Virus record (IMG/VR): IMGVR_UViG_3300015365_000054
Direction: 5' to 3' (one strand)
Length of the DNA stretch: 64,000 nt
DNA from: a virus
Taxonomy: Duplodnaviria > Heunggongvirae > Uroviricota > Caudoviricetes
Below, one piece after another: positions 1-64,000 of the stretch; position 1 is the stretch's first letter, and each line of letters begins with the position of its first letter. The position numbers and the translations under genes were made by a program. Under the pieces are notes generated by a model. The model was not told where the DNA came from and did not search any database. It worked only from the letters and a program-made list of their open reading frames with translations.

Positions 1-11
1 TAAAAATAATT

Positions 12-449
12 TCATATATTTTGCTCTACAACTTTTCTTTTATACTTTTGTATCATATGATGAACTTTTATATATAAGATAACTGCGCAAGTATAGCATC
101 TAATGGCTCTTTTGTCCATATCATTTGATACGGAATCACACATTGTACATTTATGAGAATAATCACCAGAAGCATACCCAAATTCCACTAAATCCTCTTC
201 AAATATTCCTTTTGCATCTGCATATTGCTTTATTTGTTCATTAGTCATTTCATCTGGGCAATGTTCAAACATCAGTTCATCAATTCTTGCTTGTAGCTGT
301 TCAATCTGGCGTTCGCAACACCTATGCGACTGCCATACCAATAATCCATCAGAAGAAATGTACTCGTATGTACCACAAAGCCACGAATTCTCTTTATCTC
401 GTTTAGCCCCGCAGTGGGGGCAGGTTTCGTTAGTAGTCATATGCCGCAC
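12..449 (-). CDS. small modular Zn-finger protein (module A N-terminus, second CxxC...CxxC)
   Basis: MTTNETCPHCGAK N-terminus is shared at DNA level with 430..747; later CTMC..CYTC. Confidence 0.7.
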   Translation of the reverse strand: MRHMTTNETCPHCGAKRDKENSWLCGTYEYISSDGLLVWQSHRCCERQIEQLQARIDELMFEHCPDEMTNEQIKQYADAKGIFEEDLVEFGYASGDYSHKCTMCDSVSNDMDKRAIRCYTCAVILYIKVHHMIQKYKRKVVEQNI

Positions 450-747
450 ATCCCCTCGCTCTGATTGCTACTGCGCACTCCATAGGCCCGCTTGTATCCC
501 CCATGTGCCATGACCAATGCAGGTCATCACATATCTTCGCACACGCCTCACGCTCATCCAGCACCGCCTGCCTCAACCTCTCAATCTCCACATCACGTTG
601 TTTAATCTGACGCTTCAGACATTCGCATTCAGCATAGGAAGTACTGCCGTCCCCCCAAACCAGCGCACCGCATTTGTATCGTCTGTAATTTGAAACCGAA
701 TGGTATGAGATTTCAGCCCCGCAGTGGGGGCAGGTTTCGTTAGTCAT
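430..747 (-). CDS. small modular protein (modules A, B and C)
   Basis: MTNETCPHCGAE, then EIERLRQAVLDEREACAKIC, then AIRARG. Confidence 0.75.
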   Translation of the reverse strand: MTNETCPHCGAEISYHSVSNYRRYKCGALVWGDGSTSYAECECLKRQIKQRDVEIERLRQAVLDEREACAKICDDLHWSWHMGDTSGPMECAVAIRARGCAAYDY

Positions 748-1292
748 CCGAATATCTCCTTAAAAAGCTCGGCTTGTTTTTCTGACGCAGCGGCACCCGC
801 AGTAGTCGCAGCAGAAGCCCTCTCAGTAGCATCCATCACGGCAGTTCTAGCAGTTCTGGCGGCTCTAGCAGCGGCACCCGCAGCACCCCACGCAGTTCTA
901 GCAGCCTCCCACGCAGCCTCCGACGCTGCCTCATACGATCTCCGCGCTTTCCCAGCAGACTTCGCAGCGACGGCTAATTCACTGTCTGTTGCCTTACCCT
1001 TAGCGAACCTTTCGGCCACGCCCAGCGCAGCTATGCTTCGTCGGTCAGTCATCAGGTGCTGCACTTGGCGAGCACAGGCAACTGCAAAAAGCCGCGCTTC
1101 TCGTTCACACTCTGTTGAGCGCAGACTCCAGATCGCATCATCTAGCCCGTTAGTTTCCAGAATGCGAACCAACGGTAGCGGATCATCGTCTGCTTCGCTC
1201 TTACCAAGAGCAGCCAAGAGTAGCCGCCAGCTGTTATCACTGTTCACGTACGGCTCTTGCGCACGGATTTTATTTAGTGTTGTGTAAATCAT
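744..1292 (-). CDS. phage hypothetical protein with Ala-rich C-terminal repeats (possibly Imm5-like)
   Basis: NGLDDAIWSL, ARLFAVACARQVQHL, then AAWxAA-type repeats; overlaps both neighbours by 4 nt. Confidence 0.7.
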   Translation of the reverse strand: MIYTTLNKIRAQEPYVNSDNSWRLLLAALGKSEADDDPLPLVRILETNGLDDAIWSLRSTECEREARLFAVACARQVQHLMTDRRSIAALGVAERFAKGKATDSELAVAAKSAGKARRSYEAASEAAWEAARTAWGAAGAAARAARTARTAVMDATERASAATTAGAAASEKQAELFKEIFG

Positions 1293-1693
1293 TTCACTTC
1301 ACCTCTTGCTCTGATTGCATCAGCACAAAACAATGCACCGTCGCGTTCTCGGTCATACTCATCGTAACTTTCATACTCTGCATCACACACCTTCGCGCAC
1401 GCCTCACGCTCATCTAGCACCGCCTGTTTCAACCGCTCAATCTCCGCAGCCTGAGCCGCGATCTGGCGTTGCATGTTTGGCACGTCCGCAATTAGGTTGG
1501 CAATCTCTTCGTCTGTTTTTCCACTTCCAAGAGTTTGAGCAAGTATGAAAATTTCATCGACGTTGGCTTCGTCTTTTGGGGCATCAGCAATCACAAGAAA
1601 TCTTGACAGGTCGTCACAGTTTTTATCTGCAACCAACAAAGTACTCCACTTAAGTGAAAGCATGTTCATATACCGCTCCTCCCAATGATCCAC
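1289..1693 (-). CDS. modular protein (modules B and C with unrelated N-terminus)
   Basis: QRQIAAQAAEIERLKQAVLDEREACAKVC...CADAIRARG; lies downstream of promoter 1729-1757. Confidence 0.75.
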   Translation of the reverse strand: MDHWEERYMNMLSLKWSTLLVADKNCDDLSRFLVIADAPKDEANVDEIFILAQTLGSGKTDEEIANLIADVPNMQRQIAAQAAEIERLKQAVLDEREACAKVCDAEYESYDEYDRERDGALFCADAIRARGEVK

Positions 1694-1728
1694 TGTTCAT
1701 AAAATGCCATATTTTGTCTGGATGACAG

Positions 1729-1757
1729 ATTATACATTATTCATTTTAAATATGCAA
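1729..1757 (-). promoter_or_regulatory. sigma70-type early promoter
   Basis: TTGCAT-17nt-TATAAT preceded by an A-tract. Confidence 0.7.
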
Positions 1758-1764
1758 CAGTTTT

Positions 1765-1986
1765 TTACCACCCAGACCAATCATCATTAAACCCACCACC
1801 CATGGATTCCTCCATGATTTCATCATAGGCATCTGTATCGTTTATATCTAGCACCTGATCTTCTGAGAATAAAGCAATTCCTTTGCTATTCTTCTTTCTT
1901 GATCTCTCCCCAGCTTGAACCTGAAACCCAATGTTTTTCCACTCTTCATATGTGGCATATTTCATAATTTGTTGCTCGCTATTCAT
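1765..1986 (-). CDS. small acidic hypothetical protein
   Basis: ORF with ATGA-type overlap; first 25 codons are duplicated at 4271-4346. Confidence 0.65.
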   Translation of the reverse strand: MNSEQQIMKYATYEEWKNIGFQVQAGERSRKKNSKGIALFSEDQVLDINDTDAYDEIMEESMGGGFNDDWSGW

Positions 1987-2135
1987 TTATATACCTCGTG
2001 TATCCAACAGCCAATTGCAGTTACAGTGATGAACACCGGAAGCATTGCAAAAAGCACATACCCGTTATACATAACGGCTGTAGCGGCTTGCTCCTCTATC
2101 TGTTTTTCGTAATCGCCATTCATTCATCACCTCTT
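1911..2135. repeat. 225-bp exact direct repeat, copy 1 (copy 2 at 4271-4495)
   Basis: Identical from cagcttgaacctgaaaccc to cattcatcacctctt; offset 2360. Confidence 0.95.
1983..2123 (-). CDS. 46-aa putative membrane protein, copy 1 (not in ORF track)
   Basis: MNGDYEKQIEEQAATAVMYNGYVLFAMLPVFITVTAIGCWIHEVYK; GAGGTG upstream. Confidence 0.6.
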   Translation of the reverse strand: MNGDYEKQIEEQAATAVMYNGYVLFAMLPVFITVTAIGCWIHEVYK

Positions 2136-2425
2136 GCTTTCAGCATCGCATCAGCAACGTCATATGCCCATCTCGCCAATTTTTCAAAATCAAAGACATG
2201 CCCGCCGCTAGCGATATTCCCCTGCATCGCACCAACGGCGATTCGATCTCTAAGATGCTTCACCCGCTTCAACCTCAACCTCTCAATCTCCGCAGCCTGA
2301 ATTGCGATTTGGCGTTCGTAACATTCTGGCGTTCTCGGCTTTTTACGGTTAGAGCCACAGTCATAATCGTTTGTTCCGACAAAATTTCGTTCAGCCCCGC
2401 AGTAGGAGCAAGTTTTATTAGTCAT
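2120..2425 (-). CDS. small modular protein (modules A and B, different C-terminal module)
   Basis: MTNKTCSYCGAE...YDCG...ERQIAIQAAEIERLR...AYDVADAMLKARG. Confidence 0.75.
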   Translation of the reverse strand: MTNKTCSYCGAERNFVGTNDYDCGSNRKKPRTPECYERQIAIQAAEIERLRLKRVKHLRDRIAVGAMQGNIASGGHVFDFEKLARWAYDVADAMLKARGDE

Positions 2426-2601
2426 GGCTTGGTTGCCTCCTGAACATTTTCAACGATTTTTTCTATTGCAGTTGCTGTGTATGGCTTGTCCTTGTCAGTC
2501 ATAGCACCGCCCATTGTTACTACATCAGATACAACTGCAACTGGTAGTTCAACAACAACGCCAACTGCTGCTTTAGTAAGATCGGAAAATAACTTAAACA
2601 T
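2422..2601 (-). CDS. 59-aa hypothetical protein (not in ORF track)
   Basis: MFKLFSDLTKAAVGVVVELPVAVVSDVVTMGGAMTDKDKPYTA...; RBS GAGGTG. Confidence 0.7.
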   Translation of the reverse strand: MFKLFSDLTKAAVGVVVELPVAVVSDVVTMGGAMTDKDKPYTATAIEKIVENVQEATKP

Positions 2602-2675
2602 TTAATTCACCTCAATTTAGTGTGCCGTAAAGGCAATATATAAAAAATGACATACCCACCATGCCCATACCCCAA
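2599..2675. repeat. 77-bp direct repeat, copy 1 (copy 2 at 4988-5064, one mismatch)
   Basis: catttaattcacctcaatttagtgtgc(c/a)gtaaagg...ccccaa; carries an RBS and ATG. Confidence 0.95.
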
Positions 2676-2708
2676 CGAAGAGGCGTTATCTCCACCCGTC
2701 AATTCAAA

Positions 2709-3026
2709 TTACTGCAAATCCCAAACCTTACCATCAGCATCACGATAGAAGTCATCGTTAGCATTAACCCAAATCTTTTCATTATCAACTGGGTCAATTA
2801 CATACCACTGATTGCCTTCCTGCTTGGCGTGAATTGTGCCAACCACAATAAAATTGTGTTCAGAAGTATTATCCTGAGTAGTGGTTGTGGTAGTTGTTGT
2901 AGTAACAATTTCTTCTTCATCATCATCGTAAAAATCATCATATCGCATAGTACGAGTCCTCTCAACAATAACGCCAATTAGTATAGCAAATAATAGAATA
3001 CAAATCAATAGAATAAGCAAATGCAC
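2709..3026 (-). CDS. N-terminally anchored membrane protein with acidic and poly-Thr tract
   Basis: Hydrophobic N-terminus, YDDFYDDDEEE, nine consecutive Thr. Confidence 0.7.
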   Translation of the reverse strand: MHLLILLICILLFAILIGVIVERTRTMRYDDFYDDDEEEIVTTTTTTTTTQDNTSEHNFIVVGTIHAKQEGNQWYVIDPVDNEKIWVNANDDFYRDADGKVWDLQ

Positions 3027-3035
3027 GTTAATCTC

Positions 3036-3740
3036 CTAACCAACTAATAACAATACGATAACAAGAATAATCACAAAAGCAACCAGTACACCTACAACAA
3101 TATCATTGTCAGATGAACGAGTTTGAATCACTACTGGTTGTGGTTGTGCAACTTGTTCCCCAGCATCAGCAGGTACGGTTTGTGCTACCATCTGACCATT
3201 ATCTACTGGAGTAAATTGTCCATTGACATAGGTACCCACTACGTATCCATTTTGGTTAACAACCTGCCCATTAGGGTATAGCAACGCATTGTTATTGTAA
3301 ATGCCGCCACCAGTGTACATAACTGTACCATATGGATGCAACATACCACCAATAATCAATCCAGTCAATAGACCATTGTTGTAATGGTATCCATATCCCC
3401 AGCCACCGCCGTAGTACCCACCAGGACTTGTGTATCTACCAGAATATGATCGATTGATTCTTGTAGACGTAGTAGTGGTAGTTGTGGTTGTACGTGGAGC
3501 AGAAACTGTACGTGGAGCAGTACTAAAACTGCCTCTTGACGTAGAGCCTGATGTACTAAAACTACCTCTGCTAGGTGAAGATGCTATCCTTGGTGAACTG
3601 AATCCACCGCGAAATGCTGACCCACCACTGAACCCACGACTACCACCGCCGTAACCACCGCCCGGTTTAGCATTGGCTGAACCAACTACCAACAGTGAAC
3701 ACAGTAATACCAATAGAATCTTTCTCATAAAGCCTCTCAA
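3036..3740 (-). CDS. secreted, C-terminally anchored Gly/Ser/Arg-rich protein
   Basis: Signal peptide (SANA), GGxGG/SRGS low-complexity region, poly-Thr, C-terminal TM helix. Confidence 0.75.
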   Translation of the reverse strand: MRGFMRKILLVLLCSLLVVGSANAKPGGGYGGGSRGFSGGSAFRGGFSSPRIASSPSRGSFSTSGSTSRGSFSTAPRTVSAPRTTTTTTTTSTRINRSYSGRYTSPGGYYGGGWGYGYHYNNGLLTGLIIGGMLHPYGTVMYTGGGIYNNNALLYPNGQVVNQNGYVVGTYVNGQFTPVDNGQMVAQTVPADAGEQVAQPQPVVIQTRSSDNDIVVGVLVAFVIILVIVLLLVG

Positions 3741-3756
3741 ATATTAAAAAACAACC

Positions 3757-4065
3757 TTACTCAAACTTCTTTTTCAATCTCTCAAGTTCAGCACGTTCAC
3801 GCTGCTCTTGCCGTTCTTTCATTACCTGTTCCTTTGCTAGTCGTGCCTCTTGTTCAGCATCCGTTTCTTCACGGTACTCAAAAAGATACAACCCCGAATG
3901 ATCATTATAATCCAACGTATCAAGACCATAACGAACATCACGCCCTTTATAGTATTCTTTTAGCCGTAACATACGGTTGATTACATCGTCAAATGTCTCG
4001 CCGTCAAACTTGTCATCTTGGCTATAATTGTCTACTAGCGTTCGAACCATTTTACGCTCGCTCAT
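3757..4065 (-). CDS. hypothetical protein with coiled-coil C-terminus
   Basis: GGAG RBS; directly downstream of promoter 4098-4125. Confidence 0.75.
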   Translation of the reverse strand: MSERKMVRTLVDNYSQDDKFDGETFDDVINRMLRLKEYYKGRDVRYGLDTLDYNDHSGLYLFEYREETDAEQEARLAKEQVMKERQEQRERAELERLKKKFE

Positions 4066-4097
4066 TACAATCTCCCATTGCCTAACTCTATGTAGCT

Positions 4098-4125
4098 ATT
4101 ATACGGGAATGGTACCCAAAGTCAA
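4098..4125 (-). promoter_or_regulatory. sigma70-type early promoter
   Basis: AAAAAACTA-TTGACT-16nt-TATAAT. Confidence 0.75.
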
Positions 4126-4172
4126 TAGTTTTTTACTAAAAATAAACCTAATAGAATCAATAACTTACGAGA

Positions 4173-4346
4173 TCACTGTCTCAGTAGCCATATTACCTGC
4201 TCCGGTCCGGTGAATTGATCTTTAAAGAGTTTGTAATAATCTGAAGCCCATTCAGGATTTTGAGCAATCACAGCTTGAACCTGAAACCCAATGTTTTTCC
4301 ACTCTTCATATGTGGCATATTTCATAATTTGTTGCTCGCTATTCAT
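4173..4346 (-). CDS. 57-aa chimeric ORF (first 25 codons of 1765..1986 fused in frame to a new tail)
   Basis: MNSEQQIMKYATYEEWKNIGFQVQA/VIAQNPEWASDYYKLFKDQFTGPEQVIWLLRQ. Confidence 0.5.
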   Translation of the reverse strand: MNSEQQIMKYATYEEWKNIGFQVQAVIAQNPEWASDYYKLFKDQFTGPEQVIWLLRQ

Positions 4347-4495
4347 TTATATACCTCGTGTATCCAACAGCCAATTGCAGTTACAGTGATGAACACCGGA
4401 AGCATTGCAAAAAGCACATACCCGTTATACATAACGGCTGTAGCGGCTTGCTCCTCTATCTGTTTTTCGTAATCGCCATTCATTCATCACCTCTT
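4271..4495. repeat. 225-bp exact direct repeat, copy 2
   Basis: Identical to 1911-2135. Confidence 0.95.
4343..4483 (-). CDS. 46-aa putative membrane protein, copy 2
   Basis: Identical to 1983..2123. Confidence 0.6.
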   Translation of the reverse strand: MNGDYEKQIEEQAATAVMYNGYVLFAMLPVFITVTAIGCWIHEVYK

Positions 4496-4599
4496 ACTTT
4501 AACAATTCGTTTTCTTCTGACAGCAAAGTGCCAATTTTATCCAACAAACCCCGCAGCCTTCCAATCTCCGCAGTGTTTACAAACATCAGTCTTGTTCAT
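4494..4599 (-). pseudogene. frameshifted module A/module B deletion remnant
   Basis: MNKTDVCKHCG continues in another frame as AEIGRLRGLLDKIGTLLSEENELLK; junction CTGCGG. Confidence 0.55.
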
Positions 4600-4990
4600 A
4601 TTTTCTTTTTGCACCATTAACCTCGTTCATTTGTTTTTCTAGCATATCACTGTGAAATGCTGGATTTGGGTTTTCAATTCTGTAGGCAAACCCACCACTA
4701 AAATAAACACAGTATCCATATCCATGTCCACTCTCGATTACGATTGTATATGCTGCTGTTATAGCTTGTCCACCAACTCCACCAAAACCTAACGCAGTTG
4801 ATCCCCATACCTGCGGAAACATTGCGACCACTGTTAGATCATATTCGCTGTGCTTCCTTTTTCTGGTTATACGAGCATCCTTGTCTTTTGATGCCCAATC
4901 TCTGTCTTCGTATTCAATTTCTGGAAACCCAACATGCACAGCATGGCCTAATGCTCTATGCAAAGAATTTAACGGACTATCTATACTCAT
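4586..4990 (-). CDS. phage hypothetical protein
   Basis: MFPQVWGSTALGFGGVGGQAIT; RBS and ATG are supplied by the 77-bp repeat. Confidence 0.75.
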   Translation of the reverse strand: MSIDSPLNSLHRALGHAVHVGFPEIEYEDRDWASKDKDARITRKRKHSEYDLTVVAMFPQVWGSTALGFGGVGGQAITAAYTIVIESGHGYGYCVYFSGGFAYRIENPNPAFHSDMLEKQMNEVNGAKRKYEQD

Positions 4991-5064
4991 TTAATTCACC
5001 TCAATTTAGTGTGCAGTAAAGGCAATATATAAAAAATGACATACCCACCATGCCCATACCCCAA
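4988..5064. repeat. 77-bp direct repeat, copy 2
   Basis: See 2599-2675. Confidence 0.95.
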
Positions 5065-5104
5065 TGAAAAAGCCAATAATATATGCTTTCTGTTTCTCAT
5101 TCAT
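5006..5104 (-). CDS. 32-aa membrane peptide (not in ORF track)
   Basis: MNEKQKAYIIGFFIGVWAWWVCHFLYIAFTAH; its 3' part is the 77-bp repeat. Confidence 0.5.
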   Translation of the reverse strand: MNEKQKAYIIGFFIGVWAWWVCHFLYIAFTAH

Positions 5105-5261
5105 CTTTTATTCTCTCATTCATACGACAAGACATACCACGAAACCCCTTATCTATATACCTAATATTGATATAAGTGCCGCATTCATAATAATAAAAAA
5201 CTTGGTCTTTTTCCTTCATAGATGATCCGCAAAATTTACAACATCTTAGGTCATAACTCAT
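5097..5261 (-). CDS. 54-aa Zn-finger protein, module A relative (not in ORF track)
   Basis: MSYDLRCCKFCGSS...YYYECGTY. Confidence 0.6.
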   Translation of the reverse strand: MSYDLRCCKFCGSSMKEKDQVFYYYECGTYINIRYIDKGFRGMSCRMNERIKDE

Positions 5262-5622
5262 GTTTATTCACTCTTGCTCTTATTGATGCTGAAATTTGTT
5301 CGCACCCTACGTACCTATCTGCAATTTTCGCACACTCTTCGGACTCAAGAACTGCGGCGTTCCTATATACTTGTGAATACCTTCCTTGTCCAGTAGTGAT
5401 GAACTGGTAACAAGGAAGGCACATATCACCAACAAACTGCCCTTGGTGAGTATGGTTTTTGCAATTTTTAACAATACATTTATCCTGCCTCCTGTATTCG
5501 GATAATGCAAATTTCAACCGTGCAGTTTCCACCTCTAGAGCAGCAACTCTTTTTTGGTAACAATTGTGTTCACCAATAAATGTTATTTCAACTCCACAGT
5601 AAGTACAGGTATTGTTGGGCAT
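5251..5622 (-). CDS. small modular protein (divergent modules A, B and C)
   Basis: MPNNTCTYCGVE...AVLESEECAKIAD...ASIRARV; GAGGTG RBS. Confidence 0.75.
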   Translation of the reverse strand: MPNNTCTYCGVEITFIGEHNCYQKRVAALEVETARLKFALSEYRRQDKCIVKNCKNHTHQGQFVGDMCLPCYQFITTGQGRYSQVYRNAAVLESEECAKIADRYVGCEQISASIRARVNKHEL

Positions 5623-5633
5623 AATATTTCACC

Positions 5634-6542
5634 TCAAGAAACAAACTCGTTAAAGAAATTTTCAATGAAAGCCAATCTATCCTGTTCTTCCAAACTTACA
5701 AAATGATCTCTGTTGCTGTTGATGTGATCTACCAATGGATAATACTCCTCTGGCAAATTATTCTTGTTTGCAATCAACCATTCCGAAGTAACCTTTTCTG
5801 CTCTAATGCGAGCAAACAATTTCTTGGTTAGATAATATGGTGATTTGATCTTCAATACAGTAGTAGCAGTATACACAACAAATCCTTCTTTTTGAGAATT
5901 CTTTGCTTCGTTAACCAAATCACTGAATCTACACACACTACATCGTGGAATAAATGCACCAAATTCTCGTAACTTAACTTCTGATAGAGAAGGAATAGCA
6001 GGATCAGGAATATCAAGCACTCCAGTAGAAATATTTCTTCTGCCTAGAAAATACGCACCAGTTTTTTCCTTAATGATATGCGGATCACTATGATCAACAA
6101 TTTCAAACATATAGGTGTATCCCACATCAAGAGCACCTTTCAATGGTGTGATATGCTTTTCTGCCAGTGTTACGAAATCAGAATCTAATGATCCCGTAGT
6201 GGATACAATCAACCCATGCACAGGATGCATGGTTGCTGCGCCCATAAATCCATTGATCTTCTCAATCGAAATAACCAAGTTATCCCGTGGAATATCTGTA
6301 TTATTTTCAAAACGATTAAAGATCTTCTTGAATGGCAGACAGACAATGTTGTAATCTGCATCCACAACCATGCCACGCATTTCCATTAATTCTGGTGTCC
6401 AGAGATTATCATAGAATACACGATTGTGGTACTTCAAAACAAATAGATCAGGATAACGCTTTGATTCCTTGCGCAATACTAATCTAGGATTGTTTTCAAC
6501 AAAATATCTTATTTGAGTTGGAGTCAACATGTTATATCTCAA
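5634..6542 (-). CDS. rnlA: RNA ligase 1 (T4 Rnl1-like)
   Basis: LFVLKY, E-x-RG, motif I KINGF, motif IV EGFVV, motif V KIKSPYY. Confidence 0.8.
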   Translation of the reverse strand: MRYNMLTPTQIRYFVENNPRLVLRKESKRYPDLFVLKYHNRVFYDNLWTPELMEMRGMVVDADYNIVCLPFKKIFNRFENNTDIPRDNLVISIEKINGFMGAATMHPVHGLIVSTTGSLDSDFVTLAEKHITPLKGALDVGYTYMFEIVDHSDPHIIKEKTGAYFLGRRNISTGVLDIPDPAIPSLSEVKLREFGAFIPRCSVCRFSDLVNEAKNSQKEGFVVYTATTVLKIKSPYYLTKKLFARIRAEKVTSEWLIANKNNLPEEYYPLVDHINSNRDHFVSLEEQDRLAFIENFFNEFVS

Positions 6543-6985
6543 TCAATTTCAAAATGCTTTATATCAACGAAATTCTCAAAATATTTCACAACATCCTCAT
6601 TGGATACGAAACGATTCTTCATCCTTTCTATAGTATCATATGGGACATTATGCACTGATCCAAAATTATGCTTCATATGGATGATAATCATCGCATACCC
6701 ATAATCCTTTGTCAATTGGGCATAGGGTGTAATTTCAGAGATCTTAGTAAATGTGTTGGACACGAAAATTTTTTCTGTACCATTAAGCATTTCACATTCA
6801 ACGGAAAAACGACACCATTTGTGCGCCTTATTTAAATAAGATGCATCAAATTTGTATTCTTCATTGTCCATGAAGTACATATCAGTTTCCCGATGTACGC
6901 TATTTGGTGCTGCCTGTGCTGCTGCTTGGGCATAAGTGGACTTACCAGAACCGGGTAGTCCACGAATTATGTATAGTGTTTTCAT
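6539..6985 (-). CDS. stand-alone P-loop kinase (AAA_33 / polynucleotide kinase-like)
   Basis: IIRGLPGSGKST, VSNTFT, SVHNVP..TIERMKNRF. Confidence 0.8.
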   Translation of the reverse strand: MKTLYIIRGLPGSGKSTYAQAAAQAAPNSVHRETDMYFMDNEEYKFDASYLNKAHKWCRFSVECEMLNGTEKIFVSNTFTKISEITPYAQLTKDYGYAMIIIHMKHNFGSVHNVPYDTIERMKNRFVSNEDVVKYFENFVDIKHFEID

Positions 6986-7798
6986 TTATGCTGCTGCTTT
7001 TGTGTCGGTGAGTGTTTTTACTCTGGAGAGAACAGTCTGCTGCTGTCCATTATATTCACGATATCCCTTGATGGTTCCACGGATGCTCAACTTCAAACCC
7101 ACTTTAGGTGCCCATGCTGACGACATCACAGTGATGCATGCATTGGTAGTACTCTCCACCATTATAGTCAGAGCTGATGCACCATACAGTGTCTGTAATG
7201 GGATTGATTTGATCACTGTAACATCAATATCAACACGCTTGCCAGCAACACCATAATGTGCATCTTTACTTGGTGTTGGCAGCAACAGATGCTGATATTT
7301 TTCACGAAGGACTTGAGCAACATAATACAGAATAGAATCTTCTTTGAATGCACCAGTGGTCATCATCCATTGCATGTAGGATACATCAATATCTTCGAAT
7401 TTGTGACCAGTGAAACGACCAATAGGCATGATTCCGGAATTTACTAATTCCTTGTATTCGACCATCAACTTCTCACGGGCAGCAATTTCATCCACAATTC
7501 GCTGCTGACGGGCTGCTTCACGTTTTTCCAATTCCTCCTTTGTTGTGCGCTTGATTTCACGCATTTCAATCAAAAGAGTATTTCTGTCGTAACTGATAGG
7601 CATACTACGCTTTTCGGCATATTCTGTTGCCTTGGCAATAGCCACATCAATATCCTGAGACAGGTTCTGGATATGATATGAAAGCATCACCTTGCGACGA
7701 CCAAAGAAGTCAACACTATTTTCCCGCAGGGTATAGAACGCGCAGGTTTCACCAATTCCAATGTAGAGGACAGGTATGAAAGCGTCTGTGTTGCTCAT
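6986..7798 (-). CDS. hypothetical protein with DUF3820-like segment and C-terminal OB-fold-like region
   Basis: MPIGRFTGHKF..ID.SYMQW; C-terminal GTIKGYREYNGQQQTVLSRVK. Confidence 0.65.
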   Translation of the reverse strand: MSNTDAFIPVLYIGIGETCAFYTLRENSVDFFGRRKVMLSYHIQNLSQDIDVAIAKATEYAEKRSMPISYDRNTLLIEMREIKRTTKEELEKREAARQQRIVDEIAAREKLMVEYKELVNSGIMPIGRFTGHKFEDIDVSYMQWMMTTGAFKEDSILYYVAQVLREKYQHLLLPTPSKDAHYGVAGKRVDIDVTVIKSIPLQTLYGASALTIMVESTTNACITVMSSAWAPKVGLKLSIRGTIKGYREYNGQQQTVLSRVKTLTDTKAAA

Positions 7799-7829
7799 GC
7801 CAAACTCCGGTTAACTTTCCAGTTCGCGT

Positions 7830-7858
7830 ATTAAACCACACGAAACATGGAAAGTCAA
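7830..7858 (-). promoter_or_regulatory. sigma70-type early promoter
   Basis: A-tract, then TTGACT-17nt-TTTAAT; GGAG RBS before ATG 7798. Confidence 0.7.
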
Positions 7859-7881
7859 CAGGTTTTTTTTTCGGATTTTGG

Positions 7882-8166
7882 TTACCTATATAATCTTTCG
7901 AGATTTTCTAGGCGCATCAACCCCATTCTTCTGGTTTTATTGTCGATTGGCTTCGGGAATACTGGCACGAAATCAACACCATCTATGTTCTTTCCGGAAC
8001 ACAGAGAACTTCCATATAGAATTTCGCCAGTCAGCTTATTTTTGTACTTGTATATGATCTCATTGTCATTATCTGAGATGATATCATGAGTATTAATTTT
8101 CTTCGCTTTGCCAATCATAGGATTCTCCACCATAACCAAAATCATCATCTTCTTCATTATCATCAA
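7882..8166 (-). CDS. hypothetical protein (true start probably internal)
   Basis: IDGVDFVPVF; the 5' part overlaps 8093..8281. Confidence 0.55.
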   Translation of the reverse strand: MMIMKKMMILVMVENPMIGKAKKINTHDIISDNDNEIIYKYKNKLTGEILYGSSLCSGKNIDGVDFVPVFPKPIDNKTRRMGLMRLENLERLYR

Positions 8167-8281
8167 AATTGTCTTTTGGATTATATCGCCAACGACTTTC
8201 GTTTTTCAGTCTCTTCTGTCGCAATCCATCACTGTTCACATTATAACGATCACTGGACTCATTAAAACTCTTGTTAGACAT
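8093..8281 (-). CDS. small protein with basic then acidic segments
   Basis: RQKRLKNE.RWRY followed by an acidic tail. Confidence 0.6.
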   Translation of the reverse strand: MSNKSFNESSDRYNVNSDGLRQKRLKNESRWRYNPKDNFDDNEEDDDFGYGGESYDWQSEEN

Positions 8282-8304
8282 AGTAGTGTACCATCAATCC
8301 TCTA

Positions 8305-8838
8305 TTAAATTTTAATCTCACCTTTTTCAACTCTCAACCAAAACGTTCTATACAATCCGCGCTCTCTACCATAAGCTTCGATTTCAGATGGTGAATCATA
8401 ATACTCATCCCCAACAAAATCTCCATCTGGTATTGGTTGGTATCGTTTCCCTAAGAATGCATACGTACCATCCACATAATCTCTAAGCTCACCACACAAA
8501 TATTGTTTTACATGTACAAGCTCATGAGAAAGATCCATCAATATAATACTCAATCTGGCTCTAACACTTTTGTGTCCTAATATTCTATCAGCTTTCAACA
8601 CAATTGTAAATTTTTTAATATCATTATCATTGCCATCATAAGTACACCAAGCTTTATATTTCATCAAAGACTTTGTATATTCATTCGCCATCAATTCATC
8701 ATCATCTAATATTCGTATATTCACCCTAGACTTCTTCAAAATGCCTCGTCGGACAAATTTAGTCAATACATAATCAGTAAATTTTCTAATCAAAGGTCTA
8801 TCACCAACTTTTAAATGTTTACTGGTTATTACTACCAT
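8305..8838 (-). CDS. putative zinc metallopeptidase (HExxH)
   Basis: LSHELVHVKQY...SPSEIEAY. Confidence 0.7.
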   Translation of the reverse strand: MVVITSKHLKVGDRPLIRKFTDYVLTKFVRRGILKKSRVNIRILDDDELMANEYTKSLMKYKAWCTYDGNDNDIKKFTIVLKADRILGHKSVRARLSIILMDLSHELVHVKQYLCGELRDYVDGTYAFLGKRYQPIPDGDFVGDEYYDSPSEIEAYGRERGLYRTFWLRVEKGEIKI

Positions 8839-8846
8839 TCTAGTAC

Positions 8847-9935
8847 CTACTCTATTCGTAAGATGATTGTATCCTTATTGATTGAGCCATTCAGTTGCTG
8901 TGGTTTAGAGTTGATCTCCCCCATTACTTTGCGAAGAACAACTTTCCCACCATCCAAAACCCTAGATAGAGTTTCTTTTGGTTTTCTCAACGTTTTAGCA
9001 ATAGACTCCGAATATTTATAATTTTCGATTTTACTACCCTTCACGGATAGACCAGCACCATCTGCTGCGACGTATACACCAAGTTTACGTGTTTTCACGT
9101 TAAATACCCACAATTTCTCAGCAGATAGGATCTTAATTGGGTTAATTGATTTCACATTGAATTCAGTGTCTTCCTTTTTATAATTCAATTTAGCGATTCT
9201 TTTTTCCAATGAAACTGCCTTCTTCTTTCTTGGCTTTCTGGTTGCTAGTGTATTTGATGCCAGACGATTTGCCGCAGTGACAATATCAGATAGGAATGCA
9301 ATTGCATTTTTCATGTCTTTATCTGATCTTGGATATGATTCTTTGATGTATGGATCACTTTTTCTTTTATGTATGACATCCGTCAGATTATCAACCAATC
9401 CATTAAAATATTCGGCAATCTTATTGGAATGTATTGCCTTTACATTATTATCAATGAGCCACTTGTATGCATCAAATGTTGTGATTGCCTTGTTGAAAAA
9501 GAAATCATCAAATACACCTTCAAGTTCCGCAATATATTGATCAGTCTTTCCCTGAATTCGGTCTTGGATATTCACCACATTATCAATGATAACTGGTTCT
9601 TCTGCTTTACCTTGTGTGCTGGATATTTCAGATAGGAATGCTTTTAGTTTATTATTGAAACTAAGCATTGTTTTATCGTCCACACGAACACCACGCGAAA
9701 GCATTCGCGCCAGCCACCCAAGACTGATGCTTACAGGATTATGAATTTTGATATCAACCACATTCACAGCCGGAATGTTTGATTTGATGTAATCAATCAG
9801 ATATTGACGCGAATCTGTCGCATCACGATTTAAATTATACCACTGGAATGCCTGTGCAAGATCTGCCTGATTTGCTTGCTGATCTCCCCAGACTGGTTCC
9901 AATGGCGTACTCACTACCACTTTACTCATGACCAA
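8847..9935 (-). CDS. hypothetical protein resembling conserved T4-like phage ORFs
   Basis: AFQWYN; C-terminal LWVFNVKTRKLGVY...KTLRKP. Confidence 0.7.
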   Translation of the reverse strand: MVMSKVVVSTPLEPVWGDQQANQADLAQAFQWYNLNRDATDSRQYLIDYIKSNIPAVNVVDIKIHNPVSISLGWLARMLSRGVRVDDKTMLSFNNKLKAFLSEISSTQGKAEEPVIIDNVVNIQDRIQGKTDQYIAELEGVFDDFFFNKAITTFDAYKWLIDNNVKAIHSNKIAEYFNGLVDNLTDVIHKRKSDPYIKESYPRSDKDMKNAIAFLSDIVTAANRLASNTLATRKPRKKKAVSLEKRIAKLNYKKEDTEFNVKSINPIKILSAEKLWVFNVKTRKLGVYVAADGAGLSVKGSKIENYKYSESIAKTLRKPKETLSRVLDGGKVVLRKVMGEINSKPQQLNGSINKDTIILRIE

Positions 9936-9978
9936 CCTCTATGTTATGATATTACATTAATAGCGTAATATAATGTGG

Positions 9979-10006
9979 ATAATAACATAAAAACAACTAA
10001 AGTCAA
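9979..10006 (-). promoter_or_regulatory. sigma70-type early promoter
   Basis: TTGACT-16nt-TATTAT with upstream A-tract. Confidence 0.6.
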
Positions 10007-10079
10007 TAACATTTTTTTCTCCTGTTGAACAACTAACTACATATCTATTTAGCTGCTTATGCAGGAATGTAACAAATAT

Positions 10080-10562
10080 TTAATATATATTTTCGTTCGG
10101 GAATTCTTCTGTTGGCACAAAGATGTATTGTGGAGATTTTGGCTTAACGTATGGGAATACTACATCCCCTCTACAGTGTATATTGGTGTAATATGATTTA
10201 CATGGTGTGCCATCGTCATCGCGTCGCCATTCCCACAACACAGCCGCATCAATATCATAACAATGATCACCAGATTTAAATACGGATGATATCCTGTTGT
10301 TTTGTAGTGTTCCCTCAGAAACCTCATTCCATTCTGAATCTTCCCCAGTTAAAGGTGATATCGTTCTAAAATTAACCAATTCATTAAAAATGGTCAATGC
10401 ATAATCAGCACTAAATCCACTGTGACCCTGTTTAGCGAATACATCTAATAATTCTAATATGTTATCGCATATACTTTTTTGTGCGGCATCCGAATACGCT
10501 CCAGATTCATCCATCCAGCCAGCCAGCTTAAATTCTCTCAGTGCATGTTCTTTAATACTCAT
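10080..10562 (-). CDS. phage hypothetical protein (start re-called at MSIKE)
   Basis: ELLDVFAKQGHSGFSA, ISPLTGEDSEWNEV. Confidence 0.75.
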   Translation of the reverse strand: MSIKEHALREFKLAGWMDESGAYSDAAQKSICDNILELLDVFAKQGHSGFSADYALTIFNELVNFRTISPLTGEDSEWNEVSEGTLQNNRISSVFKSGDHCYDIDAAVLWEWRRDDDGTPCKSYYTNIHCRGDVVFPYVKPKSPQYIFVPTEEFPNENIY

Positions 10563-10566
10563 AATT

Positions 10567-10722
10567 TCACCAATGCCGTATAACGCCAGCCACAATAAAA
10601 ATATTTGTTATGAGATATGATATGATTATCAATGTTCTTATCACTGCAATCATATCTGCTTCATTATCCGTCCTACCAGACTTATCACCAAGGGCTTTAG
10701 CCCAGATCCGCCAAAACCTCAT
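10567..10722 (-). CDS. 51-aa membrane protein of T4-like phages (not in ORF track)
   Basis: MRFWRIWAKALGDKSGRTDNEADMIAVIRT...IVAGVIRHW. Confidence 0.7.
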   Translation of the reverse strand: MRFWRIWAKALGDKSGRTDNEADMIAVIRTLIIISYLITNIFIVAGVIRHW

Positions 10723-11075
10723 AGAGACAGATACCACGCCAATGTTATATAAACAAATTGATGCGCCATCTGATCCAATCCTAAATGACTCCAGAACTGA
10801 GGGGTTTGTATGTCACGATTACCATAGTTCATTTTGAACCAATCAATATGATAATGTGTAATGAAATCAAAAACACCTATCACACATGCAATGGGTAGTC
10901 CAGTAAAAAATAATCCGATAAACGTAGTGAATACTCCATGCTGGAGAGAATGGAGTATTCCATGCGGATTACCATATATCCCTTTACCATTTACCATTTT
11001 CATGGTTTGTAGATGGAAGTCTACAAACCAATGCTTAATCTGGCAGAGTAAAAGAAATTCAAACATCATTGCCAA
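10719..11075 (-). CDS. DUF3307-like membrane protein
   Basis: HWFVDFHLQ, LHSLQHG, HYHIDW, GLDQMAHQ. Confidence 0.75.
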   Translation of the reverse strand: MAMMFEFLLLCQIKHWFVDFHLQTMKMVNGKGIYGNPHGILHSLQHGVFTTFIGLFFTGLPIACVIGVFDFITHYHIDWFKMNYGNRDIQTPQFWSHLGLDQMAHQFVYITLAWYLSL

Positions 11076-12475
11076 TCGTACTTAGAGATGCACACAGCTT
11101 TCTTCATGACGGATTCTGGTGAGAATTCTTCAAGATCAGCTTCGAGCACAGCACTCATGATTGATGGTGAGAATCCAGATACCAAACACACTCCACGCTT
11201 GTCATATGACACTGGTGTATTGTCGGTTGATCGCAGATTCCAGAACACAATCATAGGTACTTGATATCCAGCACTTTCATACTTTCTTTCAATCATCTTC
11301 ATTGCAGAATCATCATACATTGCGCATTGATCAAATTGCATATCAGACAAAATCAAAAGGTACTTTGGCATATCAGCCTGTGGTACAGAATTTTTGGTTG
11401 CAACATGTAGAATACGATCAAATGCGGCATGCAAATTAGTATTCATGTTCCATTCACTACTATTCATCTGCACCATCTTCTGGCTCAATGTTCCTTGAAC
11501 TTTAAGAATCTCTGGTTTTTCTGAGAATGTCAGGAACATATCCTTGAATGCGCCACTGTTCTTGTCTGCGCAATATAATCCCAAGGACAACGCAACATCA
11601 ATACAACTGATGCTGTTATTCTTTCCTACATGGGCACTCATAGAACCAGAAACATCCACCATTGGTAGAACATTAGCATCAGACATGTAATTTGGTAGGC
11701 TATCCCACTGTTTATCACATACTGCCTTATCACCACGGTGACGCAATGCTTTGATGATGTCGTATGGATAAACAGCCGAAGCATTTACCTTAATACCTTC
11801 ATCACCGCGCACTAATGCATTACGATATTCAACAAATCGTTGAGTATCATTCTTATGGAATACAGTCATGTAACGCGACATAGCCAGTGATGGTACATGT
11901 GAATAGTTAATAACAGAGTATTCCTTATTACACATATGTGTTTCAACCACATTAGTCAAACCAACCAACAGCTTACGATAAGCCTTTGGCGATAATCCCA
12001 AATAGTTGCGAAGTTCAGCAGCCAGCACCCCTTTTCTTTTTTGCCATTTGGCACACAATCCATTCTGATTGTGTAGCGCAGTCTTGATGATATCGAACGC
12101 CCTAGACTTTACTTCTGCTGTCTTGAAGATAAGCAAATCATCCCATCGACCAATGTTTGGAACATTGTTCAGAAACTTGGATGTCAGTAAGTCTGGGTGA
12201 TATGCTTCAAGATGAACAAGCATGTCACGGAACAGCTGACGTTCACCAGCTCCACCACGAACATCACGCGACCACTGAGCAATTCGCATTGCAATATCAG
12301 TGTCTGCCTGAATAGCCTTCTCAAAAGCTGCTGTGATGTTCTTTCCACGACTTGCCCCGATGTTATAGAACAAATCTACAACAGAAGACATAGATGATTT
12401 CTGAGCTTTCATACCATTTTCGGTACGGGCTACAACTGGGGTTTTTGCTACGGCATCTACGAAACTGTTCATCAT
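11066..12475 (-). CDS. DUF2828-type protein: helical N-terminal domain plus C-terminal vWA domain (Ro/TROVE-like architecture)
   Basis: RTENG, RDVRGGAGER, GRWDDL, AKWQKR, PSLAM.RY; MIDAS DVSGS, MNTNL, ILSDMQFD, IVFWNL. Confidence 0.8.
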   Translation of the reverse strand: MMNSFVDAVAKTPVVARTENGMKAQKSSMSSVVDLFYNIGASRGKNITAAFEKAIQADTDIAMRIAQWSRDVRGGAGERQLFRDMLVHLEAYHPDLLTSKFLNNVPNIGRWDDLLIFKTAEVKSRAFDIIKTALHNQNGLCAKWQKRKGVLAAELRNYLGLSPKAYRKLLVGLTNVVETHMCNKEYSVINYSHVPSLAMSRYMTVFHKNDTQRFVEYRNALVRGDEGIKVNASAVYPYDIIKALRHRGDKAVCDKQWDSLPNYMSDANVLPMVDVSGSMSAHVGKNNSISCIDVALSLGLYCADKNSGAFKDMFLTFSEKPEILKVQGTLSQKMVQMNSSEWNMNTNLHAAFDRILHVATKNSVPQADMPKYLLILSDMQFDQCAMYDDSAMKMIERKYESAGYQVPMIVFWNLRSTDNTPVSYDKRGVCLVSGFSPSIMSAVLEADLEEFSPESVMKKAVCISKYDWQ

Positions 12476-12492
12476 TCACCTCTATAATTAAA

Positions 12493-12548
12493 AACAGGAT
12501 CCCTTGCTTTTTTTTCCACAAAAAATTTTGGTTTGCTGTACGGATCCT
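12493..12548 (-). ncRNA. Y-RNA-like unit 3
   Basis: Stem AGGAUCC/GGAUCCU, then 3 nt and CAGCAAACCAAA; 3' tail GUU. Confidence 0.65.
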
Positions 12549-12553
12549 AAACT

Positions 12554-12669
12554 AACAGAATACATTTTTACGTGTCCTAACCACTAGACGAACACCATTT
12601 TCATGGTGTGATGGAATCGAACCACCGTCACGACATTAAGATTGTAATTTGTGTTGCTGTATGTATTCT
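12554..12669 (-). ncRNA. Y-RNA-like unit 2 with circularly permuted tRNA-like domain (YrlA-like)
   Basis: 9-bp closing stem, CAGCAA, T-arm GGUGG-UUCGAUU-CCAUC, 7-bp acceptor-like stem capped by GAAA, D-arm GUCUAGUGGUUAGGAC. Confidence 0.8.
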
Positions 12670-12685
12670 AAAACCTCTAAATCAA

Positions 12686-12743
12686 AACAGAATGCCTTTT
12701 TTACGTCTTTCAAATGTAAAGTTTGGTTTGCTGCAAGCATTCT
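12686..12743 (-). ncRNA. Y-RNA-like unit 1
   Basis: Stem AGAAUGC/GCAUUCU, then 3 nt and CAGCAAACCAAA; 3' tail GUU. Confidence 0.65.
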
Positions 12744-12758
12744 TAATTCGTTATGTGT

Positions 12759-12787
12759 AGTATATAGTCAGAATTTATGAAAGTCAA
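12759..12787 (-). promoter_or_regulatory. sigma70-type early promoter driving the ncRNA array and DUF2828
   Basis: TTGACT-17nt-TATACT; expected start about 9 nt before unit 1. Confidence 0.8.
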
Positions 12788-13113
12788 CCATTTTCTACAT
12801 CTTTTTTTGAATTTTTTTCTGAATCTTTATCCTCAAGCATCTTCTTGGCTTCAATGTAATTAGCCAATCTATCTACTGCCACATCATATTCATGTTCATT
12901 TTTAGGTTCTTCCCCAACCCAAAACCCCTCAACTGAGGCTGGATTGATCATCATTGTCCTTATTGCAATATATCGTCTCTGGTTTGCTTCCAGAGCATGA
13001 ATATCAGTCTCTGTTTTTTCCAAATGACTCCAATCATCACCAGCTGTTGCAAATTCTTCTGGTATGCCAACATATATTTTCTTATCTTCCACGAATATGC
13101 TCCTTTGGTGCAA
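12784..13113 (-). CDS. hypothetical protein
   Basis: ORF in the minus-strand gene run; start uncertain. Confidence 0.55.
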   Translation of the reverse strand: MHQRSIFVEDKKIYVGIPEEFATAGDDWSHLEKTETDIHALEANQRRYIAIRTMMINPASVEGFWVGEEPKNEHEYDVAVDRLANYIEAKKMLEDKDSEKNSKKDVENG

Positions 13114-13264
13114 ATGATATGACAGTCAAACAGCCAACAATAACACCAGCAAAAAACGAACAAAACACTAAAATTAACCAATCACTAGGATTCATCTTTT
13201 CCAATACTCCAAAATTCACCACCAAATTGGACAAAATCATTTCCATCCGGATCGCGGTATACAT
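13082..13264 (-). CDS. small membrane protein (start probably internal, MNPSD)
   Basis: Single hydrophobic helix. Confidence 0.5.
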   Translation of the reverse strand: MYTAIRMEMILSNLVVNFGVLEKMNPSDWLILVFCSFFAGVIVGCLTVISFAPKEHIRGR

Positions 13265-13418
13265 TATCCGAATTTTTTATGATATGCTCTTTGAGTTCTG
13301 TGCAGAATTTATGTAGTTCCTCTTCTGTCATATAATGAATACTATCGGATTTTGATAGAAATTCTTTAGCTCTTTTTTCTCTGAGTCTTGGTGTGATATC
13401 GATAATTTGTGCACTCAT
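13185..13418 (-). CDS. hypothetical protein
   Basis: MSAQIIDITPRL; ATGA overlap. Confidence 0.65.
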   Translation of the reverse strand: MSAQIIDITPRLREKRAKEFLSKSDSIHYMTEEELHKFCTELKEHIIKNSDNVYRDPDGNDFVQFGGEFWSIGKDES

Positions 13419-13750
13419 TTTGTGTTATATCCTCTCATATCCAATTGGTGATTTTTGGGTATATTACCCCTAATAAATTCGTAGGTAGGACCACAATTTT
13501 CCATTGCTTTAGTAAACGCACCCACAGTACCATCATGCCAACACTTACCTATCACATTCTTTACTTTTACCCACTTAACATTATTTTCTGGTCTACCACT
13601 ATACATATTTTTAAAGGAATAACCATCACTTATACCTCCACTCATGGAGCATATTGACATTGGTCTACACCAATCATCTGCATGAAAGATGTCATCTTTT
13701 TCCAGAATATATACAGTTAACATTGATCCTGATCCCTCTTTTCCTTCCAC
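13415..13750 (-). CDS. hypothetical protein
   Basis: DWCRP...PENNVKW...YEFIRG. Confidence 0.65.
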   Translation of the reverse strand: MEGKEGSGSMLTVYILEKDDIFHADDWCRPMSICSMSGGISDGYSFKNMYSGRPENNVKWVKVKNVIGKCWHDGTVGAFTKAMENCGPTYEFIRGNIPKNHQLDMRGYNTK

Positions 13751-14085
13751 TGCTCAAATTCTCTAACTAGTTCTTCATGACGGATCTCGTTGATTTCAAG
13801 ATACCACTCTCTCAAAACAATACCATCCTCTCTATTAGCAACATAACCGACAATTGTTTGTGGTATGCCATATCTAACTGATCTCTCAACAGAGAACACT
13901 TCTATCACATTAAAATCGATAGCTACACCAGCATTTCGACTCATGAACGTAACTTTCTTTTTATATTCTTCGTGTGCCCGTTCCGCATTTTCGGCACGAA
14001 CTCTTAGATCATCAATTTGTAATTTCAAATCCGCATTGTCTTCAATAAGAGTTTGGATTCTTTGATCATTAAAAAGACACTTCAT
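13717..14085 (-). CDS. hypothetical protein with N-terminal coiled coil
   Basis: GGAG RBS; continuous gene run. Confidence 0.65.
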   Translation of the reverse strand: MKCLFNDQRIQTLIEDNADLKLQIDDLRVRAENAERAHEEYKKKVTFMSRNAGVAIDFNVIEVFSVERSVRYGIPQTIVGYVANREDGIVLREWYLEINEIRHEELVREFEQWKEKRDQDQC

Positions 14086-14087
14086 TT

Positions 14088-15065
14088 CTATCTCCCACTC
14101 AATTTAAAAACAAATATTGGTTCATACTTAAATCCACCACGCACAATACTAGATAATTGATATCTCAGCGTTTCGAGGTGATCAAATCCTTCTTCTACCG
14201 CAATTAGAACACAATCATTTTCAAGGTTCTTGTGTGATATGACATTTGCAACATTTATAGCAAGTGTACCACCACTTCGCATACATTGTCTACAGTTTTG
14301 TATTGTTTTTCTTAAAAAATTATTGTTCCAGCTATCCACATTTGGATATCGTAAAAAGCTCTGTGTTGATTCATCTGCATACTGTTCGGTATTAAAATAT
14401 GGTGGTGATGTAAAGCACATATCAACTAACTCATTTGGTACAAAATCCTCACTACCAATCATATGTAAATCAGTTTCCATGCCCATATGGGAGAAGTCAT
14501 TTGACATAGAAAGCAATCCAGCCATAGTCTTGCTGCTTGGATCAGTTCCTATATATTTCGTTACTGTGCCACTTGCATATGCACCAAGAAGCCTCCCACC
14601 AAAACCACACGACATATCCCACACAACACCACCACCATACTTTCTATAGATTGCTGCTGCTGATGATGGTCTGAAATTACTAACAGATTGCACACCCGAA
14701 TAACTACGCAATGCTTTTCTTATCTGTGAATCTGTCATAGAACCATCTTCACGAAGCATGGATAAGCCACCACGTTTCAACCTACGTTCAACTGCCTTTT
14801 TGAGCAATACATCATCATTCCATATATCCATTGGAGTCTTCATTGTTCTGGTTTTTACGTCCCACGCATGAGGGAAGTAACTCCATGCCAACCCCAATGC
14901 ATGCATTGTCTGTCTAACCAAATCATTTACAATGATAGAGTCCAAGTCAAATCTACACATCTTATCAAATTCACTCAGATCTTTTGTGTAATATGGGAAT
15001 CCCCTAGAGATAACGTATTGGTATGCAGTCTCTAGGGTATCAGGATCAATGTCTATTGTCGTCAT
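14088..15065 (-). CDS. DNA amino-methyltransferase (N4-mC/N6-mA), paralogue 1
   Basis: NFRPSSA, motif I DMSCGFGGRL, motif IV FTSPPYF. Confidence 0.85.
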   Translation of the reverse strand: MTTIDIDPDTLETAYQYVISRGFPYYTKDLSEFDKMCRFDLDSIIVNDLVRQTMHALGLAWSYFPHAWDVKTRTMKTPMDIWNDDVLLKKAVERRLKRGGLSMLREDGSMTDSQIRKALRSYSGVQSVSNFRPSSAAAIYRKYGGGVVWDMSCGFGGRLLGAYASGTVTKYIGTDPSSKTMAGLLSMSNDFSHMGMETDLHMIGSEDFVPNELVDMCFTSPPYFNTEQYADESTQSFLRYPNVDSWNNNFLRKTIQNCRQCMRSGGTLAINVANVISHKNLENDCVLIAVEEGFDHLETLRYQLSSIVRGGFKYEPIFVFKLSGR

Positions 15066-16381
15066 TTAATCCTATCCGATGAATCTGCTTCTGATTTGTC
15101 TTCTCTGATTTCCAAGAAAATTGGCAGAAACAAACTATCCCCACCCTGCTTATTTGTAATTCGGGCATTATATTTAATAGTGACGATCTTGCCAATCAAA
15201 TCACTACTTACTAAATTCTCTCGTTGTGCTTTAGTGAGACCAGAACCGACACTAACCTTCACGATACCATCTGAAGATTCACATACAATAGCACCAATCA
15301 TTTTATTGTTTTTTCGATGTGGTTCGACATTAACAATTTTGAGATCACAATCCAATTCACCCTTGAATTTGATCTGGTGCTTTGCTCTCTTGTCTTCCCA
15401 TACACCACGCAAATCTTTTAAGATAATTCCTTCATGACCTGCTTCAAAATATGTCTGAAACATATTCTGTGTTTCTCTCACATCATTAACAATGACTGTT
15501 TCAACAACAGAAACCATATGACTCAGATTTCCTAGATGTTCGAATGCAGTAACCACAGTAGCAAGTCGTGTCTGATAATCAACATCACACTTACCAGCCC
15601 AAAAAGATTTCACTGGAATAATATCCCACACAACTGCACGAATACCGGATACCTCGTCATCAGATATGGTTCCTTTCACCGCTTTGTTGAGAATACCATT
15701 ACCTGTCTTTCTGTCTAATGGTTTTCCTGCACTATCCACCACAAGCAATTCACCATCAAACACAACATTTCCGATGTCAACATTTTTTGCCATCTTAATG
15801 AATGCAGCATCAAGTACCACATTATTAATTAAAATATATTTACCATTTCGAGACCTATATTCCACAGAATCACCACACACAATGGCATTAAACCGCATAC
15901 CATCCATTTTCATTTGTGCAATGGTTGGGAATTGAATCCCATCAACCAATTTAATATCAAATGTGGATGCCAACATACATGGATACTCAGACACCAATCC
16001 CTTCCAAATCTTATTGGCAGTAGATGCCTGTACACCACAGTTTAGGTCTTTTTTGATAATGCGTTCGATCACTTTAGCATCACTCTCAGTGAGAGATTCT
16101 AATAGTTTTGTGAGATATTCAATGGCAGCATGCCCAGTGACCTTGCGATCAGATAAATCCCCAAGTGCACTCATGGCAGAGGATAAATCCATATCTGAAT
16201 GACCACTTCTGGGTGTATACTCTGGGATTTTGCGCTGGTAGAATTGCGTATTCGGATCTAACGCAAGAAATACCGCTGTTTTTAGATCAGCAAGTAATTG
16301 ATATCTCGTAAGTATTGCCTCTTTTTCGAGGCGAGATGATACTGCGGAAAGTTGATCAAAAATATGATTAATGTTTTTCAT
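15062..16381 (-). CDS. gp30: ATP-dependent DNA ligase
   Basis: QMKMDGMR, FDGELL, EGIILK, LFLPIF. Confidence 0.95.
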   Translation of the reverse strand: MKNINHIFDQLSAVSSRLEKEAILTRYQLLADLKTAVFLALDPNTQFYQRKIPEYTPRSGHSDMDLSSAMSALGDLSDRKVTGHAAIEYLTKLLESLTESDAKVIERIIKKDLNCGVQASTANKIWKGLVSEYPCMLASTFDIKLVDGIQFPTIAQMKMDGMRFNAIVCGDSVEYRSRNGKYILINNVVLDAAFIKMAKNVDIGNVVFDGELLVVDSAGKPLDRKTGNGILNKAVKGTISDDEVSGIRAVVWDIIPVKSFWAGKCDVDYQTRLATVVTAFEHLGNLSHMVSVVETVIVNDVRETQNMFQTYFEAGHEGIILKDLRGVWEDKRAKHQIKFKGELDCDLKIVNVEPHRKNNKMIGAIVCESSDGIVKVSVGSGLTKAQRENLVSSDLIGKIVTIKYNARITNKQGGDSLFLPIFLEIREDKSEADSSDRIK

Positions 16382-16387
16382 AATGAA

Positions 16388-16416
16388 ATGTTACCATATA
16401 TTTCATTGGATGTAAA
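16388..16416 (-). promoter_or_regulatory. promoter giving a probably leaderless ligase mRNA
   Basis: TTTACA-17nt-TAACAT; the A of ATG is the 7th nt after the -10 box. Confidence 0.55.
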
Positions 16417-16419
16417 GGG

Positions 16420-17367
16420 TTATTTGTTTTCTAATACGATCACTGGTTCGACAAATATCCCAGCTGAATTGGATTTAGACCCAACACGTTTAGCCATCCT
16501 ATATCCCATAACATACGGATTCATGTGGGAATATTTCTCCAGAATTGGTTGTACGATTCTGTTGTATGTATGATTTCCATACATATCACTAATGTTAAGC
16601 ACCAGATGACCACCAGACTCAAGAACAGATATAGAATTGTCCATCATAGCAAACAAGAACTTATCCATCCATTCATCGAATTTCTTATATAGCGCATGTG
16701 ATGATTTTTCGCCCTGATATTTTTCAGCCTTCCAATACGGAGGTGAGGTGAAAACCAAATCATATTTACCATCCGGAGGACTGATCTCTGATCCTTCATA
16801 CTCAAATGATATATTACATGTGTGTTCATACATGTATTGCATAGATGCATACCCAGCAAGTACCAATGGATTAGTATCCCTGCAATGATAATCTATTCCA
16901 GAAGCCATGGCAGCAATGAGCCTATCTCCCCAACCACCACATGGATCATATACTCGTGTGGCATTGAACATGCTATATATCGCCATAGCTGCTGTTGGTC
17001 TGAATTGTGATGCAATGTACTTACGTAGTGCCATTGCTGTTTTTGGATTAGCATCGAAAAATTTACTATTCTCCAAAGTCTTTCTGTGTTTTTTCTGATA
17101 CCAATTCCGAATTGGTGATGGTGATGTTAATGAGTCACATGCCATTCTGGTTGCCCAATGATGTCTATTGGACGCTATCATTCCAGTTTTATCTGAATCA
17201 ATATATTTTGGGATATAGTATTGGTTATCAAATTCTGACCTAGAAAACCAATCACCATCTTTTAATAGAGATGTGTGTTTATTATTTTTATGGAATGCAA
17301 TTAGATCATTATAATCTGCGAATGCTTCTGTGTCAGAAGGCGGGGGAATTGGAAACAAATTGGTCAC
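16420..17367 (-). CDS. DNA amino-methyltransferase, paralogue 2
   Basis: SQFRPTAA, YDPCGGWGDRL, FTSPPYW; GTG start with GAGGA RBS. Confidence 0.85.
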   Translation of the reverse strand: MTNLFPIPPPSDTEAFADYNDLIAFHKNNKHTSLLKDGDWFSRSEFDNQYYIPKYIDSDKTGMIASNRHHWATRMACDSLTSPSPIRNWYQKKHRKTLENSKFFDANPKTAMALRKYIASQFRPTAAMAIYSMFNATRVYDPCGGWGDRLIAAMASGIDYHCRDTNPLVLAGYASMQYMYEHTCNISFEYEGSEISPPDGKYDLVFTSPPYWKAEKYQGEKSSHALYKKFDEWMDKFLFAMMDNSISVLESGGHLVLNISDMYGNHTYNRIVQPILEKYSHMNPYVMGYRMAKRVGSKSNSAGIFVEPVIVLENK

Positions 17368-17421
17368 TTAGTATCCTCACATAATAAAATCAAAATGCGG
17401 TTTATCTCCAAATTGCAAGCT

Positions 17422-17488
17422 TGGTGATCCTATTAATCCAGTGAATCATATTCACGACACTATACACCAGCAAGGTTTAGTGTGGATT
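17422..17488 (-). ncRNA. candidate structured RNA (three-way junction plus pseudoknot)
   Basis: AAUCCA/UGGAUU, CACUA/UAGUG, GUGAAU/AUUCAC; loop UGGUG can pair with downstream CACCA. Confidence 0.45.
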
Positions 17489-17493
17489 CGTTT

Positions 17494-17501
17494 TATTTAT
17501 A
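17494..17501 (-). promoter_or_regulatory. T4-type late promoter
   Basis: TATAAATA immediately after the stop of 17502..17762. Confidence 0.6.
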
Positions 17502-17762
17502 TTATCCGATAGTTACAGACTTAACCTTATCCACATAAAAAGATTTCCATGCACCAGCATCCACATCCCAGACGGATACTAAATTATCTGGTCTAGCATT
17601 CTCCTGCAAGAGAACCTGATCCGGTGCTGGATTATTGGGGAGATATTCCCCAAGAAGAGTACAATTCATTGTACGCTCTGTGCCATCATTCTTAATAAAT
17701 GAAATGGTTATTATTCCATTTTGGAGTAGACTCACAATATTATGTTTAGTAAATACGTTCAC
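17502..17762 (-). CDS. SH3/WYL-like beta-barrel protein (DUF2693-like)
   Basis: ISFIKNDGTERTMNCTL...VWDVDAGAWKSF. Confidence 0.75.
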   Translation of the reverse strand: MNVFTKHNIVSLLQNGIITISFIKNDGTERTMNCTLLGEYLPNNPAPDQVLLQENARPDNLVSVWDVDAGAWKSFYVDKVKSVTIG

Positions 17763-18718
17763 ACTTTTCTCCTAAAATAGTCAATAGTTTTATCAAGCCC
17801 ATCACTCAACATTACTTTAGGCTCCCAACCCAAAATAGTTTTGGCTTTGGTTATGTCTGGTTGTCTCTGTTTTGGGTCATCCAGAACAGCATCCACAAAG
17901 GTGATGTTACCAGAACCAATCTTCTTGGTAATTATATCAGATAATTGTGCAATTGTAAACTCCGCTGGATTCCCTATATTTATAGGCGAATTCTCATTGG
18001 TAAATGCGTATCTTATAATACCATCAACCAGATCGTCAACATAACAAAATGATCTGGTTTGTGATCCAGTACCGTATATTTTAATGCTTTCATTTTTCAA
18101 TGCAGCGACAATGAAATTGGATACTACTCTACCATCATTAACAGCCATGTGCGGACCATAAGTGTTGAATATTCTCACTATACCAGAATTGGTATCATAT
18201 TTCCGATTGTAATCCGAAAATAATGTTTCTGCCCCACGCTTACCTTCATCGTAACATGAACGAATTCCAATAGTATTGACGTTACCAAAATACTCTTCCG
18301 TCTGTGGATGTATCAGCGGATCACCATATACCTCTGATGTTGATGCTTGCACAACTCTAACTCGTAATTTGTTCGCCAAATTTAATACGTTTCTAGCACC
18401 AATAATGTTGGTCATAAATGTGTATGTTGGATCTTTTTGGTAATGTACTGGGGATGCTGGGCATGCCAAATTTATGATTAAATCAACGCCCATGATGCCA
18501 GACATAGTATTATAGAATGAATCACTTGTTATATCCATCTTATACATATCAAAATTTGCATACTTATAACATTCATACAAATTCTGCATACTACCAGTAT
18601 ACATATTATCTACACAAATGACTTCATGTGATTCTTGAAGAAGTCTATTACATAAATGTGATCCAATAAATCCTGCGCCACCAGTTACTATAATTTTCAT
18701 ATCAAACCTCTGTCTCAT
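17759..18718 (-). CDS. NAD-dependent epimerase/decarboxylase, UDP-glucuronate decarboxylase-like
   Basis: GGAGFIGSH, LACPASP.HYQ, STSEVYGDP, YDEGKR, NTYGP, DDPKQRQPDI. Confidence 0.9.
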   Translation of the reverse strand: MRQRFDMKIIVTGGAGFIGSHLCNRLLQESHEVICVDNMYTGSMQNLYECYKYANFDMYKMDITSDSFYNTMSGIMGVDLIINLACPASPVHYQKDPTYTFMTNIIGARNVLNLANKLRVRVVQASTSEVYGDPLIHPQTEEYFGNVNTIGIRSCYDEGKRGAETLFSDYNRKYDTNSGIVRIFNTYGPHMAVNDGRVVSNFIVAALKNESIKIYGTGSQTRSFCYVDDLVDGIIRYAFTNENSPINIGNPAEFTIAQLSDIITKKIGSGNITFVDAVLDDPKQRQPDITKAKTILGWEPKVMLSDGLDKTIDYFRRKV

Positions 18719-19301
18719 ATTTGTATTTCATATATCTAGCCAAATACCATGCATCGACTATATCTGTGGTAGGATTTCCTAATTTTGTGGTTGGTGATAT
18801 TATCTTGTGTAAATTCTGTACACCAGAATCTACACAGAATGAATTATACATCAACTGTTTGTCGGCATTACCTTTCCCCGTGGCGAACTTTTTCAGCGTA
18901 GATGGTGAAACGGTATCGAAATCATATTCATTTTTATATAGCATGTATTTCATTAAACCGCAATTTTCTGCAATGTGGAAAACTTTCCCCTTAGACCCAA
19001 AAGAATAGTCTTCAATCATAATGTATATATCTCTATCATCCAGTCCATTCAATATATCCAAAACCCAAGTTGCTATATTTTCGTATCTCTCTTGTTCTGA
19101 ATAATATTCATCGTGTAGGATTCCGAGGATATTACACATACCAGTATCAATCTGCCCTGTGAGTTTAATCTTATCTGTTAAATAATATCCCTTACAGTTT
19201 GCTTCTATTTTACTACCACATATAACAACTGCTGGACTTGTTAGGGAGTAATCAATCCCAATAAACTTCGCCATCGTCGCTCCCTTCGTCCAAATCTTCA
19301 T
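18702..19301 (-). CDS. RuvC-like Holliday junction resolvase
   Basis: IGIDYSLTSP, IEDYSF, KKFATGKGNADK, DIVDAW. Confidence 0.8.
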   Translation of the reverse strand: MKIWTKGATMAKFIGIDYSLTSPAVVICGSKIEANCKGYYLTDKIKLTGQIDTGMCNILGILHDEYYSEQERYENIATWVLDILNGLDDRDIYIMIEDYSFGSKGKVFHIAENCGLMKYMLYKNEYDFDTVSPSTLKKFATGKGNADKQLMYNSFCVDSGVQNLHKIISPTTKLGNPTTDIVDAWYLARYMKYKYETEV

Positions 19302-19473
19302 CTTCTGGGAACATCAACTCATTATTGTTGAAATCTAAATCAGCATTTTTGGTATCAAATTCATCCCCACAAAAGGGGCAATATGATGGGCAATCATGGC
19401 TAGTATCATTATCATTATAGTGTAATGAGAAAATCGAACTACACTTATCACATACGACCTTTTTTCTTATCAT
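19252..19473 (-). CDS. Zn-ribbon protein with acidic tail
   Basis: CDKC...CPFCG. Confidence 0.7.
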   Translation of the reverse strand: MIRKKVVCDKCSSIFSLHYNDNDTSHDCPSYCPFCGDEFDTKNADLDFNNNELMFPEDEDLDEGSDDGEVYWD

Positions 19474-19476
19474 GCA

Positions 19477-19782
19477 TTAACTCCTAGTAATCTCTAATAT
19501 TTTTTCTATTTGTTTATCTATAATTGGTACTCTATTTGCCCAATGTATATATTCTTTCTCTGGATTCTTTTTCAGGTTATATAGTAGTGGAAGTATCAAA
19601 CGTTCCAGCTGCTGTAGCTTATCCTTGAATGCCTCTTCTGTTAATTCTGATATCTTAGTGGCTTCTTCCTCACTGGCGAAGGTGAATCCAAAATCATCAT
19701 CGGATTCCAATATATTCTTATCTGACATCGTTTTCTCCGTAGAATAGGTATATTTCAGGATCAACCACACCAGATATATCAC
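19477..19782 (-). CDS. phage hypothetical protein (start probably MSDKN)
   Basis: DDFGFTF, LILPLLYNLKKNPEKEYIHWANR. Confidence 0.7.
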   Translation of the reverse strand: MIYLVWLILKYTYSTEKTMSDKNILESDDDFGFTFASEEEATKISELTEEAFKDKLQQLERLILPLLYNLKKNPEKEYIHWANRVPIIDKQIEKILEITRS

Positions 19783-21037
19783 ATTGCATTATATCAAGAA
19801 TTTTATCATCGACCAAATCACCATGCACCCACCAATCCTCAAACGAAGATTGTCCTTCTGGGGATATGTCTCCTGCGACTAATTTATACCCAAGTGATTC
19901 AAGATATTTTCTGGATTTATATCTATATGACTTGGTATCATCCAAATAATAATCATGTTCATATGTGATTGTTCTGAATTTATATTTATCGAATGGTATT
20001 GATAGTAATATATCAAATGTTGTTTTTGCTGGATCACAATCCACTTGCAAGTAATCAATTACACCATCAACAGCAAGGGTAGATAATAAGGAATCATAAT
20101 TCACCGTCGTAGCATCACAGCACATAGATGAGTTCTTCCTTGTTGAATTATATTTTTCTACAGCATTAGGATCAATGTCGATGCCCAATCCAATCCAGTG
20201 AAAATCTTTCTCCAATAAGAATGTATTGCTGTTGAATGTTGGATCGGACGATCCAATCTCAAAATATCTTCCGTTTTCCTTTCCATTTAGAACAGATAGA
20301 ACAAACAAATCTTGATATACTTGAGAATATGTTTTTGTTATTTTTTCCGATCCAGCAAACTTAAATTTTAATCTATTGTGCTTGGATTGATCATAGTGCT
20401 TGAATGCTTTGCTGCGATTTATACCCAATCTCGACAAATTATCATATACTGCTTTTTTGTGGATGGGATCCATTACGTTATGGTATTGTTCGGATAGTTC
20501 ACGGAGAAGTGCCCTACTCTCGTCATTCTTGCCCCACCACCAACCACAGATAGCTTTTTCAAAAATTAAATTATATTTACCAGCATAATCAACATTGGAT
20601 TTTAATGGTGGAAGATTGAAATCACATACCCCTAAACCCATAGATGCAATCATATACCCATCCACATATTGGTGTGTTCTTTCCAGAAGTCTACTGAGTA
20701 GGAAATATGCTTCCGGTCTTTTTGGTAAAAGATATATAGCATGTTGCATTATTCTCTTTACTGTATTGTGTCTATTGCCTTGTCTATCATAACACAATGC
20801 GCTGCGCAAAAGACATTCATACGATAGAGTTTTGTCTTCGGTTCTTTCTGCTGCCCTATAGAAATATGTGATGGCTGATGCAGTTTGATTCATGCTGTCG
20901 TATATAGTGGCTAACGTATAATTTTTAGTCGCATCTTCTGTATCTAATGCCAAATCACGAATAGCACCACGTAGAACATTTACATTTTTCGGTTGATTTA
21001 TATAAATCATATTATTTTCCATAAACAATACCTTCAA
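19718..21037 (-). CDS. TPR-repeat protein fused to a FkbM-like methyltransferase domain
   Basis: P.RPEAYFLLS TPR region; SQVYQDLFVL, YFEIGS, IDYLQVDCD, ITYEHD, EDWWV. Confidence 0.75.
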   Translation of the reverse strand: MKVLFMENNMIYINQPKNVNVLRGAIRDLALDTEDATKNYTLATIYDSMNQTASAITYFYRAAERTEDKTLSYECLLRSALCYDRQGNRHNTVKRIMQHAIYLLPKRPEAYFLLSRLLERTHQYVDGYMIASMGLGVCDFNLPPLKSNVDYAGKYNLIFEKAICGWWWGKNDESRALLRELSEQYHNVMDPIHKKAVYDNLSRLGINRSKAFKHYDQSKHNRLKFKFAGSEKITKTYSQVYQDLFVLSVLNGKENGRYFEIGSSDPTFNSNTFLLEKDFHWIGLGIDIDPNAVEKYNSTRKNSSMCCDATTVNYDSLLSTLAVDGVIDYLQVDCDPAKTTFDILLSIPFDKYKFRTITYEHDYYLDDTKSYRYKSRKYLESLGYKLVAGDISPEGQSSFEDWWVHGDLVDDKILDIMQCDISGVVDPEIYLFYGENDVR

Positions 21038-22025
21038 TTACTTCACTTGGACACCTGAGTATATATGCAGCATTATCAGTGACACCAAATGTTATGAGAT
21101 AATCATCACCATATTTACACATACCAGCACAGAATTCAATTTCTGCGTTTAAGAACGAAAACGGATTTGTGCATATTGACACATCCCAATCTTTATCAAA
21201 TTTGATGATCCTGTGCCTGTATGTGGCATCCTTCTTTCCGTTCTCACTCTGGAAAAGATCAACTTCGTGGGTAATGCAAATATGATCACCATTATCTCCT
21301 ATTGGAATCACTTGTGATCCACCTCTTTGATCACGTATACCATGTAATAATACATTTCCCATATGGACAGTGGTGGATGTCTTTGTGTCGGGATTAGCCT
21401 TAACAATCTCTACAGGTGAACACCACTTAACAAACTGGTAATCCTTATCTATAACTGGCATCCAATTCTTTTCACAATAAGAATTCGCATTCACATCTGT
21501 GCCAGCAGTTGGTACAGGAATTCTAAATCGTGATATCTCACGAACAGAATCATCTGTTATTTCAATCTCACTTAATTCCATTCTACCTTGTCCATTTGGT
21601 GTTGTGTCACGACGAACACCACATAGGTATAATTTATCGTCCCATCTAAAAACTCTACAATCTTCCAATCCAATAAATTCCCATTTAGGTGGTGAATTCA
21701 ATTTAGAAAAATCCACTTTTCTCACCCATTTCATTCGCAGATCACTGGGATTCAGTTCAGAAAAGAAATTTGTTGTCGTTAGTGTAATGTCATTTTCTGG
21801 GTTGAGATAAGTTAGTGGTCCCCACTCGTGTTCGAATATTCCCTTTTCTGAATGCAGAATAGTGACTTGACAATGACGTATATTCACATACAATCTACCA
21901 TTATCATTATATATTGATGGATTGAATATCCCAGTGCCATTGGTCATTTCTGCTGGGACTACCAATGGATATATATCACCACCACTATCAAGTACGATCT
22001 TCACAAAATTATCAGTCATGCACAA
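21012..22025 (-). CDS. beta-propeller glycoside hydrolase/phosphorylase-like protein (GH130/DUF377-like)
   Basis: FNPSI, GLEDCRV, CEKNWMP, RGGSQ, EFCAG. Confidence 0.7.
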   Translation of the reverse strand: MCMTDNFVKIVLDSGGDIYPLVVPAEMTNGTGIFNPSIYNDNGRLYVNIRHCQVTILHSEKGIFEHEWGPLTYLNPENDITLTTTNFFSELNPSDLRMKWVRKVDFSKLNSPPKWEFIGLEDCRVFRWDDKLYLCGVRRDTTPNGQGRMELSEIEITDDSVREISRFRIPVPTAGTDVNANSYCEKNWMPVIDKDYQFVKWCSPVEIVKANPDTKTSTTVHMGNVLLHGIRDQRGGSQVIPIGDNGDHICITHEVDLFQSENGKKDATYRHRIIKFDKDWDVSICTNPFSFLNAEIEFCAGMCKYGDDYLITFGVTDNAAYILRCPSEVIEGIVYGK

Positions 22026-22773
22026 CTCCCAATAAATTCTCTATTTTAGTATTATTATCAAAATTCATCCACTTGCTACGTATCCGTTGTTCGGATATAT
22101 GATGTGGTATCTTACTGACATCCAAGTTATCTTTTTTATCTACATTATTATTTTCGACAAACAAAGGAAAATTATATATCACACCAAGATTCCAATATAA
22201 AATATTTTCAACAATTGGCATCATATCATCCACTTCCAATTTGTATATATTATCCGCCATCACATGTCTATCTAGTATTTGCTTAACCCAATCTCTGCGC
22301 ATTAGTGATAACCCACCCCACCATCTACCATATCGCATATCAAGATTTAATCTTTTTTCTGTTATATCTTTCAGTGGATATTCAATTCTAACCAATTGTA
22401 TACATCGCCAATTAGATGGCAGATTAGCCATGAAATCATCCCACGTAAAATTCCAATGATCTATACTAAAAAAATCATGATCATCTTCACAGAAGATAGC
22501 ATATTCATCATTTGTTTCGTGATACCATCTATTCATACATCTCAAATGTGATATTGCTGCTCCCATACCAGCAGCACACAATGAATTTATATATTTACCA
22601 TATACACATAAATCAGGAAGCATTTCATTAAAGGGTACTGTTATATATGGCGTATATGATATGCCATATTTTTCGAATTGTGAGTTCATAAACTGCTGTC
22701 TATGAACTGCACTTTTCAGTGAGATGTAATTTACAGTCGGGAAATTTAATAGTTTATTTTGCCCAGACATCAT
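22012..22773 (-). CDS. glycosyltransferase family 25-like protein
   Basis: YISL...HR, GAAISHL, IFCEDD, W..IQL. Confidence 0.75.
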   Translation of the reverse strand: MMSGQNKLLNFPTVNYISLKSAVHRQQFMNSQFEKYGISYTPYITVPFNEMLPDLCVYGKYINSLCAAGMGAAISHLRCMNRWYHETNDEYAIFCEDDHDFFSIDHWNFTWDDFMANLPSNWRCIQLVRIEYPLKDITEKRLNLDMRYGRWWGGLSLMRRDWVKQILDRHVMADNIYKLEVDDMMPIVENILYWNLGVIYNFPLFVENNNVDKKDNLDVSKIPHHISEQRIRSKWMNFDNNTKIENLLGVVHD

Positions 22774-23731
22774 CCCAGCTTCCGGTCAATGTACCTTTTG
22801 CATAATCAGTTGCACGATTTTCAAAGAAGTTCGAATGTCCAGGAGCATTAATCATACCTTCAACCCATGGTAATGGATTCTTCTTTACTTTGAAGATTCC
22901 CTTTAGACCCAATGAAATCAAACGGCGATCAGCAATGTAACGGATGTATTGTTTAACATCTTCTGCTGTAAGACCTTCCATTGCGCCCATACTAAATGAT
23001 AAATCAATAAACTTATCTTCAAGTTCAACCATCTTTTCTGCAATTGAGTAGATTTTTTCCTTGAGTTCATCATTCCAAATTTCACGATTCTCTTCTATAT
23101 ATGTTCTGAATAATTTAATCATTGATTCGGCATGTGTGGTTTCATCCGCAATAGACCACTGAATTATCTGTCCCATTCCCTTCATTAGTCCATGTCGTGG
23201 GAAATTCAATAACATTATGAATGAACTGAATAGTTGCAATCCTTCCGTAAATGCAGAGAATGCCGCAATTTGCTGTGCCACATTCTTCTTATCCATGTTG
23301 ACAAATTGCTCAAAGTATTCGTGTTTATCCTTCATGGCTTGATATTGCAAAAATTCACTATATGTGGATTCTGGCATACCAAGAGTTTCAATTAGATGTG
23401 AATATGCCGCAATATGTACAGCTTCTCTAGCAGCAAAGCCAAGCAACATCATTCTTACTTCTGGTTGTGGGAATACGGGAAGATAATTCTTTACATATCC
23501 AGAAGCAACATCGATGTCACCTTGTGTGAAAAATCTGAATATGTTCGTCAGGAAGTACTTCTGTTCTTTTGTTAGTTTTTTCTTCCAATCCTTAACATCA
23601 TCAATCATGGGGACTTCACTAAATAACCAGTGCATTTGCTCATGCTTCAACCATGCTTCATATGCCCATGGGTAGTTCCACGGTTTAAAGTAAGGTCTTT
23701 CATCAGTCAATTTCAAAATATGTTTAGTCAT
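22754..23731 (-). CDS. nrdB: ribonucleotide reductase class Ia beta subunit
   Basis: FFTQGD, EAVHIAAY, EGLQLFSSF, DETTH, NFFENRATDY. Confidence 0.95.
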   Translation of the reverse strand: MTKHILKLTDERPYFKPWNYPWAYEAWLKHEQMHWLFSEVPMIDDVKDWKKKLTKEQKYFLTNIFRFFTQGDIDVASGYVKNYLPVFPQPEVRMMLLGFAAREAVHIAAYSHLIETLGMPESTYSEFLQYQAMKDKHEYFEQFVNMDKKNVAQQIAAFSAFTEGLQLFSSFIMLLNFPRHGLMKGMGQIIQWSIADETTHAESMIKLFRTYIEENREIWNDELKEKIYSIAEKMVELEDKFIDLSFSMGAMEGLTAEDVKQYIRYIADRRLISLGLKGIFKVKKNPLPWVEGMINAPGHSNFFENRATDYAKGTLTGSWDDVWAK

Positions 23732-23969
23732 TTAGCCATGTCTCCAATTCTTCTTTTGTCGATACTCCTGATGTGCGCTTGATTTCTGTATTAGCATCAA
23801 GCATGATCATAGTAGGAACACCCCTGATACCAAACTCTTTAGCATAGTCCATATGTTCGTCTATATCATATTCCTCAATGGGAACTTCCGTATTGACTGT
23901 TTCCAAGATTTTAGAGAGCATTTTGCAAGGTGAGCACCAAGACGCTCCGAATTTAATTACTCGTTTCAT
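23724..23969 (-). CDS. thioredoxin
   Basis: WCSPC, IRGVPT. Confidence 0.9.
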   Translation of the reverse strand: MKRVIKFGASWCSPCKMLSKILETVNTEVPIEEYDIDEHMDYAKEFGIRGVPTMIMLDANTEIKRTSGVSTKEELETWLND

Positions 23970-24184
23970 TTGTCAACCTCAAATTGTTTGAATCTATTTT
24001 TTATTTCGGTGGAGAATGCAGCACTCAATCCACTATCTATCTGCCATCCATCTACTATACCAGTTTCACATACCTTTGTACATTCTTCTATTATCAACTT
24101 AGCAAATTTCTCTAATTTATCATTATTAGTTAATAATAAATTTATACCAGCATCTTTTGCTCTTTGTCTTATCAATCTATTCAT
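23966..24184 (-). CDS. small EKFAxLIxxEC-family protein
   Basis: LEKFAKLIIEECTKVC...IKNRF. Confidence 0.65.
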   Translation of the reverse strand: MNRLIRQRAKDAGINLLLTNNDKLEKFAKLIIEECTKVCETGIVDGWQIDSGLSAAFSTEIKNRFKQFEVDK

Positions 24185-24291
24185 CTACTACCTTTTTTAT
24201 TTTTTCTATTTTTAAATATTCGACCTTCAACCCAACCAACTCCTGTGTGATCAAATGATCTAATATGACCAATCCCGTTATTATACCAAAT
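24181..24291 (-). pseudogene. start-less remnant resembling a homing-endonuclease C-terminal tail
   Basis: Reads IWYNNGIGHIRSFDHTGVGWVEGRIFKNRKNKKGSR directly after an in-frame TAA. Confidence 0.45.
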
Positions 24292-24314
24292 TTATACAAT
24301 ACAAGATTTTCAAT

Positions 24315-26105
24315 CTAACCTTCACACGCTAAACATTCCCCTCCTTCAGCCAAAGCCCTCAAATCGATTTCTTTAATAATATCTCGTTCAATCTTCTTGA
24401 ATACTTTATCTGCTTTACCAATCTTTTCTGAACGACAGTAATACATTGTCTTGAGACCTTTAGCCCAAGCCATGAAATGAACGGCATGCAAATATTTAAT
24501 GTTGCTATCTGGTCTAAAGAATACATTCAGTGATTGCGCCTGATCAATATACTCCTGTCTGTCTGCTGCATGTTGTATAACCCATCGCTGATCTATTTCC
24601 ATAGAGGTTTTGAATACTTCTTTTTCTTCATCAGTAAGAATATCCAAATGCGTAACAGAACCATCATTAGCAATGATGCTTGACCATATATCCTGTAGTT
24701 TATCAGCATCACTGATTTTTGTTTTTAGTATATCATCCAAAAATCTATTCTTATTCAAGTGTGCCCCAGAAAGGGTATCTTGACGATATGCATTAGCCCT
24801 GTATGGTTCTATAGATGGTGAAGTATTATTCATTAGAATACTCGAACTTGCATTAGGTGCAATAGCTGATGTATGTGAAAAACGTCTACCTGTACCAACC
24901 GCATCTGGTGCTTCACCACGAATAAGACCTAGCTCCAGATTGGCTTCATCCAATTTCTTTTTTATATGCTTAAATATTTTATGATTTGCTGATGTGGCTA
25001 AAGCGGATTCCCATGGTATCATATGTTTTTGTAGATATGCATGGAAGCCCAATGCACCGACACCAATACTACGTTCTCTCATGGCAGAATATTTGGCTCT
25101 TTTGATTTCTTTCGGGGCATTATCAATAAAATACTGTAATACATTGTCTAACATCTCAGCAACATCTTTCAAGAACAACTTATCATTTTTCCATGCGTCA
25201 TAATGCTCAAGATTCACGGATGATAGACAACAAACTGCTGTGCGATCTTTATCCACGCATAGTAGGATTTCAGAACACAAATTAGATTGTCTAATTTTCA
25301 ATCCTAACTTCTTTTGAAAATCCGGCAACGCCCTATTACTATGGTCGATAAAATGAAGATAAGGTTCACCAGTTTGCATACGCATTTCGATAATACGTTG
25401 CCACAGATCTTTAGCTGAAATAGTTTCTCTCACTTCTCCTGAGTGTGGATCTTTCAAATCCCAGCTATCATCAGCATGAGGATCAAGCATACACTTTTCG
25501 ATGATATGCATAAAATCATCAGTGATATTGATACCATGATGTAGGTTCAGGCAACGCATATTTTGATCACCTGTGGGCTTACGCATTTCCAAGAATAATA
25601 AAATATCAGGATGGCTAATATCAAGATAAGCAGCATAAGAACCACGACGAGTTTTTCCTTGTCGATAAGCAAGAGAACTGACATCATACGTTCGCAAGTG
25701 TGGCATAACACCAACAGACTTATCATCAGCAGATCGAATACCTACCCCGATACCAACACCACCACCAAGCATAGACAACCAATTTACTTCGGATAGACAA
25801 TCAACCAATCCATCAGCTGAATCATGCAAGTATGAAAGAAAACATGATATGGGGAGACCACGTTTAGATCTCCCAAATGATAATATGGGTGTAGAGTATG
25901 ATAACCATTGCTTGGATGAATATTCATATAAGCGTTGTGCATGGTCTCTATCAGTACCAAATGATTTTGCAACAAATGCGAATCTTTCTTGTGGTGAATT
26001 TTCACCTTCCATCATATAAGATTCTTTCAGTCGCTTCATCCCCAATTCATCAAACAACGAATCTCTTTTATAATCAACTTCAATGCCATGAACAGTATCT
26101 GTCAT
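24315..26105 (-). CDS. nrdA: ribonucleotide reductase class Ia alpha subunit (no ATP cone)
   Basis: PISCF, QSNLCSEI, VCCLSS, APNASSS, C-terminal CLACEG. Confidence 0.95.
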   Translation of the reverse strand: MTDTVHGIEVDYKRDSLFDELGMKRLKESYMMEGENSPQERFAFVAKSFGTDRDHAQRLYEYSSKQWLSYSTPILSFGRSKRGLPISCFLSYLHDSADGLVDCLSEVNWLSMLGGGVGIGVGIRSADDKSVGVMPHLRTYDVSSLAYRQGKTRRGSYAAYLDISHPDILLFLEMRKPTGDQNMRCLNLHHGINITDDFMHIIEKCMLDPHADDSWDLKDPHSGEVRETISAKDLWQRIIEMRMQTGEPYLHFIDHSNRALPDFQKKLGLKIRQSNLCSEILLCVDKDRTAVCCLSSVNLEHYDAWKNDKLFLKDVAEMLDNVLQYFIDNAPKEIKRAKYSAMRERSIGVGALGFHAYLQKHMIPWESALATSANHKIFKHIKKKLDEANLELGLIRGEAPDAVGTGRRFSHTSAIAPNASSSILMNNTSPSIEPYRANAYRQDTLSGAHLNKNRFLDDILKTKISDADKLQDIWSSIIANDGSVTHLDILTDEEKEVFKTSMEIDQRWVIQHAADRQEYIDQAQSLNVFFRPDSNIKYLHAVHFMAWAKGLKTMYYCRSEKIGKADKVFKKIERDIIKEIDLRALAEGGECLACEG

Positions 26106-26116
26106 ATCGACTCCAA

Positions 26117-27109
26117 TTATTGTTTTTGTTTTAGTGTGTTGATGATGATATTGGCTGTTGCCTTTGGTGATAGATTATCATCATAGTATTTCTTTATAGA
26201 ATCACTCCACTCTTGTAATTGCGCTTTAGTGTATCTATTCATTATCACATCAACAAGATTAGTTGCGCACTTCCAACTTTCATTATCTTTTAGTTGAATG
26301 ATTGGAATATTTTTATAATATTCTCTATCAGGTAAATAATTTGACACTGTGATACATCCTGCTCTCATTGATTCATACAATCTAAATGTTTCAGCATTTG
26401 CCCAGCCAGTTGGACAGAAACTAAACTTACTTGACTCTAGTATGTTTATATATGTTTTTTTATCAACACCAGCAGCAAAATCATGAGTAAATTTAATATA
26501 ATCTTTTGGTCTACTCCACCATATGATATGGTTTATTAGATCCAACATTTTTCGGTGATGTTTTATTCCAAATAAAAGAATCAACCAACGTGGTATTCTT
26601 GATAGCACAGATGCCATTTCCATTCTATTGCGATTTAGACATCCCATAAAATTTATATTATGTAGTCTTTCTTCCATGAGTGTTGGTAGGGCACTGGAAT
26701 GTGAATAATACCCAAGAGGAATTGATGTTACATTTTCGCCATCACGACAATAATTAGTGAAAATGTGGTGATATTTTTTTTCAATTAAATGATATGGTGG
26801 ATACTTATTTTCTGATCCAGTCCAGATCAAAACTCTTTTCTCACCATACCATGGGTCTGCACTGGTACTATCCGGCACATTTGATGTGTTGTTACAGTGA
26901 ATGATGAAAGTGTATTCATCAAAATTCGGCATCAATTCAGACAGAATACCAATTACTTCCCCAATATATTCAGTATTTTTAATTGGGTATGTTTCACCAC
27001 AATCATCAATGACATTATCATATTGTCGTGTATTATTGTCTGTTGGTGGATTGAATAATGCCTCAAGTTCTTTCTTTAATTCCAAATCTTCTTGTGCGAA
27101 TTGTCTCAT
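26117..27109 (-). CDS. exostosin-like (GT47) glycosyltransferase
   Basis: NFMGCLNRNR, SKFSFCP.G..NAETFRLYESMRAGCI. Confidence 0.7.
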   Translation of the reverse strand: MRQFAQEDLELKKELEALFNPPTDNNTRQYDNVIDDCGETYPIKNTEYIGEVIGILSELMPNFDEYTFIIHCNNTSNVPDSTSADPWYGEKRVLIWTGSENKYPPYHLIEKKYHHIFTNYCRDGENVTSIPLGYYSHSSALPTLMEERLHNINFMGCLNRNRMEMASVLSRIPRWLILLFGIKHHRKMLDLINHIIWWSRPKDYIKFTHDFAAGVDKKTYINILESSKFSFCPTGWANAETFRLYESMRAGCITVSNYLPDREYYKNIPIIQLKDNESWKCATNLVDVIMNRYTKAQLQEWSDSIKKYYDDNLSPKATANIIINTLKQKQ

Positions 27110-27780
27110 GCGGACACCATATCCTTTGTTAATGGGAATATTTTAGAAATAACTTTAGCACATTCTTTAGCAATTTCCATATGTTCTTTCTGTGTACCAT
27201 TTTCTGATCTTAGCTGGATATAATGTATCCATGACCGCAATGTTCCACTCATATACATCCTAGACATAGTTAATCCTTCTGGGAGGACTGCTCTTGCTTG
27301 TTCTTTAGCAATGCCATTGGAAATAGCCCATTCATACGCATCCTTTGCCGTATTGATTATTTCTGCTTGCTTTTTAAGCCAAGCAATAGTCAAATCAGAC
27401 GAAACACCATCACTGATACTATTCTGTCTATTTGTTGGATCTTGCAATCTTGCCTCACGCACGACAAAATTCAGATCTTTGGTTGGATCAGCATATCTCT
27501 GACTGAATTCCTGAAAAGAAAAACTTCTGTGTCGTAAAATCTGTCTTGCAATATCTCTTGTTGTTTCTATTTCAAGAGTCATACTAACCATCTCAAGTGG
27601 ACTAAAATGTTTATGTTTTAAAAGATAATCAATTAGTTTATCTGCTGTTTGTTTATTTTGTTGATTAGATGGATTAGAAACTCTAGCGCAAAAAGCCACT
27701 AAATCATTAATTGACGACATATCAGTTTCTTGAAGAAATTCTTTAGAAGGCTGACTATAACTTATCAATTTCACGTTCAT
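27106..27780 (-). CDS. thyX: flavin-dependent thymidylate synthase
   Basis: HFSPLEM, RHRSFSFQEFSQRY, ARAVLP, R...TQKEH. Confidence 0.95.
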   Translation of the reverse strand: MNVKLISYSQPSKEFLQETDMSSINDLVAFCARVSNPSNQQNKQTADKLIDYLLKHKHFSPLEMVSMTLEIETTRDIARQILRHRSFSFQEFSQRYADPTKDLNFVVREARLQDPTNRQNSISDGVSSDLTIAWLKKQAEIINTAKDAYEWAISNGIAKEQARAVLPEGLTMSRMYMSGTLRSWIHYIQLRSENGTQKEHMEIAKECAKVISKIFPLTKDMVSA

Positions 27781-27797
27781 TCAATAACCCCCACAAA

Positions 27798-28160
27798 TTA
27801 TTTCTTATTAGGTACAGACAATACGAATTTATTCTTCTTGACTAGCTTCTCGAAATATCCGGTGGACTGTAACACTGTTGCTCTAACCGCAGCATCACTA
27901 TAATTGCTATGTGTGCTATCATCAAACCACCAAAAACTCATGAGATGATTCCACAGATGATTGAACCATCCAGCATCTTTCCCAATGGCTTTTCTGTATT
28001 CGACATACCACTTTCCTCTATGGAAAATGACACGTACTTCGGTGATGGGAACATTCTCCACAACATAACCAAGATCATCTACTGCATTCATAACATTACC
28101 TCTATAATTACCATCTCTCACAACATCAGTTAATATAGGAACCATTAACATCTTTTCCAA
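27798..28160 (-). CDS. hypothetical protein
   Basis: ORF coupled to primase. Confidence 0.6.
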   Translation of the reverse strand: MEKMLMVPILTDVVRDGNYRGNVMNAVDDLGYVVENVPITEVRVIFHRGKWYVEYRKAIGKDAGWFNHLWNHLMSFWWFDDSTHSNYSDAAVRATVLQSTGYFEKLVKKNKFVLSVPNKK

Positions 28161-29185
28161 GTGTTAAATCTCATTTTAGCTGTGAGATTCTTGTATGTAT
28201 TCTTATTGATAAGGTATAACACTTCTTCTGGTGTATTCCCATTCAATACCATTTCGTTGATATCTTTACCAACGATATTATCAGGAAACAGACATACACT
28301 GTATCCAAGATCAATAGTCTCTTCAATACGATTTATGATATCCTTATTCCTTCTATCATTATCATAGATAATGACTACATCATCACACATCAAATATGTC
28401 GCTACCCCAAGCAAATGGGCATCACCACTGGCTACACAATTTGGTACAAACAAAGAATCGAATTGCCCCTCAACAATGTATATTGTCTCATTTTTATTCA
28501 ATCTATGCAAACCAAATACCTTTCGTGTATCCAAAATCTTCACCGTCACATATCTTATTTTTGTCTCTGTTGAAAGTGCCCGTCCAGCAATATGAGTCAC
28601 AACACCCTTCTCGTCGGTGAAAAACATAACAATTCGTTCATCATTTGGTACATTATCTTTACCATGATTGGGGAATTCCTTATCTAGGAAATCTTTGAAC
28701 TTCGGTGTGAAGAAAATCTCATTCCATGCGGATTGCGGGATCTTTCTATTCTCCATATAGTTGCGAGCAAAATGATCCTTTGGCAATTCATTGATATTAG
28801 CCAAAGAAACATCTCTATATGTCTTCTTCGGAGTCGCACCAAATATGGATAGTGCCGTTGGTGTTGGCTGATTGACTTTTGGTTTCTTGTAATTATGATG
28901 CCCAGTTTCACCAGACACAAATCTCTCCAGCACATATTGTTTGTGCTGTGATGCATCTATTTCCAATAGGAAATTGGAAAATGTGGTAGATTTGCCACAA
29001 TTATGGCATCGCATGAAATAATCGTTATTTTTACGATAAACATACCCACGCGCCTTCAATTTGTTCTTTTTACTATCATTACAGAAAGGACATCGGAAAT
29101 TATACAAATCCGTGTTTTTCTGCTTAAAAAGGCTCAATTTGTGGGAAATCATACCCAAGTATTTTCGATCAATTATTACACTCAT
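28145..29185 (-). CDS. gp61: DNA primase
   Basis: NFRCPFC.DS...CHNCG Zn finger; TOPRIM VEGQFDS, YDND, KDINEM. Confidence 0.95.
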   Translation of the reverse strand: MSVIIDRKYLGMISHKLSLFKQKNTDLYNFRCPFCNDSKKNKLKARGYVYRKNNDYFMRCHNCGKSTTFSNFLLEIDASQHKQYVLERFVSGETGHHNYKKPKVNQPTPTALSIFGATPKKTYRDVSLANINELPKDHFARNYMENRKIPQSAWNEIFFTPKFKDFLDKEFPNHGKDNVPNDERIVMFFTDEKGVVTHIAGRALSTETKIRYVTVKILDTRKVFGLHRLNKNETIYIVEGQFDSLFVPNCVASGDAHLLGVATYLMCDDVVIIYDNDRRNKDIINRIEETIDLGYSVCLFPDNIVGKDINEMVLNGNTPEEVLYLINKNTYKNLTAKMRFNTWKRC

Positions 29186-29215
29186 TGTGACTGAACACCC
29201 ATAATTATTTTTCGC

Positions 29216-29244
29216 ATTATATACTATGTATGGTGATCTGTAAA
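29216..29244 (-). promoter_or_regulatory. sigma70-type promoter for primase
   Basis: TTTACA-17nt-TATAAT. Confidence 0.7.
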
Positions 29245-29255
29245 CTCAACCAGAT

Positions 29256-29284
29256 TTGACAGATTTTAATATGATCTGTATAAT
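29256..29284 (+). promoter_or_regulatory. perfect-consensus sigma70 promoter facing antisense into the late block
   Basis: TTGACA-gattttaatatgatctg (17 nt)-TATAAT. Confidence 0.7.
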
Positions 29285-29318
29285 AGACTATGTTGCCGTT
29301 AATGAATAATTATATTAA

Positions 29319-29957
29319 TTAATATTTAGTAGTCTTATTGGGGTTTTTAGTGAGCACCAATCGTGTGCCAGCTCTGTTGGGATCATAATCTTTCCCTGTT
29401 GCATTTGTATATTTTACATAATTTGATCTGGTTGTTGGCACATATTGATTGTTTCCTTTTGGTGTAAGGATATGTGTTTGTATATCAGGTTCTACACCTT
29501 TTTTCAAGCTATTTACATGTTCATCACCTAATCTATTCCATATAGACTGTCCTTTCTTTGTCTGCGACATATCAGATACAAGACTCAATCCATGATATAA
29601 TACTAGATGTTTATATGCATCTGATGCTCTCACGCTTGATTTAGGGATTGATCCGACAGCATGAATTTGCATCCCTACCTTTTTATTTCTAGCATAACGA
29701 TCATTTCTTATGATGTCGCTTCCATGGATAGCTAGTTGAACTTTTTTATCACCTTTTTTAGTGAAGTTATAAGTGCTATTATCATTATCCACCTGTTGAT
29801 GATATACATCATGTGGCTCACCTTCATGATTAAAAAAAGTAGAAACTTTTGTATGTGATGGATCATCATCAATATCATCATCTACAAATGCACCCTTCCG
29901 GATAGAGGAAAGGGTGTATATTTCATTCAAAAATTCACGAAAGTTTTTCATTAGCAA
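29319..29957 (-). CDS. putative capsid-internal protein, possible GNAT-like fold
   Basis: N-terminal MKNFREFLNE; C-terminal AY.HL....LVSD.SQT..GQSIW.RL. Confidence 0.6.
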   Translation of the reverse strand: MLMKNFREFLNEIYTLSSIRKGAFVDDDIDDDPSHTKVSTFFNHEGEPHDVYHQQVDNDNSTYNFTKKGDKKVQLAIHGSDIIRNDRYARNKKVGMQIHAVGSIPKSSVRASDAYKHLVLYHGLSLVSDMSQTKKGQSIWNRLGDEHVNSLKKGVEPDIQTHILTPKGNNQYVPTTRSNYVKYTNATGKDYDPNRAGTRLVLTKNPNKTTKY

Positions 29958-30442
29958 TCTCTGGTATCAAAATCAAATCCAGTATATTGTTTATACTTGC
30001 GTTTCTTTTCATTGATATTTTGTAAGAGACGGAATCTTTCATCTTGATCCATTTCCTTATGTAATCTGGAATTATCTCTACATATCTCAGATGCCCATGC
30101 ACTAGAGAACACTTCAGTTTGTAATTGTTGCATTGTATTTAATTGTTCGAATACATTATCAACTTTAGTCTTTACGGCTCTTAATTCTGTATCCATTGTG
30201 CCTCTTACGATTTCTTGTATGTGGGCATCAGTTATTTGTACATCACTTTCTCTAGCAACCTTACCAAATACAGGAAGTCCGGTAAACAATGCACCAAATG
30301 TCACTGGTGCTAATAATAGAAACACTGCTGCCGCTGTTATAATACCAAGCAATGCAACTTTCTTATGTGCATTACGCACCTTCTCTGGCCTAGAGCTTTC
30401 ATCAGGAATCATGTTAATAATCCAATCTAAGAGTGATGCCAT
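29951..30442 (-). CDS. membrane protein next to the lysis genes
   Basis: TM helix at about residues 29-57, then coiled coil. Confidence 0.6.
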   Translation of the reverse strand: MASLLDWIINMIPDESSRPEKVRNAHKKVALLGIITAAAVFLLLAPVTFGALFTGLPVFGKVARESDVQITDAHIQEIVRGTMDTELRAVKTKVDNVFEQLNTMQQLQTEVFSSAWASEICRDNSRLHKEMDQDERFRLLQNINEKKRKYKQYTGFDFDTRDC

Positions 30443-31000
30443 TTATTTTTCTCCTAAAGACATTTTTTTATTGCTGTTTGAGTTATCTATCACTTCTTTG
30501 GTTGTCCTAACCCATTCCTGTAAACTTTTTAATTGCTCTTCTGTTTGGTGGCAGATTGCGTAGTTGCTGGTGATTGTTCCGAGGGCAATATTGTCTCTAA
30601 TTGTCGAGGGGGAACCATCAACTGCGCTGGAGGTGATGGCATCACCGCTATTGGAATCAGCTGCTTTGTCGTGGAGGTACACCCAGCCATTAGACATATA
30701 AGACTTACTAGGCATAAGTTTAACCAGTTCTTGTATACCATTATTTTTCTCCTGAACATGAGCTGTTTTAGTAATATATTTTGTCACTACAACTTCCCTA
30801 ACTTGTGACTGTGCAATAGTCAAATCATTCTGTAATTTTGTCATCGCATCTTGATATTTTTGTATTTCTGCTTCATATTCAATTTTGACTTTTTCTGTGT
30901 TCTTCTTCTCATTAGATGAACCAGTATGATACCCATAAGTGAATATGGATAGCATGACAATACATATTGCAAGTAATTTATATTGTAATGGGACTAGCAC
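30443..31000 (-). CDS. inner-membrane spanin (Rz-like)
   Basis: N-terminal TM, coiled coil, C-terminal NYAICHQ...LKSLQEW; contains an embedded lipoprotein ORF. Confidence 0.75.
   Translation of the reverse strand: MLVPLQYKLLAICIVMLSIFTYGYHTGSSNEKKNTEKVKIEYEAEIQKYQDAMTKLQNDLTIAQSQVREVVVTKYITKTAHVQEKNNGIQELVKLMPSKSYMSNGWVYLHDKAADSNSGDAITSSAVDGSPSTIRDNIALGTITSNYAICHQTEEQLKSLQEWVRTTKEVIDNSNSNKKMSLGEK
30529..30741 (-). CDS. outer-membrane spanin lipoprotein (Rz1-like), embedded out of frame
   Basis: Lipobox LMAG-C, Pro-rich mature part; start re-called at MVYK. Confidence 0.7.
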   Translation of the reverse strand: MVYKNWLNLCLVSLICLMAGCTSTTKQLIPIAVMPSPPAQLMVPPRQLETILPSEQSPATTQSATKQKSN

Positions 31001-31024
31001 GACGACACCTCTTAATTAATATAT

Positions 31025-31255
31025 CTATTTAGGTGCCCATTTTTCAGGCACAGTCATGCCCATTCCGGCTATAGATATATACATCATACTATTATAGATG
31101 AATTCATCCATCTTCAATCCAAAAAATAGATTACCAAAAAAACCAATAACACATGCTCCAAATGCCGCCATGCTGATTGCTCTTTTCGATGAAACTGTTG
31201 CGTTTGCTGATCCATCAGTCAATAGTGATATGAAAAAGTCTTTAACTGTATCCAT
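31025..31255 (-). CDS. putative holin (two TM helices)
   Basis: SSKR then two hydrophobic helices; between endolysin and spanins; TATAAATA upstream. Confidence 0.65.
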   Translation of the reverse strand: MDTVKDFFISLLTDGSANATVSSKRAISMAAFGACVIGFFGNLFFGLKMDEFIYNSMMYISIAGMGMTVPEKWAPK

Positions 31256-31299
31256 TGATACTCCAATTTAGGAATTATCACCGAATCATATCAACTATA

Positions 31300-31307
31300 T
31301 ATTTATA
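31300..31307 (-). promoter_or_regulatory. T4-type late promoter
   Basis: TATAAATA; a CTAAATA variant at 31026-31032 precedes the spanin. Confidence 0.65.
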
Positions 31308-31339
31308 AAATCCAATACTTCAATGATTTAACATATCAT

Positions 31340-31945
31340 TTACACCCAACCATAATATTGTTTAGTTTTATCAATTCTATCCTGCAAACCATTATCACCA
31401 CCATTTATAATTTTTGTTATATTGGTTATGGTTGAGATAGACACATCAACACATATTGCCCATATACCATGGGAATCGAAGTAATATTTAGCACTCTCAA
31501 ATGCATAATCTGTGGCAACTAAATTTGGCTGGAACACAATATACAATTGAGGAAATTTCTCGGCAAAAGATATATAATTACTTTTTCCTGTTAGTTGGAT
31601 AGCACCTCTACCACGATACATCCAACCATCTCCACTTTTTTCATCTCCGTTTCCCATTCTATTGGCATATACTCTATTTGCTATTTTTTCTGGCTTACGT
31701 GCATAATCAATCACATTAGATACACTAAAATATTTTGGAAATTGTTTGAGTAATCCTTCCGCAGAATAATTTAGATTTTCTTCAAATTTAGTAAATGATG
31801 CTGTTTCATGTGATGTTTGCCCAAAGAAATGAGCAGCTTGTATGTTATTTAACTTTAAGTAATCCCTGCCCAACTTGAAAGTTGATACATCAAAAACACC
31901 AGTCTGGCTGGCACCGATCTTAGCTTGAAACTTCAACAAACTCAT
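31340..31945 (-). CDS. GH19 chitinase-like endolysin
   Basis: AHFFGQTSHET, EENLNYSA, YRGRGAIQLTGKSNY, INGG.NGL.DR. Confidence 0.9.
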   Translation of the reverse strand: MSLLKFQAKIGASQTGVFDVSTFKLGRDYLKLNNIQAAHFFGQTSHETASFTKFEENLNYSAEGLLKQFPKYFSVSNVIDYARKPEKIANRVYANRMGNGDEKSGDGWMYRGRGAIQLTGKSNYISFAEKFPQLYIVFQPNLVATDYAFESAKYYFDSHGIWAICVDVSISTITNITKIINGGDNGLQDRIDKTKQYYGWV

Positions 31946-31946
31946 T

Positions 31947-33218
31947 TTATGCTTCCTGTGTCACTGCAATAACATCCCACCTAGAATTTATCGCATTGTA
32001 TATACATCCAATATATAGCCATTTACCTGCCACACCACTTAAATTGGCTGTAGTTGTGGGTAATGAAACACCCACTGCATTGAATGCTTTGGCTGATCCA
32101 AGAACGAATGCTAATGATCTGGCTACACCATTATCTTTTATTCTAAACATCATACGTTGTCCGTCTACTGGAGAACCATTATCTGCGGCGATGTTTAAAT
32201 TGTTTGCTAATGCGCTTATGGATTGAACATCATAATTAGTACTATCCCAATTCCATGGACCTACCAATGTAGTAATGCTATTTACCCTATTAGTTGATCC
32301 ATTTGCACCTTGTGTTCCTATAATTCCTTGTGTACCAGTTGCACCTTGAACGGATGAATTTGTTATTGCTAATATAACATTATGATTATTTGGAAATCCT
32401 GTAGTACCAGTACCAGAACTCGATACTAAGGTTACAGGAAATACCCAATAACTAGTACTGGTATTTGCATTTGTGTTTATTGGTGATGCGCTTATTTTCC
32501 ATATTTGATAATTACCACTATTATTGCTATCTTGTATAGTTATATTTTGTCCTATACTCATCACAGATAAAAATATATCAATATCTATGTTATCTGCTGT
32601 TAGGTGTGGTACATATAAAGCAGTTGCTGATGTTTGTGTCACATTATTATATGTGATATATCCATCTGATGGGTATGCATTGGCTTGACTTGTTGTTTTT
32701 ATGTTGTAGTTGAATAATGTGCTGGAATATCCATTTAATCCCGCTGTTCCCTGAGTACCTACGGTGCCTTGTGATCCTGTAGCACCCTGTGCGCCATCTA
32801 CCCCACCACCTCCACTAGATGCAACTAAGGTGAATTTACCACCACTATACTTCATGTATTTGTTGTCACCTAATGATGCAACATCAAAATCCGTTGCTTC
32901 TGTTATAGTGACATGACCAATCCCACCGCCACCACCAGAACTATATTTTATAGATTGTATTCTTTTGTTTAGATCTGATATTGCTTTGTGGACATCAAGA
33001 TCCGTGGCTGGTAATTCAGCTGGTGTTTTTTGTGCAGTGCTCAAATACTCCGATGATAATTTCACCAGATCTCGTACATGTTCTTTTGGTGTTACAAGTG
33101 GTGTCTTTTTAGCTTCTGATAATTGTGGTATCAAAACATTATTTTCTGGTTTTGATGTGGGTTTAATAAAAGCCGACATCATCTCCAGTAATGCTTTTTC
33201 CTCATCAGTTGGTGTCAT
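31947..33218 (-). CDS. virion fibre-associated protein with short Gly-X-Gln repeats
   Basis: GAQGATGSQGTVGTQG; C-terminal domain shared with 34339..37338. Confidence 0.7.
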   Translation of the reverse strand: MTPTDEEKALLEMMSAFIKPTSKPENNVLIPQLSEAKKTPLVTPKEHVRDLVKLSSEYLSTAQKTPAELPATDLDVHKAISDLNKRIQSIKYSSGGGGGIGHVTITEATDFDVASLGDNKYMKYSGGKFTLVASSGGGGVDGAQGATGSQGTVGTQGTAGLNGYSSTLFNYNIKTTSQANAYPSDGYITYNNVTQTSATALYVPHLTADNIDIDIFLSVMSIGQNITIQDSNNSGNYQIWKISASPINTNANTSTSYWVFPVTLVSSSGTGTTGFPNNHNVILAITNSSVQGATGTQGIIGTQGANGSTNRVNSITTLVGPWNWDSTNYDVQSISALANNLNIAADNGSPVDGQRMMFRIKDNGVARSLAFVLGSAKAFNAVGVSLPTTTANLSGVAGKWLYIGCIYNAINSRWDVIAVTQEA

Positions 33219-33916
33219 CTGAGCAGTCCGAAAAATGCGGATTCCCTAGATACTTCTTTTGGGGATAGACTCCACATCGCAGTATCGACATACAATCCGC
33301 TTACTGTATACACAGGAAGCCATTGCAACATCAGAGATGTATTTGCATGATATCCAAGTGATCCGGAAAACATATATGATGTCAATTCTGTGTAATATGT
33401 AGTGGATGCTAATGCGGATAGACTGGCATTATGTATTGTCCCATTAAGAATTCTATCAAATTCACCATAACCATATCCTTCATTGGCAAGTGACATACAG
33501 ATAGTATAATTATTTGCCCTAGATGCAACATTTGATGTAAATGTACCAGATGGAGCAGATATATGACCGGATGCAAAATTATAATCATATATGTATGACG
33601 TATTTTCTCCTTTAACGGAAACAATATTCCATGCAAACTCTGCTCCATCACTAACATAATTAGATAATGCAATACTTAAATTATTTACTCCAGTTGGAGG
33701 ATTTGTAATGTGTCCCGTGTACACACTATTACTGTTATTTGTATCTATAACAAATGGAATTCCACCGTATGTTAATGATGATATTGGTATGCTTCCTTCA
33801 ACATATACCATGACGAACATTGATGTCCCGTCAGTATTGGTAAATGATTGCAATACACCATTTATAGGATTACCATTATTTTGATCACCAAAAGAATTAA
33901 CTACTGTTATACTCAT
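33215..33916 (-). CDS. beta-rich putative virion/fibre protein
   Basis: Asn/Ser/Gly/Tyr-rich; lies between the two collagen-like genes. Confidence 0.6.
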   Translation of the reverse strand: MSITVVNSFGDQNNGNPINGVLQSFTNTDGTSMFVMVYVEGSIPISSLTYGGIPFVIDTNNSNSVYTGHITNPPTGVNNLSIALSNYVSDGAEFAWNIVSVKGENTSYIYDYNFASGHISAPSGTFTSNVASRANNYTICMSLANEGYGYGEFDRILNGTIHNASLSALASTTYYTELTSYMFSGSLGYHANTSLMLQWLPVYTVSGLYVDTAMWSLSPKEVSRESAFFGLLR

Positions 33917-34338
33917 GATACAACCAACTCCCCATTAGTCACGGATACTATTTTTGGTGCGGAATTTAATAAATTTTTCATGATTTTAGGAATGCGTTTA
34001 TTTGGTATATTATCTATTGTTGCTTGATCTATTGTTATATTAGGTAATTCCCCAGAATACTCATCATGTGAGAATCTAACATAAGCATCACTTGCTAAGT
34101 ATATAACTACACCATTGGTTGTATTTACTACATCACCAAGCGAATATGTTATATTCCTCATGGTATAACAGCATGCTTTACCACTGATCCAATCAGCACC
34201 AGCAATAGACATTGCTGTCTCTGCGCTATCAACCTCAACTTTATTCACAGTATTTCCCGTATCATCTTTTATGATTAACATCATAACTGTAGGTAAACTT
34301 TCAATATCTACTAAATTCAACTGCATAATAAACTCCAA
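33913..34338 (-). CDS. hypothetical protein (possible fibre chaperone)
   Basis: Position downstream of the fibre gene. Confidence 0.55.
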   Translation of the reverse strand: MEFIMQLNLVDIESLPTVMMLIIKDDTGNTVNKVEVDSAETAMSIAGADWISGKACCYTMRNITYSLGDVVNTTNGVVIYLASDAYVRFSHDEYSGELPNITIDQATIDNIPNKRIPKIMKNLLNSAPKIVSVTNGELVVS

Positions 34339-37338
34339 TTATTGTTCTTGTGATACCGCAACAACATCCCATCTATCATCTGTGATATTGTACATCATAC
34401 CGACATATAACACTTTACCTGCTGCACCACTCAAATTGGCAGATGTTGTTGGTAATGAAACACCAACTGCTCTATATCCTTTTGATACGCCAGTAGTCCA
34501 TGCAAGAGTACGTGCAGTTCCACCATCTCTAATTTCAAATACCATACGGGTGCCATTTTGCAGATTTGTTCCTGCTGAATTGGAATCCGCTGCAAACGTT
34601 ATAGTTCCCGATCCGGATAGAGTAAACTTTCTAGTATCTTTATGTAGTAAACTATTAAATGATGCTGTTGATGTTGGTGTGCTTGAAGTCGATCCAATTG
34701 ATAATATATTGGTTGTATTAGCGGTAAAGGATACATTCATTAATCCAACTGTTGGTGTTGGATATACACCGACATTTATACTTGGTGTATTAGCCATGTT
34801 CAAATAGACATTGGTAAAGAACACCCCATTATTACCAATTGTTATTGTGTTTGCATTTGCAGCTGTTGACAACAAAGTATTCACTATATCTATACCAGTA
34901 TTAGTTAGATATGTATTTGCGTTTGCTGTTCCGTATATGGTGAGTGATGATGCAGATGAAGTGGTTCCTATTTTAACCGGACCTGCTATGTTGGCACTTC
35001 CTGATGTGTCCAATGTACCATATAAATTAAGTGATGATGTGGATGTGCTAGTTCCTATTTGTATAGGACCTGCTAATTTGGAGCTTCCTTCTGTATTTAA
35101 TTGATACCCATCAATATATTGCATATATGATGTGCCACCATTCACCATACCGGAGTCAGGATCTCCAATAAATGTCGTTGATAGGTGAGCATATGTTAGA
35201 GTAATATACGCGTAAATATATAAATCCGTGTAGGACAGAGTTCCTTCGAAATATGCATCTGGATAACTTGGATCCGATTCGTATGGAATTCTGACAGTTT
35301 TACCGACAATATGTGATAAATCCCCATATGCCGCATTATAATCAAATTCTATCACAATATCACCACTATGAGCGCCAGGCGTGACATTTCCATATATATA
35401 AGCATATCCTGGTACACTATAACCACCAATGGTCACTCCTCCAGCACTATTACGAGTTAATCTCCCAGTATTAGTTGATAATTGATTGACTGACATATCA
35501 CCGGAACCATGAACAAATGCTGATGATATTTTCATGAATTGATAAGGACCGGAAAAACTAGGTGCATAAACTGCTGGTATTATTTGGTATATCATTTGGG
35601 GTATACTAGTAAATGGGGCAACAGAGCCAGCAGCACCACCCGCACCAGATAACCCCTGAATTCCACGTATACCCTGTGCACCAGTAGCACCTTGAGAACC
35701 AAAGCCATCCATACCCTGAGTACCATTCGCACCCTGTGCACCAGCACCAGTAGCACCTTGAGCACCAACAGTTCCCTGTGTTCCAGTTGCACCTTGTGAT
35801 GATCCTGCCATACCTTGTGAACCAGTAATACCCTGTACACTTTGTCCAATTGTACCTTGAGCACCTATGATCGATGGTGTGGCATCAACCCATTGACCAC
35901 TATCACCATCATTATAAAAAATCTTTAGTGTGCCTTGAGTCGCATCCCACCACAAATCTTGATTTGCTCTTGGTGATGATGGTGCGGTTGATGATATGGT
36001 TACATTTGCATTTCCTGATCCGCCACCACCGGATCCCGCAATACCTTGAGTACCTAGTGCACCTTGAGTGCCTAATGTACCTTGTGTTCCTAATGTACCC
36101 TGAGTACCAACAGTTCCTTGTGTACCAAGTGTACCTTGTCTTCCTAGTGTACCTTGAGTGCCTAATGAACCTTGAGTTCCGGCTGGACCTTGCGGACCTA
36201 CAATCTGTCCAGTATCAACCCATCCACTGGTTCCCCAGACATAAAGATGTCCATCAGCAGATACAATATAGGAATCACCAATAGATGCACTACCTGGTAG
36301 ATTTCCTACTGTAGCAACTGTTCCTTTTGGTGTAATACCACTTCCGATTGGTCCTTGCGCACCCACACCTACTGCACCCTGAGTACCAATTCTTCCTTGT
36401 ATACCTTGTGCACCATCAATACCTTGTAAACCAATATCACCAGTTCTGCCCTGTGTACCAAATGTTCCCTGTGATCCGGTTCTACCTTGAGCACCAGTGA
36501 GACCATCCATACCCTGAGTTCCTAATGCACCTTGAGTACCATTTGCACCCTGTGCACCAGCACCAGTAGCACCTTGTCTACCAATAGCACCTTGTGGTCC
36601 GGCAACGTTTCCGGCATCAACCCATTCAGTGCTACTCCATGTCCACAAATGTCCGGTATCAGCTGCAATCCAACCATCCCCAACCGAATTTCCGCTTACA
36701 GGAAGTCCGCTTGAATTTGGCACAGTACCTTTTAATTGCAATCCACTACCAATTGCACCCTGAACGCCTAGTGACCCCTGTACACCCTGTCTACCCAAGA
36801 CACCTTGTGTACCTATCTGACCCTGTACGCCCTGTAATCCTTGTGTACCATCAGCACCCTGTGTTCCGGTATATCCCTGAGTACCATCAAAGCCTTGAGT
36901 ACCTACACGACCCTGTGTGCCAGTTCTACCCTGTACACCCTGTATACCCATCAAACCATCTAATCCCTGAATACCATCTACACCTTGTGATCCATTATAG
37001 CCTTGTGTACCCTGTCTACCTTGAACACCCTGTCTGCCCTGCACACCTTGCATTCCCTGAATGCCCTGTGCACCATCGAATCCTTGAACACCATCAAAAC
37101 CTTGGGTTCCTTGTACTCCTTGGTTTCCTTGTGTACCTTGAATACCATAATGCCCCTGAATACTTAACCCCTGTGTACCTTGTCTACCTTGTACACCTTG
37201 TGTACCTTGAGTACCAGTTGATCCTTGAGGTCCGAAAGCTGGACCTTGCGATCCAACAGTACCCTGCAAACCTTGTGGTCCGCGAATTACTGAGTCTTTT
37301 ACGACTACTATGCTGCCCGATGTTATTGTTGTTGTCAT
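34339..37338 (-). CDS. collagen-like (Gly-X-Gln) fibre protein, 999 aa
   Basis: Long GTQ/GVQ/GAQ/GRQ runs interrupted by D.W..W....W.D.G.I.GPQG domains. Confidence 0.85.
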   Translation of the reverse strand: MTTTITSGSIVVVKDSVIRGPQGLQGTVGSQGPAFGPQGSTGTQGTQGVQGRQGTQGLSIQGHYGIQGTQGNQGVQGTQGFDGVQGFDGAQGIQGMQGVQGRQGVQGRQGTQGYNGSQGVDGIQGLDGLMGIQGVQGRTGTQGRVGTQGFDGTQGYTGTQGADGTQGLQGVQGQIGTQGVLGRQGVQGSLGVQGAIGSGLQLKGTVPNSSGLPVSGNSVGDGWIAADTGHLWTWSSTEWVDAGNVAGPQGAIGRQGATGAGAQGANGTQGALGTQGMDGLTGAQGRTGSQGTFGTQGRTGDIGLQGIDGAQGIQGRIGTQGAVGVGAQGPIGSGITPKGTVATVGNLPGSASIGDSYIVSADGHLYVWGTSGWVDTGQIVGPQGPAGTQGSLGTQGTLGRQGTLGTQGTVGTQGTLGTQGTLGTQGALGTQGIAGSGGGGSGNANVTISSTAPSSPRANQDLWWDATQGTLKIFYNDGDSGQWVDATPSIIGAQGTIGQSVQGITGSQGMAGSSQGATGTQGTVGAQGATGAGAQGANGTQGMDGFGSQGATGAQGIRGIQGLSGAGGAAGSVAPFTSIPQMIYQIIPAVYAPSFSGPYQFMKISSAFVHGSGDMSVNQLSTNTGRLTRNSAGGVTIGGYSVPGYAYIYGNVTPGAHSGDIVIEFDYNAAYGDLSHIVGKTVRIPYESDPSYPDAYFEGTLSYTDLYIYAYITLTYAHLSTTFIGDPDSGMVNGGTSYMQYIDGYQLNTEGSSKLAGPIQIGTSTSTSSLNLYGTLDTSGSANIAGPVKIGTTSSASSLTIYGTANANTYLTNTGIDIVNTLLSTAANANTITIGNNGVFFTNVYLNMANTPSINVGVYPTPTVGLMNVSFTANTTNILSIGSTSSTPTSTASFNSLLHKDTRKFTLSGSGTITFAADSNSAGTNLQNGTRMVFEIRDGGTARTLAWTTGVSKGYRAVGVSLPTTSANLSGAAGKVLYVGMMYNITDDRWDVVAVSQEQ
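35640..37281. repeat. 9-bp-period coding repeat (collagen triplets)
   Basis: Degenerate accttg/accctg-NNN arrays. Confidence 0.9.
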
Positions 37339-37721
37339 CTAGTTACTTCCCCATAAACTGCTACGTCGCCATAAAGGAGTTTTGATACTTTGTTATCACT
37401 GTCAATCAACTCCAGATCGTACACATATAATGATTTTGGTGGTTTTCCATTGGTTAAATCCACTGGAATATTTGCTGTTCTGTCCGCACTCAATTCGATT
37501 TGTAATCCGCCCGTGCTACCAGTAAATGTTATCTCGCCATTTGCGGTTGATAGTGATTCGATGATAACATCTGATCTATAATTTGATCGAAGCTGCATTC
37601 TTGCCTGAAATCCATCAATTGGCTGTGGTGTATTATTAGCATATCTAACTTCCACACCTATACCAAATGTGCTACCCTGCCATATATTAAGGTTATATTT
37701 GTTAGTTACAATTGCTGACAT
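37335..37721 (-). CDS. virion structural protein (BppU-like)
   Basis: YNLNIWQGSTF, ARMQLR, YVYDLEL...KLLYG. Confidence 0.65.
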   Translation of the reverse strand: MSAIVTNKYNLNIWQGSTFGIGVEVRYANNTPQPIDGFQARMQLRSNYRSDVIIESLSTANGEITFTGSTGGLQIELSADRTANIPVDLTNGKPPKSLYVYDLELIDSDNKVSKLLYGDVAVYGEVTR

Positions 37722-38056
37722 TATTGCTTACCTGTTTTTAAATACACCATGGCACCACTACTATTTCTGATTACAATTTTTCTATTTGGATTCTTTTTAG
37801 CATAATCACTGATATCATCATATTTATATCTATTGTACTTGGATCTTCCGTTAATATTGTTTAGATAGTAGTCATCATCAACATCAAATACCTTATTTCC
37901 GGCAAAATCACCATCTAATGGGTTCTTTCGGCGCAACATTTTTCCGGACGTAGTAATTCCTTTGCCAACTGGTGGCTGATTGTCACTGACTCCGGCGTAT
38001 CCACCAGCACCAATGCTATTTGCAACTTCTTCTCTTATTAATCTGAATGATTTCAT
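37721..38056 (-). CDS. putative capsid-internal protein
   Basis: MKSFRLIREE/VANSIGAGG. Confidence 0.6.
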   Translation of the reverse strand: MKSFRLIREEVANSIGAGGYAGVSDNQPPVGKGITTSGKMLRRKNPLDGDFAGNKVFDVDDDYYLNNINGRSKYNRYKYDDISDYAKKNPNRKIVIRNSSGAMVYLKTGKQ

Positions 38057-38443
38057 TTATATCTTTCTCAGAATCTCCACTAACTTAAAATCTACTGGTA
38101 TATCACTAGATAATATATTCGCGCCTTTTATGCCTTTCACTACATCTGGCATGGCATTTGTAAATAATAAAAAGGTTTTCAAAGCACTATAATCCTTCTT
38201 GTTTATTTTCAGGAATAGTATTCTTGTACTGCCTTCTATACCAAATACGTTCTGGGATATGATTAAATGATTCAATAGAAGCCTTTCTTTTATTGAACCA
38301 GTTAATCTATATCTTTGTAATAGTCTCTTGATATATCGTATTCTTTTATAATCTTCATTAAATTCACTCTGTATACAATTTGGGGTTTCGTAACATTTTA
38401 TTGCATATAGATTGATATTATAGTCATTCAAATCATTAAACAT
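38057..38443 (-). CDS. hypothetical protein resembling conserved T4-like phage ORFs
   Basis: YAIKCYETPNC...EFNED.KR..YIKRLL, ERLLLNHLI. Confidence 0.75.
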   Translation of the reverse strand: MFNDLNDYNINLYAIKCYETPNCIQSEFNEDYKRIRYIKRLLQRYRLTGSIKERLLLNHLIISQNVFGIEGSTRILFLKINKKDYSALKTFLLFTNAMPDVVKGIKGANILSSDIPVDFKLVEILRKI

Positions 38444-38446
38444 ATA

Positions 38447-38920
38447 TTAGTATTCGCTTGTGTCGCCACCATCATCTTCTCTACGGGCATACCACGTAGA
38501 TGGTCTTGTTGTTATTGGTTCTCTTTCATCAAAGTGCTCTCTTTTATCCATATCCATCAAAGCACCAAGTTCATCACTATTTACAATCTGTGCATATCCA
38601 TCAACATATCCATCTTCATTTGTATCGTATACAATGTATAGATGGTCATCTGATTCACCCACAACATAAACCATTTCAGAGCTTAATTGCAGGAAATTGT
38701 CAGTTGCCTTTGCGGGTAACTGGATACCATAACGCTCTAACACACCACGCATCTGAGCCAGAAATATAGGTGCATTTTGATATGGCTTTTCTGTTAACTT
38801 ATCCAATTCATCATTCAGCTTGTCCCTATTCTGGGATAGATTTCGAGCATCAATTTCAATCATTTCATCGAAATCTTCCGTGATATAATCTTTAAATTTT
38901 AGCATTCTGCTCACCCCCAC
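38447..38920 (-). CDS. acidic putative capsid-internal protein (start probably MLKFK, 38905)
   Basis: MLKFKDYITE/D. Confidence 0.6.
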   Translation of the reverse strand: MGVSRMLKFKDYITEDFDEMIEIDARNLSQNRDKLNDELDKLTEKPYQNAPIFLAQMRGVLERYGIQLPAKATDNFLQLSSEMVYVVGESDDHLYIVYDTNEDGYVDGYAQIVNSDELGALMDMDKREHFDEREPITTRPSTWYARREDDGGDTSEY

Positions 38921-40976
38921 TCACCCCAATATTAAGAGTATGATCTAATGTTGGTTCTGTATTTATTTCATTAACATTGCTCTTCTGATCTTTCTTTCCC
39001 TTACCCTTGCGCACTATAGACAAAACCTTTTCAGCTTTGCTTTTTGCATCTTCGTAGATAGAATCTTCATTGATACCACAATAATGTTTTGCTGTATTAT
39101 GAGCATCTTCTTTATCTTCATAGTGGTGACTATCTGCATGTGGATTACGTACACCATCCTTATCAAAATATTTCACAATATGATCATTCCATTCAGTATC
39201 TTTATATACAACAGCCTTTCTTCCATCTGCTCCAGTATATCCTTGAAGCTTTTTCATTGCTTCAGTTATAGGTGGTGTATTTCCATGTGTTCTTTTTGCT
39301 GCTTCATCTGCAACATCACTATCAGAATCATTTGATAATTTAGCTAAAACATCTGGTGGTGTGTTTGGATGTTGCGCAGTAAGATATCTGATATACCAAT
39401 CAGAATCATCACCTAATGTACGTAGATGATCTTCATTGGCATCTGGATGTGCAGCTGCTTTAGCCCTAACATTCCATGATTTATCATTAACATCCATATC
39501 CAAATCTTTATTTGCAACAACTGGAACATCTGTTGTAGGAACATTACCAACAACTCTATCGTGTGCTCTTCCAAGATCAGTTACATTTTTGTTGAATTGA
39601 TCTGGTGTCACTGGTTCATCATTGTGAGCAATTTGACCCACTTTTGCTTGTGTGTATCTACGTGCCAAATCTTGACTGATTTCTTGTAGAGTTTTTGCCT
39701 GTTCTTTTATGTGTTTGATTGGTAGCTTACCATGACCCACTGTTTCTAGGTCATCACGAGTTACTCTACCACCACTTACTTTCTTTAATTGTTGAATGGC
39801 AGCAGTATCAACTTCACCTAGATGAGTTTTCATTGCATTCATTACATCAGAGATCGTGAATTCAACAAGATTCTCTGATGATTCTTGCATGCTTGGTCTC
39901 TTATTGTAATATCTGTTTGTATACCAATCAGGAAGATGGTACTTACCCAAAGTCCTTGTCAACATTCTATTGCGGAAGCCTAATACGGTCTGTGCATCAT
40001 TTACTTGATCTAGATACTTTGATTCTGCTGATTCATTTCCAGCATCTTTCATTGCTCTAGCTGCTTCTGCTGCATCTTTACTGATATATCGCAATTCTTC
40101 ATTGGATTTATTGTGATATGGATGTCCTTCTAATGGATGGCGTGTTGTGTCGTCAGCACTTTCTCCAAGTTTATAGAATGGATAATCACCAACTTTTGTT
40201 AGGTGCTTATCTAATTGATGCCAGCCCGGTTGCTTTGCTCCATTCATATCCCTTAGTGTGGCAATTAATTTATCACCAAATTTAGATGACATGATATGAT
40301 CTACCATGTATGGAGTAGTGTTGTCGTAACCCGCAAGGGAGCTAGTAACAGCATCACCGTGTTTGATTGTTTTTAATTCAGGATCACCATCACCCCATGT
40401 ACGTCTAGCAAGATCCAATTCCTGCTCTGGCGTTAACATATTATTACCAATTTGATCTGGTTGAATTCTGTTTTTTACTGGTGGATTAACTTTACCATCA
40501 GCAACATCACCAAATGTAGGTTCGTATGGCTGGTTATACCAAAATCCTTCTTTATTAAGTCTCTGTGCTGCTAATGTTCCTGCTTGTGGACTTGGTTTGT
40601 TATCTTTAGAAAATTTATCAATTTCTTTTCTGGCTTTTGCTCTGGCAATTATACCTCTAATATCAGCTGGTAACTTTTTAGCACCACCATCCGTTTTATC
40701 TGCGCATGTATCCATGGAATCACCAGCTTCTTCTGTTACTGGTGTGTCATTTTGAACAGAAATTGTTTCACTTGGTGCTTCTATAGAAGCATCTTCTTGC
40801 ATGATTGTTGCAGATTGCACATTATAGCCAAGATTTTTGAATTGCTTTGATGCACGATTTATTGCTTCTTCGGCACTAGAAGCCTCAACGATGTGACTTT
40901 TTACATGTACACGATTACGCAATGATACGTGTTCGTGGCTTGGAATGGTTACATTTAATTGTACTACGTGTTTCAT
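38892..40976 (-). CDS. large modular putative internal head protein with LRV/HEAT-like repeats
   Basis: Repeated hydrophobic-X-E sites; HPNTPPDVLAKLSNDSDSDVADEA. Confidence 0.6.
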   Translation of the reverse strand: MKHVVQLNVTIPSHEHVSLRNRVHVKSHIVEASSAEEAINRASKQFKNLGYNVQSATIMQEDASIEAPSETISVQNDTPVTEEAGDSMDTCADKTDGGAKKLPADIRGIIARAKARKEIDKFSKDNKPSPQAGTLAAQRLNKEGFWYNQPYEPTFGDVADGKVNPPVKNRIQPDQIGNNMLTPEQELDLARRTWGDGDPELKTIKHGDAVTSSLAGYDNTTPYMVDHIMSSKFGDKLIATLRDMNGAKQPGWHQLDKHLTKVGDYPFYKLGESADDTTRHPLEGHPYHNKSNEELRYISKDAAEAARAMKDAGNESAESKYLDQVNDAQTVLGFRNRMLTRTLGKYHLPDWYTNRYYNKRPSMQESSENLVEFTISDVMNAMKTHLGEVDTAAIQQLKKVSGGRVTRDDLETVGHGKLPIKHIKEQAKTLQEISQDLARRYTQAKVGQIAHNDEPVTPDQFNKNVTDLGRAHDRVVGNVPTTDVPVVANKDLDMDVNDKSWNVRAKAAAHPDANEDHLRTLGDDSDWYIRYLTAQHPNTPPDVLAKLSNDSDSDVADEAAKRTHGNTPPITEAMKKLQGYTGADGRKAVVYKDTEWNDHIVKYFDKDGVRNPHADSHHYEDKEDAHNTAKHYCGINEDSIYEDAKSKAEKVLSIVRKGKGKKDQKSNVNEINTEPTLDHTLNIGVSGGEQNAKI

Positions 40977-41849
40977 TTAATTACCTGCTTTCATTTTTGC
41001 GGCTATTGCCATTTTTATACGATCTTCTTTGCCCTTTCCTTTGAATTGGGGAGCATCCGAATGTTCAAAATCATTTATAACCTGCTTCATGGTAGATTTG
41101 GTTATATTCATTTTCTCATTGATCTTATCTCTCATCTTTGATTTGGCTAATTTATCCATTGCCAAATCAAGATTTTTTTCTCTTTTATTTGTTCTACTGT
41201 TTGATTCGGCTTTGTTGTAGATGTCTCCCTTCTTGCCGGAATTAAAGCTCTGTGAGCTAAAATTCTGCACTTGATCTTCTACATTAGCCTTTATATAGCT
41301 CTTTAAAGTTTGATCACTAACTTCATCCAATTGATGCTCTTCATGCGCAGTCACACTCATGAGCTTTTTGTTTGCTTCCTTTCTTACTATCCTATCCGGA
41401 TCATTTGCTAACTTAACCAATGTATCCATTGATGTGTTTGGGTGCCTAACCACATTAAAGCGTATGCCAGCATGACTATCATTGGATAGTTGCTCCAATT
41501 GTTCGTGAGATGCACTTGGATGTGTTGCTACCATTTCACGATCAAAGTATTTTGGGGAATTTATTGCAGTATTCAATACTGCACTACCATAAGAAGATTC
41601 TTGTACAGGTTCATCTTTTTTTGCTTTTGTGGTGACTGTTCCCCAATTGGGGTATTTGTCCTGTAATTTCTTAGCAATTCTATCATGAGCAGCTATTGCA
41701 CCTTTATTAGTGCTTGCTTTATGTTTATCTGTCCCAGTATGAAGAACATTCCCTTCTCTATCTAAAACTTCGACATCGACCAATGGTGCTTCTTGCACTA
41801 ATGAAGATTTGTTTTTTGCTGCTGATATTATTGTTTTGATTATAGACAT
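40977..41849 (-). CDS. modular putative internal head protein with LRV/HEAT-like repeats
   Basis: HPNTSMDTLVKLANDPDRIVR, LDEVSDQTLKSY, SDAPQFKGK.KEDR.KMAIAA. Confidence 0.6.
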   Translation of the reverse strand: MSIIKTIISAAKNKSSLVQEAPLVDVEVLDREGNVLHTGTDKHKASTNKGAIAAHDRIAKKLQDKYPNWGTVTTKAKKDEPVQESSYGSAVLNTAINSPKYFDREMVATHPSASHEQLEQLSNDSHAGIRFNVVRHPNTSMDTLVKLANDPDRIVRKEANKKLMSVTAHEEHQLDEVSDQTLKSYIKANVEDQVQNFSSQSFNSGKKGDIYNKAESNSRTNKREKNLDLAMDKLAKSKMRDKINEKMNITKSTMKQVINDFEHSDAPQFKGKGKEDRIKMAIAAKMKAGN

Positions 41850-41855
41850 TCTAGC

Positions 41856-42392
41856 TTATCCTAAAGATGATGTTAATTGCCAAGCGAGTTTCTTATGATA
41901 ATTAAATTGATCTTGCAGATAATTAGCCAGACCAACTTGATTTGCTGCTTCTGCCATTTTCTGTGCGGCAAGCAAACCACCTAAGATCTTTTGGTTGTCT
42001 GATGATAGTGCCATAAGCATTTCTTCTATGGACAAATCCTTATCATTTTCCATTAATGTTGTATTGTGTATCATATCTGTTATGGAGCGTGGTGCTGGTG
42101 ATCCAAGCATACGTATGTGTTCAGCTAATGTGTCTACACTATCAAATACGGTTTCATATATATCCCCAAAAAATGCATGGTATTGGGAAAAGCCCAATCC
42201 ACGAACATTCCAGTGAAATGCATGGGATTTAAAATAAAAGACAAAAGTATCAGCTAAAACTTGCTCCATTGTGTGCACAAGATCCATTGCTGTCTCTGCA
42301 TCAACAATACTTTCAGCTTCTTTGATGAACTTTTTGATATTATCTTTCATTTTATGACTCCGTGACACCAGATTATTTATATTTTTCATCAA
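41856..42392 (-). CDS. dps: Dps-family ferritin-like protein (start probably 42350)
   Basis: LADTFVFYFKSHAFHWNVRG..FSQYH.FF..IYE...D..AEHIR. Confidence 0.9.
   Translation of the reverse strand: MMKNINNLVSRSHKMKDNIKKFIKEAESIVDAETAMDLVHTMEQVLADTFVFYFKSHAFHWNVRGLGFSQYHAFFGDIYETVFDSVDTLAEHIRMLGSPAPRSITDMIHNTTLMENDKDLSIEEMLMALSSDNQKILGGLLAAQKMAEAANQVGLANYLQDQFNYHKKLAWQLTSSLG
42374..42381 (-). promoter_or_regulatory. T4-type late promoter upstream of dps
   Basis: TATAAATA 24 nt before ATG 42350. Confidence 0.65.
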
Positions 42393-43699
42393 TTAGCAAA
42401 TGGTGCAGATGTCACCAATGGCATCCCTAAATCCCCAGCAAAATTTGCTGGTCTAGTTGTGCTGGATGGTCTGTTGGTGTTAATTTCTGGGTTTGGATTG
42501 ATTGTGCTTTGTTCACGTTCTATATTTTTTCTGATTTTTCTTAATGATTTTTTAGATGATTCTGTCTGTAAATTATTACAGGATGAGCAATTGCCCCCTG
42601 TCATAACTGCGCCACATTCAGGACACATTGCGTCTTGAATGTTTTGAACCTGACCCGGTGTCATAGCTATAGCGTGTTCTCTATATGAATCTGTACCAAT
42701 TAATTGCATCTCATTGACAGTTAGGGATAGGTTTGATCCGTGATATTGCTGTGTTGATCCATTAGGGAATTTTATTGTGTGGTTTGTGGATGTATTATCA
42801 GATGCCACAACTTTACCCACATGACCACTATTTACAACTGAACCAACAACTTGCACTGGAGTACCTATTGCAATGTGTCTTTTTTCAAGATCACCTTTGA
42901 TATCTTCCTGTACGGCTAGTGTTGCATTATTCAATTCGGCATTTCTTTTATTATAGAGTCTGGCTCTTTGTATCTTTGTGATACCACCGCTTCTTGGTAA
43001 ATGCTTCACCACACCAGTGAATGGGTCAATTGCCTCATTCTGCTGTTTTTTGAAGAACTGCACCTGACGCTCACGTTTCTTTGCTCCAGAAAGAGTATTA
43101 TATGTACCCAGATTTTTACCTGTTGATTTTGAAACTAAACGATATTCATCACCAACTTTTACTATATGTTCTTGTATATTTTCTCTTATTTTATTAAAAG
43201 TCTTCAGCTCTGGAGTGCTGTGCATGGTCATCCCAAGATCAATAACTCTTTCCAAGAGCTTTTCTATCTGTTTGGTAAATATTATCTTTTCTAAATCCGT
43301 GGATTCTTTGAGGTTTATTGAATTGTTGAAAACAAAAATATTATTGTCTTCAGATAGCATCTTTTCTGCCTTCAGAAACCTATCAATTCTTTTACTTTCT
43401 TTTATTGGACTTCTTAGTTCAGCATTCCTTTCTCTGCTGATTTTATTGGTGACTGATACGAAAATGGTATCAAATGTGTATCCTTCCATGATACTCTTGG
43501 CTAGAAAGATCTTCTCTGAATCCCCGCCAGTGACAACTAGATTTTTGCGTTGTTCTATTAGGTTTGTAGCTGTTCCGGTAAGCACTTGGTCAATTTGAAC
43601 TTCAACCAAATCGAATCTGGATAATATATTCTTTAAAACATAGTCCTTTCCGCTACCAGGAACACCAGTCAAAAATATACCAATAGATTGTTTCTGCAT
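42389..43699 (-). CDS. P-loop kinase-like domain fused to small modules
   Basis: FLTGVPGSGKD; IVKVGDEYRLVSKSTGKNLGTY...AKKRERQVQFFK; C..C...CSSC; CTAAATA at 43734-43740. Confidence 0.6.
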   Translation of the reverse strand: MQKQSIGIFLTGVPGSGKDYVLKNILSRFDLVEVQIDQVLTGTATNLIEQRKNLVVTGGDSEKIFLAKSIMEGYTFDTIFVSVTNKISRERNAELRSPIKESKRIDRFLKAEKMLSEDNNIFVFNNSINLKESTDLEKIIFTKQIEKLLERVIDLGMTMHSTPELKTFNKIRENIQEHIVKVGDEYRLVSKSTGKNLGTYNTLSGAKKRERQVQFFKKQQNEAIDPFTGVVKHLPRSGGITKIQRARLYNKRNAELNNATLAVQEDIKGDLEKRHIAIGTPVQVVGSVVNSGHVGKVVASDNTSTNHTIKFPNGSTQQYHGSNLSLTVNEMQLIGTDSYREHAIAMTPGQVQNIQDAMCPECGAVMTGGNCSSCNNLQTESSKKSLRKIRKNIEREQSTINPNPEINTNRPSSTTRPANFAGDLGMPLVTSAPFAN

Positions 43700-43753
43700 A
43701 CCTCAAGCTCCACTCTGTGGGAATTGTTTAATCTATTTAGTATTTTTAAACAC

Positions 43754-44416
43754 TTAGGTATGTATTTTGTGTATTTTATCAAGACTCATGTTAGATTTAT
43801 TTAATTCTGCTACTCGCATGGCAGCAACGAATCTATAATAGTATGGCTTCTCTGACCCATATCGTTTGATTCTGAATCTGGCTACTACGTCTTTTGGGGA
43901 AAATTTGGATGCTCCGATACCAGCAATATCCTCTCCCATATAATACAATCCATAATTTTTTATCTGTATGTAAAATATCCCATTTGCGTTATAATATTCG
44001 GTTATTGTTGATGGCTTCAATGGTACAGTAAAACTCCTAAATGTTCTATAATCCTCCACACCATGTTCTTCGGTGAATGTATCTGGTGGTACGGAGAATT
44101 TATTGGGTGTCTTTCCTGTCCAATATTGGTTTATCCTTTCCAGTATTGACTGGTTGGATAGTAAGCTTTTCATGTATTTGGACGAATCATTTTTATCTGA
44201 CCCACCAATAAACCAAGCTTTGTTATTTGTATCATATGACACTGTGCCTTGACCAAAGTCACTTCGCAACCCCAACTTTATTTCCAATTTATAGTTGATC
44301 TTCTTATGTGTGAACTCAGAATCATAATCCTTTGGGGTGAAGTTTTCTGACTGTAACCCATACATTTTCATCGCATCATTAATGTACTTCTCGTACACGA
44401 TGCCATTATTCGACAT
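43754..44416 (-). CDS. possible PD-(D/E)xK nuclease-like protein
   Basis: D...LEIK....DFGQ; YIQI..YGLYYMG.DI. Confidence 0.5.
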   Translation of the reverse strand: MSNNGIVYEKYINDAMKMYGLQSENFTPKDYDSEFTHKKINYKLEIKLGLRSDFGQGTVSYDTNNKAWFIGGSDKNDSSKYMKSLLSNQSILERINQYWTGKTPNKFSVPPDTFTEEHGVEDYRTFRSFTVPLKPSTITEYYNANGIFYIQIKNYGLYYMGEDIAGIGASKFSPKDVVARFRIKRYGSEKPYYYRFVAAMRVAELNKSNMSLDKIHKIHT

Positions 44417-44826
44417 TATCGCTTCCTGATCGCATCTATTTCAGACAGACACGATTTTACTGATTCTATTATTTCCTTATACGTAGAAGATACTGCTTTA
44501 AGATCAATATCCTTTCTTTTGATTGATGTGCCAAGTTTTCGGAGATCGGCTTCTATGGTCTTATTTGTTTCTAATAATTTTGGCTTTACACCACCATCCG
44601 TTTCAATCTTTTTCTTTTCTTCCGTGTATTCATTAAATAGATCAATCTCTTCTTTGTTCACTTTGTAATCATGACCACCACTCATATGAACTTTTAGCAT
44701 CCCTTCACTCAACCACTGTAATCTCTGTTTGAATTCTGTATTATTGGGAGTCTGCATGTACTTGTATTTGTGCATGAGTTCTTTTTTCAGCTTATTGAGT
44801 TCTTTTATCTTACTCATTGTATTCAC
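44416..44826 (-). CDS. hypothetical coiled-coil protein
   Basis: Continuous gene run. Confidence 0.55.
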   Translation of the reverse strand: MNTMSKIKELNKLKKELMHKYKYMQTPNNTEFKQRLQWLSEGMLKVHMSGGHDYKVNKEEIDLFNEYTEEKKKIETDGGVKPKLLETNKTIEADLRKLGTSIKRKDIDLKAVSSTYKEIIESVKSCLSEIDAIRKR

Positions 44827-45464
44827 CTAATATTCTTATATACCTTACGCATGAATTTCTTCCACACATCAATATCATTCTCATAAAAATATTTGTTATA
44901 GAGAAATATTGCTTCTGATTCTCGCCACGTAATATTACTGGGGCATCGTAGTTTATTTATGTTCAGCTTCCCATACGCGAAGTCAACAATTGTCTCATAT
45001 GCATGAGCATCTATTTCGTCACTTGACCCAAAATAATACAACTTATCTCGTATGCCCTTATGTACTGTTTTTGGTGGTATATAGTTGTCCCCACAGAAGA
45101 ATATTTTCTTTCGTTTGTATTGTTCTTTATGTCTCAACTCATGATAGAAGATCTTATGTAATTTCATTATTAGTATGTCAGCACCACGCTTGGATAAGGA
45201 AATCTTCTTTATGTATTTCGGGAATGATAGTGATATTATTATGTGTTCTGGTATACCTACTATTTTCGGACAGTATTCAGCTGATACTATGACAGAATGA
45301 TTCTTATATGATTTACCGACGAATCTGTTGGAGATAAAGTATACCTTATGTGTATTGAATTTAGCATTCAATTTTCTTATCATAGATGGTATATAGATAT
45401 CCCCAACAAACACATCACTCATTTCATTAATCTTTTTACATAAAATAGATAATTTCACAATCAA
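44823..45464 (-). CDS. putative zinc metallopeptidase (HExxH)
   Basis: FYHELRHKEQY...SSDEIDAHA. Confidence 0.65.
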   Translation of the reverse strand: MIVKLSILCKKINEMSDVFVGDIYIPSMIRKLNAKFNTHKVYFISNRFVGKSYKNHSVIVSAEYCPKIVGIPEHIIISLSFPKYIKKISLSKRGADILIMKLHKIFYHELRHKEQYKRKKIFFCGDNYIPPKTVHKGIRDKLYYFGSSDEIDAHAYETIVDFAYGKLNINKLRCPSNITWRESEAIFLYNKYFYENDIDVWKKFMRKVYKNIR

Positions 45465-46864
45465 TCAACTTTAAGCTTATTGAACTTGTTACCAAAAGAA
45501 TTGTTGTTTCGTTCGAATGCTGGTTTCGATTCTCTTGGTTCTGTAGCCACTACTGGTAATTGCTGTGGCTGGTTTTCTGTGATGTTATACAGCTTCATCT
45601 TACTTCTATCCACCCCAACCATAAATTTCCTATAATAATTCGGATCATTATATCTATTTTTCAGCTGCTTTATCATCATTTGATTGAGGTTCTGTAGCTC
45701 TTCTGGTGCAACAAGAGCAAACATGAGATCTGCTGTCGCAGGAAGTCCGAAAGATTCACTGGTATCTTCCAAACCAGGATCTTGACTGTTAAATCCGGCT
45801 CTGGTGGTTTGTGTGGCAGACATAACTGGTACATCAAATTCAACAGCCAATCCACGAAGTTCTTCTGCAATGGCTTTGATGTATGTGTAGCTGTTTATAT
45901 TTGATCCGGTTTTGATCCTAGACGATGAACATATATTAAGATAGTCCACGAAGATTATGGAAGGCTTAAAATTCTTCTTCATCGCAAGATCATTCAATAG
46001 TGCCCTGAAATGTGCAGCATTTGCTGATGCAGTTGGATATTCCTTTATTATCAGTCTTCCCTTTATACTTTCTGCCAATCTACTCATTCTTCTCTTATAT
46101 ACGTCCTTTGGCATCTTCCTCAGTTCATCCATGGTAACATCAAGGATATTGGCATCGATGCGTTCTGCGATACGTTCTTCCGACATTTCCAGTGTAATGT
46201 ATAGCACATTATAGTTCTGTAGTAATATTGATGCCGCAACGTGGCACATGAATAGGGATTTACCCGCACCAGTTCCACCCAATGCGATAATCAGAGATTT
46301 TGGTGGGAGACCGCCACCAGTTATTTTATTGAATAATTCAATATCGAACGGAATGCGCTTTTCCAGTTTATGATAAAAATCATACCTATCATCACTATTG
46401 GTAATATAATCGTGACCAATGCTAGGATCAAAACTAATAGATAAAGCATCAGTAAGTATAGATGGAATGATTCCTTTGCTGCGCGTACCATGTTCATCAT
46501 CAAGGATTTCAATTGATTCGTATATTGCATTGTGGATTGCCTTTTCTTGACAAAATTTCTCAGCAATATCCAATAGCCAATCAAGCTTTTGTTCTTGCTC
46601 AGTCGTGTCGATTCTACCCAAAAGTTCTAAGGAATTATTTAGTTCTGATTCTGATATGTTGTGGCTATCTTCCAGTGATAACTTTATAGCTGTTGTTGTT
46701 GGTAATGTGTTATACTTCTCAACATATTTCCTTATCTCATTTACTATCTTTTTCTCGTATCCCTCTAGGAAGTATTCCGCTTTGAGGTACGGAAGAGACT
46801 TCCTCATGAAATTCTCGTTCTTGATCAGATTCGTTAATATCACTTCTTCTTTCTTCATTGACAA
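45461..46864 (-). CDS. gp41: replicative DNA helicase
   Basis: GGTGAGKS, ITLEMSEE, IIKEYPT, VDYLNIC, SATQTTR, SESFGLP. Confidence 0.97.
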   Translation of the reverse strand: MSMKKEEVILTNLIKNENFMRKSLPYLKAEYFLEGYEKKIVNEIRKYVEKYNTLPTTTAIKLSLEDSHNISESELNNSLELLGRIDTTEQEQKLDWLLDIAEKFCQEKAIHNAIYESIEILDDEHGTRSKGIIPSILTDALSISFDPSIGHDYITNSDDRYDFYHKLEKRIPFDIELFNKITGGGLPPKSLIIALGGTGAGKSLFMCHVAASILLQNYNVLYITLEMSEERIAERIDANILDVTMDELRKMPKDVYKRRMSRLAESIKGRLIIKEYPTASANAAHFRALLNDLAMKKNFKPSIIFVDYLNICSSSRIKTGSNINSYTYIKAIAEELRGLAVEFDVPVMSATQTTRAGFNSQDPGLEDTSESFGLPATADLMFALVAPEELQNLNQMMIKQLKNRYNDPNYYRKFMVGVDRSKMKLYNITENQPQQLPVVATEPRESKPAFERNNNSFGNKFNKLKVD

Positions 46865-47216
46865 CCTCTTCTGCTGCCGCTATTGCATTTTTCAATACAC
46901 TCAGCATAATATTGTTTGTATAATTACGGAATGCTAATGATTCCAGATTATAATTATTTGGATTATGTAGTACAGACATAGAGAATGATGTGACACCATC
47001 ATCATCTATCCTGAAATGAGAGAACTCTACTACCGTATCAGGGTATTTTCTTAGTATTTTTACTGGTATAGATGACTCATTACCGACATTATACATCACC
47101 ATGTAATGTTTGCCAAGTTGGAAGTCCCTACGTAAAAACCACCACAATACCCTATACGATATATTCCGGATGGAATCAATCATCTTCATCATCCACATAA
47201 TCCAATACAATTTCAT
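46737..47216 (-). CDS. hypothetical protein between uvsX and gene 41
   Basis: Position and ORF continuity; start uncertain. Confidence 0.55.
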   Translation of the reverse strand: MKLYWIMWMMKMIDSIRNISYRVLWWFLRRDFQLGKHYMVMYNVGNESSIPVKILRKYPDTVVEFSHFRIDDDGVTSFSMSVLHNPNNYNLESLAFRNYTNNIMLSVLKNAIAAAEEVVNEERRSDINESDQEREFHEEVSSVPQSGILPRGIREKDSK

Positions 47217-48246
47217 AATCAGAGTTCTTCATAATATCACCAGAAGATAGCTGATATTTTGTCTTAATGAAATCTGTAAATGTTTTCATCTTTAGGATAG
47301 GTAACCAGAAATTAGGTGTATTGGTATCCTTTTCTCTGTATTTCTCTGGCTCCACCACACCCTGATCATTTATTCGTGAATACCAACCATTACTTGGCTT
47401 AACTACATGACCTGATTCTAGGGCAATATCAAGTAATCCACTCCAACGACTTATTCCGCCATCAAACGTGACTGTTACTGGGATCTTGGATTTTTCCTTT
47501 ACGTATCTGGACTTTTCCACATTGATAATGAAGTTATATCCACTAACTTCCGTGCCATCCTTTTCTTGTTGTCTACCAAGAATATAAATGTTATCTGCTG
47601 ATAGATATGATCCTGTACCACCACCCACAACATCCTTGGAATACAGTTCCAGAGTCTTATAGGTATGATTAACAGCTACCATTGGAATGTCTTTTAGGTT
47701 CAGGTGTGGTGTGACCAATCTGAACAAGGATTTTATTTGTTTTGGCCTAGACATATCCTGCACCGACTTTTGCTCCATTGCATCATCAACTTCCTTCTTG
47801 GAAGCAAGCATACCAATAGAATCCACCACAATGATAACATGATCACCACGATTGATCTCGTTTAATTGAGCCATGATGTCAAACTTTAGGAGTTCGATAT
47901 CCGTAAGTGGTACGTGTAGGACTCTATCTTTGTCTATATTAAATGAATCGAAATACTTCAATGGAGTACCGAATTCCGAATCATAAAAAATCATAGCAGC
48001 ATCAGGGTATTTGTCCATATAGGACTTTGCCATCAATAGGGCAAATGCGGTTTTAAAGTGCTTAGATGGTCCGGCAAACATTGTTAGACCTGGTGTTATA
48101 CCACCATCAATTCTACCGCTTAATGCGATATTAATGACTGGAATGGGTGTCTGCACCATATCCTTTTTAGTGAAGAATTTTGATGTTGATAATACATCCG
48201 TCTCTTTAATTGTCGAATTCTTTTTCAACTTATCTATAATAGTCAT
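47176..48246 (-). CDS. uvsX: RecA-like recombinase
   Basis: AGPSKHFKT, YDSEFG, DSIGMLASKKE, VVGGGTG. Confidence 0.97.
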   Translation of the reverse strand: MTIIDKLKKNSTIKETDVLSTSKFFTKKDMVQTPIPVINIALSGRIDGGITPGLTMFAGPSKHFKTAFALLMAKSYMDKYPDAAMIFYDSEFGTPLKYFDSFNIDKDRVLHVPLTDIELLKFDIMAQLNEINRGDHVIIVVDSIGMLASKKEVDDAMEQKSVQDMSRPKQIKSLFRLVTPHLNLKDIPMVAVNHTYKTLELYSKDVVGGGTGSYLSADNIYILGRQQEKDGTEVSGYNFIINVEKSRYVKEKSKIPVTVTFDGGISRWSGLLDIALESGHVVKPSNGWYSRINDQGVVEPEKYREKDTNTPNFWLPILKMKTFTDFIKTKYQLSSGDIMKNSDYEIVLDYVDDEDD

Positions 48247-48266
48247 AGCAAAAACCTCTCAATATA

Positions 48267-50816
48267 CTAAACAAAAAAACCACTTATTGTTGATACTCTT
48301 TCGGACTTCCATCCTATACAATCCAGAATAGTTGCTAGTGGTGCTAAGAAACTTTTTTCGAATTGTGTATTATAATCTATCCACTCATAAATGTCGAATT
48401 CTGGTGGTATAGTGTTTAGGAATGCAATTGCATTATTGTGGAATGGGTTAGGTGTTTTCAGATAACAAAACTTTATCTTATTACCATCTCTGATTGTCTG
48501 ATATTTTTTACCCAACTTACCCATAACAATAAACTTATTATATATCAATGCACTCTTTACTTGTATTGGTGCTCCTTTCTTATATACAGATGATGCATCA
48601 TGATATTGAGCAATACCATTAACGGATCTTGGGAATGATATATCCTCAATCTTTTGTTGTTTGAATTCCTCTCTGAAATCCTCTATGAAATCTAATAGAG
48701 CATCTTCATCACCAGTCATAATTGTTCGTATCGCTTCTTTAATCTTCGTCCTACAGATATATGGAGTAGATGATTTAACCGCTTCAATCCCCATTATCTT
48801 TAGTTCTGGTGTTTCATACCTAACCCCCTCGATATCATATGCATTCATGATGTATCTCTTCTTGGCTGTCCAAATTGCCTTATCTGCTAGAGTTTCTCTC
48901 TTCATATTCATTTTTTGAGCATATGCATTCATGTAATTCGCGAGATTTTGATATGACTTTTTGATCATTGGTTGTATCTTTTTCTCGCATACATTATTCA
49001 TGAAGTCTATTATTTGGATTTTTGGTACATCCTTCGTATCACCATAGGATTTAATAACTAATGGCTCCAGATTGATATAAACAGAATCTGTGTCCATAGC
49101 AATAATATAATCAACATCAGCTGTATCCATTACCTTATTCAGGTAAGAATTTATACTTCTCTCGATCCATTTGATGGATAGTTTTCCGGCTGATGTGATG
49201 GCTTCTGCTATTCGAATATCGAAGAACCTGAAATATTGATTACCCATAGACCCATACGCAGAATTCAGAGTAACCTTCAATGCCATGTTCATCCCCTTAT
49301 ATTTGGAGATGTCATTCTTTATTTTTTCTATGACCTCTGGATCATCTGTATCCAGACTCTCCAACTTTTTCTTGGATTCTATTTCCAGAGATTTATATTT
49401 TGCTCTATCTTTATACATCGATTCCATTATTTTAGGTAGGAACCCCTGATCATCAATTTTGAAGAATTTACCATTTGGTGTTAATGTTATGGCATAATCC
49501 TTTAATATCGATAAATTAATTTGTTGATCCAACAGACTATCTACAGATGCAGCAGATACAATATCTGACATATCATCAGAATAGCTTGTTGGACTTACTA
49601 ATGTTTCTGGACTTATGTTGTATTGCATCATCAAATGTGGATAGAGACCATCAAGGTCGAATGATACAACATACTTGTACATTCCGGCTATTGGCTCTTT
49701 AACGTATGCGCCACCATATTCTTTATCCTTATCATGCACCAATGGCTGTGGCACTACCACATTTATCTTCTTCAATGCATTATATGTAATGGTATCCCAC
49801 ATTCTCACCTGATAGAAAACATCTTCAAAATTTACTTTGTTGTAATAAGCAACATTTAATACGAGATCGAGTAATTTCTTTTTATTGTCAAGCTTCTCCA
49901 CAAGCAGAATATCTCGAATATTATATTCTATGAATTTCTGATGATCTGATTTATACAACTGGTGTAGTGTTTCGTATTCGGAATAATCTAGTTTCCTTTC
50001 GCCCAACTCGTAAAATGCCACGGTATCCAGCTGATAATTCTCTTGTGGGGAGAAACCATATTTCTTATATAGCTCAAGATAATCAATTGTGGCTATTCCG
50101 GATATATCATAATAAATTACATCATTAGAATAGCTATCGGTAGTACGTTTTAGGGATATCTTTTTCCATGGGGATAGTTTTTTGGCATGATCTTCCCCCA
50201 TGATATTGGATATTCTATTCACCAAATAAGGTATATCGAATAGTTTTACATTCCAGCCAGTGATGATATCTGGGCAATTTAAAGTGAAGACATCAATGAA
50301 CCTTGTTAATAGATCACGTTCGTTTTTACACTTGTGATACTGCACATTAGGATCATCTGTTGTGAAATCACCCACACCAAAACTGTATATGGTGTTTCCT
50401 ATTTTAACTGAAATAGCAGTAACTTCTTCTGTGGCAGAAATAACATCCGGAAATCCATTCTCAGATCCACACTCAATGTCTATATTGGCAATGAGTATTT
50501 TTCTCGGATCGAAATCGATATCATCCGTAAACATATCGGAAATGAATGCATACTTGAATTTAGCATTTCCATAGATGGGGAAGGAATGTACATCCTTGTA
50601 CTGTTCGATGAAATCTCTACACTCTTTCATGTCTCCGGCTTGCACAGGCTGCACGTATTTACCATCAAGGGTCTTGTATCCACTTTCTTTATCAGTAAGG
50701 ACATAAAGAAGTGGTTTATATTCTATGCGTTGTGCTACTCTCTTACCGTTTTTAATACCACGATATAGAATATTTTTACCATAAACCTGAACATTAGTGT
50801 AGAAATTATCAGACAT
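48267..50816 (-). CDS. gp43: family B DNA polymerase, uninterrupted
   Basis: Exonuclease DIEC; polymerase SFDLDGLYP, K..LNSAYG, MDTDS, KKRY. Confidence 0.98.
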   Translation of the reverse strand: MSDNFYTNVQVYGKNILYRGIKNGKRVAQRIEYKPLLYVLTDKESGYKTLDGKYVQPVQAGDMKECRDFIEQYKDVHSFPIYGNAKFKYAFISDMFTDDIDFDPRKILIANIDIECGSENGFPDVISATEEVTAISVKIGNTIYSFGVGDFTTDDPNVQYHKCKNERDLLTRFIDVFTLNCPDIITGWNVKLFDIPYLVNRISNIMGEDHAKKLSPWKKISLKRTTDSYSNDVIYYDISGIATIDYLELYKKYGFSPQENYQLDTVAFYELGERKLDYSEYETLHQLYKSDHQKFIEYNIRDILLVEKLDNKKKLLDLVLNVAYYNKVNFEDVFYQVRMWDTITYNALKKINVVVPQPLVHDKDKEYGGAYVKEPIAGMYKYVVSFDLDGLYPHLMMQYNISPETLVSPTSYSDDMSDIVSAASVDSLLDQQINLSILKDYAITLTPNGKFFKIDDQGFLPKIMESMYKDRAKYKSLEIESKKKLESLDTDDPEVIEKIKNDISKYKGMNMALKVTLNSAYGSMGNQYFRFFDIRIAEAITSAGKLSIKWIERSINSYLNKVMDTADVDYIIAMDTDSVYINLEPLVIKSYGDTKDVPKIQIIDFMNNVCEKKIQPMIKKSYQNLANYMNAYAQKMNMKRETLADKAIWTAKKRYIMNAYDIEGVRYETPELKIMGIEAVKSSTPYICRTKIKEAIRTIMTGDEDALLDFIEDFREEFKQQKIEDISFPRSVNGIAQYHDASSVYKKGAPIQVKSALIYNKFIVMGKLGKKYQTIRDGNKIKFCYLKTPNPFHNNAIAFLNTIPPEFDIYEWIDYNTQFEKSFLAPLATILDCIGWKSERVSTISGFFV

Positions 50817-50820
50817 TATA

Positions 50821-51135
50821 TTATCCTAGAATGAGTTCCTTTGATGGGGTGATTACTCCACCAAAAATACTATTATAGTGGTTTCTCATGGTATCATCAA
50901 CTTCTTCTGATACAATAGCCTTATCTAATTTGATAGTAATGATTTTATTCTTTCCTAGATATGGCATGAATGGGAAGAAACCCAATCCACGTTGCCCGTC
51001 TTCTGTTGCTTGCATACCAACCATAAGAACATTTTTAACTTTTAGTTCTGTTGGTGTAGATTCCACTACTTCTCCAACTAGCTCCTCACCACTAACCAAT
51101 TTAATTGCATATACTGTCATATCATACCTCGTCAT
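50821..51135 (-). CDS. Sm-like beta-barrel protein
   Basis: IKLVSGEELVG...PFMPY. Confidence 0.7.
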   Translation of the reverse strand: MTRYDMTVYAIKLVSGEELVGEVVESTPTELKVKNVLMVGMQATEDGQRGLGFFPFMPYLGKNKIITIKLDKAIVSEEVDDTMRNHYNSIFGGVITPSKELILG

Positions 51136-51370
51136 CTTGTTGAAAAAAATCTTTTGCTCTAATCATCTTTGTGTGGGAGTATTTTACTTTAGGTGGATTT
51201 TTTGCATATTCCACAATATCCTTATGGGTTACGGGCTGACCATTTTTATAATATACCCCAAGTGCCATTGTCCATGTATCACGATAACATATTAAATACC
51301 AACCCAATGATTCAGTTATCACTAGGTTGTATTTTTGAAATAATTCCCGTAATTCTATAATAGAATTCAT
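51122..51370 (-). CDS. hypothetical protein
   Basis: Continuous gene run. Confidence 0.6.
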   Translation of the reverse strand: MNSIIELRELFQKYNLVITESLGWYLICYRDTWTMALGVYYKNGQPVTHKDIVEYAKNPPKVKYSHTKMIRAKDFFQQDDEV

Positions 51371-51549
51371 TAAGTTGTTTCTGTAGATGGTCTCTTATTC
51401 TTCGCTGTTATGTAAGATTGCTCTGCCGCCACAAATGCATTCCTGATGTCACCATGTTGGTGTTTAGTGTTGTATCCCAATGCCATACTCATTAGTAATG
51501 TACGCTTGATTTCTCTTGGTAATTTAACTGTATCTCTTTTAGTGCTCAT
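51370..51549 (-). CDS. 59-aa hypothetical protein (not in ORF track)
   Basis: MSTKRDTVKLPREIKR...; GGAG RBS. Confidence 0.55.
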   Translation of the reverse strand: MSTKRDTVKLPREIKRTLLMSMALGYNTKHQHGDIRNAFVAAEQSYITAKNKRPSTETT

Positions 51550-52250
51550 TTTGTCTCCACATTTAATATGTCTTTACATTTGTTCCAAAATCTCTCTTGC
51601 TGCCCCTCATGGAAGGATTGCCAGCAATGCCAGAATAACGCCATTTCGCCTATATCTTCCCCTATGACACCATAAGTAGTGCCTATACCATATGTGGGCA
51701 TCCCATCTGCAAGTCTCCAGAATGGCTCTGTATTGGTCTCCCAAGCCATACGTATTGGTGGTGCTTCAAATGACATAGGCATCAACAGCTGAACATGCAC
51801 ATTATTCTCTTCTGCTTTATATGTCAATTCTTCGGCAACATCCCCACGATGTGTTTCCAGACAAGATGGTGCACCTAGTTTGTCATATGTTTCGAGCGAA
51901 AATGCGATATTATGCGCACCAGCAAATACGTGCTGGTTATTCTCTATATGATTACTACGTTGAGCATCACCCACCAACATACCACTATACGCACATGCAA
52001 ACATATAATCTATTGATTGTTCAGTTAATGGTACACAATCAATATCCAAAAACATAACAGCATCATGCCCCTTATTGCGTAGCATTGGAATCAACCCATC
52101 CATAGTATACCCATGTCTCATATCACTTAATACCTGATAAAACGCCACATTGGATTTGTTGAATTTATCAACTACCTTTTTCTGGTATACTAGTGTGTTC
52201 TCGTTTATATTCCTCATGAAAATAGAAACGATACAAGGATTATTTGTCAT
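51546..52250 (-). CDS. GT-A fold glycosyltransferase-like protein
   Basis: VMFLDIDCVP (DxD), RGDVAEELT. Confidence 0.65.
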   Translation of the reverse strand: MTNNPCIVSIFMRNINENTLVYQKKVVDKFNKSNVAFYQVLSDMRHGYTMDGLIPMLRNKGHDAVMFLDIDCVPLTEQSIDYMFACAYSGMLVGDAQRSNHIENNQHVFAGAHNIAFSLETYDKLGAPSCLETHRGDVAEELTYKAEENNVHVQLLMPMSFEAPPIRMAWETNTEPFWRLADGMPTYGIGTTYGVIGEDIGEMALFWHCWQSFHEGQQERFWNKCKDILNVETK

Positions 52251-52251
52251 A

Positions 52252-52965
52252 TTATTTCACCTTTTCGCATACTGCAACATAATAACCATTCCACCACAAT
52301 TCCCTGTCTCCATTATAATTAGCGGGTAATTCCCATTCCTTATGCACCTTAACACCAGTCAAATCAATAGCACGTCTGGTTCCTTTTTTCACATCATCTG
52401 AATTCCAATCATCTACGATGAAAATGAACACATCATCCAAAAAGAAGTAATAATGGGTTAATGCATACACATGATCCTTTTCAGTATGACCACCATCATA
52501 TAAATATACATTAAATAGACCACTAGATACATTAGCCTTTTTCATAAACCTCAATTCATCATGCAATGCAAGGAATTGATGATCTGGTAGATTAAAGCAA
52601 TCCGAATTATACATTGTATAATTATTGATATCATTGGATTTCATATTGGTTTCGAATATGTTTTTGATATCATACGTGCCATGCACATCAGTGCCAAACT
52701 GAGAGAAGTTATCAATTGCCAGCGCAAATTGTGGCTTATTCTTATAAAGGGCAGAAACAAAAGTGGATCCCATCCAAACACCAATCTCCAAATATCTTGT
52801 GTTTATATCATCGACAATCTCATTAAGAAATATTCTTATTTTAGATGATGACATTCCAACAATATCTAGTTGTGCTTGTTCCAACTTTGTTGAATTATTG
52901 TTTGCTTGATTTATCGCATACTCTACCCTTGAGATGTACGACTTTACTGTTTGTTCTTTTTCCAA
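52252..52965 (-). CDS. class I SAM-dependent methyltransferase (Methyltransf_24-like)
   Basis: YLEIGVWMGS, IDNFS, YLYDGGH, IVDDWN. Confidence 0.8.
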   Translation of the reverse strand: MEKEQTVKSYISRVEYAINQANNNSTKLEQAQLDIVGMSSSKIRIFLNEIVDDINTRYLEIGVWMGSTFVSALYKNKPQFALAIDNFSQFGTDVHGTYDIKNIFETNMKSNDINNYTMYNSDCFNLPDHQFLALHDELRFMKKANVSSGLFNVYLYDGGHTEKDHVYALTHYYFFLDDVFIFIVDDWNSDDVKKGTRRAIDLTGVKVHKEWELPANYNGDRELWWNGYYVAVCEKVK

Positions 52966-53702
52966 GGAAGCACCCCATTATACTTTTCTAACATTTTCCT
53001 ATTACCATTCTCAAAGAATGGTGCTTGAACAGATAATCCCGTATTACCAACACGATATTTTACACTATACCCCCTAGTACAGTCAAATTTCAGCTTATTG
53101 TTTTTATGCATCAAAACAGCTGCAAGTGCGCGATCAATCTCCATCTGACCCGGTTCTCTGAATTTCCTATACCAAACAGGAGCAATGCTGGTGGCAATAT
53201 CTTTGCGCACGAAATAACAATTCACATCAATGAAAAAATCTTCATCATGGAGGCACGAAGCCCACATACCTAGACTTTCACAATCATCCAGACATAAAAC
53301 ATTACCATCTTTATCTATAATCTTTCTTAGAGAATATGCCCAATCCAGCTTATTCGTTTGAACCAAATCAACCAGTGATTGAATATGATTTGGTTCAAGC
53401 ATATTATCATCATCTAACCATATGTGATAATCGCCCTCCGCAATAAATGTGCATGCACCATAAATTCTATGCCCATTGTATCTATTTTTCCCAATAGAAT
53501 ATGGTAATTGAATAATTGCTTCATTATCTGATGTACTATTGAATCCTAAATCTTGGAATACGGAAGATGCTGCTTCTGATCGTTCATTACCATCAACAGC
53601 AACCAAGTGCTGGATATTTTTATATGTCTGTCTACGTACAGATTCAATGCACTCTTTTAGAAGTGGATTTCCTGTGGTAGGTGTTATCACTGATACTCTC
53701 AT
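52944..53702 (-). CDS. glycosyltransferase family 2-like protein
   Basis: VSVITPT, CIESV..QTY, VAVDG, WLDDD, IDVNCY. Confidence 0.85.
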   Translation of the reverse strand: MRVSVITPTTGNPLLKECIESVRRQTYKNIQHLVAVDGNERSEAASSVFQDLGFNSTSDNEAIIQLPYSIGKNRYNGHRIYGACTFIAEGDYHIWLDDDNMLEPNHIQSLVDLVQTNKLDWAYSLRKIIDKDGNVLCLDDCESLGMWASCLHDEDFFIDVNCYFVRKDIATSIAPVWYRKFREPGQMEIDRALAAVLMHKNNKLKFDCTRGYSVKYRVGNTGLSVQAPFFENGNRKMLEKYNGVLPWKKNKQ

Positions 53703-53862
53703 ATTTTACTCTCTGGTTTTCTATATCTATTATAAATGGGGATTCTTCTATTGAGGCTGGATATGAATAGTCTACACATTCTCCAGCGCAAACCCTCCAT
53801 ATATCTGATGGACATACCATTTCTTATATTCCATATTTTATATTTGATCATAGGTATCATGA

Positions 53863-54516
53863 TTAATCCCACAAATCTTGGAAATACACACCAAATAATC
53901 TAAATCCATTTTGAACACGCTTTTTATGTTTCTTCAATTCTTTCATATATGTCACGTATGTATGATTATCCCCCTCAACCATTTTAAATAATTCCGGATT
54001 ATCCTCACATCTCTCGAATTTATAATCTATGACACCAGTACTGAATTTTCTCTCTGATTCAGGATCCAGCATATCCTCGAAAGCAAAAATCATTTCATCT
54101 AACACCCAATCCCACCGAACATCATGGTGTTCGTCTACATCCCAACGACTTTCTGCTTTTATTTTTCGGCGTAGTTCTTTTGGTACGTCTTTATCATCAA
54201 CATACGCTGATCCACGTTTGGTTGATTTTAATTGTTTGAGCATTGGTAGTATAATCAACGCCAAAGTATCATTCATTCCCCAAGTATCATAATCATCAAT
54301 ACGGATTTTTACTTTACGCTTCCGTTTGCTATCAAGCCAGATACACGCTTTATATAGCCAACTTTTTTCTCTGCTATGAGTATCATATATCCCCCATGCT
54401 AACCAATCACCAAATGCGTCAATTTTTGCCTCGTCTTTAGACCAGAACATTAATTTTCTTGCGATTTGGTAAGGACCAATCCATTCCTTATGTTCACCGA
54501 TATAAACTTTCATCAT
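53863..54516 (-). CDS. phage hypothetical protein
   Basis: IRIDDYDTWGM..TLALIILPML.QL, WDWVLDEMIFAF, LFG.YFQDLWD. Confidence 0.75.
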   Translation of the reverse strand: MMKVYIGEHKEWIGPYQIARKLMFWSKDEAKIDAFGDWLAWGIYDTHSREKSWLYKACIWLDSKRKRKVKIRIDDYDTWGMNDTLALIILPMLKQLKSTKRGSAYVDDKDVPKELRRKIKAESRWDVDEHHDVRWDWVLDEMIFAFEDMLDPESERKFSTGVIDYKFERCEDNPELFKMVEGDNHTYVTYMKELKKHKKRVQNGFRLFGVYFQDLWD

Positions 54517-54702
54517 TCTACCCCAAAGTGTTTCTTGATCGCATCAGCATACATATTTCCTGTGGGTTCTTCCCATTCTTCAACACCAACACCAACACAA
54601 ACATCTGCGCATTTTTTCACGATACTTTCTGCGAAATTCATGATTATATCATCCATTTGTTTACTTTCCCGTGCACGAAACCAAAGATTCTCTATCATTT
54701 CT

Positions 54703-54954
54703 TTATTCATAATGAAAACAATCCCAACAAAATAAAATGTCCCCAGTATACTTCTTTTTACATCCATCACAAGTCCAATAAAACCCCAAATCAAGGAATT
54801 CCTGTTCTTTCATCTTCATATGTGGCTCAATGCAATTATCATATAATTGCCTCATTTTTCTAATGATAGTTGATTTCTCTTCTTCTGGTAAGAGTCCATA
54901 ATCATGTCTATATGTTATACACATATCATGAATTATATTTTCTTTATTTTTCAT
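54703..54954 (-). CDS. small protein with Zn ribbon
   Basis: DMCITYRHDYGL; CDGC...CWDC. Confidence 0.6.
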   Translation of the reverse strand: MKNKENIIHDMCITYRHDYGLLPEEEKSTIIRKMRQLYDNCIEPHMKMKEQEFLDLGFYWTCDGCKKKYTGDILFCWDCFHYE

Positions 54955-55364
54955 TATACCATATTCCGCAAAATTTTACCAATCTCCAATAAAGCATCTG
55001 CTGCGCCAAAAGCGGCTTCTCTATTATCTATAGCAGATTCAGCAACACTTCGTAATTGATTTATTCTATCTGTATGTGCTTTGATTTCATTTAATCCATA
55101 TCCGGTTTCCCGTGAAACCTCTGTCCTATTCAGGATATCAATATCTCTTTCAGCATCACTTGCCACTCTATGCCAATTTCTAGCTGATCTGACAAAGGAA
55201 TTGGCGGCAGTATTACATAGCACATCAATTGGTCTCTCAACACCACGATACACATTATCATATGGGATTTCAGTTTCTGTCATTTGTGCTTCCCCTGCAT
55301 TTAACATATTCATTATAATCCAATTGCAATATATCCTCAATTGCCTTATCCGGATCAATTCCAA
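54954..55364 (-). CDS. hypothetical protein (start probably MTETE)
   Basis: The 5' part overlaps 55270..55461. Confidence 0.55.
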   Translation of the reverse strand: MELIRIRQLRIYCNWIIMNMLNAGEAQMTETEIPYDNVYRGVERPIDVLCNTAANSFVRSARNWHRVASDAERDIDILNRTEVSRETGYGLNEIKAHTDRINQLRSVAESAIDNREAAFGAADALLEIGKILRNMV

Positions 55365-55461
55365 AATCTTCCATATCTTTTCTTGCTTGATCAGGGAGAT
55401 TAACTATTTGCTTGGCTCTCCATTCTTCGTAAGGTATAATTTTGTCCATACTCACCTCCAA
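55270..55461 (-). CDS. small hypothetical protein
   Basis: IPYEEWR; GGAGGT RBS before MDK. Confidence 0.55.
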   Translation of the reverse strand: MEVSMDKIIPYEEWRAKQIVNLPDQARKDMEDFGIDPDKAIEDILQLDYNEYVKCRGSTNDRN

Positions 55462-55688
55462 AACTCTTTCTTAGCCTGTTCCCAAACTTCCCTTGGGTGC
55501 ATCAAACACCACAATCCAATATAAAATGGAGCAATAATAATACACAGTATTTTGAAGTTCCATAGTGGTTTAACATCCACAATTTTTTGCATAGGTATAA
55601 TTAAAGGAAGCGACATAACCGCAACCCACACAATCTGATAGATTGCACAACAAAGGAACAACCACCCACCACCAGTTAGCCGTTTCAT
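55452..55688 (-). CDS. small membrane protein
   Basis: Two hydrophobic segments. Confidence 0.55.
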   Translation of the reverse strand: MKRLTGGGWLFLCCAIYQIVWVAVMSLPLIIPMQKIVDVKPLWNFKILCIIIAPFYIGLWCLMHPREVWEQAKKEFWR

Positions 55689-55858
55689 TCTTTAATCTCC
55701 TCACTGTGTCCACATGCAGGACATTTTAAAACATTGATAAGTTCTAATGTTTCTGCGTTTATCATCGGCGGTCGAATGATAAACGAGACGTTCGATTCTA
55801 TATCGGGTTTAATCGCTTTACCTAAAATCATTTCAGTTCCACATTTTGGACAAATCAT
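55685..55858 (-). CDS. 57-aa Zn-ribbon protein (not in ORF track)
   Basis: MICPKCG...LKCPACGHS. Confidence 0.6.
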   Translation of the reverse strand: MICPKCGTEMILGKAIKPDIESNVSFIIRPPMINAETLELINVLKCPACGHSEEIKE

Positions 55859-56121
55859 TCTTCAACTCCATAAAAGTGTTCTAAAATCTTTTCATCTAAA
55901 TGAAGAAAGTACCCGCACGATTCTAATGGCACTTCTTTATATACTTCATTGGTAATAGATCTACATTCTGCCACAATCAACTTAGCAAATTTCTCTAAAT
56001 GATCTGTGGTACAGCCAATGTTCCATTTAATTCTTTCTGGTATACCAGCATCTGGCATAACCAAATCCATTAAAATAGAGCCAGCATGTTGTTCAGCCAA
56101 TTCTTTAATTTTTTGATTCAT
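55855..56121 (-). CDS. small EKFAxLIxxEC-family protein
   Basis: MNQKIKELAEQ...LEKFAKLIVAEC...ILEHFYGVE. Confidence 0.65.
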   Translation of the reverse strand: MNQKIKELAEQHAGSILMDLVMPDAGIPERIKWNIGCTTDHLEKFAKLIVAECRSITNEVYKEVPLESCGYFLHLDEKILEHFYGVEE

Positions 56122-56251
56122 TTAAAGCCTCTCTACATTCAATTAATAAGTCTCTCACCACATCATGATTGGCAAGCTCCGGATTAAATAATCCACCAGT
56201 TGATAAATATTCTGTAATCTTATCAACCAATTGTTTGTTCCGTTCATTCAT
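56105..56251 (-). CDS. 48-aa hypothetical protein (not in ORF track)
   Basis: ITEYLSTGGLFNPELANHDVVRDLLIECR. Confidence 0.6.
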   Translation of the reverse strand: MNERNKQLVDKITEYLSTGGLFNPELANHDVVRDLLIECREALNESKN

Positions 56252-56486
56252 CATTTGGTGCTCGTGTGATAGGTTTGGTATTCATCTCTTTGAGAATTTG
56301 TTTAAGAGTGTCGCAAAATTTGTCAACGTCATATTCATCTATTGACCAACGCTCTGTTTTAATAATCAGAAAATGACCAACACCGCTGTTTTGTGTTTGC
56401 ACAGTTAGATATTGACCACCAACATTTGAGTCGCATGTGTCAGGATCTTGATAATAAATGTGAGTTTTTTCGACAATTTCCATCAT
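56244..56486 (-). CDS. hypothetical protein
   Basis: YYQDPD.CD...GHFLIIKTERWSID. Confidence 0.65.
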   Translation of the reverse strand: MMEIVEKTHIYYQDPDTCDSNVGGQYLTVQTQNSGVGHFLIIKTERWSIDEYDVDKFCDTLKQILKEMNTKPITRAPNDE

Positions 56487-57002
56487 TTACTCAATATCCT
56501 CATACAATAAAACCAACTATTAGTTAATCTACATTGTTTCCACATATAAATTTCATACCAAATTCCCAGAGCAATAACAGCAACAATTGCTGTTCCCATT
56601 ACTAAAATCATTATCTTATTTTTCATTAATCTCCCCACTACATGGCTCCCATATTATAGTCACTGTTGGGATTGATTCTACAGTAGGATTGAATCTAACG
56701 TCAAATGCTTCGGTAACATCACGACTTACATCGACTATTGAGTCGCCATCATATTGTTTTTCGAATATAGCATTCTTTTCTGACTAATTCATATCTAATT
56801 GATCCATGTGTAATAGGCTCAGATACTTTTTCTCGGACAAGTTTGACTCTTCCTTCCGTGTTAGTCCTACCTAGAAATACATTCTTGTAGTAGACTTTCC
56901 ATTCATACAAATTTTCATCAATCATTTTACCTCTATCAAAGGTTTATAAGCACTACCACCCCACCAAACATCCCGCCATCGGCATATGGAAATTTGTTCA
57001 TT

Positions 57003-57476
57003 TTATGGAGCACGAAAGTAAAGATCAAGCTGGAATAGAGTAGAATCCAAATCAGTGTGGTGAATAGCGAATCCACCAGCTGTCTTAAATTCATCGACAT
57101 TATCCAAATGATCATCTATGAGAATATGATATGCTGCCGCATAATCCTGTTTGTATTTTTTCCCAGCTACAACATTGATTGGGCAATCAAATCCGTTAGA
57201 TTGTAGCCAATGGATTTTTTGTTCTTTAATGGCATCATAATAATCCTCCCCACCACTAGAAGATAGAATTTCATAAGGAATTCCTGTTTCCTTCACAGCC
57301 TGTAGAAGCATTTTACCATCAACGTGCCAATCAAGATGCTTGAATTGCTCAGTCAGCACCCAATGCTCCCAATTCTCTTTCCATTTGGTTTTACTGGTAT
57401 TACCATATAGTCCGAAATAACGTCCATTAAAGTCCGTCAGTACGCCATCCATATCTAAATAAATTTTGTTAATCAC
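57003..57476 (-). CDS. HAD-family 5'(3')-deoxyribonucleotidase-like protein
   Basis: IYLDMDGVL, LIDD..DN...F...GG. Confidence 0.8.
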   Translation of the reverse strand: MINKIYLDMDGVLTDFNGRYFGLYGNTSKTKWKENWEHWVLTEQFKHLDWHVDGKMLLQAVKETGIPYEILSSSGGEDYYDAIKEQKIHWLQSNGFDCPINVVAGKKYKQDYAAAYHILIDDHLDNVDEFKTAGGFAIHHTDLDSTLFQLDLYFRAP

Positions 57477-57962
57477 TCAGTTAATCTCCAATCCATCAGT
57501 TCTCTCTGCACTAGGGAATACATTAGTAAAAAGGAATTTACCATCAAGAACAATCACTCTCACCAAACGCCCAGCCGAACATCGCAAGTAATCCCTACCA
57601 CCATCAATCATATATTCTCCCTTCATGACGCAATCATGGCGATATCGGGACACAATAACTTCACCATCATCACACAGAATACCCATGATAGGTTCTGAAA
57701 ATGCTGATTCGGCATTTGTTATCATCCATCCAAGATCGTGTATTAGTGTATATTGCGTATGAAACAGACCAAAATAATTAGTGTGCCCTTTTGATGTGTC
57801 AGGATTCTCCACATAGAAGACATCAACAGGGTGTTCATTCCACCCGCCCCCGCTGTTCTTTGTGCACCAATAACCCATGTATTTGGCATTGTATCGTTCT
57901 TCCATTTTTGCTATACCATTTTCGCTAAAATGGAATCCGCATTTAGGGGTGTTTATAAACAT
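57477..57962 (-). CDS. hypothetical protein
   Basis: SRYRHDC.....MIDGGRDYLR. Confidence 0.7.
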   Translation of the reverse strand: MFINTPKCGFHFSENGIAKMEERYNAKYMGYWCTKNSGGGWNEHPVDVFYVENPDTSKGHTNYFGLFHTQYTLIHDLGWMITNAESAFSEPIMGILCDDGEVIVSRYRHDCVMKGEYMIDGGRDYLRCSAGRLVRVIVLDGKFLFTNVFPSAERTDGLEIN

Positions 57963-57963
57963 A

Positions 57964-58185
57964 CTATACTTTTTGTATCAGTTTAGATACAGAATGCTCC
58001 GCTATTTTAGCTTGAATCATTGTTGGGATATCTGTGTATGGTTCTTCAAGATAATAAGAACAACCATTCACCCAGTTATTATACTTTACGAACTTCGCAA
58101 AGTCAATCATATGCTTCCTGTTCTTGGGATCAAAGGAAACACGAGGTTTCTGTATCAACACAGATTGTTTGTATATATTGGTCAT
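57964..58185 (-). CDS. hypothetical protein
   Basis: FDPKNRKH...LEEPY.DIPTMI..KI. Confidence 0.7.
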   Translation of the reverse strand: MTNIYKQSVLIQKPRVSFDPKNRKHMIDFAKFVKYNNWVNGCSYYLEEPYTDIPTMIQAKIAEHSVSKLIQKV

Positions 58186-58580
58186 TTTAGCACCACATCA
58201 TACCCTTTACTGTTTAAAATTTCAATAGCATCCAACAATTGCAGCCTAACCGCATTATCTTCGTTACGTTTAGCTTGAATTTCTTCCAACTGATTAAGTT
58301 TGTTTTTATATAATTTCACCTTATTGGGTAATCCCCCAATCACCCCTGTCTCTTCTATCCGTTTCGAAAGACGAGATGATAGATTTTTTCTGTATTGCGG
58401 ATCTTTTGCCAATTCTCTAGCAAAAGCCCTTATTTTTCTGGGGGTATTCAAACCCGCAACAGCAAGCACATCATCATCAAAATTATGAAATTCAAAAATA
58501 TCCTGTTGAGCAAAATATAAAACAATTTTATATGGCACCTTCACATTGATTCCTGTGTCTTTACTCATAACAATCTCCAA
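58182..58580 (-). CDS. hypothetical protein
   Basis: Continuous gene run, GGAG RBS. Confidence 0.6.
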   Translation of the reverse strand: MEIVMSKDTGINVKVPYKIVLYFAQQDIFEFHNFDDDVLAVAGLNTPRKIRAFARELAKDPQYRKNLSSRLSKRIEETGVIGGLPNKVKLYKNKLNQLEEIQAKRNEDNAVRLQLLDAIEILNSKGYDVVLK

Positions 58581-58841
58581 TCAATATTCATGGTGGATTT
58601 TCAAATAATCCACATTAAACAATCTCTCACTTGGACGATATAAGCACATTTCCCCATCCCAACCACCCATAGAAAATAGTGGATCACCTTCCATGACAGC
58701 TTTAAACATCACCCTACGACCTGTATGGTGACTATCAACATATAGCTGTCGTGGCATACCAACGAATTCGGACGACAAAACCAAACATTTTTGGGTTTTG
58801 TTGTATGAGCATGTTGCCATCTTTACTGTGGGGATATTCAT
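58581..58841 (-). CDS. hypothetical protein
   Basis: SHHTGRRV.F...WDGE. Confidence 0.6.
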   Translation of the reverse strand: MNIPTVKMATCSYNKTQKCLVLSSEFVGMPRQLYVDSHHTGRRVMFKAVMEGDPLFSMGGWDGEMCLYRPSERLFNVDYLKIHHEY

Positions 58842-58851
58842 GATATATACT

Positions 58852-59139
58852 CTAATCTTCGATGTTCATATCATAGAATGCTTCGATTTCATCTTCGATA
58901 CGATTTTCATCGTCACCATCCATTTTATTACGAAGCCAATCAGCCCTATAACCCTTCCTATCTAAAATGACATATTGGATATCTGTATATCCATAATATT
59001 CCATGGCACTTGATGCTCTACGATTATAAGATCCGGCAATATTTTCATATTGTGTGATCATAACCTGACAAGGAATCCCATGGATTCTGGTGGAGAAGTC
59101 ACCACGCTTTTTCTTTGGGGCTAATGTGTTCGTGTTCAC
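58852..59139 (-). CDS. hypothetical protein
   Basis: GIPCQV...ILDRKGYRADWL. Confidence 0.7.
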   Translation of the reverse strand: MNTNTLAPKKKRGDFSTRIHGIPCQVMITQYENIAGSYNRRASSAMEYYGYTDIQYVILDRKGYRADWLRNKMDGDDENRIEDEIEAFYDMNIED

Positions 59140-59315
59140 GATATTATTTCCAAGGATAGTAAATTGAATCTAAATCTGCCGCATTATCCGCATATTGCGA
59201 ATTGTGATTTTCGATAAATTCCAATTCATCATCGTCCGAATACTGGGGAGAATCCACCACTTGATCTTTAGTATCATCAGACATATATCCTCCCAACCAC
59301 TTAATCTATGGCTAC

Positions 59316-59343
59316 ATTATATAGAAATGCGGGGGAAAGTCAA
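59316..59343 (-). promoter_or_regulatory. sigma70-type early promoter
   Basis: TTGACT-16nt-TATAAT; a 46-aa acidic ORF follows (59144..59284, GGAGG RBS). Confidence 0.7.
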
Positions 59344-59371
59344 CAAATAAAATCGTATTTAAAACAACGAC

Positions 59372-59605
59372 TTACGTGTGATATAGGGTTTTTGAATATA
59401 AAATTCCCAGAAAATAGATGATTAATAGTGCCAGAGATACCACCCACAGGCTGGCTTCCTTCATACGCACACCAGCCCAGCACCATCCAGCATTACCAGC
59501 AAATGCCAATACAACGTTGTATGGGAATAGGTTGAGGCTGCTCAGTATGGATGCAACTATTAACAATATTGTGGATGACCATTTCAGAATAGTATCAAAT
59601 TTCAT
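59372..59605 (-). CDS. small multi-pass membrane protein
   Basis: LKWSST, PYN, three hydrophobic helices. Confidence 0.7.
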   Translation of the reverse strand: MKFDTILKWSSTILLIVASILSSLNLFPYNVVLAFAGNAGWCWAGVRMKEASLWVVSLALLIIYFLGILYSKTLYHT

Positions 59606-60117
59606 AATAATAACCCATCAGGCATGTTGTAGACTCGCTGTATTACGTTAGCTTCGTTCAGCATTAAATTTGCATGATCTATTGAGTAGTGTGTCCCTGC
59701 TCCCTTACCACTAAAAGCTCTGTTTGGTCCTATAATCTCCTTGATGCCAGCTTGTATCAATGCCCTTGTACAATCAGCACAAGGTCTTGGTTCAAAATTC
59801 AAATATGCTCTAGCACCACACAATCGTATTCCATGTCTAGCAGCATTGAATATTGCATTTCTTTCGGCATGTTCTACCCAATTATATTTTTCCGGTCTTT
59901 CCCACCTAGAAGGTATAGTCTCGTCTATATCACGAGGAAATCCATTGAACCCCATAGACAACACAACATTATCATCACCCACAATCACACAACCAACTTT
60001 AGTTGAATCATCTTTACTTTTTTGAGCAATCACTTGCGCTTGTAAAATGAACAATTGATCCCAACTAAGATTCTCACCACTATTCATCATATTAGATTTC
60101 ATCCAGAAGATTACCAT
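59602..60117 (-). CDS. cd: dCMP deaminase
   Basis: S.D.STKVGCVI, GFNGFP, HAERNAI, PCADC. Confidence 0.9.
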   Translation of the reverse strand: MVIFWMKSNMMNSGENLSWDQLFILQAQVIAQKSKDDSTKVGCVIVGDDNVVLSMGFNGFPRDIDETIPSRWERPEKYNWVEHAERNAIFNAARHGIRLCGARAYLNFEPRPCADCTRALIQAGIKEIIGPNRAFSGKGAGTHYSIDHANLMLNEANVIQRVYNMPDGLLL

Positions 60118-60793
60118 GAATCCATATGGATGTGTTGTTTATTGTGGCTGTCTTAATTTGATCAGCATCAAGAATATAGTTACCATTTCCATCAAACGAG
60201 TTGATTGTTATTTCTGATTTTTCTTGTGGTTTTTGAAATGATACACCAGTACTACCAAAACCACCACTGCGTTCTGAGTATTGTGTTGGATGCTCTTTCA
60301 ATTGGATGATGCTAACCAATTCATTAACGATGACTTCACCCTGTGCAATCCTATCTCCAATATTAATGTTGGTAACATTATTGCTAATATTGGTCAGCAT
60401 AACAAATACTTCCTGCTGGTAGTCAACATCAATCACACCCTCTGAATTGGCTAGTACCAATCCTTTTTTCAGTGAAAGTCCTGATCGTGGGTGTACGCGA
60501 ATTGAGAACTGTCGTAGTTCTTCTTTCTCTCTGGTGATATCTGCGAATGTTTCCACACTGTGGTCTTCTCGCAATTTAAATACCAATCCAGTAGGAATCA
60601 ACAATCTGTCCCCACTGAAAATCGTCACGTTTCCGTGGAGGATGGGGCGAAGCACAGGATTATTCATACTATCGTATCCGTCAACAAAATCCTTTGTTGG
60701 GTAGAACCCAAGATCAAAACAAGATGACATACTTGTGCCGTATGAGGGCAAAACAACTTTACTATTCAGAGCAAATACACCCAAACTAATCAT
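60092..60793 (-). CDS. dut: dUTPase
   Basis: CFDL, RSGLSLK, GVIDVDY, RIAQ, RSGGFGSTG. Confidence 0.92.
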   Translation of the reverse strand: MISLGVFALNSKVVLPSYGTSMSSCFDLGFYPTKDFVDGYDSMNNPVLRPILHGNVTIFSGDRLLIPTGLVFKLREDHSVETFADITREKEELRQFSIRVHPRSGLSLKKGLVLANSEGVIDVDYQQEVFVMLTNISNNVTNINIGDRIAQGEVIVNELVSIIQLKEHPTQYSERSGGFGSTGVSFQKPQEKSEITINSFDGNGNYILDADQIKTATINNTSIWIHGNLLDEI

Positions 60794-60817
60794 AACAAAT
60801 CCTCCAAAATAATAAAA

Positions 60818-61216
60818 TTACTGTCTTTTCCCAATCTGATATTTTGCTACCAATTGCCAATCTGCCTTTTCTTTGAAAGAGAGAATCTTTATTTGACTTA
60901 TTGGTGCAACATTATGCTTTGTTTTTTCTGGGTCAACTAGTTTAACCAATCCCCAATCAGAAATCAAATTAGCAATTGAATTTCTACGTGCAATATCGTT
61001 TTCACTTAGGTTTGATGTTTTACCATCCAATTCAAACAATTCCTTGAAGTGTACTATATAATATTTTCCTTGTTTATGGAGAATATGACATGACTGATAT
61101 AGTACGTTTTCTGTCTTTGATGGTACGCCTATTCTCGTTAATGTTTCTCTAATCTTTAAGAAATCATCTTGTTTCTCTAATACCACTTCTACTAATTTTT
61201 CAAGCATTTCAATCAC
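60818..61216 (-). CDS. regA: translational repressor
   Basis: DDFLKIRETLTRIGV, LYQSCHILHKQGKYYIVHFKELF. Confidence 0.97.
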   Translation of the reverse strand: MIEMLEKLVEVVLEKQDDFLKIRETLTRIGVPSKTENVLYQSCHILHKQGKYYIVHFKELFELDGKTSNLSENDIARRNSIANLISDWGLVKLVDPEKTKHNVAPISQIKILSFKEKADWQLVAKYQIGKRQ

Positions 61217-61586
61217 CTTTGTATTGTTGTTCTTTTATATTGGTGATTTGTGCATCACTGAGTAATGATAAAGCCTCGTATGCCTTTGCATCAGAATATC
61301 CATAATACTCTTTGATAAACATCAAATCATTCAGATCCTTTTTATGCCACTTCGCATATGGTCTTTTGCCAGATCTTATCATATTTAGTAAAAAATCAGC
61401 TTTCATTTTATTATCTAAATTTGGATATTTGTTTATCTCATTAGCTATCAATGCTGTATCCCTATAATAGGATAGTGCTCTATTAACCATGAATGATGGG
61501 TATGTCCGTTCATCATGATCCGTCAGCATGAACGGTTTTTTGGTTTCTAGGATAGAAGGTATAATTTCACGAAATAAATCAGCCAT
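61209..61586 (-). CDS. gp62: clamp loader small subunit
   Basis: YPSFMVNRALS, IKEYYGYS..KA. Confidence 0.9.
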   Translation of the reverse strand: MADLFREIIPSILETKKPFMLTDHDERTYPSFMVNRALSYYRDTALIANEINKYPNLDNKMKADFLLNMIRSGKRPYAKWHKKDLNDLMFIKEYYGYSDAKAYEALSLLSDAQITNIKEQQYKGD

Positions 61587-61600
61587 GATATCACCTAGTC

Positions 61601-62548
61601 CTACAGAAACTTACATTCGCACATAAGCTCAGTTAGTGCAGCAGTTAGGTTCAATTCCTGATCCGCACAGAAGGCGGCTTGGTATTGATACCGCGCCAGA
61701 ATAACAACTGCATTGGGAATGGTGGATTTATCCATAACATCATATAGGCTATCATAGATCTTACGATATAACCTAACAGGATCATCATTTCCATTTTCAG
61801 CAACCCATTTACGCATCTGAGTAAAGTTCTGATTCTTTAGTGCTGTAACCAATCCAGACAAAGACACATCAACCAGATTACTCAATATACCAATATCAAT
61901 CGTGCCATTAACAGAGTATCTCTGTAGTTCATTAATAATACGTCGATAATCAGGAAAATGTTTATTCAGAACCTGTGCGACCACTTCCCTATCAAATGTA
62001 ATATTTTCATTTTTCAGAATAGCAGATATTCTCTTCATGAAAAGAGCAGCCATCTTTGGCCTATCATCGCCTCTCAATTTGAAATCTATTATTGCACATC
62101 TACTCTGTAATGGCTCAATGATTCTATTGATATAGTTACATGTTAAGATGAAAGTGCAATTGTTGGCAAATTCCTCCATAGCAGCTCTCATAGCAGGTTG
62201 AGTAGAATTCGGATTTAGATAATCCGCTTCATCAATGATGATAACCTTTTTAGAATCACTGAGTAATGATAATGATGATGCATATTCCTTGATCTTCATT
62301 CTAAATGTGTCAATACCAGATTCATCTGAACCATTGATTACCATGTAATCACAACCAACCTCATTACACAATGCTTTTGCTACTGTGGTTTTTCCCACAC
62401 CAGCAGTTCCGGTTAGCAATAGATGTGGAATTTCTTTCCTATTGACATATCCCTGAAATGTTTTTTTGTATTCATCTGGTAGAATGCAGTCAGCAATTAT
62501 TTGTGGTCTGTATTTTTCTGTCCACAGCGATTCATTTAAATTTGTCAC
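61601..62548 (-). CDS. gp44: clamp loader ATPase subunit
   Basis: WTEKYRP, GTAGVGKTT, IDEAD, SRC. Confidence 0.97.
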   Translation of the reverse strand: MTNLNESLWTEKYRPQIIADCILPDEYKKTFQGYVNRKEIPHLLLTGTAGVGKTTVAKALCNEVGCDYMVINGSDESGIDTFRMKIKEYASSLSLLSDSKKVIIIDEADYLNPNSTQPAMRAAMEEFANNCTFILTCNYINRIIEPLQSRCAIIDFKLRGDDRPKMAALFMKRISAILKNENITFDREVVAQVLNKHFPDYRRIINELQRYSVNGTIDIGILSNLVDVSLSGLVTALKNQNFTQMRKWVAENGNDDPVRLYRKIYDSLYDVMDKSTIPNAVVILARYQYQAAFCADQELNLTAALTELMCECKFL

Positions 62549-62572
62549 ATTAACCTCATTATAAAATAACGA

Positions 62573-62875
62573 TTATTTCTTTCGCCACGTAAAACCCAAT
62601 ACTTTATATATAAACAAAGCAAATATATTAGGTCGTTTTGTTGATGTTATTACAACCGGAACATTATCCATATCAATGTTCAACTGTGTATAAGGTCGTA
62701 CACAACTACCAAATTGTGCACCAGTAGGTAATACAATAGTATTATTGTGTGCATTAAATTGGATTATATTTGATGTGCTGCTCCTCATTGCATATGTGTT
62801 GGATTCAGAGAAATCCAAATCCAACACATTTTGCTCAGTCAGCGGGAAAAAGAATTCAAATTCTAGCTGATACAT
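62573..62875 (-). CDS. hypothetical protein
   Basis: Continuous gene run. Confidence 0.55.
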   Translation of the reverse strand: MYQLEFEFFFPLTEQNVLDLDFSESNTYAMRSSTSNIIQFNAHNNTIVLPTGAQFGSCVRPYTQLNIDMDNVPVVITSTKRPNIFALFIYKVLGFTWRKK

Positions 62876-62884
62876 GATCGTATA

Positions 62885-63142
62885 TTATTCTTTAGGTACG
62901 ATCTGGCTATAAATATCAGATAATTCCTCATTGGTAGCAACTTCTTCTTCAATGCTGCGCTTGTGGTAAACTTTAGCAAGCTTTCTAGAAATCTTCTTTT
63001 CCATCTCAAATTCATCATGCATTCTTTGCAGAATATCCTTGATAAGATCCCGTTCCGCTGAAATTCGAGTCAGTGATACTGAAATTTCCTCAAGACAATT
63101 CTTAACGCCCTTCTTTTGCACATCACTCAGTCTCATAAACAC
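62885..63142 (-). CDS. dsbA: T4 DsbA-like double-stranded DNA-binding protein
   Basis: LIKDI...KLAKVYHK....E...NEE...IY. Confidence 0.65.
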   Translation of the reverse strand: MFMRLSDVQKKGVKNCLEEISVSLTRISAERDLIKDILQRMHDEFEMEKKISRKLAKVYHKRSIEEEVATNEELSDIYSQIVPKE

Positions 63143-63156
63143 CTCATATAATAAAA

Positions 63157-63852
63157 TTAAACAAACTTAGAATTACTCTCAATCGCAATAAAATAAGTTA
63201 TGTTGATTGTTTTATGCTTGAATCTAGCAAGACCTTTCTTTGAGATAGAAACATCATATGAACCATCAAGTAACTTGAAATTATCCGACTTTATATTAAC
63301 AACAAACTTATTACCATCACCATCACCCAACCGAATCTTCGTCGTATCTGCATCATCCTTACTTGGATCAGATGCGCTAAAATAAATACTCTCACCATCA
63401 CTCTCAAATACGAATATGGGGAGTCTTGATATATTCGCACTCTTTCGCATCCAATCAATATCATCCTGACTGATTGATAATTCACAATCAGGACTAGGTA
63501 TATTGATGGTTTTGTCTGGTGGAGATACTACCACCTTCGGTGCGGAATAGCGAATCGTATCCATCTTATTCCTATTGTTATTGGATATACTAAGATTAGT
63601 ATCATTGAAATCAATGTCGGCATCCTTGTATAAGGAAATCTTAGCCAAAAGTTTATTCAAGTCATATAGGGCAAACTCTTTAGGGAAATTCTCATTCACA
63701 ATTGCTTCGGCAAACACTGTGGAATTAGGTGAAATCGTCCTGATAACATTTCCCTGCTTAATCTTCAAGCCAGTATTGATCGTCGAAAAGTTTTTTAGAA
63801 TCTGAATTGTATTATCTGATATTTTCATTATCCACCTCATAAGAATCAACAT
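63157..63852 (-). CDS. gp45: sliding clamp (start probably MKISD)
   Basis: ILKNFSTIN, FALYDLNKLL, YFIAIE; synteny with genes 44/62. Confidence 0.93.
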   Translation of the reverse strand: MLILMRWIMKISDNTIQILKNFSTINTGLKIKQGNVIRTISPNSTVFAEAIVNENFPKEFALYDLNKLLAKISLYKDADIDFNDTNLSISNNNRNKMDTIRYSAPKVVVSPPDKTINIPSPDCELSISQDDIDWMRKSANISRLPIFVFESDGESIYFSASDPSKDDADTTKIRLGDGDGNKFVVNIKSDNFKLLDGSYDVSISKKGLARFKHKTINITYFIAIESNSKFV

Positions 63853-63853
63853 T

Positions 63854-63882
63854 ATTATATAATGATTTCATCACTTTATCAA
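63854..63882 (-). promoter_or_regulatory. sigma70-type promoter for gene 45
   Basis: TTGATA-17nt-TATAAT with A-tract. Confidence 0.65.
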
Positions 63883-64000
63883 CTTTTTTGGGGATATCAT
63901 CAATAGCAGAATTAACAACAACAACATCTATTGGTGCTCCAATCCATGCCCATTCACTGTAATGAGCATCGGTTTCTGGTTTCATCTGTGTCGCTTTAAT

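Follow-up and report, generated by a model that had tools for sequence, protein, structure and literature searches.

Tandem versions of an accessory-gene slot, probably joined through an imported block, in a freshwater T4-like phage

The 64,000-nt stretch of viral DNA analysed here (the window) carries two versions of one accessory-gene slot in tandem, each bounded by the same pair of direct repeats and each holding different genes. The arrangement probably arose in a T4-like hyperplastic region, where the two slot versions would have been joined, through a block brought in from elsewhere, by illegitimate joins. T4-type core genes are present in the window: a family B polymerase (phrog_262), a UvsX-like recombinase, a DnaB-like helicase, a primase, a clamp loader, ribonucleotide reductase, thymidylate synthase and DNA ligase. 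Most open reading frames (ORFs) in positions 1–5622 match either no PHROG family or a family of unknown function, and Pfam returned nothing above its curated cut-off for any of them. With these core genes in the window and small non-core genes that vary among relatives, the region qualifies as a hyperplastic stretch of accessory genes in a T4-like phage from fresh water.

A repeat search located repeat B at 1911–2140 and 4271–4500 (230 nt, spacing 2360) and repeat A at 2599–2684 and 4988–5073 (86 nt, 95% identity, spacing 2389). Base-by-base comparison reduced these to an exact core of 225 nt for B (1911–2135 and 4271–4495) and a core of 77 nt for A (2599–2675 and 4988–5064) with one mismatch (2626/5015), the same positions as in the original prediction. 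When the 125.7-kb record was compared with itself by BLAST, B was the only long repeat of at least 99% identity; the other long repeats lay at 74–81%. A chance origin of the two repeat pairs is excluded. Both pairs are direct repeats. They delimit two distinct sets of genes, both on the minus strand, as are all features named below, and the order A…B followed by A′…B′ in one orientation makes them head-to-tail units. Because the copies are nearly identical, either the event was recent or homogenisation is continuing.

Repeat A consists of the 3′ end of the membrane-protein gene tm32 (63 of its 77 nt) followed by a stop codon, a ribosome site and an ATG. Repeat B is nearly all coding sequence as well, comprising the whole of tm46, a 46-aa membrane gene, and the first 25 codons of a gene termed MNSEQQ. 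The proposal that the 77-nt unit provides a ribosome-binding site and start codon to whichever gene follows holds for 4990..4586 in the right copy and for 2601..2422 in the left. No promoter-like site was found within A (4988–5073, 2599–2684) or B (4271–4500, 1911–2140). RNA folds of both A copies and both promoter regions gave z scores of 0.30, −0.01, −0.42 and −1.16 against shuffled sequences, none of them significant; no terminator-like site was found in the folded A and promoter regions, and nothing in 1–9000 matched Rfam at E ≤ 1. The non-significant folds ruled out a reading of repeat A as a structured RNA or PeSL. Both A and B look like any other coding sequence, with neither a hairpin nor a significant fold.

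These properties bear on whether A and B might serve as recognition sites for dedicated machinery that exchanges cassettes site-specifically, either of integron type or with a homing endonuclease as its driver. Cargo does change at fixed boundaries in several relatives, as such a system would have it. However, integrase, recombinase and homing-endonuclease families were absent among the ORFs scanned from 12 to 9935 (18 ORFs, plus three by PHROGs only; short ORFs left out), and A has no significant fold, unlike the folded attC-like sites that define integron cassettes. The plain coding nature of A and B, their lack of an Rfam match and the position of the new joints inside genes, which they destroy, further argue against this explanation, which we consider barely credible.

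The right copy begins with tm32 (5006..5104), an intact 32-aa single-pass membrane gene with a hydrophobic segment at residues 7–29 by hydropathy and a 94% identical homologue in the related lake phages L015 and L016; its 3′ two-thirds lie inside repeat A (4988..5073). The gene had been said to be intact in this copy only, and its left counterpart is indeed a relic of 22 codons that sits behind an in-frame stop and lacks a start codon. The ATG at the end of A opens p134R (4586..4990), which belongs to a widespread environmental phage protein family (183 related clusters, none named and none with a Pfam domain) and has no Pfam or PHROG family match itself. An AF2 model of p134R built from 33 sequences reached a pLDDT of 88; Foldseek searches of this model against the PDB returned nothing at E ≤ 0.001, and the best VIA-align Z score, 5.3, is inside the tool's stated noise range. 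The Atlas model of the protein is poor, and its structural neighbours have TM scores below 0.5. Next follows a relic of a zinc-ribbon (zf) family paralogue (4484..4620), recognized by translation and by tblastn to a zf paralogue of L015, with an internal deletion and a frameshift. In its 4586–4495 stretch, previously noted as a remnant, the CxxC start and the KVRGD end share one frame but are separated by a stop, whereas the coiled-coil piece lies in another frame. Repeat B (4271..4500) then supplies the last codons of the zf gene, tm46 (4343–4483) and 25 MNSEQQ codons, and leads into a chimeric 57-aa gene (4173..4346), in which the MNSEQQ N terminus runs in frame into the 32 C-terminal residues encoded by a repeat-protein gene; the chimera matched no PHROG family.

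In the left copy, repeat A (2599..2684) contains the tm32 relic, the ribosome site and the ATG. The cassette behind it comprises p59 (2422..2601; phrog_33676, E = 2e-13), with one hydrophobic segment, and zf101 (2120..2425), an intact zinc-ribbon and coiled-coil family paralogue that aligns with the other paralogues and has its PHROG matches on the C-terminal half. Repeat B (1911..2140, with tm46 at 1983–2123) is followed by the full-length original gene, MNSEQQ73 (1765..1986), whose 73-aa product matches phrog_24889 over residues 9–64 (E = 6e-8) and occurs exactly on 19 contigs. The view that MNSEQQ keeps its original tail only on the left is supported by this match, the right-hand tail being the C terminus of the repeat-protein gene.

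Between the slot copies lies a 1.6-kb block (2685–4270) of three genes, two of them for membrane proteins, headed by a promoter that belongs to the block itself. The predicted promoter, a sigma-70-type early promoter at 4098..4125 (TTGACT, 16-nt spacer, TATAAT), has 11 of 12 matches, is the best site in 1–9000 and falls outside both repeats; its motif matches four times in the window, against 0.54 expected. The genes are p102 (3757..4065; phrog_25568), a soluble protein with a charged coiled-coil tail; gly234 (3036..3740), a Gly/Ser/Thr-rich, predicted exported protein with hydropathy segments at residues 1–26 (N-terminal, signal-like) and 209–234 (a C-terminal membrane segment); and tm105 (2709..3026), which has an N-terminal membrane anchor (hydropathy segment 1–27). 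Their counterparts in the related phage L017 are 91%, 95% and 98% identical, respectively, and the L017 run p102–gly234–tm105 shares 93.5% nucleotide identity with 4168–2699 of the window. In L017, the block is followed by a different kinase gene, an RNA ligase gene (95% identical at the amino-acid level) and zf123; a contig from run X5 shows the same layout. The promoter–leader unit is also conserved in L017, where it recurs before different genes. These comparisons suggest that the block is native to another locus, upstream of the RNA ligase gene in a relative, and was imported here. As to function, we can only guess that the cargo genes are early-expressed envelope or host-takeover accessories; PADLOC matched none of 16 region proteins apart from one marginal match for 1289–1693 (E = 0.0012).

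The two ends of the block are new joints that can be read at base level. Joint J1 (4271..4276) appears to be a 6-nt stretch common to the end of B and to the native repeat-protein gene. Identity between the B copies stops at 4271, whereas agreement with the window ends at 4276 for contigs from run X6 and at 4275 for the X1 block contig. Beyond 4276, the loose end of the X6 contigs reads as a repeat-protein unit, on a consensus of 30 letters drawn from that single run (three contigs, agreement 0.9). Residues 21/22–56 of the chimera match the C termini of two L017 repeat proteins (tblastn, E = 6e-10 and 3e-8), and no other piece of a gene of this kind was found in the window or in a second record, G000. 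Through the 6-nt microhomology, MNSEQQ would have been fused in frame, at codon 25, with the final repeat unit of the repeat-protein gene. At joint J2 (2676..2685), the native 3′ flank of the block meets the truncated tm32, probably at about codon 11 of that gene. Block contigs from runs X1 and X8 track the window to 2680 and then diverge, and tm32 homology begins at 2684; the shared stretch is therefore at most 5 nt (2680–2684), a weak estimate judged solely from the ends of local alignments. J1 and J2 both appear to be illegitimate joins, each inside a gene.

Comparison with related lake phages, namely L015, L016, L017 and Logan contigs from runs X1, X5, X6 and X8, placed the slot in four states across the window, L015/L016 and the X1, X5 and X6 contigs; uncovered parts (for example, 1603–1869, or 4540–5066 in X1) were counted as absence only where a contig bridges them. 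Of 15 runs, none was of RNA. An empty slot is present in L015 and L016 (zf123–zf54–tm32, 5 nt, tm46) and in an X6 contig that joins 2123 to 4995. The left cassette occurs alone on a 3052-nt X1 contig that joins 2676 to 5066, a skip of 2389 nt; the shorter arm of this join measures 147 nt, and 2530–2676 shows no differences. With 10 differences in the 545 nt upstream, this contig represents a related phage, and X1 gave no cover over 4540–4806. Different content is found on an X5 contig, which has 316 unmatched letters at the place of p134R, followed by the relic and tm46. The original prediction of a swappable cassette slot thus agrees with the empty, left-cassette-only and other-content alleles of relatives, and the comparison of alleles that it had named as a check returned, on the X1 contig, the very skip expected of its excision product. 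The gap between tm32 and tm46 would, in our interpretation, be a recombination slot: cargo differs among related phages, probably because the conserved coding sequences on either side offer homology for exchange. Homologous exchange between co-infecting close relatives is a probable contributor.

Wider searches added no further alleles. Megablast of 1–9000 against GenBank phages gave no match. Scans of IMG/VR with MNSEQQ73, tm105, 23 nt taken from A and 27 nt across J1 returned nothing, in a search from which the phage's own genome or near records were possibly excluded. Relatives of p134R in IMG/VR (seven loci, 47–61% identity) and of the RNA ligase (five loci, 38–46%) were uninformative as slot comparators: none of the seven had another gene of the region, and none of the five had slot genes, their shared content going no further than the kinase or one or both of the conserved neighbours p362 and p270.

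No Logan contig of relatives in the four runs spans the whole structure, and the layout might instead be an assembly chimera, in which two or three co-occurring strains were threaded through shared sequence. The strains would have been tm32–A–p134R–relic–B–tail–block and block–A′–p59–zf101–B–MNSEQQ73. Several close variants of the region co-occur in lake metagenomes, B at 225 nt exceeds a typical short read, and the 1.6-kb block, which is 100% identical in X1, could have bridged two strains; moreover, p134R is found on 15 contigs and p59 on 18, and the exact 57-aa chimera on four, so that most of them need not carry it. Nevertheless, both novel joints require real molecules, and any strain in which the block runs into a truncated tm32 would itself presuppose that illegitimate joint. 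J1 and J2 together make a cycle in an assembly graph, of which the tandem is the only linear path unless the joints belong to different strains. The two copies of A differ by a single-nucleotide polymorphism inside the 77-nt repeat, within the span of one read. Finally, the layout is shared by G000, which starts at another point, has different ends and differs at 2 of 62,937 bases. The structure is thus reproducible in G000, as is the exact chimera on four contigs, although these may not all come from independent samples. On this evidence, an assembly artefact is quite improbable.

Our favoured reading is of tandem slot versions joined through an imported block, in an order of events that we infer. 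One version would have contributed p134R with the zf relic and the other p59 with zf101, the block from another locus coming to lie between them. The original prediction had attributed the arrangement to a recent duplication that captured both alleles. Its two tandem versions with near-identical repeats stand; a plain duplication does not, given the imported 1.6-kb block and the two illegitimate joints, and the event may be recent or the copies homogenised. A different route to the same layout would be the Campbell-type entry of a mini-circle, block–A′–p59–zf101–B closed by J1 and J2, into a genome with p134R in its only slot, through one homologous crossover in B (or A). Such entry would reverse the predicted excision, in the manner proposed for PeSL mini-circles. 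The layout is the exact outcome of one B crossover, the B copies are identical, and reversible insertion and excision of mini-circles has been put forward as a model for T4-type phages (PMC2839356). However, both illegitimate joints would still be needed first, so that no event is saved; the circle junction was not observed, and A and B are coding sequence rather than PeSLs. We assign entry as a circle a minor but appreciable likelihood.

Whichever way the tandem form arose, 225-nt exact repeats together with UvsX-type recombination should make it unstable. Recombination of A with A would remove 2389 nt and of B with B 2360 nt, and in silico products of both crossovers restore an intact tm32 and MNSEQQ73. 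Each crossover would be expected to leave a single-slot genome with intact tm32 or MNSEQQ73 and to release the block on a circle. For this genome, in which neither a deletion product nor a circle was seen, the excision of about 2.4 kb is a prediction. Because the tandem form is found on several contigs despite its expected instability, it may be young or under selection. It might even be a maintained generator of three genotypes (both cassettes, p134R only, p59–zf101 only) and of a 2.4-kb promoter-bearing circle that could re-enter any relative with tm32 or tm46, which we regard as unlikely. If so, the block would be a mobile cassette of the non-autonomous kind, with conserved coding flanks in the role that PeSLs play elsewhere.

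Among known systems, the closest are the hyperplastic regions of T4-type phages, for which PeSL-mediated modular shuffling and mini-circles have been described (Arbiol et al. 2010, PMC2839356; Comeau et al. 2014, PMC4122927). The likenesses are a T4-like phage with dense small early genes; relatives that differ at fixed points by insertion, deletion or replacement, so that the flanked genes vary; short conserved flanks that bear the ribosome site and start codon of the downstream gene; small-circle excision, here predicted; and the promoter–leader unit of the block, which recurs before different genes in L017. A PeSL unit is an intergenic element of about 100 bp, from the upstream stop to the downstream ribosome site and start; A does end in a stop, a ribosome site and an ATG, but most of it is tm32 coding sequence. 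Unlike PeSLs, A (the tm32 3′ end) and B (tm46 and a gene start) are coding and have neither a promoter inside the repeat nor a stable stem–loop. Here, furthermore, one genome holds two alleles one behind the other, and illegitimate joining has placed the new joints inside genes.

A second parallel is the T4 dmd–tifA locus, where segmental amplifications are bounded by 6–10 bp microhomology and limited by headful packaging (Srikant et al. 2022, PMC9391042, citing Wu et al. 1991 and Kumagai et al. 1993). Like those amplifications, the present structure is a head-to-tail repeat of an accessory segment with one joint apparently at a 6-nt microhomology, and a headful limit would be expected. It differs in that its units carry different cargo and are separated by a 1.6-kb foreign block with two joints, rather than abutting at one with nothing between them, and in being a natural rather than a laboratory-selected variant. 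Spontaneous loss of an ‘ORFanage’ region has been reported in a T4-like cyanophage (PMC4503421); the feature in common is that T4-like phages of aquatic hosts gain and lose blocks of small genes of unknown function, the change there being, by the title of that paper, a deletion, whereas here gain is seen and deletion is predicted. Overall, the structure appears to match hyperplastic-region shuffling combined with microhomology duplication as known from T4, and reveals no new mechanism. It would provide a natural snapshot of accessory gene gain in T4-like phages, with the slot in four states in lakes, two of them in one genome, and it would connect microhomology duplication and mini-circle shuffling, as found for T4 in the laboratory, with uncultured phages of fresh water. 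The structure further suggests that portable homology need not come from promoter or terminator cassettes alone and that conserved small coding genes can serve.

The window encodes a family B DNA polymerase (phrog_262), a DnaB-like helicase, a primase, a clamp loader, a UvsX-like recombinase, ribonucleotide reductase, thymidylate synthase, DNA ligase and a tail fibre protein, and the genome is that of a T4-like phage. By label, most runs containing parts of the window are metagenomes of freshwater or lake water, with wastewater, marine and aquaculture samples at small shares. A near-identical longer record (G000) begins at window position 1064, differs at 2 of 62,937 shared bases (31543 and 33874) and has the identical duplicated layout. 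Outside the window, at 76976–81687, G000 also carries three tandem paralogous segments of ~600–680 nt each (75–81% identity).

All genes of the region lie on the minus strand. In transcription order, an RNA ligase gene (6542..5634), which adjoins the slot (the tm32–tm46 gap) together with a polynucleotide-kinase-like ATPase gene, is followed by zf123, zf54 and an intact tm32 (5104..5006). Next come the right copy of a direct repeat (A), p134R (4990..4586), a decayed zf paralog and the right copy of a second repeat (B), which contains tm46 and the first 25 codons of MNSEQQ. These 25 codons open a 57-residue ORF (4346..4173) that ends in a 32-residue foreign tail. A strong sigma-70-type promoter on the same strand (4125–4098) separates this ORF from p102, gly234 and tm105 (4065..2709), after which a tm32 relic, the left repeat A′, p59 (2601..2422), zf101 (2425..2120), the left repeat B′ (tm46 and MNSEQQ) and the full 73-residue MNSEQQ (MNSEQQ73, 1986..1765) complete the order. 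Repeat A (2599–2684 and 4988–5073) spans 86 nt at 95% identity, with a 77-nt core (2599–2675) whose sole mismatch is at 2626/5015; repeat B (1911–2140 and 4271–4500) spans 230 nt with one mismatch, including an exact run of 225 nt (1911–2135). When the 125.7-kb record was compared with itself, B alone among long repeats reached at least 99% identity, the remainder being paralogs at 74–81%. Repeat comparison and ORFs bear out the repeats and genes of the original prediction, including the proposals that A gives a ribosome site and ATG to the next gene (p134R in one copy, p59 in the other) and that tm32 is whole in the right copy only, the left copy being 22 startless codons behind an in-frame stop. 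The zf relic keeps a CxxC start and a KVRGD end in one frame, interrupted by a stop, and its coiled-coil piece lies in a different frame.

Hydropathy profiles revealed one hydrophobic segment each in tm32, tm46 and p59, an N-terminal segment in tm105, and a signal-like start with a C-terminal anchor in gly234. The p134R family comprises 183 or more clusters of environmental proteins, none of them named; the protein's confident alpha+beta model had no convincing structural relative in structure searches. From the promoter type and membrane segments, our guess for the cargo is an early role in the envelope or in host takeover. Window 12–5622 contains a family of at least six paralogs that combine a CxxC zinc ribbon at the N-terminus with an RQI...AEIERL coiled coil (12–449, 430–747, 1289–1693, 2120–2425, the relic at 4484–4620, 5097–5261 and 5251–5622); the 1289–1693 paralog keeps the coiled coil and lacks the CxxC start. 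These paralogs have conserved DNA segments in common (repeat families D3, D5 and D6), and relatives' contigs contain paralog-to-paralog joints (738>1289, 556>1383, 1310>2273 and 320>4349). The zf family seems to serve as portable homology through which the region expands and contracts.

The promoter–p102–gly234–tm105 segment between the slot copies (the block) is, on sequence comparison, evidently an import from elsewhere. The related contig L017 carries it at 93.5% nucleotide identity to window 4168–2699 (91–98% amino acid identity) upstream of a different kinase gene, an extra 79-aa gene, RNA ligase and zf123, and thus across the ligase from its position in the window; a contig from run X5 has the same block neighbourhood. 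Between window 5634–6985 and L017 6075–7659, the ligase is 95% identical in amino acids whereas identity falls to 46% in the kinase-like gene beside it, with the 79-aa gene of L017 lying between the two; in an X1 contig, an additional 719 letters separate zf123 from the ligase. The ligase/kinase neighbourhood beside the slot has the look of a further swapped module. At L017 1816–1890, 3973–4083 and 4588–4691 and at window 4065–4172, different genes (in L017 a p182 homolog and p102, in the window p102) are preceded by one conserved unit, which consists of a gene end, an AT-rich stretch, a TTGACTTTGGG −35 region, TATAAT and a leader. The C-terminal half of p182 itself (phrog_18326, window 744–1292) is rich in alanine and contains short, imperfect periodic DNA repeats (family D2), and a long antisense ORF (724–1287) accompanies the gene. 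The gene lies ~1.4 kb downstream of the block, past the left slot copy; in L017 its homolog is directly upstream of the block.

Both ends of the block are novel joints. At the left joint (J2), contigs from X1 and X8 share the block's native 3′ flank with the window as far as 2680, and tm32 homology starts from 2684. The X1 block is 100% identical over 2680–4275, its 150 letters past 2680 being unlike the window, and X8 also departs at 2680. The J2 overlap, judged from alignment ends alone, is at most 5 nt, and the joint removed about the first 10 codons of tm32. At the right joint (J1), the 32-residue tail of the 57-aa ORF matches the C-termini of two L017 proteins built of ~30-residue units (54% and 50% identity; E = 6e-10 and 3e-8). 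L017 2313–3982 holds four tandem genes (159, 90, 109 and 195 aa) of such units (…AEPVIAQ…W/Y…Y/WA…VIKGRW…); in the window and G000, no piece of such a gene was found beyond the 32-residue tail. Three contigs from run X6 track the window up to 4276 and continue into another repeat unit, on the minus strand in the frame of the tail. Because the identity of the B copies stops at 4271 and the X6 contigs depart at 4276, 6 nt (4271–4276) are common to both parents, which makes J1 an in-frame fusion at a microhomology. The left protein (73 aa) matches phrog_24889 over residues 9–64 and the 57-aa protein matches no family; the left MNSEQQ tail is the original one, as proposed. The duplicated two-allele slot of the original prediction is largely right, two slot versions standing in tandem, but it was too simple, as a foreign block and two illegitimate joints are involved.

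Related phages show further states of the slot. In the metagenome contigs L015 and L016, zf123–zf54–tm32 (94% aa) is separated by 5 nt from tm46 (80% aa) and zf paralogs, leaving the gap empty; an X6 contig joins 2123 to 4995 at the same empty-slot joint. A 3,052-nt X1 contig joins 2676 to 5066, skipping exactly 2,389 nt, with 0 differences from the window over 2530–2676 and 10 over 5066–5610, and p134R had no cover in that run. This contig carries the left-type base at 2676 and right-type sequence from 5069 on; because a 31-mer of that kind is absent from the window, it represents a genuinely distinct haplotype rather than a collapsed repeat. It comes from a related phage in which intact tm32 stands directly before p59, so that its only slot holds the left cassette. 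In an X5 contig, A is followed by 316 letters, the relic, tm46 and a zf paralog; the 316 letters occupy the position of p134R (409 nt) and do not align there at 88% likeness. With empty, left-cassette, X5-type and window arrangements, at least four states of the slot occur in nature, making it polymorphic.

The tandem could also be an assembly chimera of strains; no contig from four runs, all of relatives, spans the whole structure. However, J1 and J2 both need real molecules, and given both, a linear genome passes them only as a tandem unless they lie in different strains. Moreover, an SNP phases the 77-nt A copies within a single-read span, two records with different ends share the layout, and the exact chimeric protein occurs on 4 contigs, the longest of 199 kb. 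We therefore regard a chimera as improbable. The proteins were found on 15 (p134R), 18 (p59), 16 (zf101), 20 (tm46), 19 (MNSEQQ73) and 4 (chimeric protein) contigs, counts that cannot separate the alleles because short contigs break at repeats.

The structure requires at least two illegitimate joins. In one economical route, a deletion from the block flank to tm32 in a phage of L017-like order would have made J2; J1 would then have arisen by unequal, microhomology-guided exchange between MNSEQQ of a co-infecting, p134R-carrying close relative and the last repeat of a repeat-protein gene. Alternatively, a single crossover in B could have brought in a circle. Although tm46 in other relatives differs by 6–15% at the nucleotide level, the two B copies are identical, so the parents came from one population or the copies are being homogenised. 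An A × A crossover would delete 2,389 nt and leave tm32–p59–zf101; a B × B crossover would delete 2,360 nt and leave p134R–relic–tm46–MNSEQQ73. Both products, built in silico, have intact tm32 and MNSEQQ73 and lack the block. From the UvsX-type recombination genes and experiments in T4, we infer that the tandem form would be unstable. In T4, according to PMC9391042, segmental amplifications bounded by 6–10 bp microhomologies form easily, and headful packaging sets a limit on them.

For T4-like phages the event is of an ordinary kind, though the detail available here is unusual. No integrase or homing endonuclease turned up among those ORFs of 12–9935 that were scanned, and Rfam returned no match. 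PMC2839356 and PMC4122927 describe modular shuffling, including mini-circle excision, mediated by PeSLs (promoter-early stem-loops) in hyperplastic regions of T4-type phages. Unlike PeSLs, A and B have no promoter and no stem-loop, and they were rejected as PeSLs on these defining features; both are mostly coding. The promoter–leader unit of the block resembles a PeSL without a detectable hairpin. PeSL-mediated shuffling is nevertheless the closest known description of this region, and the behaviour is alike.
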